DNA of 63,760 nucleotides, filler included, from Actinomycetota bacterium (GCA_025963875.1; 5 parts of 5 records of this genome joined end to end with filler, not necessarily neighbours in it); one strand, 5' to 3'. Shown: positions 1-63,760, counted from the whole stretch's first letter. Numbers and translations: made by a program. The notes: generated by a model from the sequence alone, not told the origin.

Positions 1-67
1 CGTCCGTCTCCAGAGAGACTCCCTCCTTCACCCGCTCGTTCCCCGGGGGAGTAGCTCCCCGCACCCC

Positions 68-2236
68 CTATGGCACCACCGTGAAGACGGGGGCCTTCTC
101 CTCGACCTCCGCCTCCCCCTCGCCCCCAGCGACCAGCCCCACCGCCTTCTTCACCCTTGTGGCGATCTCGTCGCACACATCGGGGTGCTCGGCCAGGAAG
201 GCCTTGGCGTTCTCCCGGCCTTGCCCGATCTGATCGCCATCGAAAAGGTACCAGGACCCTGACTTCATGACGATCCCCCGCTCGGCCGCGGTGTCGAGCA
301 GCGACCCCTCCTTCGAGATGCCGTGACCGTACTGGATATCGAACTCCGCCTGACGGAAGGGGGCACTGACCTTGGACTTTACGACCTTTACCCGCACGCG
401 GGAACCGGTGACCTCCTGCCCGTTCTTGATGTTCTCGATCTTGCGGATGTCGAGCCGGACCGAGGCGTAGAACTTGAGCGCCCGCCCACCGGGGGTGGTT
501 TCGGGCGAGTTGTGCACCATGACCCCATCGACGAAGTAGTTGTGACTCCCCTCGACCTCGATGTCGAAACGGTGGGTGCTCCGGGTGGGAGGCTTGGGAG
601 CGATGGCCACGATCGGCAGCGGCATGAGCTCGTACCGAGGTGTGACGAACTGCGGCTCGATCCCGAACAGACCCCGCAGCCTCGGCAGCAGCTTGTACTG
701 CATGGAGGGGTGAATGTAGGGAGCGATGAGCTCGTGGAGCTTCCTCGTCTCCTCCTTCGGAAAGACGAAGACCGCCTTTCCGGCTCGGGACACAATCTGC
801 GGGCGAATCCCCCAGGTGTCGGACAGGTGGTCGGCGAGGCGTTGGCGCGTGCCCTCTTCCATCGCTTCGACGCAGATGTCCGCCCTGCCGCTGCCATCCC
901 GAGTCCGCTCCTGGACCCCTTTCGCTCGTAGGGTAAAACCCCCGTCGTCCATGTACCAGAGCCCGATGGAGAGCGGAGTCAGCTTCTTCAGGTAGTCGTA
1001 GCTGAGGACCTTCTTGCCTCCCACATAGACGGCTCGTCGCAACTCGGCGAGCTCGGGTAGGGGCGGCAGGTCGTAGAAGACGGCGCCTTTGGCGTTGGTG
1101 GACCGGCTGGCGCCGATGTTGGCGAACAGCGAGGCCTTCCAGTCGCAGTACGAGGTTTGTGCCTCGCAGTGGCCCCAACGCAGGCGGGCACCGTGGCCGC
1201 TCCTGGTCGGGGAGATGGCGCCGTCGCCCATAAGGGTCCCGAGGGTGACCTCCCACTGGAGCGGAGAGAGCCGGTGCTCGACCGCTTGCAGCACCCGGTC
1301 GCCGACGGCCAGTTCCTGCGCCTCACGCCAGCCACCAGGCGTCCGGATCTGGTGGTTGGGAGTGCAGCCGAACTGCGCCTTTCCATTGCCCCCGGGCCTG
1401 GCGACCGTGAACTGGAGGAACCCTTCCGTCCGGCCATTGTCAAACCAGCTCACCACCTTCTTCGGCACGACCGCGCCCAGTTCGGGATCGTAGGAGAGAA
1501 CTTCTACGGGGAGTTTCTGGTTGACGATCTTGCCGATCTTCTCCTTCGTCCCATCCGCAAGAGTGATTTTAGAGGCATAATGGACACATCCGAACATAAC
1601 GCCTATCTTTTCCCGGAGCTGGTTGATGAAGATGATCATGGCGTTGGAGCGGGCCACGTTGCCCGCCAGCTTCCGGAGGGCCTGGCTCATCAGGCGGGCC
1701 TGGAGCCCCACGTGGGTGTCGCCCATCTCGCCCTCGATCTCGGCCCTCGGCACCAGGGCGGCCACCGAGTCGACGACGATGATGTCCACGGCCCCCGAGC
1801 GAATGAGCATGTCGGCGATCTCCAGCGCCTGCTCCCCCGTGTCGGGCTGCGAGACGAGCAGCTCGTCGACGTTGACGCCGAGGTTCCGGGCGTAGACGAC
1901 GTCGAGCGCATGCTCGGCGTCGATGAAGGCGGCGATCCCGCCGAGCTTCTGGGCCTCGGCGACGGCGTGGAGGCAGAGGGAGGTCTTGCCGCTCGACTCC
2001 GGGCCGTAGATCTCGATGATCCGGCCCCGGGGCAGTCCCCCGATACCGAGGGCGATGTCGAGCCCGAGCGCCCCGGTGGGGATGGCGTCGACGCCGACGG
2101 CGGTATTGTCGCCCAGCCGCATGATGGAGCCCTTGCCGAAGTGCTTCTCGATCTGGGAGAGGGCCATGTCCAGGGCCTTCTCCCGCTCGCTGCCCCGGCT
2201 CTGCCCGTTGGCCGGTGCGCTGCGATCTATTGCCAT
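68..2236 (-). CDS. recA: Recombinase A precursor containing an intein (722 aa; 362 aa mature)
   Basis: GPESSGKT Walker [31 protein letters not shown]|...|[20 protein letters not shown]. Confidence 0.99.
509..1588 (-). mobile_element. RecA intein with LAGLIDADG homing endonuclease (360 aa)
   Basis: Starts at Cys after KIGVMFG; block B TPNH; ends VMVHN before Ser+1; two dodecapeptides ([22 protein letters not shown]). Confidence 0.97.
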
Positions 2237-2318
2237 CCCTGCCTCCTTGGTCCAGTCTTGTGATGTCTGTCAGGTTGTACCTGAGTCCTGACGAGCCTTC
2301 TCGCTGGGACCTGCAAAG

Positions 2319-2340
2319 AGCTTAGCGAGAGGTACCGACA
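2319..2340 (-). promoter_or_regulatory. RecA-NDp (PafBC-type) promoter of recA
   Basis: TGTCGG-TACCTCTCGC-TAAGCT matches TGTCGG-N10-TANNNT exactly. Confidence 0.85.
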
Positions 2341-2351
2341 AAACTGGCCTA

Positions 2352-2380
2352 AAAATAGACCGAACGCACGTTCGATACAA
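2352..2380 (-). promoter_or_regulatory. LexA-repressed sigma70 promoter with SOS (Cheo) box
   Basis: CGAAC-GCAC-GTTCG at 2361-2374 lies in the 17-bp spacer of TTGTAT-N17-TATTTT on the minus strand. Confidence 0.85.
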
Positions 2381-2432
2381 GTATTTGTGGCCGGGACTTA
2401 CGGGTCTGTGCTTACGTGCGTGTGATTATAGG

Positions 2433-2984
2433 TCAGATCGACCGTCCCAGCTGGAATCTGGCCAGGGGCTCGTAGACGGCCCCACCGGCCTTCAGGTGGG
2501 AGCGGAACAGGACGATCTCCCCCACCTCGAAGGGCCGCTCGTCGAGGCGGATGCGATCCGGTTCCAGCGCAACCGGGGCGGGGACCTTGAACCGGGCGAG
2601 GGTGAGGTGCGGGGTCCAGGGCCGGCCCTCGGCGGGGAACCCCAGCGGCATGAACCCGTCCTCCAGCGTGCGGGCAAGGGCGCCGAGCACGCCCCCGGCG
2701 TCGTCGAGCCCGACCCAGAGGACCCGCGCCCGGCGGAAGCCCGGGAACGCCCCGATGCCGCCCAGGCTCGTCCGAGCCGGCTGCGAGGCGGACGCCGCCT
2801 GCTCGACGACGCCGGTCACCTCGGAGAGGCGCTCCTCCGGGGTGGCACCGAGGAACTTGAGCGTGACGTGCCAGGACTGCCGGGACGTCCACCGGGCCCC
2901 CGGGACCGTAAGAGGGGCGATTGCCTCCTCCACCGAGTCCTTCTGCGCCTCGGGGACATCGAAGGCGACGAACAGGCGCAGCAT
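2433..2984 (-). CDS. thpR: RNA 2',3'-cyclic phosphodiesterase (2H family)
   Basis: RLFVA start, HVTLKFLG and PHLTLAR 2H motifs; lies between cinA and recA. Confidence 0.93.
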   Translation of the reverse strand: MLRLFVAFDVPEAQKDSVEEAIAPLTVPGARWTSRQSWHVTLKFLGATPEERLSEVTGVVEQAASASQPARTSLGGIGAFPGFRRARVLWVGLDDAGGVLGALARTLEDGFMPLGFPAEGRPWTPHLTLARFKVPAPVALEPDRIRLDERPFEVGEIVLFRSHLKAGGAVYEPLARFQLGRSI

Positions 2985-4204
2985 CAGCCGAGGCCGGGGT
3001 CACCGAGCAGCCACAGCCGGAGCCGGTTGAGGGCATAGGTGCAGGTCCGCCGGCGGATCATCTCCCTGCCGCCTCCCATCCCGAACGTCCAGGCCGCGTC
3101 GCCGCCCTCCCACGACAGCCCCACGCACACCCGCCCGACCGCAGCTTCCGCAGGTGACGGCCCCGCCTCGCCGGTGGTCGAGAGCGCCACGTCCGCCTCC
3201 GCCCGTGCCCGGGCGCCGAGCGCCATCGCGACGGCGGTCTCGGTCGAGACCAGGCCGTGGCGCTCGATCACGTCCGGCGGCACGCCGAGGTCACGGATCT
3301 TCGCCCGGGCTGAGTAGGCGACGTAGCCGGCCACAAAGATGTCCGAGGCCCCCGGCACCCCGACGATCCGGGAGGCGAGCATGCCGCCGGTCAGCGACTC
3401 CGCCACCGCGAGGCGCAGGCCTCGCTGGCGGAGGAGGCCGGACACGACCCGCTCCAGGGTCGTGTCGCCCTCCCCGTAGACGAGGGATCCGAGCCGCGTG
3501 CGGACCTCCCGCTCCAGACCCGGCAGGCCGCCGGCATCCGAGGCGGGGGCGGTCAAGCACACCCGCACCTCTCCCTCCGACGCGTACACGCCGACGTTCG
3601 GCCCGATGACGCCGGCAAGGCGGTCCGCCAGGTCCGACTCCGGGATCCCGGCGGTGCGCAGCGTCCTGGTGACGATGGCCGAGCCCCCCGTCCGGACGGA
3701 CAGGTCCGGGAGGACGAAGCCCCGCATCATCGCCTCCATCTCGTCCGGGACGCCCGGCAGGACGTAGACCAGCCTGCCCTCGTCCTCCAGGAAGATGCCG
3801 GGGGCCGTGCCGACGGGGTTGTCGATGCTGACCGCGCCTGCGGGGACATCTGCCTGCTGGCGGTTCGACGGCGACATCGTCCTGCCCATGCGGGCGAAGC
3901 GCCGCTCCAGCCCCGCCACCAGTCCGGCGTCGCGTTCCAGCAGGCGGCCGGTGGCCGCCGACACGGCCTCCCGGGTCAGGTCGTCGTGGGTGGGGCCGAG
4001 GCCACCGCAGACGACGACGACGTCCGCCCGGCCGAGCGCCGCTCGCAGCACCCGCTCGATCTGGCCCACGTCGTCGCCGACCGCAGTCTGCAGCATCACC
4101 GGCACCCCGACGCCCGCGAGGGCCTCGGAGATGTACCTGGCGTTGGTGTTGGCGATCTGCCCGGCCAGGAGCTCCGACCCGACCGAGACGACCTCGGCGA
4201 TCAA
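2984..4204 (-). CDS. cinA: Competence/damage-inducible protein CinA (MoCF-binding-like + NMN deamidase)
   Basis: VGSELLAG, GGLGPTHDD, PGVPDEM, AESLTGG motifs. Confidence 0.95.
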   Translation of the reverse strand: MIAEVVSVGSELLAGQIANTNARYISEALAGVGVPVMLQTAVGDDVGQIERVLRAALGRADVVVVCGGLGPTHDDLTREAVSAATGRLLERDAGLVAGLERRFARMGRTMSPSNRQQADVPAGAVSIDNPVGTAPGIFLEDEGRLVYVLPGVPDEMEAMMRGFVLPDLSVRTGGSAIVTRTLRTAGIPESDLADRLAGVIGPNVGVYASEGEVRVCLTAPASDAGGLPGLEREVRTRLGSLVYGEGDTTLERVVSGLLRQRGLRLAVAESLTGGMLASRIVGVPGASDIFVAGYVAYSARAKIRDLGVPPDVIERHGLVSTETAVAMALGARARAEADVALSTTGEAGPSPAEAAVGRVCVGLSWEGGDAAWTFGMGGGREMIRRRTCTYALNRLRLWLLGDPGLG

Positions 4205-4223
4205 GCGCGCGTCAACTTGGGGG

Positions 4224-5126
4224 TCACAGCGGGGAGAGCGGGGTCTGGGTGGGCGAGGACGGAGTCGGGCTCGGGGCCGGCGGGGGCGGGCGCGGCGGGG
4301 GCGACCCGGACGGGTACACCACCGGGCCGTTGCGCTGGCCGGGCGGCGGCACCGTCGACGACGGATCCGGCGTGAGCGATGCGTCGCCCTTGGCGACGAT
4401 GTAGCTGCCGGACTGCCCGGCCGGTCCGAGGGGCCCGAGGTCCTTGCCGTTCAGGCTCACCCGCACCGCGCCGAGGTTGGAGATCTGCAGTTTCAGCAGG
4501 TCCACCGCCGAGAACGTCCTCGTCACGCCCCGCTGCATCGTCCCCTGGAAGGCGACGAGCTGCGGGATCGTGTTGCCGGCGACGACGCGCATCCAAGAGC
4601 TGGTCGTGGTCACCGACACCAGGACCTGCACGCCGTTGAAGCCCCCCGTCACGGTCGGCGTGGGGCTGGGGGCGGACACGGTCGGCGTTGGCGAGGGCGA
4701 CACCGGGACCGGCGGCGGCGCCGCGACGTTGCCGCCCCCACCCAGGAGGCTGAACAGCACCAGGACCAGGATGATCGCGATCGCCGCCGCCGCGGCCATC
4801 GCCCACTGCGGCTTGCGGGGCCGCTGGACCGGCATGCTCCGCTCGTTGCGGGTGGCGAGGCTCTCGGCAAGGGCGGGGGCCTCGGCGGCGCCGTAGATCC
4901 TGTCGTACTCCGCGGCGATCTCGCTGTCGTCCAGGCGCAGCCAGCGGGCATAGGACCGCAGCATCCCGACGACGTACACCCGCCCGGAGATGAACGTGAA
5001 CGAATCCCGCTCCATGGCCTCGAGGAAGTCCACCCTGACCCGCGTCGCCCGCGAGGCTTCGGTCAGGGATGCGGGGATGGCCTCCCTGGCCTGGCGTAAG
5101 CGTTCACCGATCGAGGTCTGGGACAT
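4224..5126 (-). CDS. rodZ: RodZ-like HTH membrane protein
   Basis: IGERLRQARE HTH_25, single TM segment, C-terminal DUF4115-like region (ISNLGAVRVSLNGKDLG); ATG at 5126 preferred. Confidence 0.8.
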   Translation of the reverse strand: MSQTSIGERLRQAREAIPASLTEASRATRVRVDFLEAMERDSFTFISGRVYVVGMLRSYARWLRLDDSEIAAEYDRIYGAAEAPALAESLATRNERSMPVQRPRKPQWAMAAAAAIAIILVLVLFSLLGGGGNVAAPPPVPVSPSPTPTVSAPSPTPTVTGGFNGVQVLVSVTTTSSWMRVVAGNTIPQLVAFQGTMQRGVTRTFSAVDLLKLQISNLGAVRVSLNGKDLGPLGPAGQSGSYIVAKGDASLTPDPSSTVPPPGQRNGPVVYPSGSPPPRPPPPAPSPTPSSPTQTPLSPL

Positions 5127-5193
5127 TGGCGGAGGGTGGGAAGGGGGATGAGGGGGGGCGAAACCGCTGCCCACCCGGATTATAGATTTGTCG

Positions 5194-5472
5194 CTACCTC
5201 ACGCTGAAACCCTGCTCGGTCCCCGGGTCCTCCCAGCTCACGTCCACCGAGCTCACCGCCGCTCCCCGAGGCCCGGTCCGCATCCATTCGAGCATGGACT
5301 CGACCACCCATTTCGGAGCCTCGAAGATCGCCTCGACCTGCCCGTCGGGCAGGTTGCGGACCCAGCCGGCGACGCCCTTGCTCCGGGCGAGGCGCGACGT
5401 CTCGGCCCGGAAGAACACGCCCTGCACCTGCCCGGAGACGAAGACGTGGGCACGGGCCTTTTCATGCCCCAA
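5194..5472 (-). CDS. acyP: Acylphosphatase
   Basis: SGQVQGVFFR and GWVRNLPDG motifs; TTG start at 5472 inferred. Confidence 0.9.
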   Translation of the reverse strand: MGHEKARAHVFVSGQVQGVFFRAETSRLARSKGVAGWVRNLPDGQVEAIFEAPKWVVESMLEWMRTGPRGAAVSSVDVSWEDPGTEQGFSVR

Positions 5473-5500
5473 AGGGGACCCCGACCTTGGCCACCGGGAG

Positions 5501-8083
5501 CTACCGCTCGATGTCGAAGTCGGGGTCGCCGGCACCAACCGGGTCGACGAAGTCCCCGGCTCTGTGCAGCACGGGGGGCGCCATCGACGGCGGGGCCTCG
5601 TACCTCCCCGCTGAGGGCGGACCCTGGGACGGCGCCACCTTGGGGTGGATCACCGCATCGGCGGCCTTCCGAGCTGCCTCCTCGTCCTGCCACTCCTCGA
5701 AGGTCATCAGGACGTCCCGGGGCTTCGACCCCTGCGACATCCCCACGACGCCCCGCTGCTCCAGCAGGTCCATGAGCCGCCCGGCCCGGGAGAAGCCGAC
5801 CTTGAGCTTGCGCTGGAGCATCGAGGTCGAGCCGAGCTGGGACCGCACGATGAGCTCCATCGCCTGGCGGAGCAGCTCCTCGTCCTCGTCGCTCTCCGAG
5901 CCTTCGGCACGTTGTGGGGCCTCGCTGACGATGCCCTCGACGTAGTCGACGTTGGGGCGCTGGCGCCGGCACCAGCCGATGACCGCCTCGACCTCCCGCT
6001 CGGCCACCCAGGCGCACTGGATCCGGCGGGGGCGGGGGGCCGAGGCGTGCTTGTAGAGCAGGTCGCCGTGGCCGATGAGGCGGTCGGCGCCCCCCTCGTC
6101 GAGGATGACCCGGCTGTCGGCGTAGCTCGCCGTGGCGAACGCCATCCGGGAGGGGATGTTGGCCTTGATCACACCCGTGACGACGTCCACGGAGGGCCGC
6201 TGGGTTGCGACGACGAGGTGGATGCCGACCGCCCTCGCCATCTGCGCGATGCGGCAGATGCATTCCTCGACGTCGCGCGGCGCCACCATCATGAGGTCGG
6301 CGAGCTCGTCCACGACGACGACGTAGTACGGGTACGGGCTCCTCGGCGTGCCGTCCTCGAACTCGGGCGCCAGGGCCCCGGACCGCACCGCCTCGTTGTA
6401 CATGTCGGAGTTGCGCATGCCGGCCATGGCGAGCACCTCGTAGCGCGCCTCCATCTCCTTCACGACCCAACCCAGGGCCTCGGCTGCCTTCTTCGGCGAG
6501 GTCACCACCGGCGTCAGCAGGTGGGGAACGCCGTTGTAGTGGGAGAGCTCCACCCGCTTGGGGTCGATGAGCAGGAGGCGCACCTGGTCGGGCCGGGCGC
6601 GGGCGAGGATCGACACGATCATGGCGTTGATGCAGGAGGACTTGCCGCTCCCGGTCGCCCCGGCGATGAGGACGTGGGGCATCTCGGCCAGGCTGACGCC
6701 CACCGCCGCGCCGGAGATGTCCTTGCCGAGCCCGACGATCGTGGGGTTGGGCATCTTCGCCACCTCGGGGGCCCGGAGGACGTCGCCGAGGGTCACGAGC
6801 TGGCGGTCGCGGTTGGGGACCTCGATGCCGATCGCCGAGCGCCCGGGGATCGGCGCAAGGATGCGCAGCTCCCCGGAGGCCAGGGCGTAGCGGATCTCGT
6901 TCTGGAGGCTCACGACCCGGTTCACCTTCACGCCCTCGCCGAGCTCGATCTCGTAGCGGGTGACCGTGGGGCCGGGCGTGTACCCGGTCACGGCGGCGTC
7001 GACGTTGAACTGCTTCAGCGTGGTGCGGAGGACGCTGATGGTCGCCTGGGTGGCGACCTCGGAGACCGAACCCGGCTCGCTGAGCGAGAGCAGCTCGAGC
7101 GGCGGCAGTTTGTACCCGCCCCCCGGAGCGGCGAAGGCCCCCGCTGGCAGCTTCAGCTGCTCGCGCCGTTCCGGCGCTGGGGGCTTCTTGGGCTCGTCGA
7201 TGCCGAGCTCCGGCACCACCCGCAGCGGGGCGGTCCGGATCCGCTCGACGACGGGGCCGAGCTCCTCTTCCTCGGCACCACCGTGGTCGGGCTCTGCGCC
7301 CTCGGGGCTGCCGCCGGCGCCATCCGGCCCGCGGCTCACCCACGCCATGACCCGGGGGGCCGCCCACCGGGAGGCTCGGGCGATGTCCCGGCCCGCCGCC
7401 GTGGCCGCATCCCACGTGGCGCTGCCGGTCTCCCGGCCGGCGACGCGCAGGGCGGCGACGACCTTGGAGAACGGGGTCCGGGTGGTGACCAGCATCCCCA
7501 GGCCCGCGAGGAGGAAGGCGAACGTGCCCGCCCCCCAGCCGGTGACGAGGCGCTCGAGCGGCCAGGCGACGCCGGCCCCGAGCGCGCCCCCGAACCTGCC
7601 GAGCTCCTCCACCCGCAGGCCCGCAGCGTCGTGGGCGAACAGCACCTGGCGGAGGGCGGCGAGGCCGACGAGGGTCAACAGCCCGCCGACCGCAACGCGG
7701 CCCGCCTCCTCGGTGCGGGAACGGATGACCTCCCCCGCGATCCAGGCCAGCAGGAACGGCAGCGCCGGGGCGGTCCAGCCGAGCAGCGCCCGGCAGAGCC
7801 ACGCCAGCCCCCGGCCCACCGGCCCCGCCGCCCCGGCGAACAGGCCGAGCGCGGCGATCACGGCGAAGAAGAGGAGGGCGGCGGCCGTGACGTCGTGGCG
7901 CTGGCGGTTGATGTGGCGCCCGATGGTCGCCGCCACCTTGGCGAAGGCGGGGGGTGCCTGGTTGCGGGCGGGGGCCGGCCGGCGTGCCGGGGCCTTGCGG
8001 CGGGCGGGGGCCGGCCGAGCCCGTGCGGGGGCGCGCTTGGCGGCGGGCCGCCGGGGGCGTTGCTTCGTGCCTGTTGGGCTCAT
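5501..8083 (-). CDS. ftsK: DNA translocase FtsK
   Basis: 4TM N-terminus, GATGSGKS, VVDELADLMM, ATQRPS, gamma domain (STSMLQRKLKVGFSRAGR). Confidence 0.97.
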   Translation of the reverse strand: MSPTGTKQRPRRPAAKRAPARARPAPARRKAPARRPAPARNQAPPAFAKVAATIGRHINRQRHDVTAAALLFFAVIAALGLFAGAAGPVGRGLAWLCRALLGWTAPALPFLLAWIAGEVIRSRTEEAGRVAVGGLLTLVGLAALRQVLFAHDAAGLRVEELGRFGGALGAGVAWPLERLVTGWGAGTFAFLLAGLGMLVTTRTPFSKVVAALRVAGRETGSATWDAATAAGRDIARASRWAAPRVMAWVSRGPDGAGGSPEGAEPDHGGAEEEELGPVVERIRTAPLRVVPELGIDEPKKPPAPERREQLKLPAGAFAAPGGGYKLPPLELLSLSEPGSVSEVATQATISVLRTTLKQFNVDAAVTGYTPGPTVTRYEIELGEGVKVNRVVSLQNEIRYALASGELRILAPIPGRSAIGIEVPNRDRQLVTLGDVLRAPEVAKMPNPTIVGLGKDISGAAVGVSLAEMPHVLIAGATGSGKSSCINAMIVSILARARPDQVRLLLIDPKRVELSHYNGVPHLLTPVVTSPKKAAEALGWVVKEMEARYEVLAMAGMRNSDMYNEAVRSGALAPEFEDGTPRSPYPYYVVVVDELADLMMVAPRDVEECICRIAQMARAVGIHLVVATQRPSVDVVTGVIKANIPSRMAFATASYADSRVILDEGGADRLIGHGDLLYKHASAPRPRRIQCAWVAEREVEAVIGWCRRQRPNVDYVEGIVSEAPQRAEGSESDEDEELLRQAMELIVRSQLGSTSMLQRKLKVGFSRAGRLMDLLEQRGVVGMSQGSKPRDVLMTFEEWQDEEAARKAADAVIHPKVAPSQGPPSAGRYEAPPSMAPPVLHRAGDFVDPVGAGDPDFDIER

Positions 8084-8088
8084 GAGCT

Positions 8089-9870
8089 TCAGACCTCCAC
8101 GACGACGGGCAAGATGATCGGGCGTCGCCCCGTCCGCGACCAGACGAACTTCCCTAGGGTTTTGCGGACATGACGGCGCAGCTCCGCCCAGTCGGCGAGC
8201 TCCTCCTGCGCGATCGCCTCGAGGGAGGCCCGCAGCGACGCCCGGGCCTCCTCGTAGAAGCCGCCGGCCTTGTCCTCGTAGACGAAGCCCCTCGAGATCA
8301 GCTCGGGCCCCGCCAGCAGGTTCCCCGTCGAGCGGTCGACGGTGAGGATGCAGACGAGGATCCCGTCCGCAGCCAGCAGGCGGCGGTCCCGGAGCACGAT
8401 GTCCTCGACGTCACCGATGCCGAGGCCGTCGACGAAGACGTAGCCCGCGCCGATGTTCTCCCCTTTGCGGAGCCGGCCCCTGCCCACCTCGACGGTGTCG
8501 CCGTCCTCGACGATCATCGTGCGGTCGACCGGGATGCCGGTCTCGTGGGCGATCTTGGCGTGCGCCTTCATCATCCGGTACTCGCCGTGCACCGGGATGA
8601 ACCACTTCGGCTTCACCAGGGAGAGCATGGTGCGGAGCTCCCCCGAGGCCGCGTGGCCGGAGACGTGCACGGCGTAGGCGGGCGGGGCGATGACCTCGAC
8701 GCCGATGCGCGACAGGCCGTCGATGACGCGCCGCACCGCCGACTCGTTGCCGGGGATGGGGTTGGCGGAGAAGACGACGGTGTCGTTCTCGGCGAGCTTG
8801 ATGTGCTTGTGCTCCCGCACGGCCATGAGGCTGAGCGCCGACAGGGGCTCGCCCTGGGACCCGGTGCAGACGATGATCACCTTGGCCGCCGGGTTCTTCC
8901 CGGCCTCGTCCACCGAGACCACGACCCCGGGCGGCACGTCGAGATAGCCGAGCTCGGAAGCGATCTGGACGTTGCGCACCATGCTGCGGCCGATGAAGGC
9001 GACGAGGCGGCCGGTCTCCCTGGCGGCGTTGAGGATCTGCTGGATGCGGTGGATGTTGGAGGCGAAGCAGGCGATGACCACCCGGCCCGCGGCGCGGCGG
9101 ACGACCTCCCGGACCGCCTCGCCGGCCGTGCGCTCCGAGGGCAGATGTCCCGGCACGAGGGCGTTGGTCGAGTCGGAGAGCATGAGGTCGATGCCCTCAC
9201 GGCCCACCTCGCCGAAGCCCGCGACGTCGGTCGCCTTGCCGTCGACGGGGGTCGGGTCGAGCTTCCAGTCGCCGGTGAAAAGGATCTTGGCCGCCGGCGT
9301 CGTGATGACCATCGCGACGCAGTCGGGGATCGAGTGCGCCACCTGCAGGAACCGCAGCCGGAACGGCCCGAGCGACAGGCGTCCCTGCGCCTTGATCTCC
9401 CGCATCCGGGTCGTGTCCAGCAGGCGGTGCTCCTCGAGCTTGCCCTTCAGCAGTCCCAGGGTGAGCTTGGTCCCGTAGATGGGCGGGTTGATGTCCTTCA
9501 GCAGGTAGGGGATCCCGCCGATGTGGTCCTCGTGGCCGTGGGTGAGCACGAGGCCCACCACTTGCTTGCGCCGCTCCCGCACGTACGTGAAGTCCGGGAG
9601 GACGAGGTCGACCCCCAGCATCTCCTCGGTGGGGAACATGAGCCCCGTGTCGACGATCAGGATCTTCTCGTCGTGCTCGAAGAGGGTCATGTTGCGGCCG
9701 ATCTCGCCCACGCCGCCCAGCCAGATGACCCGGGTGCGACCCGTGGCCGGCTTCCCGGCCCCTCCGCCGGAACCTCTAGCGCCCCCTCCGCCGGAACCTC
9801 GACCGCCACCCCTGCCCGCGCCCTTTCCGGCGGCCCGGCGGGTGGGCGGGCTTGCGGTTTCGACCGCCAT
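8089..9870 (-). CDS. rnj: Ribonuclease J
   Basis: LGGVGEIGRNM, THGHEDHIG, HVSGH, PVHGE; Gly-rich N-terminal extension. Confidence 0.97.
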   Translation of the reverse strand: MAVETASPPTRRAAGKGAGRGGGRGSGGGGARGSGGGAGKPATGRTRVIWLGGVGEIGRNMTLFEHDEKILIVDTGLMFPTEEMLGVDLVLPDFTYVRERRKQVVGLVLTHGHEDHIGGIPYLLKDINPPIYGTKLTLGLLKGKLEEHRLLDTTRMREIKAQGRLSLGPFRLRFLQVAHSIPDCVAMVITTPAAKILFTGDWKLDPTPVDGKATDVAGFGEVGREGIDLMLSDSTNALVPGHLPSERTAGEAVREVVRRAAGRVVIACFASNIHRIQQILNAARETGRLVAFIGRSMVRNVQIASELGYLDVPPGVVVSVDEAGKNPAAKVIIVCTGSQGEPLSALSLMAVREHKHIKLAENDTVVFSANPIPGNESAVRRVIDGLSRIGVEVIAPPAYAVHVSGHAASGELRTMLSLVKPKWFIPVHGEYRMMKAHAKIAHETGIPVDRTMIVEDGDTVEVGRGRLRKGENIGAGYVFVDGLGIGDVEDIVLRDRRLLAADGILVCILTVDRSTGNLLAGPELISRGFVYEDKAGGFYEEARASLRASLEAIAQEELADWAELRRHVRKTLGKFVWSRTGRRPIILPVVVEV

Positions 9871-9874
9871 CAGC

Positions 9875-10759
9875 TCACACCAACCCTGCCGACCTCAACG
9901 CCTCACGGATCCTGGCCACCTCGTCGGAGGTGGCTTCGGGCAACGGGAGGCGCGGGGGTCCGGCCGGGTGCCCGGCCAGCTCCATGGCCGCTTTCACCGG
10001 GATCGGGTTGGCGGTGATGTTCATCGCGTCGAAGACGCCGATCAGCTCGGCATTCAGCCGGCGGGCCCTCTCGGGGTCGCCTGCCCAGTAGGCGGCGATC
10101 ATCTCGGCCATCTTGGGGCCGGCGACGTGGGAGGCGACCGAGATGACCCCCGCCGCGCCGACCGACAGCCACGGCAGGGTGTCGGCGTCGTTGCCGCAGT
10201 AGACCTCGAAACCCTCGGGGGCCTGGGCCACCAGGCGGGCGGCCCCCTGGACGTCGCCCGCTGCGTCCTTGACCCCGACGATGTTGGGTGTCTCCGCCAG
10301 TTTCAGCAGCGTTGCGTGGTCGATCTTGCGGCCGGTGCGGACGGGGATGTCGTAGAGGACGATGGGGAGCGCCGTCGCCCGGGCGACCGCCTGGAAGTGG
10401 GCGAGCAGGCCGGACTGCGGGGGCCGGTTGTAGTAGGGGGTGACAACGAGGGCCGCGTCGCACCCCGCCTTCTCGGCCTGCTGGGTGAGATGGATCGAGT
10501 GGGCGGTGTCGTTGGTGCCGGAGCCGGCGATGACGCTGCCCCGGTCCCCCACCGCCTCCACGACCGCCCGCCACAGGTCGGCCTTCTCCTGGTCGGTCAG
10601 CGTCGGCCCCTCGCCGGTGGTACCGGTGACGACGAGGCCCTCCGACCCGTTGTCGAGCAGCCAGGCAGCAATCTTCTGTGCGGCCCCAAGCTCAACTCGG
10701 CCATCTGAGTCGAATGGGGTCACCATGGCGGTGATGAGACCGCCGAACTGTCCCTTCAC
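9875..10759 (-). CDS. dapA: 4-hydroxy-tetrahydrodipicolinate synthase
   Basis: GTTGE, PYYNRP, LYDIP, GVKDA; GTG start at 10759 after an AAGGAG RBS. Confidence 0.96.
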   Translation of the reverse strand: MKGQFGGLITAMVTPFDSDGRVELGAAQKIAAWLLDNGSEGLVVTGTTGEGPTLTDQEKADLWRAVVEAVGDRGSVIAGSGTNDTAHSIHLTQQAEKAGCDAALVVTPYYNRPPQSGLLAHFQAVARATALPIVLYDIPVRTGRKIDHATLLKLAETPNIVGVKDAAGDVQGAARLVAQAPEGFEVYCGNDADTLPWLSVGAAGVISVASHVAGPKMAEMIAAYWAGDPERARRLNAELIGVFDAMNITANPIPVKAAMELAGHPAGPPRLPLPEATSDEVARIREALRSAGLV

Positions 10760-11066
10760 GATCCGCTCCTTCCCCCGAGGCACCGCGTCCGATGCCCCAG
10801 CAGGGTCCCGGCGGGTCCAACGGATTCTAACACTCGTTAACAACAGTACTCAGGAGCAACAACGCCCAGCCTGGCTCGGTCCTCCTGAGGCACCACCAGT
10901 GTCGTCAGTTTCGCCCGACCAGGCAATGGGGCCTCTTCAATGGAAGCTGGCAGAGGTTAGGTACTTTTGTCAGCTATAACAGCACCTTTTTACCTAACCT
11001 TGCGCAACACCACATGCGATATCCTGCGCGCGAAGAGACTTTCAGCGCAGTGGAAGGGAGTAAGCC

Positions 11067-11159
11067 GTGAAGAAGATCCTGATCTTTCTGGCGATCCTCG
11101 GTGTCATCGGGGCCGGAGCCGCCGTCCTCAAAGGCCGAGGAGCGTCTGCAAGCCGATAG
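11067..11159 (+). CDS. Putative 30-aa single-TM peptide MKKILIFLAILGVIGAGAAVLKGRGASASR
   Basis: GTG start after AAGGGAG RBS, GC-rich third positions, basic-hydrophobic-basic pattern; below the ORF-track length cutoff. Confidence 0.6.
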   Translation: MKKILIFLAILGVIGAGAAVLKGRGASASR

Positions 11160-11931
11160 TCAACCCGGGGTGGTTCGCGATCTCACGAACCGCCAGGAGC
11201 ACCCCCGGCATGAAGGCGATCCGGTCGGTGGTGTCGTGGCGGATCGTGAGGGTCTGGCCCGGGCCCCCGAAGATGACCTCCTGGTGGGCGACGAGGCCGG
11301 GGAGTCGCACGCTGTGGATGTGCACGCCGTCGCGCTCGGCACCCCGGGCGCCCGGCAGGACCTCCACGGGGGAGGCAGGCGGGGCGACGGGCTCGGCATG
11401 GGCAACGGCCCGCCCGGCGACGATCTCGCCAACGGTCGCCAGCGACGTGCCCGACGGCGAGTCCCGCTTCGAGGCGTGATGCAGTTCGATCACCTCGGCG
11501 TCGGGTAGCCACGCGGCCGCCAGCCGGGAGAACCGCATCATCATCACCGCACCGATGGCGAAGTTGGGGGCGGAGAAGACGTGAGACCGCCCATCTGACC
11601 GCTCGACGACCGACGCCAGGTCGTCGGGCGACATGCCGGTCGTCCCCACAACGATGTGGACGCCGTGGCCCAGGCACCAGCGGATGTTCTCCAGGGCCGA
11701 GGCGGCAATGGTGAAATCGACCGCGACCTCGGCCCTCCCGTCGGCCATGGCCTGCGGATCGCTGGCGATCACGAGGGCCGAGCCCGGAAGGCTCGCCGCC
11801 TCGGCCAGCGGCCGGCCGGCCAGGACCGGGTCGACGGCTGCGACAAGCTCCATGTCCGGGGCGGCCGCGACCGCCCGGCACACCTCGGCCCCCATCCGTC
11901 CGCCCGCCCCGAAGACCCCCACCCGGATCAT
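11128..11931 (-). CDS. dapB: 4-hydroxy-tetrahydrodipicolinate reductase
   Basis: GAGGRMG, VVGTTG, APNFAIG, ELHHASKRDSPSGT; ATG at 11931. Confidence 0.96.
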   Translation of the reverse strand: MIRVGVFGAGGRMGAEVCRAVAAAPDMELVAAVDPVLAGRPLAEAASLPGSALVIASDPQAMADGRAEVAVDFTIAASALENIRWCLGHGVHIVVGTTGMSPDDLASVVERSDGRSHVFSAPNFAIGAVMMMRFSRLAAAWLPDAEVIELHHASKRDSPSGTSLATVGEIVAGRAVAHAEPVAPPASPVEVLPGARGAERDGVHIHSVRLPGLVAHQEVIFGGPGQTLTIRHDTTDRIAFMPGVLLAVREIANHPGLTIGLQTLLGL

Positions 11932-12165
11932 GGGGCGCAGCCTACGACTTATGTAAGGAGAAGGGCGCGCAGATGCAGATCGACCGGGCGATGAAGCGCC
12001 GCCGCTAGCCGCCCTGCCGGCCCCAAAAAACGTTTGAGTAAATCCCTCCCTCATGGGGGCGGAAAATGCTCAAACGTTTATAGAATAGCGTTATAGAGCC
12101 TTGGATGGCGCAGGCTACACGCCAGGATGGCGTCAACTCGACGGCCTAACTCCGACGATTCAGAC

Positions 12166-12831
12166 TTATCCGCCCGCCCAGGCCGCGCGTGCGGCCGTGG
12201 CGATCACGTCCGTGCAGACGGGCAGGGGCACGACCGTGCTGTCGAGCATCAGGTGGTACAGCGTGGGGTCGCCGGCATCCCGCTCGTAGAAGCGCCGGAG
12301 GTAGAGCGAGCGGGCCTGATCCGTCTCGGCCTGGCGTCGCTCCGCTTCCTCCTGGCCGATGCCTTCGATCTCCATTGCCTGGCGGATCCGGCGATCGCGG
12401 GGGCCGTCGAGCCGGACGTGGAAGCAGCGCGGATCGTCGCCGAGAAAGGCCGCTGCCCCCCGACCCCGGATCACCGCCCCCGTGGTTTCCATGAGCTGGC
12501 ACATCCCCGCCTCGTTCTCTGCCTTGAAACGCTCCTCGTCGCTGATCCCGGTGGCCGGCTGGGGCATCGAGATCCCGATCAGCGCCGGCATCCGGGCTGC
12601 AGCCGCCAGCAGCCGGTCGAACAGGCTGTCGCTGCGCTCACCGCGAGCCAGCCCCTCCCCCTCCTCGATCGCTCCGATGGCGGAGGGCACGAAGGCGGAG
12701 GGCACGAAGGGAAGACCGAGGCGCTGCGCAAGCGCCGGTCCCACCACGCTGCCACCCGCACCGTACGTGGACGAGATCGTGACGACGAGGGTCGCGGCGG
12801 CCGGTTCGGCCCCCACCGGCGCGGCGCCCAT
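12166..12831 (-). CDS. Cytidylate kinase-like family protein
   Basis: VTISSTYGAGGS, VIRGRGA, YHLMLDST; start overlaps the MFS stop (TGATG). Confidence 0.85.
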   Translation of the reverse strand: MGAAPVGAEPAAATLVVTISSTYGAGGSVVGPALAQRLGLPFVPSAFVPSAIGAIEEGEGLARGERSDSLFDRLLAAAARMPALIGISMPQPATGISDEERFKAENEAGMCQLMETTGAVIRGRGAAAFLGDDPRCFHVRLDGPRDRRIRQAMEIEGIGQEEAERRQAETDQARSLYLRRFYERDAGDPTLYHLMLDSTVVPLPVCTDVIATAARAAWAGG

Positions 12832-14570
12832 CAGGCACCCACCCCTTCCCGAACCGACGCCGCCGGCGTCGCAGCTTCCTGGGGCACCATGTCCTGGTAG
12901 ACGACCTTCCCACCGCGCAGCCAGGAGGCTGCGGCTGCGACGAGGCACATGACGACGGAGGCCCCGAAGGCGATGCGGAGGCCCTGGATGAACGGGCCGG
13001 AGATGAGCGTCGGGAAGAACGTCTTGCCCGTCAGGTACGCCGCCGTGGCCGGCGGCAGGGACGACAGGATGCGGGGTCCGAGCAGGGTCTGGATCGGGTT
13101 GTAGCCGAGGAACGCCGCGAAGAGACTGCTGACCGGGGGAAGGTGGGCGGCCTGGGCGGCGGTGGCTGCCGGCACGCCCTGCGACACAAGCTGCGCCTGC
13201 ATGACCGACGGGAGGCTGGCGGCGAGGCCGGCGATCATGAGGCTGAAGAACAGGCCGATCGACAGCACCATGCCGCTGTTCTGGAAGGTGGCCCGCATCC
13301 CCGAGGCGGCTCCGCGTTGGTCGGGTGGCACCGCGTTCATGACTGCGGCGGTATTGGGGGCTGCGAACATGCCGAACCCCACGCCGTTGGCGAAGAGCAG
13401 GGCGGCGAAGACGGGATAGTGGAAGTTTGCCGGCAGCAGCATCAACAGCCCGAAGGTGATCGCAGCCAGGATCATCCCCCCGGTGGCGAAGGGACGGGCG
13501 CCATACCGGTCGCTCAGCGCGCCGGACAGCGGCCCGGCGATCAGGAAGCCCCCGGTCAGGGGCAGCATGTAGATCCCGGCCCACAGGGGCGTCCGCACGA
13601 AGTCGTAGCCGTGGAGCGGAAGCCAGATGCCCTGGAGCCAGATGATCAGCATGAACTGCAGGCCCCCCCGGCCGATGGACGACAGCAGGCTCGCCACGTT
13701 GCCGGCGAGGAACGCCCGGACCTTGAAGAGCCGGAGGTCGAACATGGGGTCCTCGGTGTGGGCCTCGATGACACCGAAGACGATCAGCACGGCCACGCCG
13801 CCGATCAGCTCGGCGAGCACGACGGGCGAGGTCCATCCCATCGTGTGGTTGCCGTAGGGCTGGATCCCGCCGGTGATGCCGACGAGGATGGAGATCAGGC
13901 CCGCCGCGAACGTGATGTTGCCCCACCAGTCGAGCCGGGAGGGGTGGCCGGGGGAGAAGTCCCGCAGCTTGAGGTACGCCCAGACGGTCCCGAACAGCCC
14001 GACGGGCACGTTGACCCAGAAGACGAGGCGCCAGTTGATGTCGGCCAGCAGGCCGCCGGCGATGAGGCCGATGAACGACCCGGCGATCCCCGCGATCATG
14101 TTGATCCCCATCGCCGTGCCCCGCTCGTTCTCGGGGAAGGCATCGGTGAGGATCGCCGTCGAGTTGGCGAACAACATCGAGCCCCCGATGCCCTGGACGA
14201 CCCGCATGACGATCATCTCCAGGGCGCCGGTCGACCCGGTGCTCCACGTGAGCGAGAGGCCGATCGACGCTACGGTGAAGATGGCGAAGCCAGCGTTGTA
14301 CATGCGGACCCGTCCGTACATGTCGCCGAGCCGGCCCAGGCTGACCACGAGGACCGCCGTCACCACAAGGTAGCCCTGGAGCAGCCACAGCAGGTACTTG
14401 ATGTTCGCCGGCTGCAGCGGGTCCAGGTGGATGCCCCGGAAGATGGCCGGCAGCGAGATGATCACGATCGACGAGTCCACACTGGCCATGAACACGCCGA
14501 GGGTGGTGTTGGACAGGGCCGTCCATTTGTAGCGCGAGGTCGGCTGCCCCGCTTCGGGACTCGCAGCCAT
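12831..14570 (-). CDS. MFS transporter (DHA2/EmrB-like, 14 TMS)
   Basis: GRLGDMYGR motif A, many hydrophobic helices. Confidence 0.92.
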   Translation of the reverse strand: MAASPEAGQPTSRYKWTALSNTTLGVFMASVDSSIVIISLPAIFRGIHLDPLQPANIKYLLWLLQGYLVVTAVLVVSLGRLGDMYGRVRMYNAGFAIFTVASIGLSLTWSTGSTGALEMIVMRVVQGIGGSMLFANSTAILTDAFPENERGTAMGINMIAGIAGSFIGLIAGGLLADINWRLVFWVNVPVGLFGTVWAYLKLRDFSPGHPSRLDWWGNITFAAGLISILVGITGGIQPYGNHTMGWTSPVVLAELIGGVAVLIVFGVIEAHTEDPMFDLRLFKVRAFLAGNVASLLSSIGRGGLQFMLIIWLQGIWLPLHGYDFVRTPLWAGIYMLPLTGGFLIAGPLSGALSDRYGARPFATGGMILAAITFGLLMLLPANFHYPVFAALLFANGVGFGMFAAPNTAAVMNAVPPDQRGAASGMRATFQNSGMVLSIGLFFSLMIAGLAASLPSVMQAQLVSQGVPAATAAQAAHLPPVSSLFAAFLGYNPIQTLLGPRILSSLPPATAAYLTGKTFFPTLISGPFIQGLRIAFGASVVMCLVAAAASWLRGGKVVYQDMVPQEAATPAASVREGVGA

Positions 14571-14674
14571 GGCTCGAGACCTTCCTCAGTCCGCCGGTTC
14601 GCCCCCTCGCCACGCGCGGGCCGGCGCGTTCGCAATCGTTCCCACGGGGGACGCCCTGAATCCCCCGGAGCGGA

Positions 14675-15919
14675 CTACCAGCCGGGCAGGTCTCCGTCCT
14701 CGACGGGCCCCACGACGGTGAGGACCCGGCCCTCGGGCCGGAACAGGTCGGCGGCGACCCGGGCGACGTCGGGCACCCCGACGGCATCGACCCTGGCCAG
14801 GAGCTCGTCCACGGTGAGGATCTCGCCACGCACCAGCTCGGACTTGCCGAGGCGGCTCATGCGGTTGGCGGAGTCCTCCAGCGACAGGATCAGCGATCCC
14901 CGGAGGTGGCCCTTCGCCCGCTCGACCTCGGCCGCGGTGGGGCCATCGGCCTGGAGGTCGTCCAGCACGCCCTCGGCGATCTTGAGCACCTCGCTGGCGT
15001 TGCCGGGCATCGTGCCGGCGTAGACCCCGTACATGCCGGTCTCCTGGTAGAGGTCCCGGTAGGAGTAGACGGAGTACGCGAGACCCCGCTGCTCCCGGAT
15101 CTCCTGGAACAGCCTCGACGACATGCCGCCGCCGAGCAGGATGTCGAGCACCTCCCAGGCGAAGCGGTCGGGGTGCTCCCGCGAGTAGCCGAGGCCCCCG
15201 AGCAGCAGGTGGACCTGCTCGGAGTCCTTCTCGACGACGTGCAGCCGCCGGCCACCCGCCGCCGCCACCGGCTCGCGGCGCAGGGCCGGGCGGGCGTCGC
15301 CCGGGAACAGCGACGTGATCCACTCCGAGAGCCGGTCGTGCTCGATCGATCCCGCCGCCGAGACGACGATGTTCCGGGGGTGGTAGCCGGCCCGGTGGAA
15401 CTCCCGGACGCTCTCGGGGGATGCGGTGCTCACCGTCTCCACCGTCCCCAGGACCGGCCGGCCGAGGGGATGGTCGCCGAAGACGTCCTCTGCGAAGACA
15501 TCGAAGATGAGGTCGTCGGGGGTGTCGTCCCGGAGGGCGATCTCCTCGAGCACGACCTTGCGCTCCGAGTCCACGTCGTCGGGGCGGATGGCAGGCTCGG
15601 CGACCATGTCGCCGAGGTAATCGGTGGCCATCTCCAGGTCCCGGTCGAGCACCCGGCCGTGGACGCAGGTGTACTCCTTCGTGGAGAAGGCGTTGGACTC
15701 GCCGCCGATGGCGTCGAACACCTCGGCGATGTCGAGGGCCGAGTGGCGCTCGGTCCCCTTGAACAGCAGGTGCTCGAGGAAGTGCGACGAGCCGGCCAGC
15801 TCAGCCGGCTCGTCGCGCGAACCTGCACCGATCCAGAAGCCGATCGACGCCGAGCGCACCTCGGGCATGGCCTCGGTGACGACGCGGACGCCGTTGGGCA
15901 GGACGGTACGGACGATCAT
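14675..15919 (-). CDS. M16 (pitrilysin) family zinc peptidase
   Basis: HFLEH inverted zinc motif, GGGMSSRLFQEIRE; usual position downstream of pnp. Confidence 0.94.
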   Translation of the reverse strand: MIVRTVLPNGVRVVTEAMPEVRSASIGFWIGAGSRDEPAELAGSSHFLEHLLFKGTERHSALDIAEVFDAIGGESNAFSTKEYTCVHGRVLDRDLEMATDYLGDMVAEPAIRPDDVDSERKVVLEEIALRDDTPDDLIFDVFAEDVFGDHPLGRPVLGTVETVSTASPESVREFHRAGYHPRNIVVSAAGSIEHDRLSEWITSLFPGDARPALRREPVAAAGGRRLHVVEKDSEQVHLLLGGLGYSREHPDRFAWEVLDILLGGGMSSRLFQEIREQRGLAYSVYSYRDLYQETGMYGVYAGTMPGNASEVLKIAEGVLDDLQADGPTAAEVERAKGHLRGSLILSLEDSANRMSRLGKSELVRGEILTVDELLARVDAVGVPDVARVAADLFRPEGRVLTVVGPVEDGDLPGW

Positions 15920-15948
15920 GAGCTCGGAACCGTGGAGGTCAGCGGGAC

Positions 15949-18291
15949 TTACTCGCCCTCGGGCCGCGGAGCACGCTCCCGGTCCCGGCCGCCTTCACGG
16001 CGCGGACCCCGGGGGCCGCCCCGGTCGCCGCCACGTCCACGGTCGCCACCCCGGCCACCGCGGTCGCCGCCACGATCCCCGCCACGGTCCCGGGACTCGC
16101 CCTGCGCGTAGTCGGCGGGCAGCTCCGCCACCCTCGGCGGGAGCACGACCGGCACCAGGGAGATCTTGCCCATGGGGTCGATGTCGGTGACCTCGACCTC
16201 GAGCGGATCGCCCTGGTTGATCACGTCCTCCACCCGCCGCAGCCGGATGTTGCCGCCCAGCTTCGAGATGTGGACGAGGCCGTCCTTGCTCGGGGTGAGG
16301 GACACGAAGGCGCCGAACGGAGCCGTCTTGACCACGATGCCGTTGAAGCGCTCGCCGATCTGCGGCATCCGGGGGTTGGCCAGCTCCTCGATGCGGCGGC
16401 GGGCCTCGTCGGCCGACCCACCCTCCTTGGAACCGATCCGGACCGTCCCGTCGTCCTCGATGTCGATCTCGACGCCGGTGGTGGCGATGATCTCGTTGAT
16501 CCGCTTGCCCTTCGGGCCGATGACCTCGCCGATCTTGTCGACCGGGATGGTGAAGGCCACGATCCGCGGAGCGGTCGGCGCGAGCTCGGACCGCGGTCCG
16601 GGTAGGGTCTCGGTGATCTTGCCGAGGATGTAGAGGCGGGCGTCACGGGCCTGCTGCAGGGCGGCGGCGAGGACCTCGGACGGGATGCCGGAGATCTTCG
16701 TGTCGAGCTGCAGCGCGGTGACCATGGTCCCGGTGCCCGCCACCTTGAAGTCCATGTCGCCGAAGGCGTCCTCGGCCCCCAGGATGTCGGTCAGGGTGAC
16801 GAACTTGCCCTCCTCGGCGATGAGACCCATGGCGATGCCGGCCACCGGCTCCTTGATGGGCACGCCGGCGTCCATGAGGGCGAGGGTCGAGCCGCAGACG
16901 CTCGCCATCGAGGTGGAGCCGTTGGAGGAGAGCACCTCGCTGACGACCCGGATGGCGTACGGGAAGTCCATCTCCGAGGGGATCACGGGCAGCAGCGCCC
17001 GCTCGGCGAGGGCCCCGTGGCCGATCTCCCGGCGCTTCGGGCCCCGCATGAAGCCGGTCTCGCCGGTGGAGAAGGGCGGGAAGTTGTAGTGGTGCATGTA
17101 GCGCTTCGACTCGGCCACCCCGAGGTCGTCGAGCATCTGCTCCATGCGGAGCATGCCCAGGGTGACCGTGGAGAGGACCTGCGTCTGGCCTCGGTTGAAG
17201 AGCCCGGTGCCGTGCAGCCTCGGCAGGATCGCGACGTCGCAGGAGATGGGCCGGATGTCCCGGAGGCCCCGTCCGTCGATGCGCTGGCCGTCGTTGACGA
17301 TGCGCTCACGGATCAACGTCTTCACGTGCTTGCGGAAGACCGCCTCGATCTCCCTGGCCCGCTCAGGGAAGTCACCCTCCAGATGGGCGACCACCTCGGC
17401 CGCCAGCTCGTCGAGGCCGTTCTCCCGGGTCTGCTTGTCGGCCTCGGAGATGAGGGCGAGGATGCGGTCCCTGGCGAAGCTGCTCACCATGTCGGAGAGC
17501 ACCGCGTCGTAGGGGGCGGCGATGACCCACGTCTTGTTCGGGGTCCGCCGGCCGGCCGCAGCGACCAGCTCCTCCTGGTGGGCGATGGCCTCGAGGATCC
17601 AGGTCTTGGCCTCCTCCAGCCCCTCCGCGACCAGCTCCTCGGTCATCTCCGGCGCCCCTGCCTCGACGAGGTCGAGGGAGATCTCGGTGGCACCGGCCTC
17701 GACCATGAGGATGCCGGCGCCGCCGTCCTCGTTGCGCCGGCCGACGACGACGAGCTCGAACGTGGCGTTCTCGGTCTGCTCGAAGGGCGGGTTCGGCACC
17801 CAGCTGCCCTCGATGTGGGCCAGGCGCACGGCACCGACCGGTCCCTCGAACGGGATGCCCGAGAGCATCAGGGCGGCGGAGGCGCCGTTGATCGCAATGA
17901 TGTCGGGCTGGTTGGCCTGGTCGACGGTCATGACCGTGGCCACGACGTGGACCTCGTTGCGGAACCCGTCGGGGAAGCACGGGCGCAGCGGCCGGTCGAT
18001 CAGGCGGGCGGTGAGGATCGCGCGCTCGGTGGGGCGGCCCTCACGCCGGAAGAAACCGCCGGGGATCTTGCCCGCGGCGTACATGCGCTCCTCGACGTCG
18101 ACGGTCAGCGGAAAAAAGTCGACGCCCTCACGGGCGCCTCGGGATGCGGTGGCGGCGACGAGTACCGTTGTCTCGCCGACCTGGGCGAGCACGGCGCCGT
18201 CGGCCTGCTGGGCGAGGCGACCGGTCTCGAACCGGAAGACCGGCTCGCCGATCTTTCGCTCGACGGAATGAACCTGTGGATCTGTTGCCAT
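15949..18291 (-). CDS. pnp: Polyribonucleotide nucleotidyltransferase
   Basis: GKIPGGFFRREGRP, SNGSTSMAS, GDMDFK, KH and S1 domains, RGG-rich tail; ATG at 18291. Confidence 0.98.
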   Translation of the reverse strand: MATDPQVHSVERKIGEPVFRFETGRLAQQADGAVLAQVGETTVLVAATASRGAREGVDFFPLTVDVEERMYAAGKIPGGFFRREGRPTERAILTARLIDRPLRPCFPDGFRNEVHVVATVMTVDQANQPDIIAINGASAALMLSGIPFEGPVGAVRLAHIEGSWVPNPPFEQTENATFELVVVGRRNEDGGAGILMVEAGATEISLDLVEAGAPEMTEELVAEGLEEAKTWILEAIAHQEELVAAAGRRTPNKTWVIAAPYDAVLSDMVSSFARDRILALISEADKQTRENGLDELAAEVVAHLEGDFPERAREIEAVFRKHVKTLIRERIVNDGQRIDGRGLRDIRPISCDVAILPRLHGTGLFNRGQTQVLSTVTLGMLRMEQMLDDLGVAESKRYMHHYNFPPFSTGETGFMRGPKRREIGHGALAERALLPVIPSEMDFPYAIRVVSEVLSSNGSTSMASVCGSTLALMDAGVPIKEPVAGIAMGLIAEEGKFVTLTDILGAEDAFGDMDFKVAGTGTMVTALQLDTKISGIPSEVLAAALQQARDARLYILGKITETLPGPRSELAPTAPRIVAFTIPVDKIGEVIGPKGKRINEIIATTGVEIDIEDDGTVRIGSKEGGSADEARRRIEELANPRMPQIGERFNGIVVKTAPFGAFVSLTPSKDGLVHISKLGGNIRLRRVEDVINQGDPLEVEVTDIDPMGKISLVPVVLPPRVAELPADYAQGESRDRGGDRGGDRGGRGGDRGRGGDRGGPRGPRREGGRDRERAPRPEGE

Positions 18292-18356
18292 TGTGTACCT
18301 CCCATGATCTTGTTGAACTGGTTGAACCTGCTGATCTCGGGAGGAGGATCCGGATG

Positions 18357-18421
18357 GCCAGTTCTCAGTGGTGAGGGCTCCCGCCGCCAACGAGCTGGAG
18401 CACTCGCCACTGACAACTGGC
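18357..18421 (-). promoter_or_regulatory. Long pnp 5' leader hairpin (probable RNase III processing/autoregulation site)
   Basis: GCCAGTTgTCAGTGG...CCACTGAgAACTGGC long imperfect stem between rpsO and pnp. Confidence 0.6.
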
Positions 18422-18508
18422 AACCGTCACCGGCCTCCTCCGAGTACGTGAAAGAGAACCCTGTGAGGGTCGAGGTGGCTCCCGGTCTCCTTTCTGAACC
18501 GGCGAGAA

Positions 18509-18778
18509 CTACCGGCGCAGCCCGAGCTTGGCGATGAGAGCCCGGTAGCGGGCCACATCTTCCCGTCGAAGGTAGTCGAGCAGGCGACGGCGGCGGCCCA
18601 CCATCTGGAGGAGGCCCCGGCGCGACGCGTGGTCGCCACGGAACTTCTTCAGATGCTCGGTGAGGTCGGCGATGCGCTGTGTGAGCATCGCGACCTGCAC
18701 CTCGGGGGAGCCGGTGTCGCCCGGCGTACGGGCGTGCTCGGTGATGAGCTGGGTCTTACGTGCGGTCTCGAGTGGCAT
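18509..18778 (-). CDS. rpsO: 30S ribosomal protein S15
   Basis: [28 protein letters not shown]; 89 aa. Confidence 0.98.
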
Positions 18779-18846
18779 ATGCGGCAATGCTACCACCCAC
18801 GACGGCGAGCACTGCATCGTGGCGTTCCCGCCGGTAGTCTTGACTC

Positions 18847-19551
18847 TTGCGTCGACTTCATTTCCGGCTCGGGCCGCTCCAGTTCGGCCTCTGGTGCGCA
18901 CGATGGAGCGGCCGCGATGGCGAACTGCCCTACCAGGACGTCATCGACGAGGCCGAGCGGTTCGGCACCGTCCTGCACCGGGAGAACATCTACCGGAGCG
19001 GGGCGCCGGTTGACGCCCTGTCGGACGACATCCTCGATTTCGTGCTGGGCAACGTCGGGGACACCGTGCTGGACATCGGGTGCGGGGCCGGGCCCTACGT
19101 CGCCCGGATCAACGGCGAGGGCAGGCGGTGCATCGGCATCGACCTCGACCCCCGGGCCGTGACGCAGGCGCGGGCCCTCGGCCGCCCGGTCTTCCCGATG
19201 TCGGCGGACAACCTCGCCTTTGCCGACAACGCGTTCGATTCCGTGGTGTTGATCGAGACGCTGGAGCACCTGCCCAACTACGAACGTGCGCTCGCGGAGG
19301 CGGCGAGGGTCGCCCGATCGTCGGTCGTGGTCACCGTCCCGGACATCTCGGTGATCCCCAGGATGAGCAAGCGCCAGGTCGTGCCGTGGCACCTGCTCGA
19401 GGCAACCCACGTCAACTTCTTCACACCGGAGACGCTCCGCAAGACACTTCTGCGCTACGCCACCTCCTGCGACGCCACCCGGCTGGGCGACTTCTTCGAC
19501 GTCGACGGGGAGGTCCTGTACCTGCACGCAGCGGCGGTGGCCCGACTGTGA
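18847..19551 (+). CDS. Class I SAM-dependent methyltransferase
   Basis: [22 protein letters not shown] motifs; start uncertain. Confidence 0.85.
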
Positions 19552-19575
19552 CGCCCGCCCAGCGGGCACCGGTCC

Positions 19576-20469
19576 CTACGTGAGGAGCCGGCGCACCTCG
19601 GCGACGTCGTTCTCGATCGCCGCTGCGAGTTCGGTGCCCGAGGGGAAGGCCCGCTCGGGGCGGAGGTAGGCTGCGAATTCGACATCCCCCTCCTCGCCGT
19701 ACAGGTCGCCGTCGAAGTCGAGGGCGTAGGCCTCCAGGGTCACGGGGTTGTGCTCGCCGTACGTGGGGTTGGTGCCGACGCTGATCGCGCTGACGAGCCG
19801 CTGCTTGCCGACGGTGAGGTGTCCGGCGTAGATGCCGAGGCCCGGCAGGCAGAAGTTGTCCGGCGGGTCGATGTTGGCGGTCGGGAATCCGAGCCCGACC
19901 CCCCTCCCCTTCCCCCGGACGATGCGGCCGGGCACCCGGTGGCGGCGGCCGAGGGCCTTGTTCGCCCATTCCAGGTCGCACTCGGCGATCGCCCTGCGGA
20001 TCGCGGAGGAGGAGACCGGGCGGCCGTCGAGCTCCTTGAGCGGGACCGCCTCGAAGGAGAAGCCCAGCTGCCGGCCCATCGTGGCGAGCATCGCGGTGTC
20101 GCCCCGGGCCTTGTGGCCGAACCGGAAGTTCTCGCCGACGACCACCGCCCGGACCCCGAGGCCCCCGACGAGCATCTCCGAGACGAACGCCTCGGGCTCC
20201 ACCAGCGACAGGCTGCGGTCGAAGGGGACGACGAGCACCCGGTCGATCCCCGCCTCCCGGAGGAGCTCGGTCCGGCATTCCGCCGTCGTGAGGGCAAGCG
20301 GCGCATGGCCCCGGAGCACGGCCTGGGGATGGGGGTCGAAGGTCACGACCGCAGGCGTCGCCCCGGACGCCAGGGCATGGGCCTTGAGGCGGTCCAGGAT
20401 CGCCCGGTGCCCGAGATGCACGCCGTCGAAGTTCCCGATGGTGACAGCCAGGGGGGCCGGATCGCTCAT
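19576..20469 (-). CDS. ribF: Bifunctional riboflavin kinase/FAD synthetase
   Basis: IGNFDGVHLGH, VSSSAIR, GFPTAN, GTNPT. Confidence 0.97.
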   Translation of the reverse strand: MSDPAPLAVTIGNFDGVHLGHRAILDRLKAHALASGATPAVVTFDPHPQAVLRGHAPLALTTAECRTELLREAGIDRVLVVPFDRSLSLVEPEAFVSEMLVGGLGVRAVVVGENFRFGHKARGDTAMLATMGRQLGFSFEAVPLKELDGRPVSSSAIRRAIAECDLEWANKALGRRHRVPGRIVRGKGRGVGLGFPTANIDPPDNFCLPGLGIYAGHLTVGKQRLVSAISVGTNPTYGEHNPVTLEAYALDFDGDLYGEEGDVEFAAYLRPERAFPSGTELAAAIENDVAEVRRLLT

Positions 20470-21353
20470 ACCAGCACCGCCGCGGGCCGCAGCCCTTCGC
20501 CCTGCCGGCGGTAGACGGCCAGGAGGCGCCCGTCGGGGTCGAGGATGGCCACGGGGGGTCCTTCGGCGTCGCCGGGATCCGGGTCGCCCAACGAACGGCC
20601 GTGGCCCACCGCCTGGAGTTCGTCGCCGGAGACCGTCACCGACTCGTAGTCGCGCATGGCGGCGCCCATCGGCATGACTGCGGCGCGGCGGGCATCGGGT
20701 TCCATGGCCTCGAGCTGCGCCACGGTGACCGCGTCGGCCTCACCCAGGGAGCCGATCGAGGTGCGGCGCAGCGTCTTCAGGTGTGCACCGCAGCCCAGCA
20801 GCTCGCCGATATCCGCCGCCAGCGTTCGCACGTAGGTACCGCTCGAGCAGCGGACCTCGAGGGTCGCCTCCCAGGCCGCCCCGTCGCAGCTTGCGACGTC
20901 GAGGCCGTAGACCGTGACGGCGCGGGCCGGCCGCTCGACGTCCTCGCCCCGGCGGGCCGCCTGGTAGAGGCGCTCGCCTCCCACCCTGACCGCCGAGACC
21001 ATCGGGGGGACCTGACGGATCTCGCCGACCATCGAGGCTGCCGCCGCCCGGAGGTCGTCGAGGCCGAAGCCGCACGGCCGCTCCTCCAGGACCCTGCCGG
21101 TGGCGTCCTGGGTGCTGGTCGTGGCCCCGAAGGCCACCTCGGCCCGGTAGGCCTTGGGGAGCGCCTGCAGGAACTGCAGGATGCGGGTCGCCCGCTCGAG
21201 GCCGACCAGCAGGATGCCGGTCGCCGGCGGGTCGAGGGTCCCGGCGTGGCCCACCCGCTTCGTGGCGAACAGGCGCCGCAGGCGGTTGACGACGTCGTGC
21301 GACGTCGGCCCGGCGTGCTTGTCCACGACGAGCAGGCCGTCAGGCGCCGGCAC
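20466..21353 (-). CDS. truB: tRNA pseudouridine(55) synthase
   Basis: GHAGTLDP, QVPPMVSA, CSSGTYVR; GTG start at 21353. Confidence 0.96.
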   Translation of the reverse strand: MPAPDGLLVVDKHAGPTSHDVVNRLRRLFATKRVGHAGTLDPPATGILLVGLERATRILQFLQALPKAYRAEVAFGATTSTQDATGRVLEERPCGFGLDDLRAAAASMVGEIRQVPPMVSAVRVGGERLYQAARRGEDVERPARAVTVYGLDVASCDGAAWEATLEVRCSSGTYVRTLAADIGELLGCGAHLKTLRRTSIGSLGEADAVTVAQLEAMEPDARRAAVMPMGAAMRDYESVTVSGDELQAVGHGRSLGDPDPGDAEGPPVAILDPDGRLLAVYRRQGEGLRPAAVLV

Positions 21354-22338
21354 GCTCTGGGGCGCCGGCCGGTGCGCCAGACGCCGCCGGCGCAAGTGCG
21401 GAGCGGATCGCCTGGATGGTCTCCTCGACCCCGCCCGGGGCCGGGAAGCCGGCGGCCCGGGCATGGCCGCCGCCCCCGAAGGCCGCCGCGATCTGCGCCA
21501 CGTCGACCTCGCCGCGCGAGCGCATCGACACCTTGTAGTGGCCCGGCTCGGTCTCCTTGAGCAGCACCGCCACGCCCGCCTCCCTGACGGCCCGCAGCAG
21601 GTTGATCATGTCCTCGGCCTCGTCGAGCTTGGTGCCGTTCAGGTCCTTCAGCTCCAGCCAGCTCCACACGAGGCCGTCCTCCAGCTTCGCCCGCGAGAGC
21701 ACGATCCCGAGGGTGTGCAGGTAGCCGAAGGGCGCCGACTCGAAGATCTCGGTGGACACCATGGTGTGGTCGACGCCCTGCTCCCTGAGGTCGGCGGCGA
21801 CGCGCAGGGTCGCCGGCGAGGTGCTCGAGTACTGGAAGCGGCCGGTGTCGGTGACGATGCCGGTGTAGAGGGCGGTGGCCTCCTCGGTGTTCGGGACGCC
21901 GCCCATCCGCCGGATGAGCTCGTAGACCAGCTCGCACGAGGAGGCGGCCGCGGGCTCGACGAGGTTGATGTCGCCGAAGCCGGGGTTGGTGGCGTGGTGG
22001 TCGAGATCGATGCGGGTGCCCGCCGCCTTGAAGACGGGGAGGAGCAGCTCGAGGCGCGTGTCCTGGGCGCAGTCCACCGACAGGAAGACCTCGGGGGCCG
22101 GAGGCCGGTCGCCGCCGATCAGGTCCAGGCCGGGCAGGAAGGCGTACTGGGGCGGCACGCGGAGTTGCGGGCTCCCCCACCCCATCCAGACCTTCTTGCC
22201 GAGCCGGCGCAGGTAGAGGCCGATGCCGAGCATCGACCCCAGGGCGTCGCCGTCGGGGAAGACGTGGCAGGCGACGGCGACCTCCTCGGCGCCCGCCAGC
22301 GCCTCGGCGGCCCGGGCCCACTCCTTCTCGTCAATCAT
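21340..22338 (-). CDS. nrnA: DHH family oligoribonuclease/PAP phosphatase NrnA
   Basis: PDGDALGS, DHH, TDTGRF, GGGGH; ATG at 22338. Confidence 0.93.
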   Translation of the reverse strand: MIDEKEWARAAEALAGAEEVAVACHVFPDGDALGSMLGIGLYLRRLGKKVWMGWGSPQLRVPPQYAFLPGLDLIGGDRPPAPEVFLSVDCAQDTRLELLLPVFKAAGTRIDLDHHATNPGFGDINLVEPAAASSCELVYELIRRMGGVPNTEEATALYTGIVTDTGRFQYSSTSPATLRVAADLREQGVDHTMVSTEIFESAPFGYLHTLGIVLSRAKLEDGLVWSWLELKDLNGTKLDEAEDMINLLRAVREAGVAVLLKETEPGHYKVSMRSRGEVDVAQIAAAFGGGGHARAAGFPAPGGVEETIQAIRSALAPAASGAPAGAPERAGA

Positions 22339-22720
22339 CTGCGGGCTCCTCCAGCTGTCCGACGTTTGGTGGCTTCGAGACCCCCGCCTCCCGGAGGAGC
22401 TGCTCGATGCGCTCGCCGTAGGCGGCCGTGGTGTCCTCGACGATCTCCAGCGAGGGAAGGTACTTGAGCCGGATCTCCCGCCCGAGGGTGGCCCGCAGGT
22501 GGGGGACCGCATGGCGGATCGCCTCCATCGAGGCTTCCCGCGCCTCGTCCGCTCCCAGGACGCTCACGTAGACCTTCGCCTGCCGGAGGTCGGGCGACAT
22601 CTTCACCGAGGTGACGGTCACGAAGCCGATGCGCGGGTCCGTCAGGTCCTGGAGGGCCTCGCCGAGCACCTCCCGGGCGAGCCGCTCGACCCGCTCGGCG
22701 CGGGGATAGGTCCTAGGCAT
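22331..22720 (-). CDS. rbfA: Ribosome-binding factor A
   Basis: DPRIGFVTVT, SPDLRQAKVY, LKYLPSL. Confidence 0.96.
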   Translation of the reverse strand: MPRTYPRAERVERLAREVLGEALQDLTDPRIGFVTVTSVKMSPDLRQAKVYVSVLGADEAREASMEAIRHAVPHLRATLGREIRLKYLPSLEIVEDTTAAYGERIEQLLREAGVSKPPNVGQLEEPADD

Positions 22721-23009
22721 CGTCTGGGCTCATCACCTCCACGGTGGCGCCGAGGACCTCGATGGCGTACTGGTTGCGCACATACCGTTCCATCTCCATC
22801 AGCATCTTCTTGGCGTGGAAGGAGGACTCGGACACGCACGACACCGCGATGGCGCCGCGCTGGCGAAGGTCCTGGTGGTCGACCTCGGCCACCCCCGCGT
22901 TGAACTTCGTCCGCAATCCTCCCACGATGTGGCGCACGACCTGGCGCTTGTCCTTCAGCGACGTGGAGCCAGGCACCAGGAAGTCGTAGCGGGCGACGCC
23001 CACGAACAT
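22713..23009 (-). CDS. DUF503 (YlxP) family protein
   Basis: SLKDKR, FNAGVAEVDHQD; between infB and rbfA. Confidence 0.9.
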   Translation of the reverse strand: MFVGVARYDFLVPGSTSLKDKRQVVRHIVGGLRTKFNAGVAEVDHQDLRQRGAIAVSCVSESSFHAKKMLMEMERYVRNQYAIEVLGATVEVMSPDDA

Positions 23010-23024
23010 ACGCCTGTCCCCGAA

Positions 23025-25136
23025 CTAGTCCCGGGGCAGCTCGCGCACCTCGAAGGCTTCGATCACATCTCCCTCTTTGATGTCGTTGAAGTCGTCGAGG
23101 GTCATGCCGCACTCGAAGCCTGCCGCCACCTCACGGGCGTCGTCCTTGAACCGCTTCAGGGTGTCGATGCGGCCGGTGTAGACGACGGTGCCGTCCCGGA
23201 CCAGGCGGGCGCGGGAGCCCCGGATGATCTTGCCCTCGGTGACGTAGCACCCGGCGACCACGGCCCGCGGGATGCGGAAAGTCGCCCGCACCTGGGCGGC
23301 GCCGAGGACGAACTCCTGCTCCTCGGGGGCGAGCAGGCCCTTGAGCGCCTGGCTGATGTCGTCGAGGAGCTGGTAGATGATCTGGTAGGTCCGGACGTCC
23401 ACGCCCTCGCGCTCGGCGAGCTGCCGGGCGCCGGCGTCGGGCCGGACCCCGAAGCCCACGACGATGGCGTCGGAGGCCTGGGCCAGCGTGACGTCGCTCT
23501 CGCCGATCGCCCCGACGCCCCGGCGCAGGATGTTGAGCCGCAGGTTTGCCCGGTGCATCTTCGTGAGCGACTCGGTGAGGGCCTCCAGAGAGCCCTGCGA
23601 ATCCGCCTTCAGGATCACCCGCAGCTCCGGCACGTCGCCAGTGCGGGTCTTGAAGAGCAGGTCCTCGAGGGTGGCCGGCTTGGCCCCCGCGACGAAGTCG
23701 GCGGCCCGTTGGAGCGTCTCGCGCTCCTGGGCGATGCGCTTGGCCTCCCGCTCGTCCTTGACGGCGAAGAACTCGTCGCCGGCCTCTGGTAGGCGCGACC
23801 AGCCGCTCACCTGCACCGGCTGCGACGGGCCAGCCTTCGGGACCTGCTTGCCGTTCTCGTCGAGCATCGTGCGGACCCGGGCCCACGCAGGGCCGCAGAC
23901 GACCGCCTGGCCGGGCTTGAGGGTGCCCTTCTGCACAATGAGCGTGGCCACCGGGCCGCGGCCCCGGTCGAGGTGCGCCTCGATGACGTGCCCCCGGGCC
24001 GGGGTGTTCGGGTTGGCCTTGAGGTTCTGCATCTCCGCCACGAGGTGGACCATGTCGAGCAGGACGTCGAGGTTGGTCCCCGCCTTGGCCGAGACGTCGA
24101 CGAAGACCGTGTCGCCGCCCCACTCATCCGGCGTGAGCCCCAGCTCGGAGAGCTGCTGGCGCACCCGGGTGGGATCGGCCTCGGGCCGGTCGATCTTGTT
24201 GACGGCCACGAGCACCGGCACCTTCGCCGCCCTGGCGTGGTCGAGCGCCTCCACCGTCTGGGGCTGGACGCCGTCGTCGGCCGCCACCACGAGGATGGCG
24301 ACGTCGGTGACCTGGGCGCCGCGGGCCCGCATCTGCGTGAAGGCCTCGTGACCGGGGGTGTCGATGAAGGTGGTGGTGGTGCCGTCCTTGCCGTGGACCT
24401 GGTACGCGCCGATGGCCTGCGTGATGCCGCCGGCCTCGAGCGAGAGCATCTCCTTCTTGCGGAACTGCTGCAGGATCGAGCTCTTGCCGTGGTCGACGTG
24501 GCCCATGACGGTGACGACCGGCGGCCGGGTCTCGAGGGCCGCGTCCACGGCATCCTCGGCGGCACCGGGGGCCTCGTCCTCGGGGGCCACCGAGACGTCG
24601 TCGGCGACGGACACGATCCGCACGGGAACGTCGAACTCGTTGGCGAGCACCTCCACCTCGTCGTCGCTGAGCGACTGCGTGATGGTCTTCATCTCGCCGA
24701 GGCGCATGAGCAGCTTGATGACGTCGGTCGGGGACTTGCCGATCTTGCCGGCGAAGTCGGTGACCGAGACGCCGCGCGGGACAGTGATCTCGTTGGCTGC
24801 CGGAGCTTCTGCCGGTGCGGCAACGGCCACCGCCTGCGCGGCGGGAGCCGGAGCGGCAGCCGGCTTCGGTGCGGGGGCGGCCACCGGCTGGGGCCTGGGG
24901 GCGGAAGGCGCGGTGGGAGCGGTCGGCGCCGGTGCGGGTGCCGGTGCGCTGGGTGTGGCGGCGGCCGTGGTGGCCGAGCCGTTCCTCACCAGCCCGCGCA
25001 GCTTCGCCGCATCCGCGTCCTCGATGGTCGAGGCGTGATTACGAACGTCCACGCCGAGCTTGGTCAGCATGTCCACGGCGTCCTTCGACGCCAACCCAAG
25101 CTCCTTTGCGATCTGGTGCACCCTCATCTTCGCCAT
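23025..25136 (-). CDS. infB: Translation initiation factor IF-2
   Basis: GHVDHGKS, DTPGHEAF, NKID. Confidence 0.98.
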   Translation of the reverse strand: MAKMRVHQIAKELGLASKDAVDMLTKLGVDVRNHASTIEDADAAKLRGLVRNGSATTAAATPSAPAPAPAPTAPTAPSAPRPQPVAAPAPKPAAAPAPAAQAVAVAAPAEAPAANEITVPRGVSVTDFAGKIGKSPTDVIKLLMRLGEMKTITQSLSDDEVEVLANEFDVPVRIVSVADDVSVAPEDEAPGAAEDAVDAALETRPPVVTVMGHVDHGKSSILQQFRKKEMLSLEAGGITQAIGAYQVHGKDGTTTTFIDTPGHEAFTQMRARGAQVTDVAILVVAADDGVQPQTVEALDHARAAKVPVLVAVNKIDRPEADPTRVRQQLSELGLTPDEWGGDTVFVDVSAKAGTNLDVLLDMVHLVAEMQNLKANPNTPARGHVIEAHLDRGRGPVATLIVQKGTLKPGQAVVCGPAWARVRTMLDENGKQVPKAGPSQPVQVSGWSRLPEAGDEFFAVKDEREAKRIAQERETLQRAADFVAGAKPATLEDLLFKTRTGDVPELRVILKADSQGSLEALTESLTKMHRANLRLNILRRGVGAIGESDVTLAQASDAIVVGFGVRPDAGARQLAEREGVDVRTYQIIYQLLDDISQALKGLLAPEEQEFVLGAAQVRATFRIPRAVVAGCYVTEGKIIRGSRARLVRDGTVVYTGRIDTLKRFKDDAREVAAGFECGMTLDDFNDIKEGDVIEAFEVRELPRD

Positions 25137-25143
25137 CTATGTC

Positions 25144-25449
25144 CTATCCCCGGCTTTCGCCTCTCAAGTCCTGAGCTTTACGCTCCCTAAGATACTCCAC
25201 CGCCTGTGCCGCCAGTCTCGTTACCTCCGCCTCACTGAGCGCCGTCCGCAGCGTTCTGGCAAGGCCACCCCGGCGCAGCGCCCTGTCGATGCAGGCCTGG
25301 TCGAGGCAGCAGTAGCCTCCCCGGCCCGGCCGCAGCTGCCCCGGGTCCACCTCGACGCCGTGCGACTGCCGTGCGAACCGGAGGAGCTCGCCCTTCGGGC
25401 GCCGGGTGCGACAGGCCGCGCACCGGCGCACCGGTGCCTCACGTGCCAC
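25144..25449 (-). CDS. ylxR: YlxR/RnpM family RNA-binding protein
   Basis: PVRRCAACR, GRGGY; between nusA and infB. Confidence 0.88.
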   Translation of the reverse strand: MAREAPVRRCAACRTRRPKGELLRFARQSHGVEVDPGQLRPGRGGYCCLDQACIDRALRRGGLARTLRTALSEAEVTRLAAQAVEYLRERKAQDLRGESRG

Positions 25450-25456
25450 CTGTCCG

Positions 25457-26545
25457 CTAGGAAGCTCCGGCTCCCGCCTCCGCCGCCGACTCGGCCCCCG
25501 CCGGAGCCCCCGATGGGGCCATGGCCGGGGCCGCCTGCTTGCGCACCTGCTCCTGGGTCAGCTGGCTCTCGCTCTTGATGTCGATCCGCCAGCCGGTCAG
25601 CCGGGCGGCCAGCCGGGCGTTCTGGCCCTCCTTGCCGATGGCGAGGGAGAGCTGGAAGTCCGGCACGACGACCTCCGCCGTCTGGGTGTCGGGGTCGATG
25701 CGGACCTCCTTCACCTTTGCCGGCGAGAGCGCGTTCGACACGAAGCGGGAGGCGTCCTCGGCCCACGGGATGATGTCGACCTTCTCGCCCCGCAGCTCGT
25801 TGACCACCATCCGCACCCTCGACCCCTTCGGTCCGACACAGGCCCCGACCGGGTCGACGTTGGACTCCCGCGAGGTGACGGCGATCTTGCTGCGGTGCCC
25901 GGCCTCGCGGGCCACCTGCTTGATCTCGACGATGCCGTCCACGATCTCCGGCACCTCGAGCTCGAACAGCTTCTTGATCAGATTGGGGTGCGTGCGAGAG
26001 CAGATGATCTGCGGCCCCCGCGGCGAGCGGCGGACCTCGACGATGTAGGCCTTCATGCGGGATCCGTGGTCGTACCGCTCCCCCGCCACCTGCTCCGCCT
26101 GGGGCAGCAGCGCCTCGACGCCCTTGCCCAGGTCGAGCAGCACGTAGCGAGGGTCGGCCTGCTGGACGATCGCGGTGACGATGTCGCCCTCCCGGCCCGA
26201 GTACTCGCCGTAGGTGATCTCACGCTCCGCCTCCCGGATCCGCTGCAGGATGACCTGCTTGGCGGTCTGGGCGGCGATCCGCCCGAAGTCGGCCGGCGTC
26301 TCCTCCGGCCATTCCTTGATCAGCTTGAGTTCGCCGGTGTCCTCGTCCTCCTCGACCTCCTGGGCGTAGACGACGACCTCACCGCTCTTGCGGTCGATCT
26401 CGACCCGCGCGTCGTCGCCGGCCGCGATGGGAGAACGCTTGTAGGCGGCGGCGAGCGCCTGCTCGAGCGCCGTCATCACGCTTTCGAATGAGATGCCCTT
26501 CTCCCGCTCGACCAGGTGAATGGCGTCCAAATCAATCGGATTCAT
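25457..26545 (-). CDS. nusA: Transcription termination factor NusA
   Basis: [32 protein letters not shown]. Confidence 0.98.
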
Positions 26546-27051
26546 AGTCCCCCCCGCGTCCCTTTCAGTTCTCTGTCCCAGTCAACAACCAACCGGGCCT
26601 TGGACACCCCGACGTACGGGATCTCCACGACCTCCTGCCGCTCTGCCACCGCGAGCACAAACGACTCGTCGCCGGCGGAGCGGATCGTCCCCGTGTAGAC
26701 CCGCTGCCCTTCGATCGGCTCCTGGCAGCGGACCTTCACCTGACGGCCCTCGAACCGGCGATAGTCCGTCGGCCGCACGAGCGGCCGCTCGATACCCGCC
26801 GACGCCACCTCGAGCGTGTAGCGGCCCGGGATGGGGTCCTCGGCGTCGAGCGTTCTCGAGATCTCCTCGGAGATCTCGACGATCTCGTCGAGCGAGACCG
26901 CGCGCTCAGCCCGATCGACGGTCAGCCGGAGCATCTGCCCCACCGACTCGCCGCCCAGGCTGAATGTCACAAGCTCGACCCCGTGGGCATTGAGAATGGA
27001 CTCGCAGGTGGCACGAACCGCGTCGGCGACTTCCGGCCGGGGCATGCTCAC
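26542..27051 (-). CDS. rimP: Ribosome maturation factor RimP
   Basis: [14 protein letters not shown]; first gene of the nusA operon. Confidence 0.95.
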
Positions 27052-27169
27052 CTCCCATTTAGCTGCGCTCTCCCGTTTCTGGAGCTTCGCGGCTGTCTCA
27101 AGGTCCCTGTGTGTGCGCTCTGACTCTCCTGCCAGTGCTCTGAAGCATCGCTGTCACAGAACACGTCTC

Positions 27170-27197
27170 AAAAAAAGAAGTGGGCTCTGGCCCACTC
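27170..27197 (-). terminator. rimP leader hairpin/attenuator
   Basis: GAGTGGGC-CAGA-GCCCACTT followed by CTTTTTTT, between a TATACT -10 (27251-27256) and rimP. Confidence 0.75.
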
Positions 27198-27387
27198 CGC
27201 CCTGCTGTGAACACTTCGGGGCAACCCCAACCGGGCGTTGCTCCGATCCGAGTATACGCCCCTTTTGGCACCGGACGGCGGAGCCTGCCTTTCGAGCAGG
27301 TCCGTAATCCAGACGAGTTCGCTACAAGGGCCCGGGTAGGATCGGGATCCTGAATCCAGGATACTCCCGTGCAGGAGGACGCGACGA

Positions 27388-28029
27388 ATGAGCCGTATGT
27401 GGGATCTCTCCCTTCCCGTCAGCCCCGACATGCTGACCTGGCCGGGCGACCCGCCGGTCCGGATCGAGCCGGCCCACCGCATCGCCAGGGGGGACGCGGC
27501 GAACGTCTCGGAGATCCACATGGGGACCCACACCGGGACCCACGTCGACCCGCCACACCACTTCATCGACGGCGCCCCGACCGTCGAGTCGCTGCCCCTC
27601 GACGTGCTGATGGGCGACGCGGTCGTCGTCGAGATCCGCAAGCCTACCGGGACGATCGGCCCCGAGGAGCTGGAGGCTGCCGGCCTGGCGGAGGGCGACA
27701 CGCGCGTTCTGTTCAAGACGCCCAACTCGGCGATCTGGGCCGAGCCGCACCCGGAGTTCCCGGCCGAGTACGTGTCGGTGGGCCCGGAGGGGGCGAACTG
27801 GCTCGTCCAGCACGGGATCCGCCTCGTGGGCGTGGACTTCCTGTCGGTCGAGAAACGTGGGTCTCCGGGGCACCCCACCCACATCACCCTGCTGGGGGCC
27901 GGGGTGATCGTCATCGAGGGCCTGAACCTCTCCGGCGTGGAGCCGGGCCGCTACCAGCTGATCTGCCTGCCGATCAAGATCCTCGGCGGCGACGGCGCCC
28001 CGGCCCGGGCGGTGCTCCTGGAGGCCTGA
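27388..28029 (+). CDS. Cyclase / kynurenine formamidase family metal hydrolase
   Basis: HTGTHVDPP motif, GVDFLS, IEGL, GDGAPARA. Confidence 0.92.
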   Translation: MSRMWDLSLPVSPDMLTWPGDPPVRIEPAHRIARGDAANVSEIHMGTHTGTHVDPPHHFIDGAPTVESLPLDVLMGDAVVVEIRKPTGTIGPEELEAAGLAEGDTRVLFKTPNSAIWAEPHPEFPAEYVSVGPEGANWLVQHGIRLVGVDFLSVEKRGSPGHPTHITLLGAGVIVIEGLNLSGVEPGRYQLICLPIKILGGDGAPARAVLLEA

Positions 28030-28042
28030 TCACACACGCCGG

Positions 28043-29473
28043 TCAGTAGGCCTGGGCCCAGACGGCCAATTCGGTGGCGGGCTCGCCGCAGACGATGCAG
28101 AGCCCCTGCACGGGGGCCGGGTCCAGAGGCAGGGCACGGATCGTCGCCTTGGTGTCGGCCTTCACCCTCTCCTCGCAAGAGGGGCGGCCGCACCACAGGG
28201 CCTCGATGAAACCACCGGGGTCCTTGACGAGGGCCTTCAGCTCCTCGTACGAGGACGGGCGGAAGGTCCGGCCCTCACGGAACGCCAAGGCCTGGGCGAA
28301 GAGCTCGTCCTGGATGCCTGCCAGCACGCCGGGGATGTACTCGGCGAGGCCCTCGAGCGGCACCGGGGACTTCTGGCGCAGGTCGCGGCGGTAGAGCACG
28401 ATCTCCCCCTTGGCGAGGTCCTTGGGCCCGATCTCTAGGCGGATCGGGACCCCCTTCAGCTCCCACTCGTTGAACTTGTACCCCGGCCGGTGTTCCTCCC
28501 GGTCGTCCGTGCGGACCCGGACCCCCGCCGCCTTGAGCGCCGCGACCGCCGGCGTGAGCGACTCGGTCACCGCCGCCTTCTCCTCGTCGGTCCGGTAGAT
28601 GGGAACGATGACGACCTGGATCGGTGCCAGGGCCGGCGGCAGGCGCAGCCCGGCATCGTCGCCGTGGGCCATGATCAGGCCCCCGACCAGCCGGGTGGAG
28701 ACGCCCCACGAGGAAGCCCAGGCGTAGTCCTCCTTGCCGTCGCGGCCAAGGAACTTCACGTCGTAGGCCTTGGCGAAGTTCTGCCCAAGGTAGTGGGAGG
28801 TGCCCGCCTGCAGCGCCCGGCCGTCGCGCATCAGCGCCTCCATCGCGAGCGTCTCCACCGCTCCGGGGAAGCGCTGCGAGGCGCTCTTGCGGCCGAGGCG
28901 CACCGGGAGGGCCATGTCGTCCTCCACCGTCTCCCGGTAGACCCTCTCGAGGATAGTGCGGGCCTCGGCCATGGCCTCCTCTGCCGTCTCGTGGGCGGTG
29001 TGGCCCTCCTGCCAGAGGAACTCGGTCGTCCGCAGGAACAGGCGGGGCCGAAGCTCCCAGCGGACGACGTTCGCCCACTGGTTGTAGAGCAGGGGCAGGT
29101 CCCGGTAGCTCTGGATCCACTTGGCGTACGTCGCCCAGATGATGGTCTCGGAGGTGGGCCGGATCACGATCGGCTCCTCCAGCTTCTCGCCGCCGGCTTG
29201 CGTGACGACCGCCACCTCGGGGGCGAAGCCCTCCACGTGCTCGGCCTCTTTCTCCAGCAGCTTCGAGGGGATGAGCAGCGGGAAGTAGAGGTTCTCGTGG
29301 CCCGTCTCCTTGATGCGGCGGTCCACCGCCTGCTGGATGCGCTCCCAGATGGCGAAGCCGTAGGGCCGGATGACCATGGTGCCGCGCACCAGCGAGGGCT
29401 CGGCCAGCTCGGCGCCCTTGACGACCGCCTGGTACCAGGCGGGAAAGTCCTCGGATTGCTTCGGAAGTGCCAC
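28043..29473 (-). CDS. proS: Proline--tRNA ligase (archaeal/eukaryote-like type, no INS editing domain)
   Basis: HVEGFAPE, RPTSET, EFLWQEGHT, C-terminal ...AQAY; GTG start at 29473. Confidence 0.96.
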   Translation of the reverse strand: MALPKQSEDFPAWYQAVVKGAELAEPSLVRGTMVIRPYGFAIWERIQQAVDRRIKETGHENLYFPLLIPSKLLEKEAEHVEGFAPEVAVVTQAGGEKLEEPIVIRPTSETIIWATYAKWIQSYRDLPLLYNQWANVVRWELRPRLFLRTTEFLWQEGHTAHETAEEAMAEARTILERVYRETVEDDMALPVRLGRKSASQRFPGAVETLAMEALMRDGRALQAGTSHYLGQNFAKAYDVKFLGRDGKEDYAWASSWGVSTRLVGGLIMAHGDDAGLRLPPALAPIQVVIVPIYRTDEEKAAVTESLTPAVAALKAAGVRVRTDDREEHRPGYKFNEWELKGVPIRLEIGPKDLAKGEIVLYRRDLRQKSPVPLEGLAEYIPGVLAGIQDELFAQALAFREGRTFRPSSYEELKALVKDPGGFIEALWCGRPSCEERVKADTKATIRALPLDPAPVQGLCIVCGEPATELAVWAQAY

Positions 29474-29484
29474 GGGCAGGGAGT

Positions 29485-29661
29485 CTAATCCCGCCGGGAA
29501 CGGGTTAGGGCCCGCGAGGAAATAACCTGCGCGATCATGCCGCGCCGGCCTCCGCTTCGCGCTTTTGACGCCGCTGGCTGCACCCCGAGCAGGTGCTCGA
29601 GCGCCCGGGCCTGGCGGGCGGTGGGCTGGAGCAGGTACTGGAAGGACCGGAATGCAGGCAT
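29485..29661 (-). pseudogene. tnpB: Truncated tnpB (IS200/IS605 OrfB N-terminal HTH remnant), 58 codons
   Basis: MPAFRSFQYLLQPTARQARALEHLLG resembles the TnpB N-terminal (R-x-F/Y-x-Y-x-L-x-PT-x-x-Q) pattern, then loses similarity. Confidence 0.65.
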
Positions 29662-29665
29662 CGTG

Positions 29666-29693
29666 CGAACAAGTGTACGGATGGGTGCCGACA
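29666..29693 (-). promoter_or_regulatory. RecA-NDp (PafBC) promoter overlapped by a LexA-like box
   Basis: TGTCGG-CACCCATCCG-TACACT (29693-29672); CGAAC-AAGT-GTACG (29666-29679) has 1 mismatch to the SOS box. Confidence 0.75.
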
Positions 29694-29839
29694 GGAAATG
29701 GCCTGTTTTGGCGCCAGCCGGAGAAAATCCGTGGCACGCGGGAGGGGTACCAGCTTGCTGTTGGCGTCAGGCCGGCAATCTCTCTGGTCCGGCTGTCCCA
29801 CGACGCTTGTCAATCGCGCAGTCTATTTAGCGGTGCGTC

Positions 29840-30544
29840 CTAACCCGTCGTCACCGCGGACGAAGCCTGCTCGATGAGAGCGGCCACCGCAGCTGGTTGC
29901 GAGACGTAGACGGAGTGGCTAGCGGCAACCTCGACCACGGTGGAACCGGCCCGCTCGGACATGGCGCGCTGCGCCGGCGGGGGAATCATCCGATCTTCGG
30001 TGGTCACCAGGTACCAGGTCGGCTTGTTCCGCCAGGCGGGGTCCGTGATCGATCCGCCGAGGGCGTCGACGCCCCAGGGGACCTGCGAGTCGGCCATGAA
30101 GGCGGCCTGCTCTGCCGGCAGGTCACCGGCAAAAGAGGCAGCGAACTTCTCGCGGTCGAGGAGCAGGAACCCGTCCTTTGGCGGCAGGATCGGCGGCACC
30201 GGAGCGCCGGGCAGCGGATTGGCGATGAGGGTGTTGACCGACTCACCCTTGTCCGGCGCGAACGCCGAGATGTAGACGAGGGCCGCCACGTTGGGGTGGT
30301 TGCCCGCCTCGGTGATGACCGCCCCGCCGTAGGAGTGGCCGACCAGGATGACCGGCCCCTCTTGCGCGTCGATCACTCGCCGCGTCGCAGCCGTGTCGCC
30401 CTCGAGCGACAGCGTCGGGTTCTGTACCACGCTGACGTTGTAGCCGTCCTTCGTCAGGATGTCGTAAACCGCCTGCCAGCCGGACCCGTCCACGAAACCG
30501 CCGTGAACGAGAACGACGTTCCTCGCTGCTGAGCCTGTACTCAC
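29840..30544 (-). CDS. Alpha/beta hydrolase
   Basis: VLVHGG, GHSYGG nucleophile, EDRMIPP, ASH; GTG start at 30544 after AGGAG. Confidence 0.92.
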   Translation of the reverse strand: MSTGSAARNVVLVHGGFVDGSGWQAVYDILTKDGYNVSVVQNPTLSLEGDTAATRRVIDAQEGPVILVGHSYGGAVITEAGNHPNVAALVYISAFAPDKGESVNTLIANPLPGAPVPPILPPKDGFLLLDREKFAASFAGDLPAEQAAFMADSQVPWGVDALGGSITDPAWRNKPTWYLVTTEDRMIPPPAQRAMSERAGSTVVEVAASHSVYVSQPAAVAALIEQASSAVTTG

Positions 30545-30605
30545 GATGATCTCCTCTCCTGCGGGATGGTTGCGGCATGTCGGCCACACCCGGCCGAGTC
30601 CGAGC

Positions 30606-30715
30606 CTACGCCACGAACTTGCTCAGGGCCACGTTCACCTCGTCTGGGTGGGTCCACCCGCGGTTGTGGGTCCGCCCTCGACCTCGATGAACTCGATGGC
30701 TGGCAGAGCTGGACG
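30606..30715 (-). pseudogene. C-terminal remnant of a non-heme haloperoxidase-like alpha/beta hydrolase
   Basis: IEFIEVEGGP / HNRGWTHPDEVNVALSKFVA* split across frames. Confidence 0.5.
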
Positions 30716-30779
30716 AGGTTGCGTCCCGAGAACACTCCGGTCTTGACGTCTTGGAGTCGGCCGCCATCGGCAAGTCCAC

Positions 30780-30990
30780 CCCAGGTCGATCGTGGCGAAT
30801 CCTACTCTTTCAAACATGGCAGCCACTGCGCCTTGGCGTCGATATCGTCGCCGGATAGCACGAGCACCCGACGCCCATCACCTTGATGAGGATCGGCTGC
30901 CAGCACGACCGCTGGCAGCGTGTTCGCGGCCTTGACAAGGCGTGCACCATTCAGCATGTCGGCGACGACCTGGCCCGAGGTGCGCCCTCT
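30780..30990 (-). pseudogene. Frameshifted fragment of an NADPH-dependent F420 reductase-like oxidoreductase
   Basis: TSGQVVADMLNGARLVKAANTL...RRVLVLSGDDIDAKA then another frame continues MFERVGFATIDLG; no N-terminus. Confidence 0.6.
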
Positions 30991-31161
30991 AAGCGAAGAG
31001 GATTGTGCAACCACGCGAGACGATCTTGCTTGCTCGGCGTTTGCGGCGCTGGTCTCATGGAGGTACCGGAACGTGCCATGGATTCCGGGACAGTCACCAC
31101 GAAGTAGGAGCCGATCATGAAGGTCGCCGACCACTCACCGAACGCATCCAAGGGGAGAAGT

Positions 31162-31242
31162 ATGGAGTACCGCACGCTGGGCCGTACCGGAATAGAGGAC
31201 GGCGAGGTTCCCCTCGACGACGAGCGGCAGATCAGACTGTGA
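31162..31242 (+). pseudogene. Aldo/keto reductase N-terminal remnant (26 codons)
   Basis: MEYRTLGRTGI is a typical AKR start with a good RBS; stops after 26 aa. Confidence 0.6.
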
Positions 31243-31709
31243 CCGCGCAGGACGCGGTCGCCCGCGCCCTCGACATCGGGCCGGACTCCTCCGCGGCCGA
31301 GCACACGATCGACATCACAACGCTGGGCAGGCGCAGCGGCATCCCGCGCCGCATCGAGGTCTGGTTCCACCGCGTCGACGGTCGCTGGTACCTGACCGGC
31401 GTGCCCGGCCCCCGCAGTTGGTATGCGAACTTGCGCGCCCATCCGCGGTTCATCGTGCATCTCAAGCATGGGGTCACGGCCGACCTGCCCGCGACCGCGG
31501 CGCCGGTCGACGAGCCGACACGGCGGCGAGTGATCACCACGGTCCTCGATCTGCAGAACCGGCCTGAGATCGCAGCGCGGGTCAGCCAGCGCCAGCACCT
31601 CGACGACTGGCTCGCGCGCAGCCCGCTGGTCGAGATCGTGTTCGACGACGAGCAATTGCGGACGGTGTCCTCGGCGCGGTCGGATGTTCGGAACCCCAGT
31701 GATCGGTGA
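31239..31709 (+). CDS. Deazaflavin (F420)-dependent nitroreductase family protein (DUF385)
   Basis: IDITTLGRRSGIPRRIE, WYANLRAHP; GTG start at 31239. Confidence 0.85.
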   Translation: MTAQDAVARALDIGPDSSAAEHTIDITTLGRRSGIPRRIEVWFHRVDGRWYLTGVPGPRSWYANLRAHPRFIVHLKHGVTADLPATAAPVDEPTRRRVITTVLDLQNRPEIAARVSQRQHLDDWLARSPLVEIVFDDEQLRTVSSARSDVRNPSDR

Positions 31710-31718
31710 TGTCGTGTC

Positions 31719-31818
31719 NNNNNNNNNNNNNNNNNNNNNNNNNNNNNNNNNNNNNNNNNNNNTTAATTAATTAANNNNNNNNNNNNNNNNNNNNNNNNNN
31801 NNNNNNNNNNNNNNNNNN
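31719..31818. other. Artificial contig linker
   Basis: N44-TTAATTAATTAA-N44. Confidence 0.98.
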
Positions 31819-31822
31819 GTTG

Positions 31823-31896
31823 AGCTGGTGCCCGGATTCGAACCGGGAACCTACCGATTACAAGTCGGTTGCGCTACCGAGTTGCGCCACACCAGC
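31823..31896 (-). tRNA. tRNA-Thr(TGT)
   Basis: GCTGGTG acceptor stem, anticodon arm ACCGA-CTTGTAA-TCGGT, GGTTCGAATCC T-loop; CCA not encoded. Confidence 0.95.
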
Positions 31897-31912
31897 GAGC
31901 TCCCAGCGATCC

Positions 31913-32647
31913 TCATTGTAGGTGCCGGCCGGCCTCCGCCATGACGATGGCAGCCGCCACCGCGGCGTTGACGCTGGCGAGCGCACCCCGCATCGGGATC
32001 CGGACCGTCAGGTCGCAACGCTGCCTGACGAGGCGGGACAGACCCGGGCCCTCCGCCCCCACGACGAGGCACGTCCGCTCCGGGTAGTCCGCCTCGTGGT
32101 AGTCCACGGAGCCGGCGGGGTCCAGGCCGACGACGCCGAAGGCGTGGCGGTCCTGGAGCAGGCTGATCGCCGCCGCAGGAGAACCGGTCCTGACCACCGG
32201 CACCCGCTCCACTGCGCCGGCGCTCACCTTGCGCACGGTGGGCGTGACGCCGACCGAGCGGTGCTCGGGGACGAGGAGGCCTTCCCAGCCGAACGCGTCG
32301 GCGGATCGCAGGATCGAGCCGAGGTTGGCGGGGTCGGTGATCCCTTCAACCAGGACGAGGCGCCGAACCGGCCGGGCGAGCAGGTCGCCCATGGTCGCGT
32401 ACCGGAAGGGGTTGACCTCGGCGACGACGCCCTGGTGGTTCACCCCCGGGGCTCGGCGGTTGAGGGCCGCCCGGCTCTCGAACTCCACCTCCAGCCTCGC
32501 CCGCTCGGCGGCCTGGACGATCTCGTCGAGCACCGGTGACGGCCGCATGCCGTCGGCAAGGTAGAGGCGCCGGAGGACCACCCCCGCCCGGAGGGCCTCG
32601 GCCACGGGATGGCGGCCGACAATGAGGTCGGCCGGGTCGCGCGGCAA
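31913..32647 (-). CDS. rlmB: 23S rRNA (Gm2251) methyltransferase RlmB (SpoU family)
   Basis: GRHPVAEAL, HQGVVA, DPANLGSILRS, GAEGPG, SVNAAVA. Confidence 0.92.
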   Translation of the reverse strand: MPRDPADLIVGRHPVAEALRAGVVLRRLYLADGMRPSPVLDEIVQAAERARLEVEFESRAALNRRAPGVNHQGVVAEVNPFRYATMGDLLARPVRRLVLVEGITDPANLGSILRSADAFGWEGLLVPEHRSVGVTPTVRKVSAGAVERVPVVRTGSPAAAISLLQDRHAFGVVGLDPAGSVDYHEADYPERTCLVVGAEGPGLSRLVRQRCDLTVRIPMRGALASVNAAVAAAIVMAEAGRHLQ

Positions 32648-32649
32648 GG

Positions 32650-33120
32650 TCAGGCGGGCTCGATCAGCACCACCGCCATGGCCGCGATGCCCTCCCCACG
32701 GCCGGTGAAGCCGAGGTGATCGGTCGTCGTGGCCTTGACGCTCACCCTTGCCCGGTCGACGCCGAGTGTGGCGGCCAGCGTCTCCTCCATGCGGGACCGG
32801 TGCGGGCCGATCTGGACGTCCTGGACGATGACCGTGGCGTCGAGGTTGCCGATCCGGTAGCCCGCAGCCTGGACCAGCCGAGCCACCTCGCTCAGCAGGT
32901 CCTGGCTGGACACCCCTTCGAGGACCGCATCCTTCGGGAAGTGGTGCCCGAGGTCGCCGAGGCCGCCCGCACCGAGGAGGGCGTCGGCGATGGCGTGGGA
33001 GAGGGCGTCGGCGTCGGACCAGCCGGCCAGGCCCGGCGCTCCGGCGATGCTCACCCCGCCCAGGACCAACTGCCGGGCGGGGTCGAAGGCGTGGACGTCG
33101 AAGCCCATCCCCACCCGCAT
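32650..33120 (-). CDS. ispF: MEcDP synthase
   Basis: RVGMGFDVH, SDADALSHAIADA, KATTTD. Confidence 0.96.
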   Translation of the reverse strand: MRVGMGFDVHAFDPARQLVLGGVSIAGAPGLAGWSDADALSHAIADALLGAGGLGDLGHHFPKDAVLEGVSSQDLLSEVARLVQAAGYRIGNLDATVIVQDVQIGPHRSRMEETLAATLGVDRARVSVKATTTDHLGFTGRGEGIAAMAVVLIEPA

Positions 33121-33121
33121 C

Positions 33122-33838
33122 TCAGCCGGCCGGTTCCGGCTCGACCGGCTCGCCTGCAAGGAGGGCGAGGCACAACTCGATGTCCCCGGGGCGGGTGATC
33201 TTCACGTTGCGGGCGCTGCCGGCGACCACCCTGACCCGGTAGCCGGCCCGCGTGGCCATCTCGGAGCAGTCGTCGCAGACGACCCCGTCGGCGAGCGCCT
33301 GCTTGACCGACGCCTCGATGCAGTGCCTGCGAAAGGCCTGGGGCGTCTGCGCCCGCCAGAGGCCCGCCCGGCTGCGGGGGCCGACGATGCCGCCACCGTC
33401 GCCCACCTGCTTGAGAGCGTCGTCGACCGGGACAGCGGCGATGGCACCATCGAACTCCCCCGACACCGCGCGCACCACGTCCTCAAAGATCGCCGGCGTG
33501 ACGAGGGGTCGGGCGGCATCGTGGACCACGATCACGCCGTCGCCGGCGGCCACGCCCGGCAGGCCGGCAAGGCCGAGGGCGAGCGATTCCTGACGGCTCG
33601 GCCCCCCGGCGACGACGGCGGCCACCTTCGGCATCGCCAGCAGCCGGCCCTCCAGCTCGTCCCGCAACGCCTCCGGGACCACGACGACGACGATCCCCAC
33701 GCTCGGAGCAAACCCGAGGGCTGCCAGGCTGTGGTCAAGGACCCTCGTGCCCGCAAGCATCGCAAAGGGTTTCGGCATCGTGCCGGCCAGACGTTCGCTG
33801 CGTCCGGCGGCCAGGACGACCGCGGCGGCCAGTGTCAC
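33122..33838 (-). CDS. ispD: CDP-ME synthase
   Basis: LAAGRSER, VHDAARP, QTPQ, NVKIT; start approximate. Confidence 0.93.
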   Translation of the reverse strand: MTLAAAVVLAAGRSERLAGTMPKPFAMLAGTRVLDHSLAALGFAPSVGIVVVVVPEALRDELEGRLLAMPKVAAVVAGGPSRQESLALGLAGLPGVAAGDGVIVVHDAARPLVTPAIFEDVVRAVSGEFDGAIAAVPVDDALKQVGDGGGIVGPRSRAGLWRAQTPQAFRRHCIEASVKQALADGVVCDDCSEMATRAGYRVRVVAGSARNVKITRPGDIELCLALLAGEPVEPEPAG

Positions 33839-33932
33839 CGTTGTGCGCGGGGCAACTCCGTCCGGGAGAGCAACGGCCCGACCGGACAAGCCGGTCGGGC
33901 CAAAAACTGTTGCCGGTGGAGCTGCTCTCCGA

Positions 33933-34409
33933 TCAGGCCAGGACGCCGTCGAGCAGCTTGCCTGCCTCGCACTCGTCAACGTCGGCGGCAAAGGTGATCT
34001 CCGAGAGGAGGATCTGGCGAGCCTTGGCCAGCATGCGCTTCTCGCCTGCGGAGAGTCCCTTCTCCTTGTCCCGACGGGCGAGGTTCCGGACGACCTCGGC
34101 CACCTGGTAGATGTCGCCCGACCGGAGCTTCTCGACGTGGGTCTTGAAGCGCCGGCTCCAGTTGGTGGGCATGCGGCACTCCTTGGAGCGGAGCACCTTG
34201 AACACCTTCTCGAGCTCATCACGACCGATGACGTCCCTGATGCCCACCTCTTCGGTGTTGTCCAGCGGCACCAGCAGCGTGAGATCACCGTACGAAAGGC
34301 GGAGAACGAAATACTCCCGCTTCTCACCCATGACTTCTCGTTCTTCTACGCCTTTGATGATCGCTGCGCCGTGGTGCGGGTAAACTACCTTGTCACCTAC
34401 GCGAAACAA
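33933..34409 (-). CDS. carD: CarD transcriptional regulator
   Basis: [24 protein letters not shown]. Confidence 0.97.
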
Positions 34410-34614
34410 TCACTGCCTCCTTTTTGTTGATCAGGCGTCGTGTGCGCCCATTAGCCGTCGGCATCTCACGTCCCCCGCAAGCGTTGCTGACGGTCTGGCA
34501 AGGACTATCTATCGTAACAAGCTTCGACGCGTCAAGCAAAGCGGCCACGCAGAGCGGCGGGTCAGGCCCCGACAGCGGCCGAAAGGCGTTCACGAGCCCC
34601 CCCAACGAGCCAAG

Positions 34615-35958
34615 TCAGGCACGAACGAGCAGCCCAAGGGCGTCCCCCAGCTCCGCAACTGCGTGCACCTTCATCCCGTCGGGGACGCTCGCCGAACGCC
34701 CGACGACCGCCCGGCGGAACCCCAGCCGGGCGCACTCGCCGAGGCGGGTGCCGATGCCCGGCACCGCGCGGACGTCGCCCGCAAGGCCCACCTCACCGAT
34801 GGCCACGAGGTCCGGTGGGACCGGGGCGCCCGTCACCGAACTGGCGAGGGCGAGGGCCAGCGCAAGGTCGACAGCCGGCTCGTCTGCTCGGAAGCCGCCG
34901 GCGACGCGGACGAACACGTCGCTCTTCGAGAGATCGATGTGGGCCCGCTGCTGGAGCACCGCCGCCAGGACCTCCAGCCGCTCGCGCTCGAGGCCGTGCG
35001 CCACCCGGCGGGGATGCGGGCCGTCGTTGGGCGCCACGAGGCTCTGGATCTCGAGGGCCACCGCCCGCCGCCCCTCCAGCAGGCATCCCACGGCGGAACC
35101 CGGCACGCCGACGTGGCGGTCGGCGAGGAACAGCCGGGAGGCGTCGGCCACCTCGACGAGACCCCGAGCCTTCATCTCGAAGACCCCCAGCTCGGCGGTG
35201 CCACCGAAGCGGTTCTTGGCGGAGCGCAGCGTGCGCAGGCTCTGGCCCCGGTCCCCCTCGAAGGTCAGCACGGCGTCGACCAGGTGTTCCAGGACCCGGG
35301 GGCCGGCAATGGCGCCGTCCTTGGTGACGTGTCCGACGAGCAGGAGGGCGACGCTGGAGTCCCGGGCGTGTCGGGCGAGCGCCGAGGCGCACCCACGCAC
35401 CTGGGTGACCGACCCGGGCTCGCCGGTGAGGTCGGGATCGGACATGGTCTGGATGGAGTCCACGACGACGACGTCGAAGCCCTCGGCGTGCGAGAGCACC
35501 TCGTCGATCCGGGTGCCGGAGAAGGCCTGCGTGGTGCGGATCCCGCCGAGACGCCGCGCCCGAGCGGCCACCTGGTCGACCGACTCCTCCCCACAGACCA
35601 GCAGCACGCGCAGACCCTTGGCCTCCAGCCCGGCCGCGGCCTGCAGGCAGAGCGTGGACTTGCCGGCTCCGGGCTCACCGGCGAGCAGGACGACGGAGCC
35701 CCGGACCAACCCGCCGCCCAACACCCGGTCGAACTCCCCCATGCCGGTGGCAAGCCGGTCGTGCGCCGCCGCCTCGATGCTGGCGAGGGCCACCGGCGGC
35801 GCTGCCGTGGGAAGCCCGACGACTGCGCCTCCCGCCGCCCTGAGGCCCCCCTCTTTGACGAACGAGTCCCACGCCCCGCACTGGGGGCAACGGCCGCGCC
35901 ACTGGGAGGCCTGGTAGCCACACTCGGAGCAGGACATGGGAGCCCGGGCAACGCTCAT
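34615..35958 (-). CDS. radA: DNA repair protein RadA/Sms
   Basis: C4 zinc finger, GEPGAGKST, KNRFG, GEVGLAG. Confidence 0.97.
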   Translation of the reverse strand: MSVARAPMSCSECGYQASQWRGRCPQCGAWDSFVKEGGLRAAGGAVVGLPTAAPPVALASIEAAAHDRLATGMGEFDRVLGGGLVRGSVVLLAGEPGAGKSTLCLQAAAGLEAKGLRVLLVCGEESVDQVAARARRLGGIRTTQAFSGTRIDEVLSHAEGFDVVVVDSIQTMSDPDLTGEPGSVTQVRGCASALARHARDSSVALLLVGHVTKDGAIAGPRVLEHLVDAVLTFEGDRGQSLRTLRSAKNRFGGTAELGVFEMKARGLVEVADASRLFLADRHVGVPGSAVGCLLEGRRAVALEIQSLVAPNDGPHPRRVAHGLERERLEVLAAVLQQRAHIDLSKSDVFVRVAGGFRADEPAVDLALALALASSVTGAPVPPDLVAIGEVGLAGDVRAVPGIGTRLGECARLGFRRAVVGRSASVPDGMKVHAVAELGDALGLLVRA

Positions 35959-35964
35959 GGCCCA

Positions 35965-35986
35965 ACTCTACGCAGCCGCGCCGACA
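35965..35986 (-). promoter_or_regulatory. RecA-NDp (PafBC) promoter of radA, leaderless geometry
   Basis: TGTCGG-CGCGGCTGCG-TAGAGT, 6 nt before the ATG. Confidence 0.85.
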
Positions 35987-36124
35987 GCCAGACGGCAATT
36001 TCTGCACGTGGGAGAAGTTCCTGGCCGGGTGGGTCAGATTTTGCCAGCATACCGGGAACTTTCCGCCCCACCCTGGCGGGAGGCGCTGTTGCGTTCGGAG
36101 GTGCCACAATTCAATGTGAGTTCG

Positions 36125-36916
36125 ATGGTTTCCCGGCGGCGCCTGCTTGCCCGAGCGTTGATCGTCTTCGTCGCGGTGGTCGTTGTCGGGGGCCTGACCG
36201 TCGATGCGTACGTCTGGCATCGCAACAGCTCCCGGTCCAGGACCGTCGCCACCTCTCCTCCCCCTGCGGCCCCCGTGGCCACCCCCACGACGACGGCCTC
36301 GGCGCCACCGCCGGTCCCCGTGCCGGCGTCGTCGCTCGTCGCCGACGTGGCGGTGCCGGCCATCTCCGTCTACGGAGCCCCTGCGGTGGGGAAGGTGCTC
36401 GCCTCGGTCCCCAACGTGAACGCCATGGGGCAGAAGGAGGCGCTGCTCGTCACCGACGCGTCGGTGGCCGGATGGTACGAGGTGCAGGTGCCGGTCCGGC
36501 CGAGCGGCTCCCAGGGATGGGTCCAGGCCGCCAGCGTCACGATCCGGGAGGTGCCCGACTACATCCGCGTCTACCAGTCGCAGTTCCGCCTCGAGTACTA
36601 CGTCGGGGGCGAGTTGAAGAAGAGCTTCACCGTGGCGGTCGGGGCACCGTCCACGCCGACGCCCTTCGGCCGCTTCTACGTCTGGGCCAGCGAGGTCTAC
36701 GGCGGGGAATACAGCCCCGGCATCTTCGCCCTCTCGGCATTCTCACCGGTCCTCGAGAACTGGCCGGGGGGTGGCCGGACCGGGATCCACGGCTGGACCG
36801 ACACGAGCGTCATGGGCAAGCGCGCCTCGCACGGCTGCGTCCGGATGGCCCCCGCCGACTTCGCTCAACTCCTGCACACCGTGCCCCTCGGCACACCGGT
36901 GGACCTGCTGGCCTGA
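36125..36916 (+). CDS. L,D-transpeptidase (YkuD) with N-terminal membrane anchor
   Basis: N-terminal TM, VAVGAPSTPTP, GIHG...SHGCVR catalytic motif. Confidence 0.92.
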   Translation: MVSRRRLLARALIVFVAVVVVGGLTVDAYVWHRNSSRSRTVATSPPPAAPVATPTTTASAPPPVPVPASSLVADVAVPAISVYGAPAVGKVLASVPNVNAMGQKEALLVTDASVAGWYEVQVPVRPSGSQGWVQAASVTIREVPDYIRVYQSQFRLEYYVGGELKKSFTVAVGAPSTPTPFGRFYVWASEVYGGEYSPGIFALSAFSPVLENWPGGGRTGIHGWTDTSVMGKRASHGCVRMAPADFAQLLHTVPLGTPVDLLA

Positions 36917-36918
36917 AG

Positions 36919-37394
36919 CTACCGTCCCGATGGTGACGGCGATGCCACCACGGCCGCCCCCACCACCGTGAAGCTCGCCGAGGCCGGCTGCTCGGTGGCA
37001 CTGGAGGCGGTGTCGCCCAGCCGGTAGTCATGGATCCGCCCCGAACTGCCGCTGAACAGCACCTGCGTCCCGTCCGGCGTCCACACGACGCTGAGCTGCG
37101 GGCCCTTGAGCGTCGTCAGGCCGACGTCGCCCTGCGGAACGAGGACGGGCGTCCAACGGGGCCGGGCGCCGGCGGCGGCGGTGAAGCCCACGAGGACGAG
37201 CCGGGCGGCGGCGGCCTGCAGGACAGGGTTGTACACGAAGACGCCGAAGACCTGGCTGCTCGTGGGCGAGAACGCCCCACCCGGCAGGTACCCGGCGAAC
37301 CCCGGCGGCGGCGCCACGACGGTATCGCTGCCGGTTGCGGCATCCGTGACGTGGAGGGGACACTCCCCGTTGCTCGTGCAGCCGGCCGAGGCCA
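36919..37394 (-). CDS. Hypothetical protein, C-terminal part (beta-propeller-like), cut by gap
   Basis: Open to the contig edge; FSPTS and WTPDG propeller-type motifs. Confidence 0.55.
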
Positions 37395-37494
37395 NNNNNN
37401 NNNNNNNNNNNNNNNNNNNNNNNNNNNNNNNNNNNNNNTTAATTAATTAANNNNNNNNNNNNNNNNNNNNNNNNNNNNNNNNNNNNNNNNNNNN
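37395..37494. other. Artificial contig linker
   Basis: N run with TTAATTAATTAA. Confidence 0.98.
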
Positions 37495-37842
37495 GAAGCG
37501 CTGACGGCCCTGCGCAACCTCTGGTCGGACACCGGTCGCGAGCGTGACTTCGTCCAGGGCGAAGCCGAGCGGTCCGGCCGGGCGACGATGGAAGACATCA
37601 TCGGCAAGGTTGGCTACGGGGATCTCGAGCACTTCGCCGAAGGTGAGGCCACGACCGACACCCACGCCGCCGGCCAGCGACTCAGCGCCGCGTGGAAGAA
37701 GACGATGCAGCGCGAAGGCAAGATCGTCCACGAGGGCACGTCCATGGCCGACCTCATGCGTGGCAAACGGTTGGAGGAAGGCGTCAAGGGCGGCAATCAG
37801 GAGAAGCCGCCGTGGGAGAGCGACGAGAGCGGCGACGAATAG
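37495..37842 (+). CDS. Hypothetical protein, 3' part (5' cut by gap)
   Basis: Frame open from the contig start; high-GC codon bias. Confidence 0.6.
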   Translation, partial: EALTALRNLWSDTGRERDFVQGEAERSGRATMEDIIGKVGYGDLEHFAEGEATTDTHAAGQRLSAAWKKTMQREGKIVHEGTSMADLMRGKRLEEGVKGGNQEKPPWESDESGDE

Positions 37843-37918
37843 GGCGTCTGCATTGCGCCGGCAACGAGGCGGCGCTACAGTGAGGAGTCTTGGGGGTCAT
37901 CGATCAGGAGGTGCAAAG

Positions 37919-38176
37919 GTGGGACTGTTGGGACGCAAGAGGAGCAACGGTGGCGAATCGGAAGCGCCCGCTACCGCACCGCGGCCGACCGGAATCCCCG
38001 ACTACGGGTTCAACCAGCCGAAGTCGGCCGCCCCGAAAGCCGTGACCGACCTGCTCAAGCAGACCTCGTACCCCCAGGGCGCCGAGGGGTTCGCCCGCTT
38101 CTCGGGTCGGGAGAGGACCACAAGCTACCAGTCGCAGTCCGGCTGGTCCCGCCACACCTACGACACCATCAACTAA
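37919..38176 (+). CDS. Small hypothetical protein (85 aa)
   Basis: AGGAGG RBS, GTG start, GC3-rich codons, followed by a terminator. Confidence 0.65.
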   Translation: MGLLGRKRSNGGESEAPATAPRPTGIPDYGFNQPKSAAPKAVTDLLKQTSYPQGAEGFARFSGRERTTSYQSQSGWSRHTYDTIN

Positions 38177-38190
38177 CTTCTCGGAAGTTC

Positions 38191-38228
38191 CAAAGCGGAT
38201 GGCCTCCGGGCCATCCGCTTTGTTGTTT
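38191..38228 (+). terminator. Intrinsic terminator
   Basis: CAAAGCGGATGGCC-TCCG-GGCCATCCGCTTTG followed by TTGTTT. Confidence 0.85.
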
Positions 38229-38308
38229 CCCGATTGTTTCGCGGCGCCCCGGTAGCATGGCTTTACAGGCGAGATCTACGAGCGCGATAGCGGGGTGAGC
38301 CAAGGTCC

Positions 38309-41300
38309 ATGCCAAACCGACTGCAGCACGAGACCAGCCCGTATCTGCTTCAGCACGCCTCGAACCCGGTGGACTGGTACCCCTGGGGAGACGAGGCGTG
38401 GGCGAGGGCGGTGGCCGAGGACAAGCCCGTGCTGGTCTCCATCGGCTATGCCAGCTGCCACTGGTGCCACGTCATGGAACGGGAGTCATTTGCCGACCCC
38501 GAGATCGCCGGGCTGCTCAACAAGCACTTCGTCTCGATCAAGGTGGACCGTGAGGAACGGCCCGACCTCGACGCCCTCTACATCGAGGCCCTCCAGACCC
38601 TTACGGGGTCGGCCGGGTGGCCCCTCACCCTCTTCCTCACCCCCGAGCGCAAGCTCTTCTTCGGCGGGACGTACTTCCCACCGACCGCGCGCGACGAGCT
38701 GCCGTCCTTCCGGGCGGTTATCGAGTCGGTCACCGATGAGTGGAGGGACAGCCGGCGCGATCTCGAGCGCCAGGCGGACGGCGTGCTGCGCGAGATGCGG
38801 GAGCGGGACACGACCCTGCCGGAGCGCCAGGCCCTCAGCGCGGAGCTGCTCGACCAGGGGATCATCCGCATCCTGTCCACGGCCGACCAGGTCCACGGCG
38901 GCTTCGGCGAGCCACCGAAGTTCCCCCAGCCCTGGCTGGTCGAGCTCATGCTGCGGGCCTCGGCCCGGGGGCCAGGCGGGGCGCACGGCGTCGCCGACCT
39001 GACGCTCCGGCGGATGGCCCGCGGTGGGATCTACGACCAACTCGGCGGCGGCTTCCACCGCTACGCGGTCGACGGCGCCTGGCGGGTGCCCCACTTCGAG
39101 AAGATGCTGTACGACAACGCTCTCCTCGCCCGCCTCTACACCCACGCCTGGCAGGCGCGCCACGACCCGCTCTTCCAACGGATCGCGGTCGAGACGCTGG
39201 AGTACCTCGTGCGGGATCTCGGCGCCGCCGAGGGCGGCTTCTTCGCCGGGCAGGACTCCGAGTCCGACGGCGTCGAAGGGGCCTACTACCTGTGGAGCCA
39301 CGACGAGTTCACCGGGGTGGCGCCGGATGCGGCCGCCTGGTTCGGGGTGGCGCCCGAGGGCAACGACGAGGGCGGCCTGAACATCCTCATCGCAGCCGGG
39401 GACGCACCGCCGGCGGCACAGCGGGCCGCGCTCGCAGCGGCCCGGTCGAAGCGGGTGCGGCCCGGCCGGGACGAGAAGGTGCTCACGTCGTGGAACGGTC
39501 TCGCCATCGCCGCCCTGGCCGAGGCGGGGGCCGTCTTCGAGCGGCCGGATTTCGTCGAGGCCGCCAGGCGCGCCGCAGGCTTCCTGCTGGATCACGTCGT
39601 GACCAGGGGAGGCGGACTGGCGCACGCATGGCAGGCCGGCGCCGCCAGGGGGACCGGGCTCGCCGAAGACTACGTCTACCTGGCGGACGGATTGGTCACG
39701 CTGTGGGAGGCCACCTTCGAGCCCACCTGGGCGGAGGCGGCGCAGCGTCTCGCCGGCAAGCTGCTGGAGCTGTTCTGGGACCCCGACGGCGGCGGGCTGT
39801 TCTCGACCAGCGAGGAGGGCGAACAGTTGGTCGTCCGGCGCAAGGACCTCGTCGACTCGATCACCCCCTCCTCGAACGGGGTCGCAGCCCTGCTGTTCCA
39901 GCGCCTGGGCGTGCTGGTTGGGGACGAGGAGCTCATCAAGCGGGGCGTCGAGATCCTGGAGGCGGCTCAGCCCGTGATGCAGGCGGTCCCGCAGGAGTCG
40001 GGGACCCTCTTCGCCGCCCTGGATTTCCATCTGTCCGGCGCCAAGGAGATCGCCGTGATCGGCGACCCTGCAGCCGCCGGGACCGCGGCGCTGCTCCGTG
40101 AGGTGTGGAACCGGTACCTCCCCAACCGCGTGCTGGCGGGCGGGCCGGGGGCCGCCGGTGGAACCACACTTCTGTCGCCGCTCTTGGCCGGCCGGACCGA
40201 GGTCAACGACATGCCCACCGGCTTCGTCTGCGAGCACGCCACCTGCAAGCGGCCCGTGAACGACCCCGCCGAGTTCGCCCGCCAGCTGCGGGTTCCCGGC
40301 CCGCCGGCCTCGGAGACCGTCAACCGTGCGGCACAGCTCGCCCGCTTCACGCTGCACCGCATGTCTCTCTTCGACCTGCTGGACAACCCGCTGTGGATCG
40401 ACCCGCTCAAGGAACGGGGCTTCTTCTCGACGCCACCCGCCCCCATCGACCAGTACGTGCCGGGGGCCATGGGCGCCCCGCCGTGGCCCGACTCGAAGTA
40501 CCTGGCACGGATGGCGGGCGTCGACCCCTTCGCCGTACACCGGGTGGCCATGGAGATCCCGGAGACCGACAACTCGCTGGTCCACGAGGACCTTGCCGAC
40601 GCTGCCCTGGCGCTGCCGCCCGACCTCGCCGCCGACTTCGCCGTCAGGGCCAAGCGGTGGCTCAGCGCATCGCCGTACCACGTGATGCTGCCGAAGAAAC
40701 TCGGCAGCCTGATGTCGAACCTCGCCAGCAAGGGCCACGGCGGCGAGGCCCTCGACCTCGCCCGGTCCCTCCTCGAGCTGCTCCCGGACGAGGGCGGCGA
40801 GGCCCCGGTCGCCACCGACGAAGGTTTCGCCCTCCCGCCGGTCCCCCACGCCCGCTTCGGCAACTGGGACTACGAGCAGATCCTGAAGGAGAACGTCCCC
40901 GACGTCGTCAAGGCCGCCGGCCTGCCCGCCCTCGATCTGCTGTGCGACCTGCTGGGGTCCGCACTCGAGTTCTCTTCTCCCGGGCCGGCTTCTTCTTCGG
41001 CCGACGGCTCGTTCCTCTGGCGCCCCGCAATCGAGGACGACCCCCGCAATCTGGACCGTTCGTTGCGAAACTCCCTGGTCTCGGCGGTACGGGATGCTGC
41101 GACGAGCATCGCCCGGGAGAATCCCGGCATCCTCCCCGACCTGTTCGACCACCTGGCGCGCCGGGAATGGCCGGTCTTCGTGCGCATCGGCCTGCACCTT
41201 GTCCGGCAGTTCCCCGAGGATGCTCCCGGCTTTGCGGCGGCCCGGCTCTCGGAGCGGACCTACCTGACCGACCCGCACTACAGCCGGGAGTACCTCCTCC

Positions 41301-43069
41301 TCGCCCGCCAGCACCTGGCGTCCCTCGCCGACGAGCAGCGCGAGCAGCTCCTGGCGTGGGTGAACGAGGGGCCGGACCTCGCACGATGGGACCCGGTCCC
41401 GAACCGTTGGGACAGCGATCCCGAGGACCGGATCGATGCGGAAGAGTTCGCCCACGCCTGGACCGCTTCGCGCATCGCCCTCCTCACCAACGTCGAGGGG
41501 GTCTCGCTCGACGCTGCGTTCGCCTTCCCGCTGCAGGATCCCCCCGTCGACCTGACCACGCCGAAGCAGGCCGAGTGGTTGCGGACCTCGGAGCCCGCGA
41601 GCATCGTGCGATTCGCCAGGACGTGGCGGGCGCCGGGGATGATCGGCGCCCCGACGGCCGCCGGGCTCTGCAAGAAGCTCGTCGAGGTCATCACCACCGA
41701 GCCCGGGCGATTCGCCTCGGAGGCCCCGGCGTTCGCCGGCCTCCCGGACGACGAGCTCCGAGCCGTGATCATCGGCCTGCGGGAGGCGACCAAGCAGGGC
41801 GTCGTCACGTTTGACTGGGGGCCGGTGCTGGATCTGCTGCGCGTCGCGGCCACCCGATCGGAGTCTTCCGACGAGTCGGGCCGGGCGCTGCGCATCAGCG
41901 TGGCCCGTCTGCTTGCGACCGGCTTTGCCAACGGAGCCGGCGAGATCCCAAGCTCGGCTCGCAGCCAGGTATGGGACATCGTCCGGCCGATCGCCATGCC
42001 CGAGGCGGCCGGCTCCGGGGATCCAGAGGGCACCGGCCAGGTGCGGCGCAGCGTCGCTGCCGACGGCTTGCAGGCTGTCGTGCGCTACGCCCTGTGGGTG
42101 CGGCGCCAGATCGAGGGCCAGCCCGGCGGCCGGCAGCTCGCCCGAACCGGTTGGGACCAGATGCCCGAGGTCAGAGAGGTCCTGGAGGCGCACCTCGCCC
42201 CAGGGCGGGCGGCAACGCCTGAGGTGCAGGCGGTCTTCGGGCAGTGGTTCCCGTGGCTGCTCATGCTGGATCCTGCCTGGGCGGCCGGCCAGCGGGGGGC
42301 CGTCTTCCCGGCCGAGGCGACGCTGGACCACCTGCGCCAGGCCGCCTGGGACAGCTATCTGGCGGTGTCGCCGGTGTTCGATCAGGTCTTCGAACTGCTG
42401 TCGTCGGACTACGAGCGGGCCGCGTCGAGCATCGTGCCGGACGAGGGCCTGACCCGGCCGCAGCAGGGCCTTGCGGAACACCTCGTTGCCCTCTACCTGC
42501 GGGGACGGGTGCCGCTGGAGGAACCGGACAGCCTGCTGGCCGGCTTCTTCGAGAAGGCATCGTCGTTCCAGCGGGCACACGCCCTCGCGTGGGTGGGCCA
42601 GATGGTGCAGAGCCAGCAGGACCGGATCCCCCACGAGGTCATCCGCCGGCTCCAGGAGCTGTGGGAGAACCGGCTCGCGGTGGCCCAGCAAGCGGACAAT
42701 CCCGATGCCCATGCCGAGGAGCTGGCCCAGTTCGGCACCTGGTTCGCTTCGGGCAAGTTCGACGGCCCGTGGGCGCTCGCCCAGCTGCTGGCGTTGCTGA
42801 ACCTGACGGGCCGGGTTGGCAACACGAGCAAGGTCGTGGACCGCCTCAAGACCTACATGGACACGATGCCCTACGAGGTAGCCCAGTGCATCGCCGTGCT
42901 GGTCGCCAACGAGCGGGGTGCCATCACCATCCTCGGGTGGGGCCAGGACGCCCAGCAGATGCTGGGCCGCATCGTCGGGGGCTCGGATGCCCGGGCCCGG
43001 GACATTGCACTGGACCTGCTCGACACCTTCGACCTGCAGCCGGTCACCGAGCTGATCCGCTGGTCGTAG
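38309..43069 (+). CDS. YyaL/SSP411 (thioredoxin + alpha/alpha barrel) protein fused to a ~925-aa unknown C-terminal region
   Basis: [43 protein letters not shown]; the YyaL part ends near aa 660 but the ORF runs to 1586 aa. Confidence 0.9.
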
Positions 43070-43150
43070 GCCGACCGGGGGCTGTGGTGAAGGCCCCAGT
43101 GCCGAGAAGGTTTCCTTACACTCGGCTGCTTGGCTGGTGGCGGGTACGAG

Positions 43151-43199
43151 CTTCTTTGTATGAATAAACATGATAATGATGCTTAATCATACAAAGAAG
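43151..43199. repeat. AT-rich 49-bp imperfect palindrome
   Basis: CTTCTTTGTATGA...TCATACAAAGAAG 13-bp perfect arms. Confidence 0.85.
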
Positions 43200-43339
43200 A
43201 TTCCATGAGGCTTGAGGTTTGGCGTTTTTTCGTTCGCTGCGAACAAATTCCCTCCGAACCTTCCTCGATACTTCTAGCTAGTACTTCCGACAAAGCCGAA
43301 TCTCAGCCATCCCACAGCTTCAACCCGCATAATGTGGCA

Positions 43340-44704
43340 GTGACTGATTCGCTGGACGCGCCGCGCCCCGACCCCGCGGCTGCAGGAGACCCACCCCTGA
43401 CCCCCCCGCCCCCCGAAGGGTCCGCCGCGCCCTCCGTCGACGATCCAGGGAAGTCAGGTACCAAATCCGTGCTATCCGCGGAAAAGGTACCGGACGTCTC
43501 CACGCCGGCCCCAGCGGAACCCGCCGCCGAGAAGGCGGAGGCGCCCCCGGCCCCGGAGGCATCACCGCCTGTGGCCGAAGAGCCGCCGGCAGCCGCTGTC
43601 GCCGAGGCACCCCCAGCCCCAGAGACACCCTCGGTCGAGGAGGCACCGCCGCTCCCGGAGGCACCGCCGCCGCCCGTCCCGAAGCCACCACCGCCAGCCC
43701 CTGTTGCGGAGGAGCCGCCAGCCGTCGCCTCGCCACCCGAGTCGCCAACCCCAGCAGAGGCCCCCGCACCACCGGCGGAACCAGCCGCAGGGGTACCAGG
43801 GGCGGTTGCCGCTTCAGTTCCGGCGGCCCTCGCCGCCGAGGCACCGGCCGCCGCAGAGGCACCGGCCCCGGCCCCGCCAGCCCCGGCTCCCAAGCCAAAA
43901 CCCAAGCCCAAAGCTGCGGCCCCCCCGCCGCCACCACCGCCGCCCAAGAGAGGCTTCGTCAGCAACTTCTTCAGGCCCCCCGGCGGCCCGGTCAAGGTGG
44001 CCCAGCGGGTGGGCATTCTCGTCCTTGGGGTTGTCATCCTCGCCACCATCGGGGTCGCCGGCTCGGCGGTCATCGGTGGTAGCTCCAAGGGCCCCGCCAA
44101 CCCGAGTCCGACCGTCTCCCAGACCTCACCCTCGGCCTCGCCCAGCGGGCCCAGCTTCATCACCGTCCAAGATCCCGTCAACCAGTTCAGCATCTCCCGG
44201 CCAGACGGCTGGGTGGCGCGGGGCCTCGTCTCGCCCGACCCCAACATCGCCATGATCGTCGGCCCCGACGCCCCCTACCCCAACGCCGACTTCGTCGCCG
44301 TCACAATCCACAAGCTGCCGTTCCCGCTGTCCAACAAGGACCTGCAGCCCTTCAAAGACTTCATCGTGCAGCTCCTCGGCAGCGACATCAACGTCATCAC
44401 GCAGGCGCCGTCTCCGATCATCAACGGCCACGCTGGCGAGTTCCTCACGTGGTCGTATCCGAAGGCGGCCCCCACCACGCTGCACCAGGCCTACTACCTG
44501 ATCGACGGGGATCGCTTCGTCACCATCCTGCTGCAGATCGAGCCGGCGACGGACTCCACCAGCCTGGCCAACCTGGCCCCCGTGTTCCAGTCGATGGCCC
44601 AGAGCTTCAAGAGCTACCACACGACGCCGTCGCCCACGGCAACCGTGACGAGCCCAACCACGTCGACGGGGACGCCGAAACCGGCCACTTCACCCAGCCA
44701 CTAG
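43340..44704 (+). CDS. Pro/Ala/Glu-rich single-TM membrane protein with a PsbP/Mog1-like extracellular domain (tentative)
   Basis: ~200-aa low-complexity N-terminus, TM ILVLGVVILATIGVAG, C-terminal FSISRPDGW...FQSMAQSF; GTG start 6 nt after CATAAT. Confidence 0.7.
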   Translation: MTDSLDAPRPDPAAAGDPPLTPPPPEGSAAPSVDDPGKSGTKSVLSAEKVPDVSTPAPAEPAAEKAEAPPAPEASPPVAEEPPAAAVAEAPPAPETPSVEEAPPLPEAPPPPVPKPPPPAPVAEEPPAVASPPESPTPAEAPAPPAEPAAGVPGAVAASVPAALAAEAPAAAEAPAPAPPAPAPKPKPKPKAAAPPPPPPPPKRGFVSNFFRPPGGPVKVAQRVGILVLGVVILATIGVAGSAVIGGSSKGPANPSPTVSQTSPSASPSGPSFITVQDPVNQFSISRPDGWVARGLVSPDPNIAMIVGPDAPYPNADFVAVTIHKLPFPLSNKDLQPFKDFIVQLLGSDINVITQAPSPIINGHAGEFLTWSYPKAAPTTLHQAYYLIDGDRFVTILLQIEPATDSTSLANLAPVFQSMAQSFKSYHTTPSPTATVTSPTTSTGTPKPATSPSH

Positions 44705-45053
44705 GCCGAGGTGCAGATCACGTCCAGCTTCGCCCCCGCCTCGGGGGTCACGGTGACCGAGCTGTCGGACAGGCAGAGCACCCTGCCGACCGAGGCGCTC
44801 AAGAAGTAGGTGCCGGCCGGCACCAGGATTGTGAAGACGCCGTCGGAGCCGGCCTGGGCCGTGCCCGCCACCGGGCCGTTGACGCTGCCGGAGTGAGCCT
44901 CGACCTTCCCGGCCGTCGGCTGGTCGGGGTCCCCGGCGACGGTGCCGATGGTGACGAGTGTCCCCCGGATCGTGGCGTTGCGCGGCGCTCCGCAGGCCGA
45001 CGCCAGCAGGACCAGGGCCACCGTCCTGGCCCCGAGCCGGGCCCAGGAACCGG

Positions 45054-45057
<4 letters not shown>
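44701..45057 (-). CDS. Small putative lipoprotein (beta-sandwich, carboxypeptidase-regulatory-like)
   Basis: VALVLLASA-C lipobox, GSDGVFTILVPAGTYFL; start uncertain, overlaps the coxL stop. Confidence 0.6.
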
Positions 45058-47397
<2,340 letters not shown>

Positions 47398-47408
<11 letters not shown>

Positions 47409-47976
47409 CACGGCCCCCATGTGCACCCTGAGCACCGTGCGACCCGCCCTGGGAGGGTCCAGGGGCGGCGTTGGCAGCCAGGATGGCGCCCATGCCCGTC
47501 GGGGCAGGGCCCGTCGCCCTCATCTTGTCGGCGGCCCACTGGACCGCCCTCACGATGTTGGCGTACCCGGTGCAGCGGCAGATGTTGCCCGACAGCGCCC
47601 ACCGGATCTCGTCCTCGGTGGGGTCGGGATTGGAGGTCAGCAGGGCGATGGAGGCGAGCACCATGCCCGGCGTACAGAATCCGCACTGGAGGGCGAAGCA
47701 TTCCTTGAAGCCCTCCTGGACCGGGTTGAGGTGCCCATGCGGTGCGAGGCCCTCCACGGTGGTGATCTCGCGGCCGGCCGCCTGGACGGAAAACAGGCCG
47801 CATGACTTCACCGCCATCCCGTCGAGGAGGACGGTGCAGGCGCCGCAGGTCGTGGTGTCGCAGCCGATCTGGGTGCCGGTGAGGCGCAGGAGGTCGCGCA
47901 GGTAGTGGACGAGGAGCAGCCGAGGCTCAACGTCCGCTTCTACCGGCTGGCCGTTGACCCCCAGTGAGATGTGCAT
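47398..47976 (-). CDS. coxS: CO dehydrogenase small subunit (2x[2Fe-2S])
   Basis: [28 protein letters not shown]. Confidence 0.93.
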
Positions 47977-48156
47977 GGTTGGTGGTTCCCCCCTGCAGCG
48001 GACAGGATACGCCTCTCAGCGCCCGAGGAGACCTCTTCGAAGAGAGGCTGGTGACCCCGAATGGGCGTACGCGAGTACTGTGCCTTTTGTCCTTGAGTGG
48101 ACCGTCGTGAGTGGACGCCGTATCATTTAGTACCAGTCTTATAGGAAAAATCGGCC

Positions 48157-48843
48157 ATGCAGGAACTCTTTGTCGGAGTTTCCGAGGTAGCGGAACGCCT
48201 CGGAGTCAGTTCCGACACCGTGACCCGATGGTGCCGTCAGGGGCGAATCCCCGGCATCAAACCGGGCCGCGACTGGAGAGTCCCGGCATCGGTGGCCGAG
48301 GATCTTCTCGCCGGGCGTCCCGCCCGTTTCTGGACGGCGGATCTCGAGCCCCAGCTCGCACGCCTGCACACCTCCGACCACGTCCTGGTCCTGGTACCGG
48401 GGGGCGTGAAGGAGGCGAGAGCCTTCCGGGGCGTCCTCCTCGAGATGGGCAAGGGCACGGCAACGCCCGAGCCGCCGTCGCCTCCCGTCGGCAAGCTGTT
48501 CGCCCAGGCGATGCTGCTGGCCGGGGCCCGGGCGCTGGCCCGGCGCGAGGTCTCCATCGCGGAGTCGCCCCCCGCCTCGCCCTCGGAATGGCTCATCCGA
48601 TGGGTCGGGCGCCTCGGCACGGAAACCCTCGCCACCGAGAGCAGCGTCGCCCGGGCCGCCGAGGATGCCGGCCGGGTGATCTTCTGCCTCCTGCCGCTGT
48701 CGGGCGACCCCGACCTCGTCGAGCACGATCCCGATCTCGCCGGTCTCGTCGAGGCCCACACCCACATCCTCGTCGGCCAGGCGCACGGACGGTCCTGGCT
48801 GGGCAGCGCCCGAGCCGGCGCCCGCCTGGCGGGCGTAAGCTAG
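48157..48843 (+). CDS. Excisionase-type (HTH_17) DNA-binding protein with putative MEDS-like sensory domain
   Basis: VSEVAERLGVSSDTVTRWCRQGRIPGIK.G..WRV; C-terminal DHV...IFCL...AHTHILV pattern. Confidence 0.7.
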   Translation: MQELFVGVSEVAERLGVSSDTVTRWCRQGRIPGIKPGRDWRVPASVAEDLLAGRPARFWTADLEPQLARLHTSDHVLVLVPGGVKEARAFRGVLLEMGKGTATPEPPSPPVGKLFAQAMLLAGARALARREVSIAESPPASPSEWLIRWVGRLGTETLATESSVARAAEDAGRVIFCLLPLSGDPDLVEHDPDLAGLVEAHTHILVGQAHGRSWLGSARAGARLAGVS

Positions 48844-48846
48844 GCC

Positions 48847-49722
48847 GTGTACCCAGGGCGCTTCGCCTATCACCTTCCCGACTCCCTCCACGAGGCAGTC
48901 GGTAACCTCGAGCGCGGCGGCGGTGACGCCCGGGTGCTCGCGGGTGGCCAGAGCCTGATCCGCCTCATGCGGTTCCGGTACGAGTCGCCCAGCCACCTGG
49001 TGGACCTGCGCAACCTCGGCCTGTCGGGCATCGACGAATTCGGTGGCCGGCTCCGGATCGGGGCGACCACCACCGACGCCTTCCTGGAGACCTCGCCCAC
49101 GATCGGCAACAACTACCCGCTGATCGCCGACGTGGCCCGGGTGATCGCCGACCCGCTGGTCCGCAACCTCGCCACCATCGGCGGCTCCGCCGCCTACGCC
49201 CATCCGTCCGGCGACTGGGGCCCGGCCCTCATGGCCGCCCGTGCGACGTTCACGGCCGTCGGCCCCGGTGGCCAGCGGAGCATCCCGGCCGACCAGTTCT
49301 TCGTCGGCAGCTTCTGCACGGCGCTGGGGGCCGCCGAGATCCTGACCGGGATCGAGCTGTCGGGGCTCAGCAACGGTGGCGGGGCCTACATGAAGCTGCA
49401 CCGCAAGATCGGCGATTTCGCCACCGTCGGGGTCGCCGTCCAGCTCACGGTGGATGCGGACGGCAAGGTGAGCGACTGCGGCATCGGCATGTCCGGCGTC
49501 GCCCTGTCGTACGTGCGGGCATCGAAAGCCGAGGAGTACCTCGTCGGCCGAACGCTCGACCGCGACAGCCTCCGCCGGGGATCGGGCATCGCATCCGAGG
49601 AGACCCACCCGGTGAAGGATGCCAGGGGCTCGGCGATCTACAAGCGGGAGATGGTCAAGGTCCTCTGCCGACACGCCCTCGAGACGGCCGCCCAGCGGGC
49701 CGGCGTCGAGCTCGAAGACTGA
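48847..49722 (+). CDS. coxM: CO dehydrogenase medium (FAD) subunit
   Basis: MYPGRFAYH.P, AGGQSL, IADPLVRNLATIGG, RKIGDFA. Confidence 0.92.
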   Translation: MYPGRFAYHLPDSLHEAVGNLERGGGDARVLAGGQSLIRLMRFRYESPSHLVDLRNLGLSGIDEFGGRLRIGATTTDAFLETSPTIGNNYPLIADVARVIADPLVRNLATIGGSAAYAHPSGDWGPALMAARATFTAVGPGGQRSIPADQFFVGSFCTALGAAEILTGIELSGLSNGGGAYMKLHRKIGDFATVGVAVQLTVDADGKVSDCGIGMSGVALSYVRASKAEEYLVGRTLDRDSLRRGSGIASEETHPVKDARGSAIYKREMVKVLCRHALETAAQRAGVELED

Positions 49723-49944
49723 GCCACCGGCCCGCAAAGGTCCGATCTCGCGAGACATTCATCCCGGTCGAATTCGGTTCCCGGGGATGCCACAATGGCG
49801 GGGGGGCGTCGCTGAACCGGAGAGCGGGAGATCCGGCGGTGCAGTCTGGTATTCCGGGGACGGAAGGTTCGGGCTGCAGACCGACGCGCAGGTGCGAAGC
49901 CGCCATCGAATTCCGGGGCTTTGACCTGCTGGAAGGGACAGGCC

Positions 49945-52731
49945 ATGGAGCGAGACGCTAGGGGGCGTGACGTGGAGCTGGCGGTCTCTGCCCGCTTCCT
50001 CGACGCCCTCCAGAGCGGGCCGCGCGCCCTCGTCCTCGCCGGCGAGGCCGGCATCGGCAAGACCACCCTCTGGAAGCAGGTGCTCGCCGAGGCGCGAGCC
50101 CGTTCCTACTGGGTGCTCACCTGCCGGCCGACCCAGTCCGAGACCGCCCTCTCCTTCGCGGCGCTGGCCGACCTGCTCGCCGAGGTCCCGCCGGACGTCC
50201 TTGGCCGCCTGCCCGGACCCCAGCAGCGGGGGCTCCAGGTGGCGCTGCTGAAGGCCGAGCCCGAGGAAGCCGCGCGAGACCACCGGGCGATCTCGGCGGG
50301 GCTGCTCTCCGTGCTGAGCGAGCTTGCCTCGCGCGCCCCCGTCCTGGTGGGGATCGACGACCTTCGGTGGCTCGACCGGCCCTCCGCGCGGGTTCTGGAG
50401 TTCGCGGTGCGGCGATTCGGCGGCTTGCGGGCGGGCCTGGTGGCCACGATGCGGACCCCCGACGAGGAGGTGCTGCCGCTGGGCCTCGCCGAGGCTCTGT
50501 CACCGGACCAGCTCGACCGGGTGGAGGTCGGCCCGCTCGCCCCCGACGTGCTGCACCGCATCGTGCGGGAGCAGATCGGGATTGCGGTGCCCAGGCCGAC
50601 GCTGGTGCGGATCCAGCAGGCCTCGGGGGGCAATCCCCTGTTCGCCCTGGAGATCGCACGCTCGGTCAATCGTGCCGGGACCCGCATGAGCGGCAGCCAT
50701 GTGCCCGTCCCCCACCACGTCGGCGACATGGTGGCCGAGCGTATCGAGGCCCTGTCGCCCGGGGCCCGCGAGCAGCTCCTCGTCACCTCGGCACTGGCGA
50801 GCCCCACCATCGAGCTCGTCACGACCGCAGGTGGGCCGGGCACCGCCGAGGGACTCGCCGAGGCCGAGGAGGCGGGGGTGGTGGAGCTGGAGGGAGGCCG
50901 GATCCGCTTCGCCCACCCGCTGCTCGCCTCCGCCGTGTACTCGTCCGCCACCCCGGAACGCCGCCGGCGGCTCCACGCCCACATCGCGGAGGTCGTCACC
51001 GACATCGAGGAGAAGGCCCGCCACCTGGCGCTCAGCCACCTGGAGCCCGACGAGGCCGTCGCAGCGGTGATGGACGCCGGCGCCGAGCGGGCCGACGCCA
51101 GGGGAGCCCCCAGTGCCGCCGGCGAGCTGGCCGAGCATGCGCGTTCTCTCACGCCGTCCAGCCGCGGCGACGAACTGGCCAGGCGCACCATCGCCGCCGC
51201 GTCGTACCACGTGGCCTCGGGGGACCGAAAGCGTGCCCGGGCCCTGCTCGAGGAGCTCGTCGCCACCCTGCCGGCCGGGGTTCGCCGGGGGGACGCCCTC
51301 CGTATCCTCGGAGAGATCCGCTACCAGGACGACAGCTTCCCCGAGGCGGTACGCGTCTGGCGCCAGGCCCTCGAGGAGGCAGGGGACGACACCCGCCTGC
51401 GCGCCACGCTGGAGACCTACCTGGCGTATGCGGACCTGATGATGGCGGACTTCCGCAGCGCGAAACCGCATGCCTGGGCGGCCTTGGAGCTGGCGGAGAA
51501 ACTGGGCGATCCAGGAACCCACGCAGAGGCACTCGCCGTCGTCTCCCTTGTCGAATTGGGCAAGGGAACATCGGCGGAAAGGATCCGCCAGGCGCTCAGC
51601 CTGGAGGACCCGAACCACAGGCTTCCCGTCGGCAGACGGCCGAGCCTCATCATCGCCACCATCTTCTGCTGGGAGGAACGCCTCGAGGAGGCCGCGGAGC
51701 GCTTCGCCTGGGTCCACCGCCAGATCCGTGACCGGGGCGAGGACAGCGAGCTCCCCTACCTGGCGCTCCCCATGGCGTGGAACGAGGTCTGGCGCGGCCA
51801 CCTCGCGGTGGCGGCGCGCCTGGCGGAAGCGAGCCTGGAGACGTCCCTGGAGCTCGGCGACCGTGCCATGATCGCCACATCGCTCGCGACGATGGCCCTC
51901 GTCCACGCCTACCAGGGCAGACCCGACGAGGCGCGGCGCGAGGCCGAAGAGGCGACTGCGGGCTTCCGGCAGGCGGGGTGGACGACCTTCACGGTGCTGG
52001 CCATTCAGCCGCTGGGGCTGCTGAGCCTGTCCCTCGGCGACTTCGAGGGCGTCCACCGCACACTCGGGCCGCTCGTGGACGTCGCCTCGCAGATGTGCGC
52101 CCGGGAACCACTGGGCGCTGCGTTCCTGGCCGACGAGATCGAGGCCCTCGTGGGGCTGGGCGATCTCGGCCGGGCGCACGCGCTCATCGATCAGCTCGAG
52201 ACGAGTGCACGCGCCCGCGACCGCGCCTGGGGACTCGGGGCGGCTGCCCGGTGCCGGGGGCTGGCCATCGCCGCCACCGGGGACCTCGACGGCGCCGCCG
52301 CGGCGCTGGACGAGGCGGTCCGCCAGCACGCGCGCCTGCCCATGCCGTTCGAGCTCGCCCGCACCCTGGTCGCGAGGGGGCAGGTCCAGCGCCGGCGCAA
52401 GGAGCGCCTTGCCGCGAAGCAGTCCCTCGAGGAGGCGATCGACATCTTTGCGTCGAGGGGAGCGGTCCTGTGGGCCGAGCGTGCCCGCCTCGAACTCGGC
52501 CGGCTGGGACTGCGTCCGGGCGACGGTCACGGCCTCACGAAGACCGAGCGCCGGGTGGCCGAGATGGTGGCGTCCGGGCTCACCAACCGCGAGGTGGCCG
52601 CCCAGCTCTTCATCAGCCCGAGGACCGTGGAAGCCAACCTCTCGAAGATCTACAGCAAGTTCGGGGTCCGGTCCCGGACGGAACTGGCGGCCAGGATGGC
52701 GGAACGGCTGCAACTGCCGGGGCGGGTCTAA
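49945..52731 (+). CDS. LAL-family (AAA ATPase-TPR-LuxR) transcriptional regulator
   Basis: GEAGIGKT, IDDLRWLD, GGNPLF, C-terminal LTNREVAAQLFISPRTVE. Confidence 0.93.
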   Translation: MERDARGRDVELAVSARFLDALQSGPRALVLAGEAGIGKTTLWKQVLAEARARSYWVLTCRPTQSETALSFAALADLLAEVPPDVLGRLPGPQQRGLQVALLKAEPEEAARDHRAISAGLLSVLSELASRAPVLVGIDDLRWLDRPSARVLEFAVRRFGGLRAGLVATMRTPDEEVLPLGLAEALSPDQLDRVEVGPLAPDVLHRIVREQIGIAVPRPTLVRIQQASGGNPLFALEIARSVNRAGTRMSGSHVPVPHHVGDMVAERIEALSPGAREQLLVTSALASPTIELVTTAGGPGTAEGLAEAEEAGVVELEGGRIRFAHPLLASAVYSSATPERRRRLHAHIAEVVTDIEEKARHLALSHLEPDEAVAAVMDAGAERADARGAPSAAGELAEHARSLTPSSRGDELARRTIAAASYHVASGDRKRARALLEELVATLPAGVRRGDALRILGEIRYQDDSFPEAVRVWRQALEEAGDDTRLRATLETYLAYADLMMADFRSAKPHAWAALELAEKLGDPGTHAEALAVVSLVELGKGTSAERIRQALSLEDPNHRLPVGRRPSLIIATIFCWEERLEEAAERFAWVHRQIRDRGEDSELPYLALPMAWNEVWRGHLAVAARLAEASLETSLELGDRAMIATSLATMALVHAYQGRPDEARREAEEATAGFRQAGWTTFTVLAIQPLGLLSLSLGDFEGVHRTLGPLVDVASQMCAREPLGAAFLADEIEALVGLGDLGRAHALIDQLETSARARDRAWGLGAAARCRGLAIAATGDLDGAAAALDEAVRQHARLPMPFELARTLVARGQVQRRRKERLAAKQSLEEAIDIFASRGAVLWAERARLELGRLGLRPGDGHGLTKTERRVAEMVASGLTNREVAAQLFISPRTVEANLSKIYSKFGVRSRTELAARMAERLQLPGRV

Positions 52732-52861
52732 GCACAATACCCATAAGTTATAGTCTGCGAGAAGAGTTCTGATGGCTCCGAGGGTGCCTGTTGATCAATT
52801 CTCTGGCTGGTCAATGGCGATCTCCACCTCATCGATGCCGCTGGTGCTGGGCGAGTAGTTG

Positions 52862-52961
52862 NNNNNNNNNNNNNNNNNNNNNNNNNNNNNNNNNNNNNNN
52901 NNNNNTTAATTAATTAANNNNNNNNNNNNNNNNNNNNNNNNNNNNNNNNNNNNNNNNNNNN
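52862..52961. other. Artificial contig linker
   Basis: N run with TTAATTAATTAA. Confidence 0.98.
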
Positions 52962-53052
52962 CCTCGGACACCGCCGGCAGCTCGGCGATGGCCTGGCCGG
53001 TCTCCGGGATGGAGTGGACATCGGCCTTGAGCAGCACGATCGCCGTGATCAA
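52962..53052 (-). CDS. Lrp/AsnC ligand-binding domain protein, 5' part (cut by gap)
   Basis: MITAIVLLKADVHSIPETGQAIAELPAVSE is typical of actinobacterial stand-alone AsnC domains. Confidence 0.7.
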
Positions 53053-53107
53053 CGGGCGCCTCCCTTGCCGTGCCTTGGGTTCTGGAGGAGGGCCGGACTG
53101 CCTGGTG

Positions 53108-54088
53108 CTACAGCGACACCATGTCCCGGAGCTTACCCGGGCTGGAGGGGTGGCGAAGCTTCGAGAGGGCCTTCGCCTCGATCTGGCGGATCCGCTCCCG
53201 GGTGAGGGCGAACTCCCGCCCGACCTCCTCGAGGGTGCGGGGCTCGCCGGTGATCAGGCCGAAACGCAGTGCCAGGACCTTCTTCTCCCGGTCGGTGAGC
53301 GAGTCGAGCATCCGCCACAGGTCCTCCTGGCGCAGCGTGAGCGCTGCCGCCTCGAAGGGACCCTGGGCCTCGGTGTCCTGGATGAAGTCCCCCAGCTCGG
53401 CGTCCTCGTCGCCCACCGGCTCGTGGATCGAGACCGGCTCGGGCAGCACGCGGAAGGCCTCCCGGACCTTGTCCGGCGTCATCTCGGCCGAGCGGGCGAT
53501 CTCGTCGATGGTCGGCTCGCGCCCCAGGTTCTCCACCAGCTCGGACTGCACCTTACGGACTCGGTACAGGGTCTCCACCATGTGGACCGGGATGCGGATG
53601 GTGCGGGCCTTGTCGGCGATGGCGCGGGTGATGGCCTGGCGGATCCACCAGGTTGCGTAGGTCGAGAACTTGAAGCCACGGCGGTAGTCGAACTTCTCGA
53701 CGGCGCGCATGAGGCCGAGGTTGCCCTCCTGGATCAGGTCGAGCAGGGGGAGGCCCGCCGCCGAGTACTTCTTGGCGATGGACACGACGAGGCGCAGGTT
53801 GGACTGGATGAACCGCCGCTTGGCGGCCCGGCCGGCTTCGACCCTCTTCTCGTTGTCCTCACGCTGCTTCGGCGTCAGCCTGCGCTTGGGCTTGTCGAGC
53901 GTCGCCTGGGAGAGATTCCCCGCCTCGATGGTCTTGGCGAGCTCGACCTCGTCGACGTCCGTGAGGAGCGGGTACTGGCCGATCTCCCGGAGGTACTGCC
54001 GCACCAGATCTTCGTGCGGCGCCTCCTCCTCCTTGAAGTCAGGACGAGGGTTCGGCTCGTAGTCGCTGTAGCTCTCTCTACGTCTCAT
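53108..54088 (-). CDS. Sigma-70 factor, RpoD-like without region 1.1 (group 2, SigB-like)
   Basis: [39 protein letters not shown]; 326 aa. Confidence 0.93.
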
Positions 54089-54302
54089 ATGGATAGTCCC
54101 TCATCGGTCCGCACAACGGGGCTACGGCACTCCTTGCCCCTGGCGACACTCCCAAGACAGGTAGCAGATTGCTTAAGTGTAGCGGCCATTTGACAATTTG
54201 ACAAGGTTTTACGCGTGTCAAATGACGACCTGCCCCCTCGTGATCTCCGGGGGGCGGCCGCAGCGATGCCGCCGTCGCTCTGATCGCATAGCATTTTACA
54301 CA

Positions 54303-54866
54303 ATGTCAGACGCTCAGGGAGACCGTTTGGTTTCAGACGACCGCTTGGTCGCGGGGGCCGGCTCCCCCGGCGGCTCGCCCGGCGGTTCGCCTGGGGCGGA
54401 GCCGCCCATCCTCGTCTCGGCGTGCCTGGCCGGCCTGGCGACGACGCATACCGGCGCGGCGAAGCCCAACCGCAAGGTGATGGAGCTCGTCCGCCAGGGC
54501 CGGGCGATCCTCGTGTGCCCAGAGCAGCTCGGGGGCTTGCCGACCCCCCGGCTGGCGGCCGAGATCGTCGACGGGGCCTCCGGCGCATCGGTTTTGGATG
54601 GGGAGGGCCGGGTGCTGGACACCGCCGGCGGGGACGTGACCTCGAACTACCTGCGGGGGGCCCGGGAGGCCCTGAAGGCGGCCCGTCTGGCGGGGTCCAG
54701 GGTGGCGATCCTGAAGGCCCGCAGCCCGTCGTGCGGGAAGGACCGGATCCACGACGGGACGTTCTCGGGCACCCTTCGTGACGGCTCGGGCGTCACGGCC
54801 GAGCTCCTGCGCCGGGAGGGCCTGGAGATCCTGTCCGAGGAGGACCTGGAGGGCCGGGACCCGTAG
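54303..54866 (+). CDS. DUF523 (2-thiouracil desulfurase-like) protein
   Basis: ILVSACL, VCPEQLGGLPTPR, KARSPSCG; start uncertain. Confidence 0.9.
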   Translation: MSDAQGDRLVSDDRLVAGAGSPGGSPGGSPGAEPPILVSACLAGLATTHTGAAKPNRKVMELVRQGRAILVCPEQLGGLPTPRLAAEIVDGASGASVLDGEGRVLDTAGGDVTSNYLRGAREALKAARLAGSRVAILKARSPSCGKDRIHDGTFSGTLRDGSGVTAELLRREGLEILSEEDLEGRDP

Positions 54867-54896
54867 CGGGTTCCTTTCCGGAGGGCCCCGGTGGCC

Positions 54897-55244
54897 TCAA
54901 TTCGGCGAACGCACGCGGAGGCCGGGCACCGCCTCAAAGTCCCGCAGGTTTCTGGTGGTGAGGACCAGGCCACGCTCGAGGGCGGTCGCGGCAATCAGGG
55001 CGTCCGGCAACCGGATGCCCGTCTCGCGCCAGATGCGACCGCCCCGCTCGGCAATCGCTCGGTCGACGGGAATCTCTCGGAGCGGGCCAAGCAGACGCAC
55101 GGTGAGGTCCGTCGCCGAGTTGCCGGCGAACAGCTCGGCTCGGGTGATCACCGAGTAGTGAAGCCGGTTGCGGCCTGCCTTGAGCTCCGCGGCGCCGCGA
55201 AGATGGTCGATGAAGACGTCCGTGTCGACGAGGAGCTCAGCCAC
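54897..55244 (-). CDS. vapC: VapC PIN-domain toxin
   Basis: VDTDVFID, ITRAEL, DALIAATA, TRNLRDF. Confidence 0.92.
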   Translation of the reverse strand: MAELLVDTDVFIDHLRGAAELKAGRNRLHYSVITRAELFAGNSATDLTVRLLGPLREIPVDRAIAERGGRIWRETGIRLPDALIAATALERGLVLTTRNLRDFEAVPGLRVRSPN

Positions 55245-55458
55245 GGTCCCATTCGTCTCGTGACGGTATGGAAGCCTCCGGGGCGGCGCCGAAGGTAGCC
55301 TCGAGCGCCGCCGAGGGGTCGAGCTCCTGGGACAGGTAGGCGTCGAGTGCCCGGCGCACGACCTCAGCCATGGTCACCCCTTCGGCCTTGGCGACCTGGT
55401 CGATCAGCTCGCGCTGCGCATCGGTCAGATAGATCTGGGTTCTGATGGTCGTTGACAT
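55237..55458 (-). CDS. vapB: RHH/CopG antitoxin
   Basis: RTQIYL...GVTMAEVVRRALD; overlaps the vapC start. Confidence 0.88.
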   Translation of the reverse strand: MSTTIRTQIYLTDAQRELIDQVAKAEGVTMAEVVRRALDAYLSQELDPSAALEATFGAAPEASIPSRDEWDRG

Positions 55459-55704
55459 ACAGCACGATTATACAGCATGGGTGATCCTCGAACGGGACCC
55501 GCGCTACCTAGCATTGGACCGGGCTCGGAAGGGCATTCCCCAGTTCTCGCGGGCTCCTTGAGTTTCGAGGGCTGAGCACCGAGGTTCGGCGACTTATCCG
55601 TGTGTGCCAGGGCTTTCTCGCCGAACTTCTCGAGGCGGCTCCTTCGGGCGCCAGGGACGTATGCCGGCCGGACGTATAGTTTTGGCTGGAGTTGAGGGCG
55701 CTTA

Positions 55705-55804
55705 NNNNNNNNNNNNNNNNNNNNNNNNNNNNNNNNNNNNNNNNNNNNTTAATTAATTAANNNNNNNNNNNNNNNNNNNNNNNNNNNNNNNNNNNNNNNN
55801 NNNN
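55705..55804. other. Artificial contig linker
   Basis: N run with TTAATTAATTAA. Confidence 0.98.
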
Positions 55805-56765
55805 CGGCGGTGGCCGGGAACAGCAGGTCGACGAAGCGGGCCGCCGTCGGCCGGGGCTCGTGGTTGGCCAGACCGGGTTGCTCGTTGGCCTCGATCACGA
55901 CGTGGCCCGGCGACTCGACGCCGTCGATGACCAGGTCGACACCGACCACCGGGATGCCGATGGCCCGGGCGACGGCCACGGCGGCGTCCCCCAGGGCCGG
56001 GTGGAGCTCGTCGGTGACGTCGTGGATCGTGCCACCGGTATGCAGGTTGGCGGTGCGCCGCACGGGTAGCGTCACGCCCTCCCCGAGGACGTCGTCCAGC
56101 CCGTGGCCGGCGCTCGCGACCACGTTCCGGGTGGTGTCGTCGAGGGGGATCGTCGAGGCCCCGCCGGTCGACGCTTCCCGGGCCCGGCTCTCCTCCTCCA
56201 CGAGCTCGGCGATCGTGTGGCTGCCGTCGCCCACGACGTGCGCCGGGCGGCGCACCGAAGCCGCCACCACCTCGTCGGCGATGACCACGACCCGCAGGTC
56301 CTCGCCCGGGCAACGCCGTTCGAGGAGCACGTCGGGACACCACCGGGCAGCCGCCGTTCTGGCTCGGTTCAGCTCTTCGGCATTCGTCACGCCGACGGTG
56401 ACGCCCCAGCCCTGCTCCCCCCGGACCGGCTTCACGACGACGTCGCCCTGCTCGGCCAGGAAGTCGAGGTCGGCCTGGTCGAACGTGGCACAGCGACCGG
56501 GGGGGACGGCAATGCCCGCCCGCTCCAGCACCTCCCGGGTGTAGCCCTTGTCGTCGCAGATGCGGAAGGCGACCGCGCTGGTGAGGTCCGAGAGCGACTC
56601 CAGCGTCCGCACGGACCGTCCCCCGTTGGTGAGCACGAGACCGCCCCGGCCGGCGTCGAAGATCTCGACGGCGATCCCCCGCCGGTGCGCCTCGTCGACG
56701 ATGATGCGGGTGTAGGCGTTGAGGCGGTCGTAGCCGTGAGGGAGCATGCTGCCTGGGCGGGTCAC
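55805..56765 (-). CDS. ATP-grasp ligase, Ngg/cyanophycin synthetase-like, without GNAT domain; 3' end reaches the gap
   Basis: LNAYTRIIVDEA, ESLSDLTSAVA, VVKPVRGEQG, ANLHTGG, IEANEQPGLANHEP. Confidence 0.85.
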
Positions 56766-57502
56766 GCAGCCGAGTCTGACACCTGATCCGTGGTAGCGGC
56801 CACCGGGCGCCCCGCCTCGGTCACCAACCAGGCGAGCAGCCGGTCGTGCGCGGGAAGGCCGGGCAGCAGCTCCGGATGCCACTGGACACCGAGGAGCCTG
56901 GCAGGGAAGGCCGTCTCGACGCCCTCCACGACGCCGTCGTCCGACCATGCGACGGCTTGCAGGCCGTTACCCAGGCGGTCCACGGCCTGGTGGTGCAACG
57001 AGTTCACCCCGATGCTGCTCGCCCCCACGACGCCGGCCAGGAGGCTGCCGGGAGCGACGCGGACGTCATGCACGGTCACCAGAGAGAGGTCCTTCCGGTA
57101 GTGGTCCCGGCCTGTCACCGCGGGGACGTGCTGGATCAGCGATCCGCCCAGGGCGACGTTCATGACCTGGCACCCGCGGCAGATGCCGAGGACGGGCACG
57201 CCAGCCCGGGCGGCGGCCAGCACCAGTGCGACCTCGAAGGCATCGCGCCCGGGATCGATGCCGAAGACCTCGGGGCCCGGGAGCTCGCCGTAGCGCGTGG
57301 GGTCGACGTCGCCGCCCCCGGTGAGCAGAAGCCCGTCGAGCGCGAGGAGGGCGACCTCGACGTCAGCAAGAGCGAGCACCGGAAGCCCGAAGGGGACGCC
57401 GCCGGCCCGCAGCACGGCATCCACCAGGGAGCGGTCGACGCGCTCCACGAAGTGGTCGTCGACCGTTCCCGGCGTCGTCGTCACCCCGATGCGCGGCTTC
57501 AT
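56762..57502 (-). CDS. Peptidase C26 / gamma-glutamyl-GABA hydrolase family (class I GATase)
   Basis: TGGGDVDP, LGICRG, VNSLHHQ, VQWHPE. Confidence 0.92.
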   Translation of the reverse strand: MKPRIGVTTTPGTVDDHFVERVDRSLVDAVLRAGGVPFGLPVLALADVEVALLALDGLLLTGGGDVDPTRYGELPGPEVFGIDPGRDAFEVALVLAAARAGVPVLGICRGCQVMNVALGGSLIQHVPAVTGRDHYRKDLSLVTVHDVRVAPGSLLAGVVGASSIGVNSLHHQAVDRLGNGLQAVAWSDDGVVEGVETAFPARLLGVQWHPELLPGLPAHDRLLAWLVTEAGRPVAATTDQVSDSAA

Positions 57503-57556
57503 AACAATGTAACGGTACGACGCCTTGGTTACTTGAATGTTTCGTCCTTGAAAACA

Positions 57557-59347
57557 TCATTCGATTCCGTTCGCCTGAAGCCAGAGTTCGAACATCCCAA
57601 GCTCCCATAATTGGTTGTATCGGAGCACGGTGAGCTCGTCGGGGTGGGCCAGCAGGTGCTCGACGTGTTCCGGCCGGTAGAGCCCCCGGCTCTTCGCCTC
57701 GGGGGCGAGGAGGGCGTCGCGGAGGAGGTCGACGGCAGCGGCGTCGAGCTGCACGAGCGGCGGGACCGGGAAGTAGCCCTTCGGCCGGTCGATGACTTCC
57801 GCCGGAAGGATGGGCCGGGCGAGGTCCTTGACGATCCCTTTGCCACCGCTGGCGACCAGGAGTTCGTCGGGGCAGGCCACCGCCAGCTCGACGAGCTCGT
57901 GGTCGAGGAACGGCACCCGGGCCTCGAGACCGAACGCCATGGTCATGTTGTCGACCCGCTTCACCGGGTCCTCGACGAGCATCACCCCGCTGTCGATGCG
58001 CAGGGCGCGCCGCAGCGGCGTGCGGGCGCCGGGAGCGGCGAAGGACGCCTCCACGAAGGCTCGGCTCACGTCCTCATCGAGGCAGTAGTCGGGGCTCAGC
58101 GCCGCGTTGACCTGCGCGTGGGTACGGTCGAAGAACGCAGCGACGTACACGTCGAGCCCGTCACCCTCCGCCCGGGCCATCTTCTGGTACCAGTGGTACC
58201 CGGCGAAGACCTCGTCGGCACCCTGGCCCGACTGCACCACCTTGACGTGACGGCTGACCTCCTCGGACAGGAGGTAGAAGGCCACGACGTCGTGGCTCAC
58301 CATCGGCTCGCTCATCGCCCGGATCGCGCCCGGCAGGGCATCGAGCACCCGCTCCGTCGGGATACGGAGGCGGTGGTGGTCGGTGGCGAACCGCTCCGCC
58401 ACGAGGTCCGACCAGCGGAACTCATCGCCCTCTTCGTCGTCGCCGCTCTCGAAGCCGATGCTGAACGTGGCCAGACCTTCCTGCCCCTCCTCCGCCAGCA
58501 GGGCGACGATGAGGCTGGAGTCCAGTCCGCCCGAGAGCAGTACACCGACGGGCACGTCGGCCACGAGGCGCCGGCGGACCGCCAGGCGGAGTGCCGCCTC
58601 GATGGCCTCGCGCCAGTCGCCGGCCGTCGCCGTATGGGGTGCCGGCGCCCCCGCAGGCGCCGGGGCGGTCCAGGGGTTCCAGTACTCCCGCTCACGGCGT
58701 CGCCCGTCGGGCTCCACCACCAGCAGCGTCGCAGGGGGAAGCTTGCGGACGCCGGCGAGCAGCGTGCGGGGAGCCGGCACCACGGCGTGGAAGGTCAGGT
58801 AGTGGTGGAGGGCGACGGGATCGACCGTCGTGTCGACCCCTCCCGCGGCCACCAGGGCGGGGAGGCTGGAGGCGAACCGCAGGGCGCCGTCGACGCCGGC
58901 GAGGTAGAGGGGCTTGACCCCGAGCCGGTCCCGGGCGAGGACAACCCGTCCCGAGTCCCGCTCGGCGATGGCAAAGGCGAACATGCCGACGAGGCGGTCG
59001 ACCAGCCCCTCGCCCCAGCGGTGCCAGCCCTTGAGGAGGACCTCGGTGTCGCTGGTGGAGAAGAAATGGTAGCCCGCGGCCTCGAGCTCCCGGCGCAGCT
59101 CCCGGTGGTTGTAGATGCAACCGTTGAAGACAACGGAAAGCCCGAGCTCGGAATCGACCATCGGCTGGTGGCCCCGGCTGGAGAGGTCGATGATGGCCAG
59201 GCGGCGGTGCCCGAGGGCGACCCCGCCCGCGGACCACACGCCGGCCCCGTCCGGACCCCGGGCGGCCATGGCGTCGGCCATCCGGGCAACGGCGCCGATG
59301 TCGGGTAGGCGCCCGTCCTCCCGGACCTCACCGGCGATGCCACACAT
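57557..59347 (-). CDS. asnO: N-acetylglutaminylglutamine amidotransferase (AsnO-like asparagine synthetase family)
   Basis: MCGI N-terminal Cys, GHRRL, LSGGLDSS, SGQGADE, VEDPVKRVDNMTMA. Confidence 0.88.
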   Translation of the reverse strand: MCGIAGEVREDGRLPDIGAVARMADAMAARGPDGAGVWSAGGVALGHRRLAIIDLSSRGHQPMVDSELGLSVVFNGCIYNHRELRRELEAAGYHFFSTSDTEVLLKGWHRWGEGLVDRLVGMFAFAIAERDSGRVVLARDRLGVKPLYLAGVDGALRFASSLPALVAAGGVDTTVDPVALHHYLTFHAVVPAPRTLLAGVRKLPPATLLVVEPDGRRREREYWNPWTAPAPAGAPAPHTATAGDWREAIEAALRLAVRRRLVADVPVGVLLSGGLDSSLIVALLAEEGQEGLATFSIGFESGDDEEGDEFRWSDLVAERFATDHHRLRIPTERVLDALPGAIRAMSEPMVSHDVVAFYLLSEEVSRHVKVVQSGQGADEVFAGYHWYQKMARAEGDGLDVYVAAFFDRTHAQVNAALSPDYCLDEDVSRAFVEASFAAPGARTPLRRALRIDSGVMLVEDPVKRVDNMTMAFGLEARVPFLDHELVELAVACPDELLVASGGKGIVKDLARPILPAEVIDRPKGYFPVPPLVQLDAAAVDLLRDALLAPEAKSRGLYRPEHVEHLLAHPDELTVLRYNQLWELGMFELWLQANGIE

Positions 59348-59482
59348 CTGGTCCCCCCTCCCTTGGCCCCGTTGCCCTCAGTTTGCCGCCCCGGACGTAG
59401 AGTTGCTGAATCCAGCGACAGTTTGAGAGCCATCGTGCAGACAATGGCCCTCCGATACCTCCCTCAACACGAGAGGTTACTC

Positions 59483-60418
59483 ATGGGTCAACGTAGCCGA
59501 AATGACGGGTTGCCGCCGCCTCCGTTCGTCGAGGAAGTGAGCGATGGAATTTATGCCTACCTACAGCTGGCCGGTCAGTGGGGGCTCAACAACTCGGGCT
59601 TCCTGGTGGGATCACGCGCCGTGACCCTCGTCGATACCTGCTTCACGGAACGGCGTACACGCGCCCTCCTGGACGCGGTTCGACTGCTGAGCGGTCATCC
59701 CATTCGCACACTCTTCAATACCCACGAACACGGCGACCATACCTGGGGCAACTTCGTGCTTCCCGAGTCCACGACCATCGTGGGCCACGAGCGCTGCCGG
59801 GAAGGCATGCTCGCTGAAGGGCTGGCGGCCCAGGCCGTCTTCACGGGAGTCGAGTGGGGGGACATCGTCCTGCGGCCCCCGAGCGTCACCTTCGCCGACC
59901 GGCTCACCCTCTGGGTCGACGACCTCCGGCTGGAGGCCATCTCCATGGGGCCGGCCCACACGACGAGTGACGCCATCCTGTGGGTGCCTGAGCGCAAGGT
60001 GCTGTTCTCGGGGGACCTGGTGTTCAACGGCGGGACACCGTTTGTGCTCATGGGCTCGGTGCAGGGATCGCTGGCTGCGCTCCACCAGCTCAAGGAGCTC
60101 GGAGCGGAGACGATCGTGCCCGGACACGGACCGGTGGCCGGGCCAGGGGTGCTCGACGAGCAGATCGCCTACCTGCGCCACATTCAGACCATCGCCGCCG
60201 ATGGGTGGTCGGTGGGGCTGAGCCCGCTGGATGCGGCGCGGGAGGCGGACCTCGGACCGTTCGTTCACTGGCACGATCCCGAACGGATCGTCGGCAACCT
60301 GGCCCGCGCCTACGTGGAGTTGGCGGGCGCCGAGCCGGGCGTGCCCATCGACGTGGCAGGAGCCCTCGGGGCGATGGTGGAGTACAACGGTGGGCGCCCT
60401 CTCCGCTGCCTCGCCTGA
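59483..60418 (+). CDS. MBL-fold metallo-hydrolase (cyclase-like)
   Basis: THEHGDH, AHT, GDLVF, PGHG. Confidence 0.9.
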   Translation: MGQRSRNDGLPPPPFVEEVSDGIYAYLQLAGQWGLNNSGFLVGSRAVTLVDTCFTERRTRALLDAVRLLSGHPIRTLFNTHEHGDHTWGNFVLPESTTIVGHERCREGMLAEGLAAQAVFTGVEWGDIVLRPPSVTFADRLTLWVDDLRLEAISMGPAHTTSDAILWVPERKVLFSGDLVFNGGTPFVLMGSVQGSLAALHQLKELGAETIVPGHGPVAGPGVLDEQIAYLRHIQTIAADGWSVGLSPLDAAREADLGPFVHWHDPERIVGNLARAYVELAGAEPGVPIDVAGALGAMVEYNGGRPLRCLA

Positions 60419-60485
60419 CCTTGGGCTGTTTCGGGGGCGGTGGCTGTGAATGAACTGTGTTGAACTACAAGAAGCTAAAGCGGGC

Positions 60486-60950
60486 TCAGGGCTGCAGGGC
60501 TGCCTTGACTGCCTCCGCAATGCGCCCGCCGCCGGCCTGCTGCCCGACACGCCCACGCACCGCCTTGATGACCGATCCCATGGCTCTTCCTCCGGTCATG
60601 CCCTCTTCCTGGCTACGGGCGACCTCCTCGGCGACGATGACCCCAAGCGCCTCGTCGCTCAGCTCCGCCGGCAGGTAGGGGACGAGCACCTCCGCCTCGG
60701 CCCGCTCGCGCGCCGCCAGTTCGGCCCGCCCGGCTGCCGCGAAGATGTCCGCGGCTTCGGCACGCTTGCTCACTTCGGTCCGGAGCAGCCCCATCACCTC
60801 ATCGTCGGTCAGGGTGGTGTGGGTTTTGCCGGCAACCTCCGCCCTGCTGATGGCGGTGAGGGCCATCCGCAAGGTGGACCGCACGACGTCGTTCTGGGCG
60901 CGAATCGCCTCGGTCAGGTCGGCTTGGAGTCGGTCCTTGAGTGTTGGCAC
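60486..60950 (-). CDS. GatB/YqeY domain protein
   Basis: LKDRLQADL, AELAARERAEAEVL.PYLP, MGSVIK. Confidence 0.92.
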   Translation of the reverse strand: MPTLKDRLQADLTEAIRAQNDVVRSTLRMALTAISRAEVAGKTHTTLTDDEVMGLLRTEVSKRAEAADIFAAAGRAELAARERAEAEVLVPYLPAELSDEALGVIVAEEVARSQEEGMTGGRAMGSVIKAVRGRVGQQAGGGRIAEAVKAALQP

Positions 60951-60952
60951 GG

Positions 60953-61861
60953 TCAGTGCGTGATGTCCTCGGAGAGTTCGTGGCCGTGCAGGACGCCGTC
61001 CGTGTACAGCTTGCCGTTCATCTCGGCATAGAGGCGGTACTGGACCTTCCTCGCCTCCGGACGGCGGGACATCGAGCCGGGCGTCGCCACCGAGCCGAGG
61101 TAGACGACCCGGTCGAACTCGAACAGGTCGCCGCCACCCTCGCTGGGGCCTGCGTACTCGAGTGGCGCCGTCTGGGCTTCGATGAGCCGCCCTTGCGGAT
61201 CGAACACATGGACGTCCATCCAGACCGACTTGGCGAAGGCGTCATTGCGGACCCACGCCACGACCACGAGGCGCGTCTCGAGCCGGGTGCCCTGCCCGGC
61301 AGGGTCTGGGAAGGTGTTGGACTTCACCGCGCCCTCGCCGACGACGTTCACGACGCCCCGGGCCACCGCCACCCCGTCGCGCGGGATGACCGCATCCGCC
61401 GGCGCCGTCACCTGGCCGGGGAAGATGTCGAACCAGTAGTTCGCGCCACCGTTGCTGTCCCAGGCGCGGCAGCCCCCGGCGTCGATGTTCTGGAACCACA
61501 GCTCGACCTCACGGGCACCCACCGGCACGGTCACCTCGTAGGGCTCGGGCGCCGGCGGGATGAGCAGCGTCCCCGTGGACAGGTCCACCTGGCGCACCAG
61601 CTTGCCGCCGTACAGCTGCAGTCCCGGGTGGAAACGGGCATTGACGGTGATGTCCCACGCCGGCAGCCCCGCCTGGGAGCCCCGGCAGTCGGGCAGGCGC
61701 ACGGGGTCGTAATCGACGATCAGCCGCCCGCCGGTCCGAAGATCGCCCGACAAGGAGGGCTTGCCGGCAGACTCGAAACGGACGGTAGCGCTCGGACGGC
61801 CGGCCGACCGCACGCCCCGTCCGCCCCCCTTGATGCCGATCTCCTTCCGCTGTGCCGTCAT
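60953..61861 (-). CDS. DUF6209-like protein (possible carbohydrate-binding beta domains)
   Basis: YDPVRLPDCRG, ELWFQN, CRAWDSNGGANYWF. Confidence 0.65.
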   Translation of the reverse strand: MTAQRKEIGIKGGGRGVRSAGRPSATVRFESAGKPSLSGDLRTGGRLIVDYDPVRLPDCRGSQAGLPAWDITVNARFHPGLQLYGGKLVRQVDLSTGTLLIPPAPEPYEVTVPVGAREVELWFQNIDAGGCRAWDSNGGANYWFDIFPGQVTAPADAVIPRDGVAVARGVVNVVGEGAVKSNTFPDPAGQGTRLETRLVVVAWVRNDAFAKSVWMDVHVFDPQGRLIEAQTAPLEYAGPSEGGGDLFEFDRVVYLGSVATPGSMSRRPEARKVQYRLYAEMNGKLYTDGVLHGHELSEDITH

Positions 61862-62052
61862 GGTTGCGACTCCCCCTTCCTTAGCGCTTAGCGGCGCCCG
61901 CCCGTGTGTTCTTTCTCCCTTCTACCCATCGAGGTGAACCGTTCCTGTACGAGGCGTCTCGCCAAGAAAGATCAGTTCTCGCAATCGTGTAGCGTCAGTC
62001 CACTTTGCTGTAAGCCCTTCCCCCCCAGCCGGAGTAGTGCGACACTGCACCC

Positions 62053-62931
62053 CTGACGCGACTGCGCTACTACCTGGTCAAGTTCGATCCCGCTCGTGCT
62101 CGCCCGTTTCGGGGGGAGGCCACGGAGTTCGAGACGACGGCGGCCGATGGCATCCGTATCAGCGGATCGCGTTTGGCGGGCGACGGGCCACTGGCCTTCC
62201 TCCTCGTCCACGGACTGTTCGCCCACCGCCGCATCCCGGCCCTCCTCGAGCTCGCCGAGGCCCTCAACCGCTTCGGCCCGGTGTGGACCATGGACCTACG
62301 GGGGCACGGGACGTCCGGCGGCTTCTGCACGCTCGGGCATGCCGAGGCGCTCGATGTCGCCGCCGTCACCGCAGCCATGCGGGCCGAGACGACGCTTCCC
62401 ATCGTGGCCATCGGGTTCTCGATGGGCGCGGCGGCCGTCATCCGCTCGGCGGCGCTCCTCGAGCCGGTGGACGCCAGCATCGCCATCAGTGGGCCGGCCG
62501 ACTGGAGAGACGCCGGCCAGAGGGGGCGGGGTGCCCGACGTACCGCACTCATCTGGCGCGTGCCCGGCGGCCTGGCCGCCGCCAAGGCACTGACGGGAGT
62601 CCGCCTTTCGGGACAGATGCCCAATCGAGACAGCCCGCTGGAGGTCGTCGGTCAGATCGCGCCGGCCCCCATCCTGATAGTCCACGGCAGCGCGGACCCC
62701 TTCTTCCCCCCGGAGGAGGCGGAGGACCTCTACGACAAGGCCGGCGAGCCGAAAGACCTCTGGATCATCCCGGGTGGAGGCCATGCCGAGGGCCTGTTCT
62801 CCCTTGGCCCTTCGGTGCTTCCCGAGATTGTCGACGCCTTCGCCGTGGAGATGCTCCGGCGGCTGGAGCGCCTCATGGCCGACCGGGGGCCCTCACGCGG
62901 CGTCCGGTCTACTCCACCGAATGCGGGCTGA
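62053..62931 (+). CDS. Alpha/beta hydrolase
   Basis: VHG, DLRGHG, GFSMG, HGSAD, GHA; the frame is open upstream of TTG 62173 to a TAG at 62035. Confidence 0.85.
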   Translation: MTRLRYYLVKFDPARARPFRGEATEFETTAADGIRISGSRLAGDGPLAFLLVHGLFAHRRIPALLELAEALNRFGPVWTMDLRGHGTSGGFCTLGHAEALDVAAVTAAMRAETTLPIVAIGFSMGAAAVIRSAALLEPVDASIAISGPADWRDAGQRGRGARRTALIWRVPGGLAAAKALTGVRLSGQMPNRDSPLEVVGQIAPAPILIVHGSADPFFPPEEAEDLYDKAGEPKDLWIIPGGGHAEGLFSLGPSVLPEIVDAFAVEMLRRLERLMADRGPSRGVRSTPPNAG

Positions 62932-63613
62932 GGTGCAGCCGGTGGACGATCACGTCGTCCGCCACGTCGTAGATGGACCGCTCGGTCGAGAACGAGTAGG
63001 CGCGGAGGCAGGCCATCGCTGTCGCCAGGTCACAGCGAAGTTGCGCCGAGATGATGCCGGCGGCATGGTGCACGCGCGCCCGCTCGCCGACCGGATCGAA
63101 CAGGTTCCAGTAGATCGTTCCCTCGGCCTGGAGATCGAGGATCCCCTGTGCTGCCATGTCCACGAGTACCAGGGCGTCGGCGAGACAATCGTCGGTAAGG
63201 AGCCCTGGGTTTGTCTTGGACAGGTGCAACGCACCCAGGCGGATCACACCCATCTGGAGGGGAAAAGCGAGCACCGCCTCGATACCGAGATCGAGAGCCG
63301 CAGGCCGGAAGAACGGCCACCGTGTGGAGACAGCAGCGAGGTAGGGTTCCAGCACCGGCGAGGTCCACCGCAGCGCGTCCATGGTGGGCCCCTCGCCCAG
63401 GGTCAGCTGAATATCCTCGAGACTTGCCGCAACGGGATCCGAAGCCCACACGGCACCCAACCTGCTGTTGGTCATCAAGCTGAGGCCGACCCCGGTCACA
63501 TCCAGGAGATCCAGAGCGGCCGAACACACCCGTTGGGGATAGGACGTGGGATCCACCGCCCCGCCTCCGGCAATTGCCTCCTTGATCCTCGATATGCGTG
63601 CGCCATCCATCAC
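62909..63613 (-). CDS. GAF and ANTAR domain protein
   Basis: LEDIQLTLGEGP, FPL, VHHAAGIISAQL, LRAYSF. Confidence 0.88.
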   Translation of the reverse strand: MMDGARISRIKEAIAGGGAVDPTSYPQRVCSAALDLLDVTGVGLSLMTNSRLGAVWASDPVAASLEDIQLTLGEGPTMDALRWTSPVLEPYLAAVSTRWPFFRPAALDLGIEAVLAFPLQMGVIRLGALHLSKTNPGLLTDDCLADALVLVDMAAQGILDLQAEGTIYWNLFDPVGERARVHHAAGIISAQLRCDLATAMACLRAYSFSTERSIYDVADDVIVHRLHLSPHSVE

Positions 63614-63760
63614 GCGCCACCACCGAGGGGCCTACGCTGCCCTCGTCCCACGCTCACGCAACCACCCAATGGCTGGCCTCCGCTCATGGCTCGAGACCTA
63701 CTCGAGAAATGGGGTGGGCGGCTCCACGTGGTCCAGGTTGAGCGCTGCCCGGTCGTTACC

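Follow-up and report, generated by a model that had tools for sequence, protein, structure and literature searches.

It has been reported that the defence proteins Avs7 (antiviral STAND type 7) and Dsr1 (defence-associated sirtuin 1) share one sensor, which binds the HK97-fold major capsid protein of phages and thereby switches on an N-terminal effector (PMC13581612, PMC12803255). According to the Nature 2026 report, 9,097 proteins carry the Avs7 sensor together with diverse N-terminal effectors, and the family has spread horizontally (PMC13581612). Neither YyaL nor thioredoxin is mentioned in the main text of the Nature or the preprint version (PMC13581612 / PMC12803255), supplementary tables aside; with the same restriction, DUF255 and SSP411 are absent from the main text of the preprint and epimerase from that of the Nature version. 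The clade described here breaks two rules of the Avs7/Dsr1 sensor, namely toxic effectors and horizontal transfer, in that the sensor is joined to a housekeeping-type enzyme and the resulting gene is fixed in an order. This enzyme belongs to the YyaL/SPATA20 family, whose conservation extends from bacteria to humans, and literature searches at the level of listings returned no biochemical function for YyaL, SPATA20 or DUF255.

The window, that is, the whole stretch of 63,760 nucleotides analysed from an Actinomycetota bacterium (GCA_025963875.1), consists of contigs chained by N...TTAATTAATTAA...N linkers at 31763, 37439, 52906 and 55749, and the true contig of the fused gene extends from about 37495 to 52860. 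Because these linkers intervene, the fused gene has no neighbours among the genes located before 37396; ProRS, IspD/F, RadA and YkuD had been read as its housekeeping surroundings and were dropped for the upstream side when the linkers were found. The open reading frame (38309..43069, + strand) starts with ATG, encodes 1586 aa and is intact, with no internal stop. It comprises a YyaL part, made up of a thioredoxin-like domain (aa 1-163; 38309..38797, +) and an (alpha/alpha) barrel supported by full-length alignment to plain YyaLs (aa 164-660; 38798..40288, +), and a Dsr1/Avs7-type alpha-solenoid sensor module (aa 661-1586; 40289..43069 with the stop codon, +). It is thus one real gene, in which a duplicated YyaL enzyme is followed, with no linker between, by a complete alpha-solenoid of the Avs7/Dsr1 family.

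The initial annotation had described a complete YyaL with a CHWC thioredoxin motif, ending at about aa 660 and continuing in frame and with uniform codon bias into a helical module of ~925 aa, and this description is borne out. Alignments to plain YyaLs of 650-700 aa extend over all of residues 1-660 (100% coverage), the nearest ones from Actinomycetota being 55-57% identical; Thioredox_DsbH (PF03190) covers aa 3-163 in the Pfam scan (241.2 bits against a gathering cut-off of 27, E 6.9e-72), and the CHWC motif occupies aa 50-53. The YyaL part has a GC3 of 0.921 and the C-terminal part one of 0.903, with GC at 0.69-0.73 along the gene, and aa 661-1586 form a module of 926 aa that is all helical in an AF2 model (pLDDT 83.2). 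The C-terminal motifs quoted in that annotation are present at aa 687, 726, 750 and 1471, although the module does not start at aa 687 as was supposed: alignments of stand-alone homologs begin at the first residues of these and at aa 660-666 of the fused protein, which places the start at ~aa 661, directly after YyaL. Richness in tryptophan had also been named as a trait of the C-terminal part, where W makes up 2.8% of residues as against 2.6% in the YyaL part, so that it sets neither half apart.

The window is a chain of MAG contigs, which could suggest an assembly chimera or a decaying pseudogene, but such an origin is extremely improbable. The junction at nt 40288, for which confirmation with reads and in other genomes had been recommended, is 2.8 kb from the nearest linker and is spanned gap-free by contigs from two soil-metagenome runs of different studies (X1, 39122-42007; X5, 40187-40938), the first of which may be the source sample of the window. 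Full-length fused frames of 1589-1634 aa are found in ten other genome records, the fused gene occurs in 18 species-level genomes, and there is neither a stop nor a frameshift. The parts of the gene and the small gene directly upstream of it are all under purifying selection (dN/dS 0.10-0.24); values against locus L001 were left out because dS was near saturation there (0.72-0.95).

With regard to the C-terminal half, the window protein matches the PADLOC Dsr1 model PDLC04166 with an E-value of 1.2e-23 (aa 1096-1480 on profile positions 746-1121), and all 15 scanned relatives match this model too, with E-values down to 1.8e-60 and in some cases over profile positions of about 293-1225 of 1227, which is the whole non-SIR2 region. 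The fused protein therefore shares with Dsr1 a homologous C-terminal alpha-solenoid of ~930 aa and the layout of an N-terminal enzyme followed by a C-terminal sensor. On the other hand, it has no SIR2 domain (Pfam scan, E <= 1), its N-terminus being a complete YyaL, and it scores 18.8 bits against a cut-off of 1400 for the NCBIfam equivalog NF041818; its gene, moreover, is chromosomal, fixed in its lineage, outside defence islands and beside a gene for a small disordered protein. With Avs7 it shares the sensor superfamily by way of Dsr1, a link that is taken from the published statement on the shared sensor (PMC13581612, PMC12803255), while no STAND NTPase was found in Pfam, NCBIfam and PADLOC scans.

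Structural searches with the AF2 model returned HEAT/ARM-type proteins, including CAND1 (Z 16.0), PP2A-A (Z 15.0) and importins (Z about 13), and the predicted solenoid resembles cargo- and scaffold-binding members of this fold. Among the Foldseek rows, the best query TM-score was that of the Avs4 sensor (0.37); the rows of the Foldseek and VIA fold searches contained generic HEAT/ARM solenoids only and no Avs7 or Dsr1 structure, and the sensor profile found only design constructs among PDB sequences (E >= 0.12). Matches as generic as these would suit a solenoid that senses nothing and is a mere structural scaffold for YyaL, serving for example oligomerisation or localisation, with the small genes upstream linked to it by inherited synteny only. 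This explanation is improbable, since purifying selection acts across the 926 residues of the sensor (dN/dS 0.24) and the invariant columns of the whole sensor family, of which there are 46 in alignment A1, are kept in the window sensor.

The sensor family is very large, with 4129 cluster representatives, and its members either stand alone or are combined with N-terminal partners such as a HEPN-like helical domain, a split SIR2, a STAND-type ATPase or HTH. A SIR2 gene lies directly upstream of the sensor gene in L008, L043 and L057, an AAA_35 STAND-type ATPase is the partner in L033, and haloarchaeal plasmid relatives labelled 'ATP-binding proteins' were counted with the STAND-type fusions; HTH domains, DUF4062 and a helical domain of 170-250 aa complete the set. 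Among 148 neighbours of the non-fused relatives, 35 match PADLOC models, including type I R-M (7 loci), SIR2, GajA/OLD-like, SduA and PD-T4-6. These neighbourhoods feature type I R-M, Gabija-, Shedu- and Tn7-like genes, and two plasmid copies are found beside Tn7-like genes or beside a transposase and an integrase. The likeness to C-terminal regions with swappable effectors, which the initial annotation had pointed out together with their association with defence, is hence recovered for the family in the Dsr1 model matches, in the swapped or split partners and in these defence and mobile contexts.

From this family background it can be argued that the fused protein is a lineage-fixed anti-phage receptor, with YyaL as a new effector that is neither an NADase nor a nuclease. 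In such a receptor the solenoid would bind a phage protein, probably the HK97 capsid protein, whereupon the YyaL barrel and thioredoxin part would be activated or oligomerised and a host or phage target damaged; the small protein encoded upstream would act as an accessory or inhibitor, or else as a guarded bait. We regard this as a possible explanation, albeit a somewhat doubtful one. It draws on the homology of the sensor to Dsr1, on the ligand and the effector swapping documented for the family (as described in PMC13581612 and PMC12803255), on the defence contexts of non-fused relatives of 30-40% identity and on the retention of family-invariant sensor residues.

The YyaL half bears on this receptor explanation in both directions. 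It retains 142 of the 153 columns that are at least 97% conserved among 113 plain YyaLs, and the polar barrel residues among the conserved columns are kept in 18/18 fused proteins compared. The fused protein thus corresponds end to end, CHWC included, to an ordinary YyaL/SSP411/SPATA20 (DUF255 thioredoxin plus six-hairpin barrel, ~670 aa) over aa 1-660, from which it differs in its total length of 1586 aa, in the 926-aa C-terminal extension and in being a second copy. A plain YyaL paralog is also present in four of the five fusion-bearing genomes checked, in three cases with an open frame (666-777 aa) and in one with a frame cut by the contig end, and this spare copy would leave the fused one free for a new role. 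Between the same pairs of genomes, fused copies are 46-53% and plain paralogs 62-67% identical; the fused copy is therefore the faster-evolving, which would be in keeping with an immune gene. However, we know of no toxicity of YyaL, and the thioredoxin site is unevenly preserved among the fused proteins: CxxC is kept in 7-8 of the 8 proteins of sub-clade A, to which the window belongs, but in the sister sub-clade B only 3/10 proteins have even the first Cys, CxxC being lost along with other invariant residues, and the whole thioredoxin domain is absent in P0012-14 and P0069. In the window's gene, dN/dS is 0.10 for the thioredoxin-like domain and 0.21 for the YyaL barrel.

Phylogenetic analysis placed 18 fused YyaL parts on one side of a branch (support 100/99, present in 100% of 200 bootstrap trees) and 24 fused sensor parts on one side of another (support 96/98), the latter nested among non-fused members, and the same two sub-clades appear in both trees: the fusion arose once, and both halves then diverged together. 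The sensor was found in 5/5 genomes of the family, 18/26 of the order and 19/112 of the class, and the fused gene in 18 of 26 species-level genomes of this one actinobacterial order and in 0/86 of the rest of the class, where the only sensor match is a stand-alone form of 964 aa. Each genome has one fused copy, with a frame of about 1600 aa unless cut by a contig end. As the eight order genomes without the gene are MAGs of unknown completeness, the fused gene is possibly less fixed than it looks.

The fused gene accordingly resides, in a single copy, in the genomes of one order of soil Actinomycetota, outside mobile defence neighbourhoods. Its neighbours include SOD, MoeA, XdhC, BioB/BioF, PBP1A and penicillin amidase; no defence or mobile genes were found around nine fused loci or on the window's contig, and the 6/72 neighbours with PADLOC matches (E <= 1e-8) all match through generic domains. 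The defence-island or mobile setting and the patchy spread of Avs7/Dsr1-sensor defence proteins are therefore features of the non-fused relatives and not of the fused clade, and a near-universal, single-copy, syntenic presence in one order, with none elsewhere in the class, is unlike the horizontal spread reported for the sensor, which argues against the receptor explanation. A new sensor-effector and a domesticated sensor regulating YyaL had both been envisaged in the initial annotation: the family likeness on which that proposal was founded stands, the defence context does not extend to the fused clade itself, and the evidence leans to the domesticated sensor. For the family as a whole, an uninterrupted junction, a fusion shared by many genomes and homologs with swapped effectors in defence contexts were all found.

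We therefore prefer the explanation that the sensor has been domesticated and now targets or regulates the YyaL barrel, giving it about an even chance of being correct, to that of an immune receptor fixed in its lineage and equipped with a new effector. According to this proposal, the sensor would have left the mobile defence pool in the fused lineage and become domesticated, the solenoid serving as the protein-recognition and regulatory arm of the barrel. The working part would be the barrel pocket, in which all fused proteins compared retain the polar residues, and the thioredoxin site, kept in the window's sub-clade, would have been dispensable in the other. Targeting of the barrel is put forward here without a defined chemistry, since YyaL has no known biochemical activity. 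Several observations weigh against domestication: the faster evolution of the fused paralog would also suit an immune gene, the order of N-terminal effector and C-terminal sensor is exactly that of proven defence proteins of the sensor family, and an ancestral capsid-binding function may persist because the sensor keeps the family-invariant residues. The chromosomal, syntenic place is compatible with a defence role too.

If the sensor is domesticated, its ligand would be cellular, and the best candidate is the disordered protein encoded immediately upstream, in a cassette in which a gene for a small acidic protein, the gene for this small disordered protein, a hairpin and the fusion gene follow each other in this order. 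Of the first gene (c4) only the 3' part is present (37498..37842, +; stop at 37840-37842), its 5' end being lost in the contig linker; it is 84.5% identical to its L039 homolog over 37498-37827 (tblastn), measures 129-146 aa in relatives and also lies upstream of the fusion in L001, L009, L039, L005, L018 and L046. The second gene (37919..38176, +) encodes 85 aa from a GTG start, with AGGAGG 8 nt upstream. Its product carries the invariant motifs (T/S)(S/C)YP ... RTTSY ... YD(T/S)(I/V/L)N (alignment A3), the last of which forms the C-terminal end in nine of ten aligned proteins, and a homolog has a pLDDT of 0.44 in its Atlas model. A Pfam scan of the small protein, c4 and the downstream ORF gave nothing significant, and an Atlas search for relatives of the small protein gave none usable.

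The small gene lies directly upstream of the fusion in all 12 fused loci with upstream DNA (ten strong matches, a weak one in L009 with E 0.01, and one of only 18 aa at a contig edge in L053), its dN/dS against L039 is 0.22, and its profile is found in 17/18 fusion-bearing genomes and in 0/94 other genomes of the class. Being confined to one clade, this co-occurrence counts as one evolutionary event and not as 17 independent ones, and adjacency alone proves little because the whole neighbourhood is inherited vertically, a consideration that speaks for the solenoid as a mere scaffold. Nevertheless, the small gene is adjacent in both deep sub-clades, which are about 40% identical, while the outer genes differ, and its absence elsewhere in the class likewise argues against a scaffold with neighbours linked by synteny only. 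A strictly linked small gene also has no counterpart in the known systems of the sensor family, which tells against the immune receptor.

The hairpin (38191..38232, +), which separates the small gene and the fusion gene and resembles a terminator or attenuator, was located by a terminator scan as a GC-rich stem of 14 pairs at 38191-38222 followed by TTGTTTCCCG. By itself it is not above chance, the scan of the region having returned one site against 2.5 expected in shuffles; a strong hairpin of differing sequence nonetheless occupies the same place in 11/11 fused loci folded. With a hairpin terminator standing between the two genes, the small protein is probably made in excess. In RNA-library run X18, contigs map to the small gene (37900-38125) and to three segments of the sensor, which indicates presence only, and neither transcription nor its relative level nor termination at the hairpin. 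When residues 1-912 of the solenoid (A1) were co-folded with the small protein (A3), the score was 0.11 against a mark of 0.32, a result that speaks neither for nor against binding.

The most specific form of the domestication proposal, in which the solenoid would recognise the disordered protein by the invariant TSYP, RTTSY and C-terminal YDTIN motifs and present it to the YyaL barrel for modification, a capsid sensor having been exapted into cellular physiology, is unlikely to be right. Were it true, YyaL/SPATA20 would gain its first substrate class and, with it, a first functional handle, and an immune receptor would be documented to have become a substrate-recognition domain. Domestication in general would make the fused gene, fixed in an entire order along with a new small gene, a clear instance of an immune receptor put to new use in recognition and a route to the function of YyaL/SPATA20. 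If the protein has instead remained an immune receptor, YyaL would constitute a new effector class and the cassette would exemplify a defence gene of the core genome.

Among non-fused relatives, those closest to the window's sensor (30-39% identity) have the helical N-domain of 170-250 aa, either fused or split, and thus differ from the YyaL fusion in having a small helical domain as partner and in their R-M or Tn7-type contexts. A Foldseek search with this N-domain gave nothing at E <= 0.001, and a wide VIA search gave HEPN-rich rows at Z 6-8, a range common for helical bundles. It has an invariant R and E and a nearly invariant H (in H..RE), plus one invariant H, and this type is possibly the 'HEPN-like' Streptomyces type of the PMC13581612 paper.

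The gene at 38309..43069 (plus strand) encodes 1586 aa from an ATG start, with no internal stop in its translation, and joins a YyaL enzyme (aa 1-660) to an all-helical C-terminal module (aa 661-1586). The first part is a complete YyaL, as the initial annotation had stated: the Thioredox_DsbH domain PF03190 (formerly DUF255) matches aa 3-163 (Pfam E 6.9e-72), the CHWC motif lies at aa 50-53, and ordinary YyaL proteins (~650-700 aa) align with 100% of aa 1-660, the nearest being from Actinomycetota at 55-57% identity. The protein retains 142 of the 153 columns that are near-invariant (conserved to 97% or more) in a set of 113 plain YyaLs; its sequence makes it a full YyaL-family member, its architecture does not, and literature searches on YyaL found no paper giving a biochemical activity. 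The in-frame continuation with uniform codon bias that had been described is also borne out, GC3 being 0.921 in the YyaL half and 0.903 in the C-terminal half, with the same codon usage and a flat GC content along the gene. The quoted peptides are found at aa 687, 726, 750 and 1471, but the module itself starts not at aa 687 but at ~aa 661, immediately after YyaL, because the first residues of stand-alone homologs align to aa 660-666, while the description of it as Trp-rich had to be abandoned, since Trp makes up 2.8% of this half and 2.6% of the YyaL half.

It is highly improbable that the fusion is an artefact. The junction at nt 40288 is spanned gap-free by contigs from two soil-metagenome runs of different studies, one covering 39122-42007 with 1 difference from the window (this run may be the source sample) and the other covering 40187-40938 with 10 differences. 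Scanning one genome for each species gave 69 loci that contain the C-terminal module; in 10 of these, all from Actinomycetota MAGs, the fused frame is of full length (1589-1634 aa), and 5 more have fused frames ended by contig edges, so that the junction is also confirmed in other genomes, as had been proposed earlier. PF03190 is likewise present in 20 of 64 protein-collection matches to the C-terminal part, and nr holds members annotated as 'thioredoxin domain-containing protein [Actinomycetota bacterium]'. Comparison with the fused locus L039 (Nei-Gojobori) gave dN/dS values of 0.10 for the thioredoxin domain, 0.21 for the barrel, 0.24 for the C-terminal module and 0.22 for a small gene upstream of the fusion, and these values indicate that all parts, the small gene included, are under purifying selection.

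With respect to the identity of the C-terminal module, the PADLOC Dsr1 model PDLC04166 matches it with E 1.2e-23, and also matches 15 of 15 relatives scanned (E 1.3e-18 to 1.8e-60), several of which span model positions ~293-1225 of 1227, that is, all but the SIR2 domain. The NCBIfam Dsr1 equivalog, on the other hand, scores 18.8 bits against a cut-off of 1400. Because the window protein is without the SIR2 domain of Dsr1 and falls far under this cut-off, it is not a Dsr1, yet its C-terminal module is the Dsr1 sensor; nor is it an Avs7, since it is without the STAND NTPase of that system, although it belongs to the Avs7/Dsr1-sensor superfamily. The main texts of the published work describe a bilobed sensor common to Avs7 and Dsr1 that binds the HK97-fold major capsid protein, and 9,097 proteins in which this sensor carries diverse N-terminal effectors, including NADases, nucleases, kinases, a HEPN-like RNase and several unknowns (PMC12803255, PMC13581612). 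The words thioredoxin and YyaL are absent from both main texts, DUF255 and SSP411 do not occur in the preprint, where they were looked for (PMC12803255), and epimerase does not occur in the Nature 2026 version, where it was looked for (PMC13581612); compared with these main texts, YyaL is a new sensor partner.

An AF2 model of the module built with 24 sequences (mean pLDDT 83.2) is wholly helical, and its structural neighbours are HEAT/ARM solenoids, namely CAND1 (Z 16.0), the PP2A A subunit (Z 15.0) and importins (~Z 13), while the top query TM-score among the Foldseek rows, 0.37, belongs to the Avs4 phage-portal sensor; no solved structure related to the module by sequence was found. Such a solenoid would be a protein-binding module, and in ancestral forms it would have bound phage capsid protein and so switched on the N-terminal enzyme. 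That its role is purely structural is considered unlikely.

An exhaustive phmmer search with the 926-aa module against 1.84 billion cluster representatives yielded 4129 relatives at E <= 0.001, 1783 of them at E <= 1e-30. Among 203 collected proteins that are 880 aa or longer and align with no fewer than 780 query residues, 121 are stand-alone sensors, 59 carry an N-terminal extension of 130-420 aa, 19 a full YyaL and 4 a YyaL without its thioredoxin domain. The commonest partner, seen at the N-termini of proteins P0025-P0059, is a conserved helical domain of 170-250 aa with an invariant R and E and a near-invariant H in the same H..RE motif, as well as another invariant H. It occurs fused or as a separate upstream gene, and at 15 genome loci a seemingly stand-alone sensor has this domain encoded in a 230-403-aa gene directly upstream (for example L016:9232-9966, L051:9289-10017 and L069:6684-7406). 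Foldseek returned no match to a model of the domain, and HEPN domains predominate among its VIA neighbours (Z 6-8), a result only suggestive of a HEPN-type relationship. A split SIR2 gene lies immediately upstream of the sensor at L008, L043 and L057, where the upstream genes match PADLOC ThsA, Dsr1 or LmuA SIR2 regions and that of L008 also matches Pfam SIR2_2 and NCBIfam Dsr1 positions 123-290. In Nostoc sp., a 1615-aa protein (L033:7958-12805) has an N-terminal AAA_35 STAND-type ATPase region fused to the sensor and is possibly an Avs7-like STAND protein; NCBIfam models gave no match to it. Other partners include HTH_3 (L062, L065, P0134) and DUF4062 (L034, L049).

Around the non-fused members, 35 of 148 neighbours match PADLOC (E <= 1e-8; within three genes, 29 loci), among them type I R-M systems (7 loci), GajA/OLD-like proteins, SduA, PD-T4-6 kinase, PDC candidates and Tn7 TniQ. 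A Streptomyces plasmid copy of the sensor gene adjoins TnsA/TnsB/TniB-like genes, and a haloarchaeal plasmid copy, a 1510-aa 'ATP-binding protein', has a transposase and an integrase alongside. Given these swapped partners and the defence genes near non-fused members, the picture given in the initial annotation, in which the sensor carries swappable effectors and lies in defence islands, is correct for the family. Non-fused sensor genes in two Pyrinomonadaceae loci (L044, L052) and on the Streptomyces plasmid (L079) adjoin TnsD/TniQ, TniB, TnsA-like and Mu-type transposase genes, as if they were Tn7-like transposon cargo.

The YyaL-fused clade has a distribution and setting of its own. All 5 genomes of one family (that of genome G005) contain the sensor, as do 18 of the 26 in its order and 19 of the 112 in its class. 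These counts include three genomes marked as unpublished (G003 and G020, which have the fusion, and G065, with a stand-alone form); without these, the figures are 4/4, 16/24 and 16/109. Beyond the order, the only match is a stand-alone protein of 964 aa; the gene is single-copy in each genome, and uncut frames are ~1600 aa. As the genomes are MAGs of 1.6-3.6 Mb for which completeness is not given, the 8 order genomes without the sensor may be assembly gaps. The fusion is fixed in one order. Among 72 neighbours from nine fused loci (within five genes) and the window's contig, 6 match PADLOC at E <= 1e-8, all through generic domains (two BioC-like methyltransferases, an ABC ATPase, an IetA-resembling AAA ATPase and two HTH domains), and the other genes found there encode SOD, MoeA, XdhC, BioB/BioF, PBP1A, penicillin amidase and xanthine-dehydrogenase subunits. 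Downstream genes are common to the window and L001, whose sensor is 58% identical. The context of the fused clade is not one of defence, and this fixed, order-wide distribution outside islands is a second new feature. At locus L018, a 515-aa AAA ATPase gene (L018:10879-12423) lies four genes downstream of the fused gene and matches PADLOC IetA models with E 1.2e-32.

Phylogenetic analysis shows a single origin of this clade. In a careful ML tree, 18 fused YyaL parts lie on one side of a branch with support 100/99, recovered in 100% of 200 bootstrap trees, and 24 fused sensor rows (19 full proteins, 4 without the thioredoxin domain and P0067, a 5'-cut fragment with no starting Met) form one group nested among non-fused members, with support of 97 and 96/98 in two trees. 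Two sub-clades, A, which holds the window protein, and B, are recovered in both the YyaL and the sensor trees. Of 5 fusion-bearing genomes, 4 also encode a plain YyaL, which is an open frame of 666-777 aa in three and runs off a contig end in the fourth, and no YyaL gene neighbours the non-fused sensor loci; the fused YyaL is a paralog of the plain one. For the same genome pairs, identity is 62-67% between plain YyaLs, 46-53% between fused YyaL parts and 41-56% between fused sensors, indicating that the fused copy evolves faster than plain YyaL. Near-invariant YyaL columns are kept at a mean of 88% in sub-clade A and 69% in sub-clade B, where the thioredoxin domain decays: the first Cys of CxxC survives in 3 of 10 proteins, W52 in 2 of 10, H54 and W104 in 0 of 10 and the C-terminal Cys pair in 0-1 of 10. 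Members of this sister sub-clade (P0015-P0023, P0068, P0012-P0014, P0069) have lost CxxC and several invariant residues, the domain being wholly missing from P0012-P0014 and P0069. The polar barrel residues D193, D243, E264, K265, N270, R275, R379, R382, D388, N396, E405, D454 and D491 are retained by all 18 fused proteins. In sub-clade B, two to three genes for small single-pass membrane proteins of 89-110 aa, with no family, lie 3' of the fused gene (L005:13036-13653, L018:9788-10653, L028:13812-14078).

A third new feature, which the initial annotation had not noticed, is a linked cassette upstream. Directly 5' of the fusion, the small gene at 37919-38176 (plus strand) encodes 85 aa from a GTG start with AGGAGG 8 nt upstream. 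Its homologs are low-complexity proteins of 82-149 aa with the invariant motifs (T/S)(S/C)YP, RTTSY and YD(T/S)(I/V/L)N, the last forming the C-terminal end in 9 of 10 aligned proteins; a Pfam search found no family, and an Atlas model of one homolog (pLDDT 0.44) suggests disorder. Each of the 12 fused loci with upstream DNA has the gene immediately 5' of the fusion (ten strong matches, a weak one at L009 with E 0.01, and just 18 residues at a contig edge in L053), and its profile is found in 17 of 26 order genomes, unpublished G020 included, all among the 18 fusion carriers, and in 0 of 94 fusion-free genomes of the class. As the carriers make up a single clade, this amounts to one evolutionary event, and it shows that the small gene and the fusion arose and were maintained together. 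In 11 of 11 loci folded, there is a GC-rich hairpin after the small-gene stop (38191-38222 in the window, then a T-rich tract), varying in sequence while keeping its structure, and it fits a terminator or attenuator allowing excess small protein. Further 5', a second small gene, that of an acidic protein (37498-37842), cut by a linker in the window, is also present in six other loci.

Gene anatomy, homologies, single origin, fixation and cassette count as shown, and the mode of action is inferred. Since no population-genetic mark of a defence gene is left in the fused clade, which has acquired a small partner of its own that is inherited with it, we favour, at roughly even confidence, a domestication in which the solenoid recognises a cellular ligand and, once bound, targets the YyaL barrel or gates it; the pocket residues of this barrel are conserved throughout the 18 fused proteins compared. 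The most plausible ligand would be the disordered small protein, held through its linear motifs, as HEAT/ARM solenoids commonly bind such motifs. The main rival, somewhat less probable, is that the protein is still an immune receptor, now fixed, in which YyaL serves as a novel type of effector: the layout of N-terminal effector and C-terminal sensor is identical, family-invariant sensor residues are retained and the fused paralog evolves faster.

As regards the surroundings of the gene, the window is a chain of separate contigs, because linkers consisting of an N-run, TTAATTAATTAA and another N-run occur at 31763-31774, 37439-37450, 52906-52917 and 55749-55760, and apparent neighbours across them have no physical linkage; RadA, YkuD, IspDF and ProRS are thereby ruled out as neighbours of the fusion gene, whose own contig covers ~37495-52860. 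On this contig, a Pro/Ala-rich ORF with one hydrophobic segment (43205-44704, plus strand), for which a Pfam search found no family, probably starts later than 43205, and over its C-terminal part it shares 36% identity with the gene immediately 3' of the L001 fused gene. The same contig also carries, at 49921-52731 (plus strand), a gene for a 936-aa LuxR-type regulator that combines an AAA_16/STAND ATPase, TPR repeats and a GerE HTH; the gene adjoins xanthine-dehydrogenase subunit genes and a MerR/HTH_17 gene.
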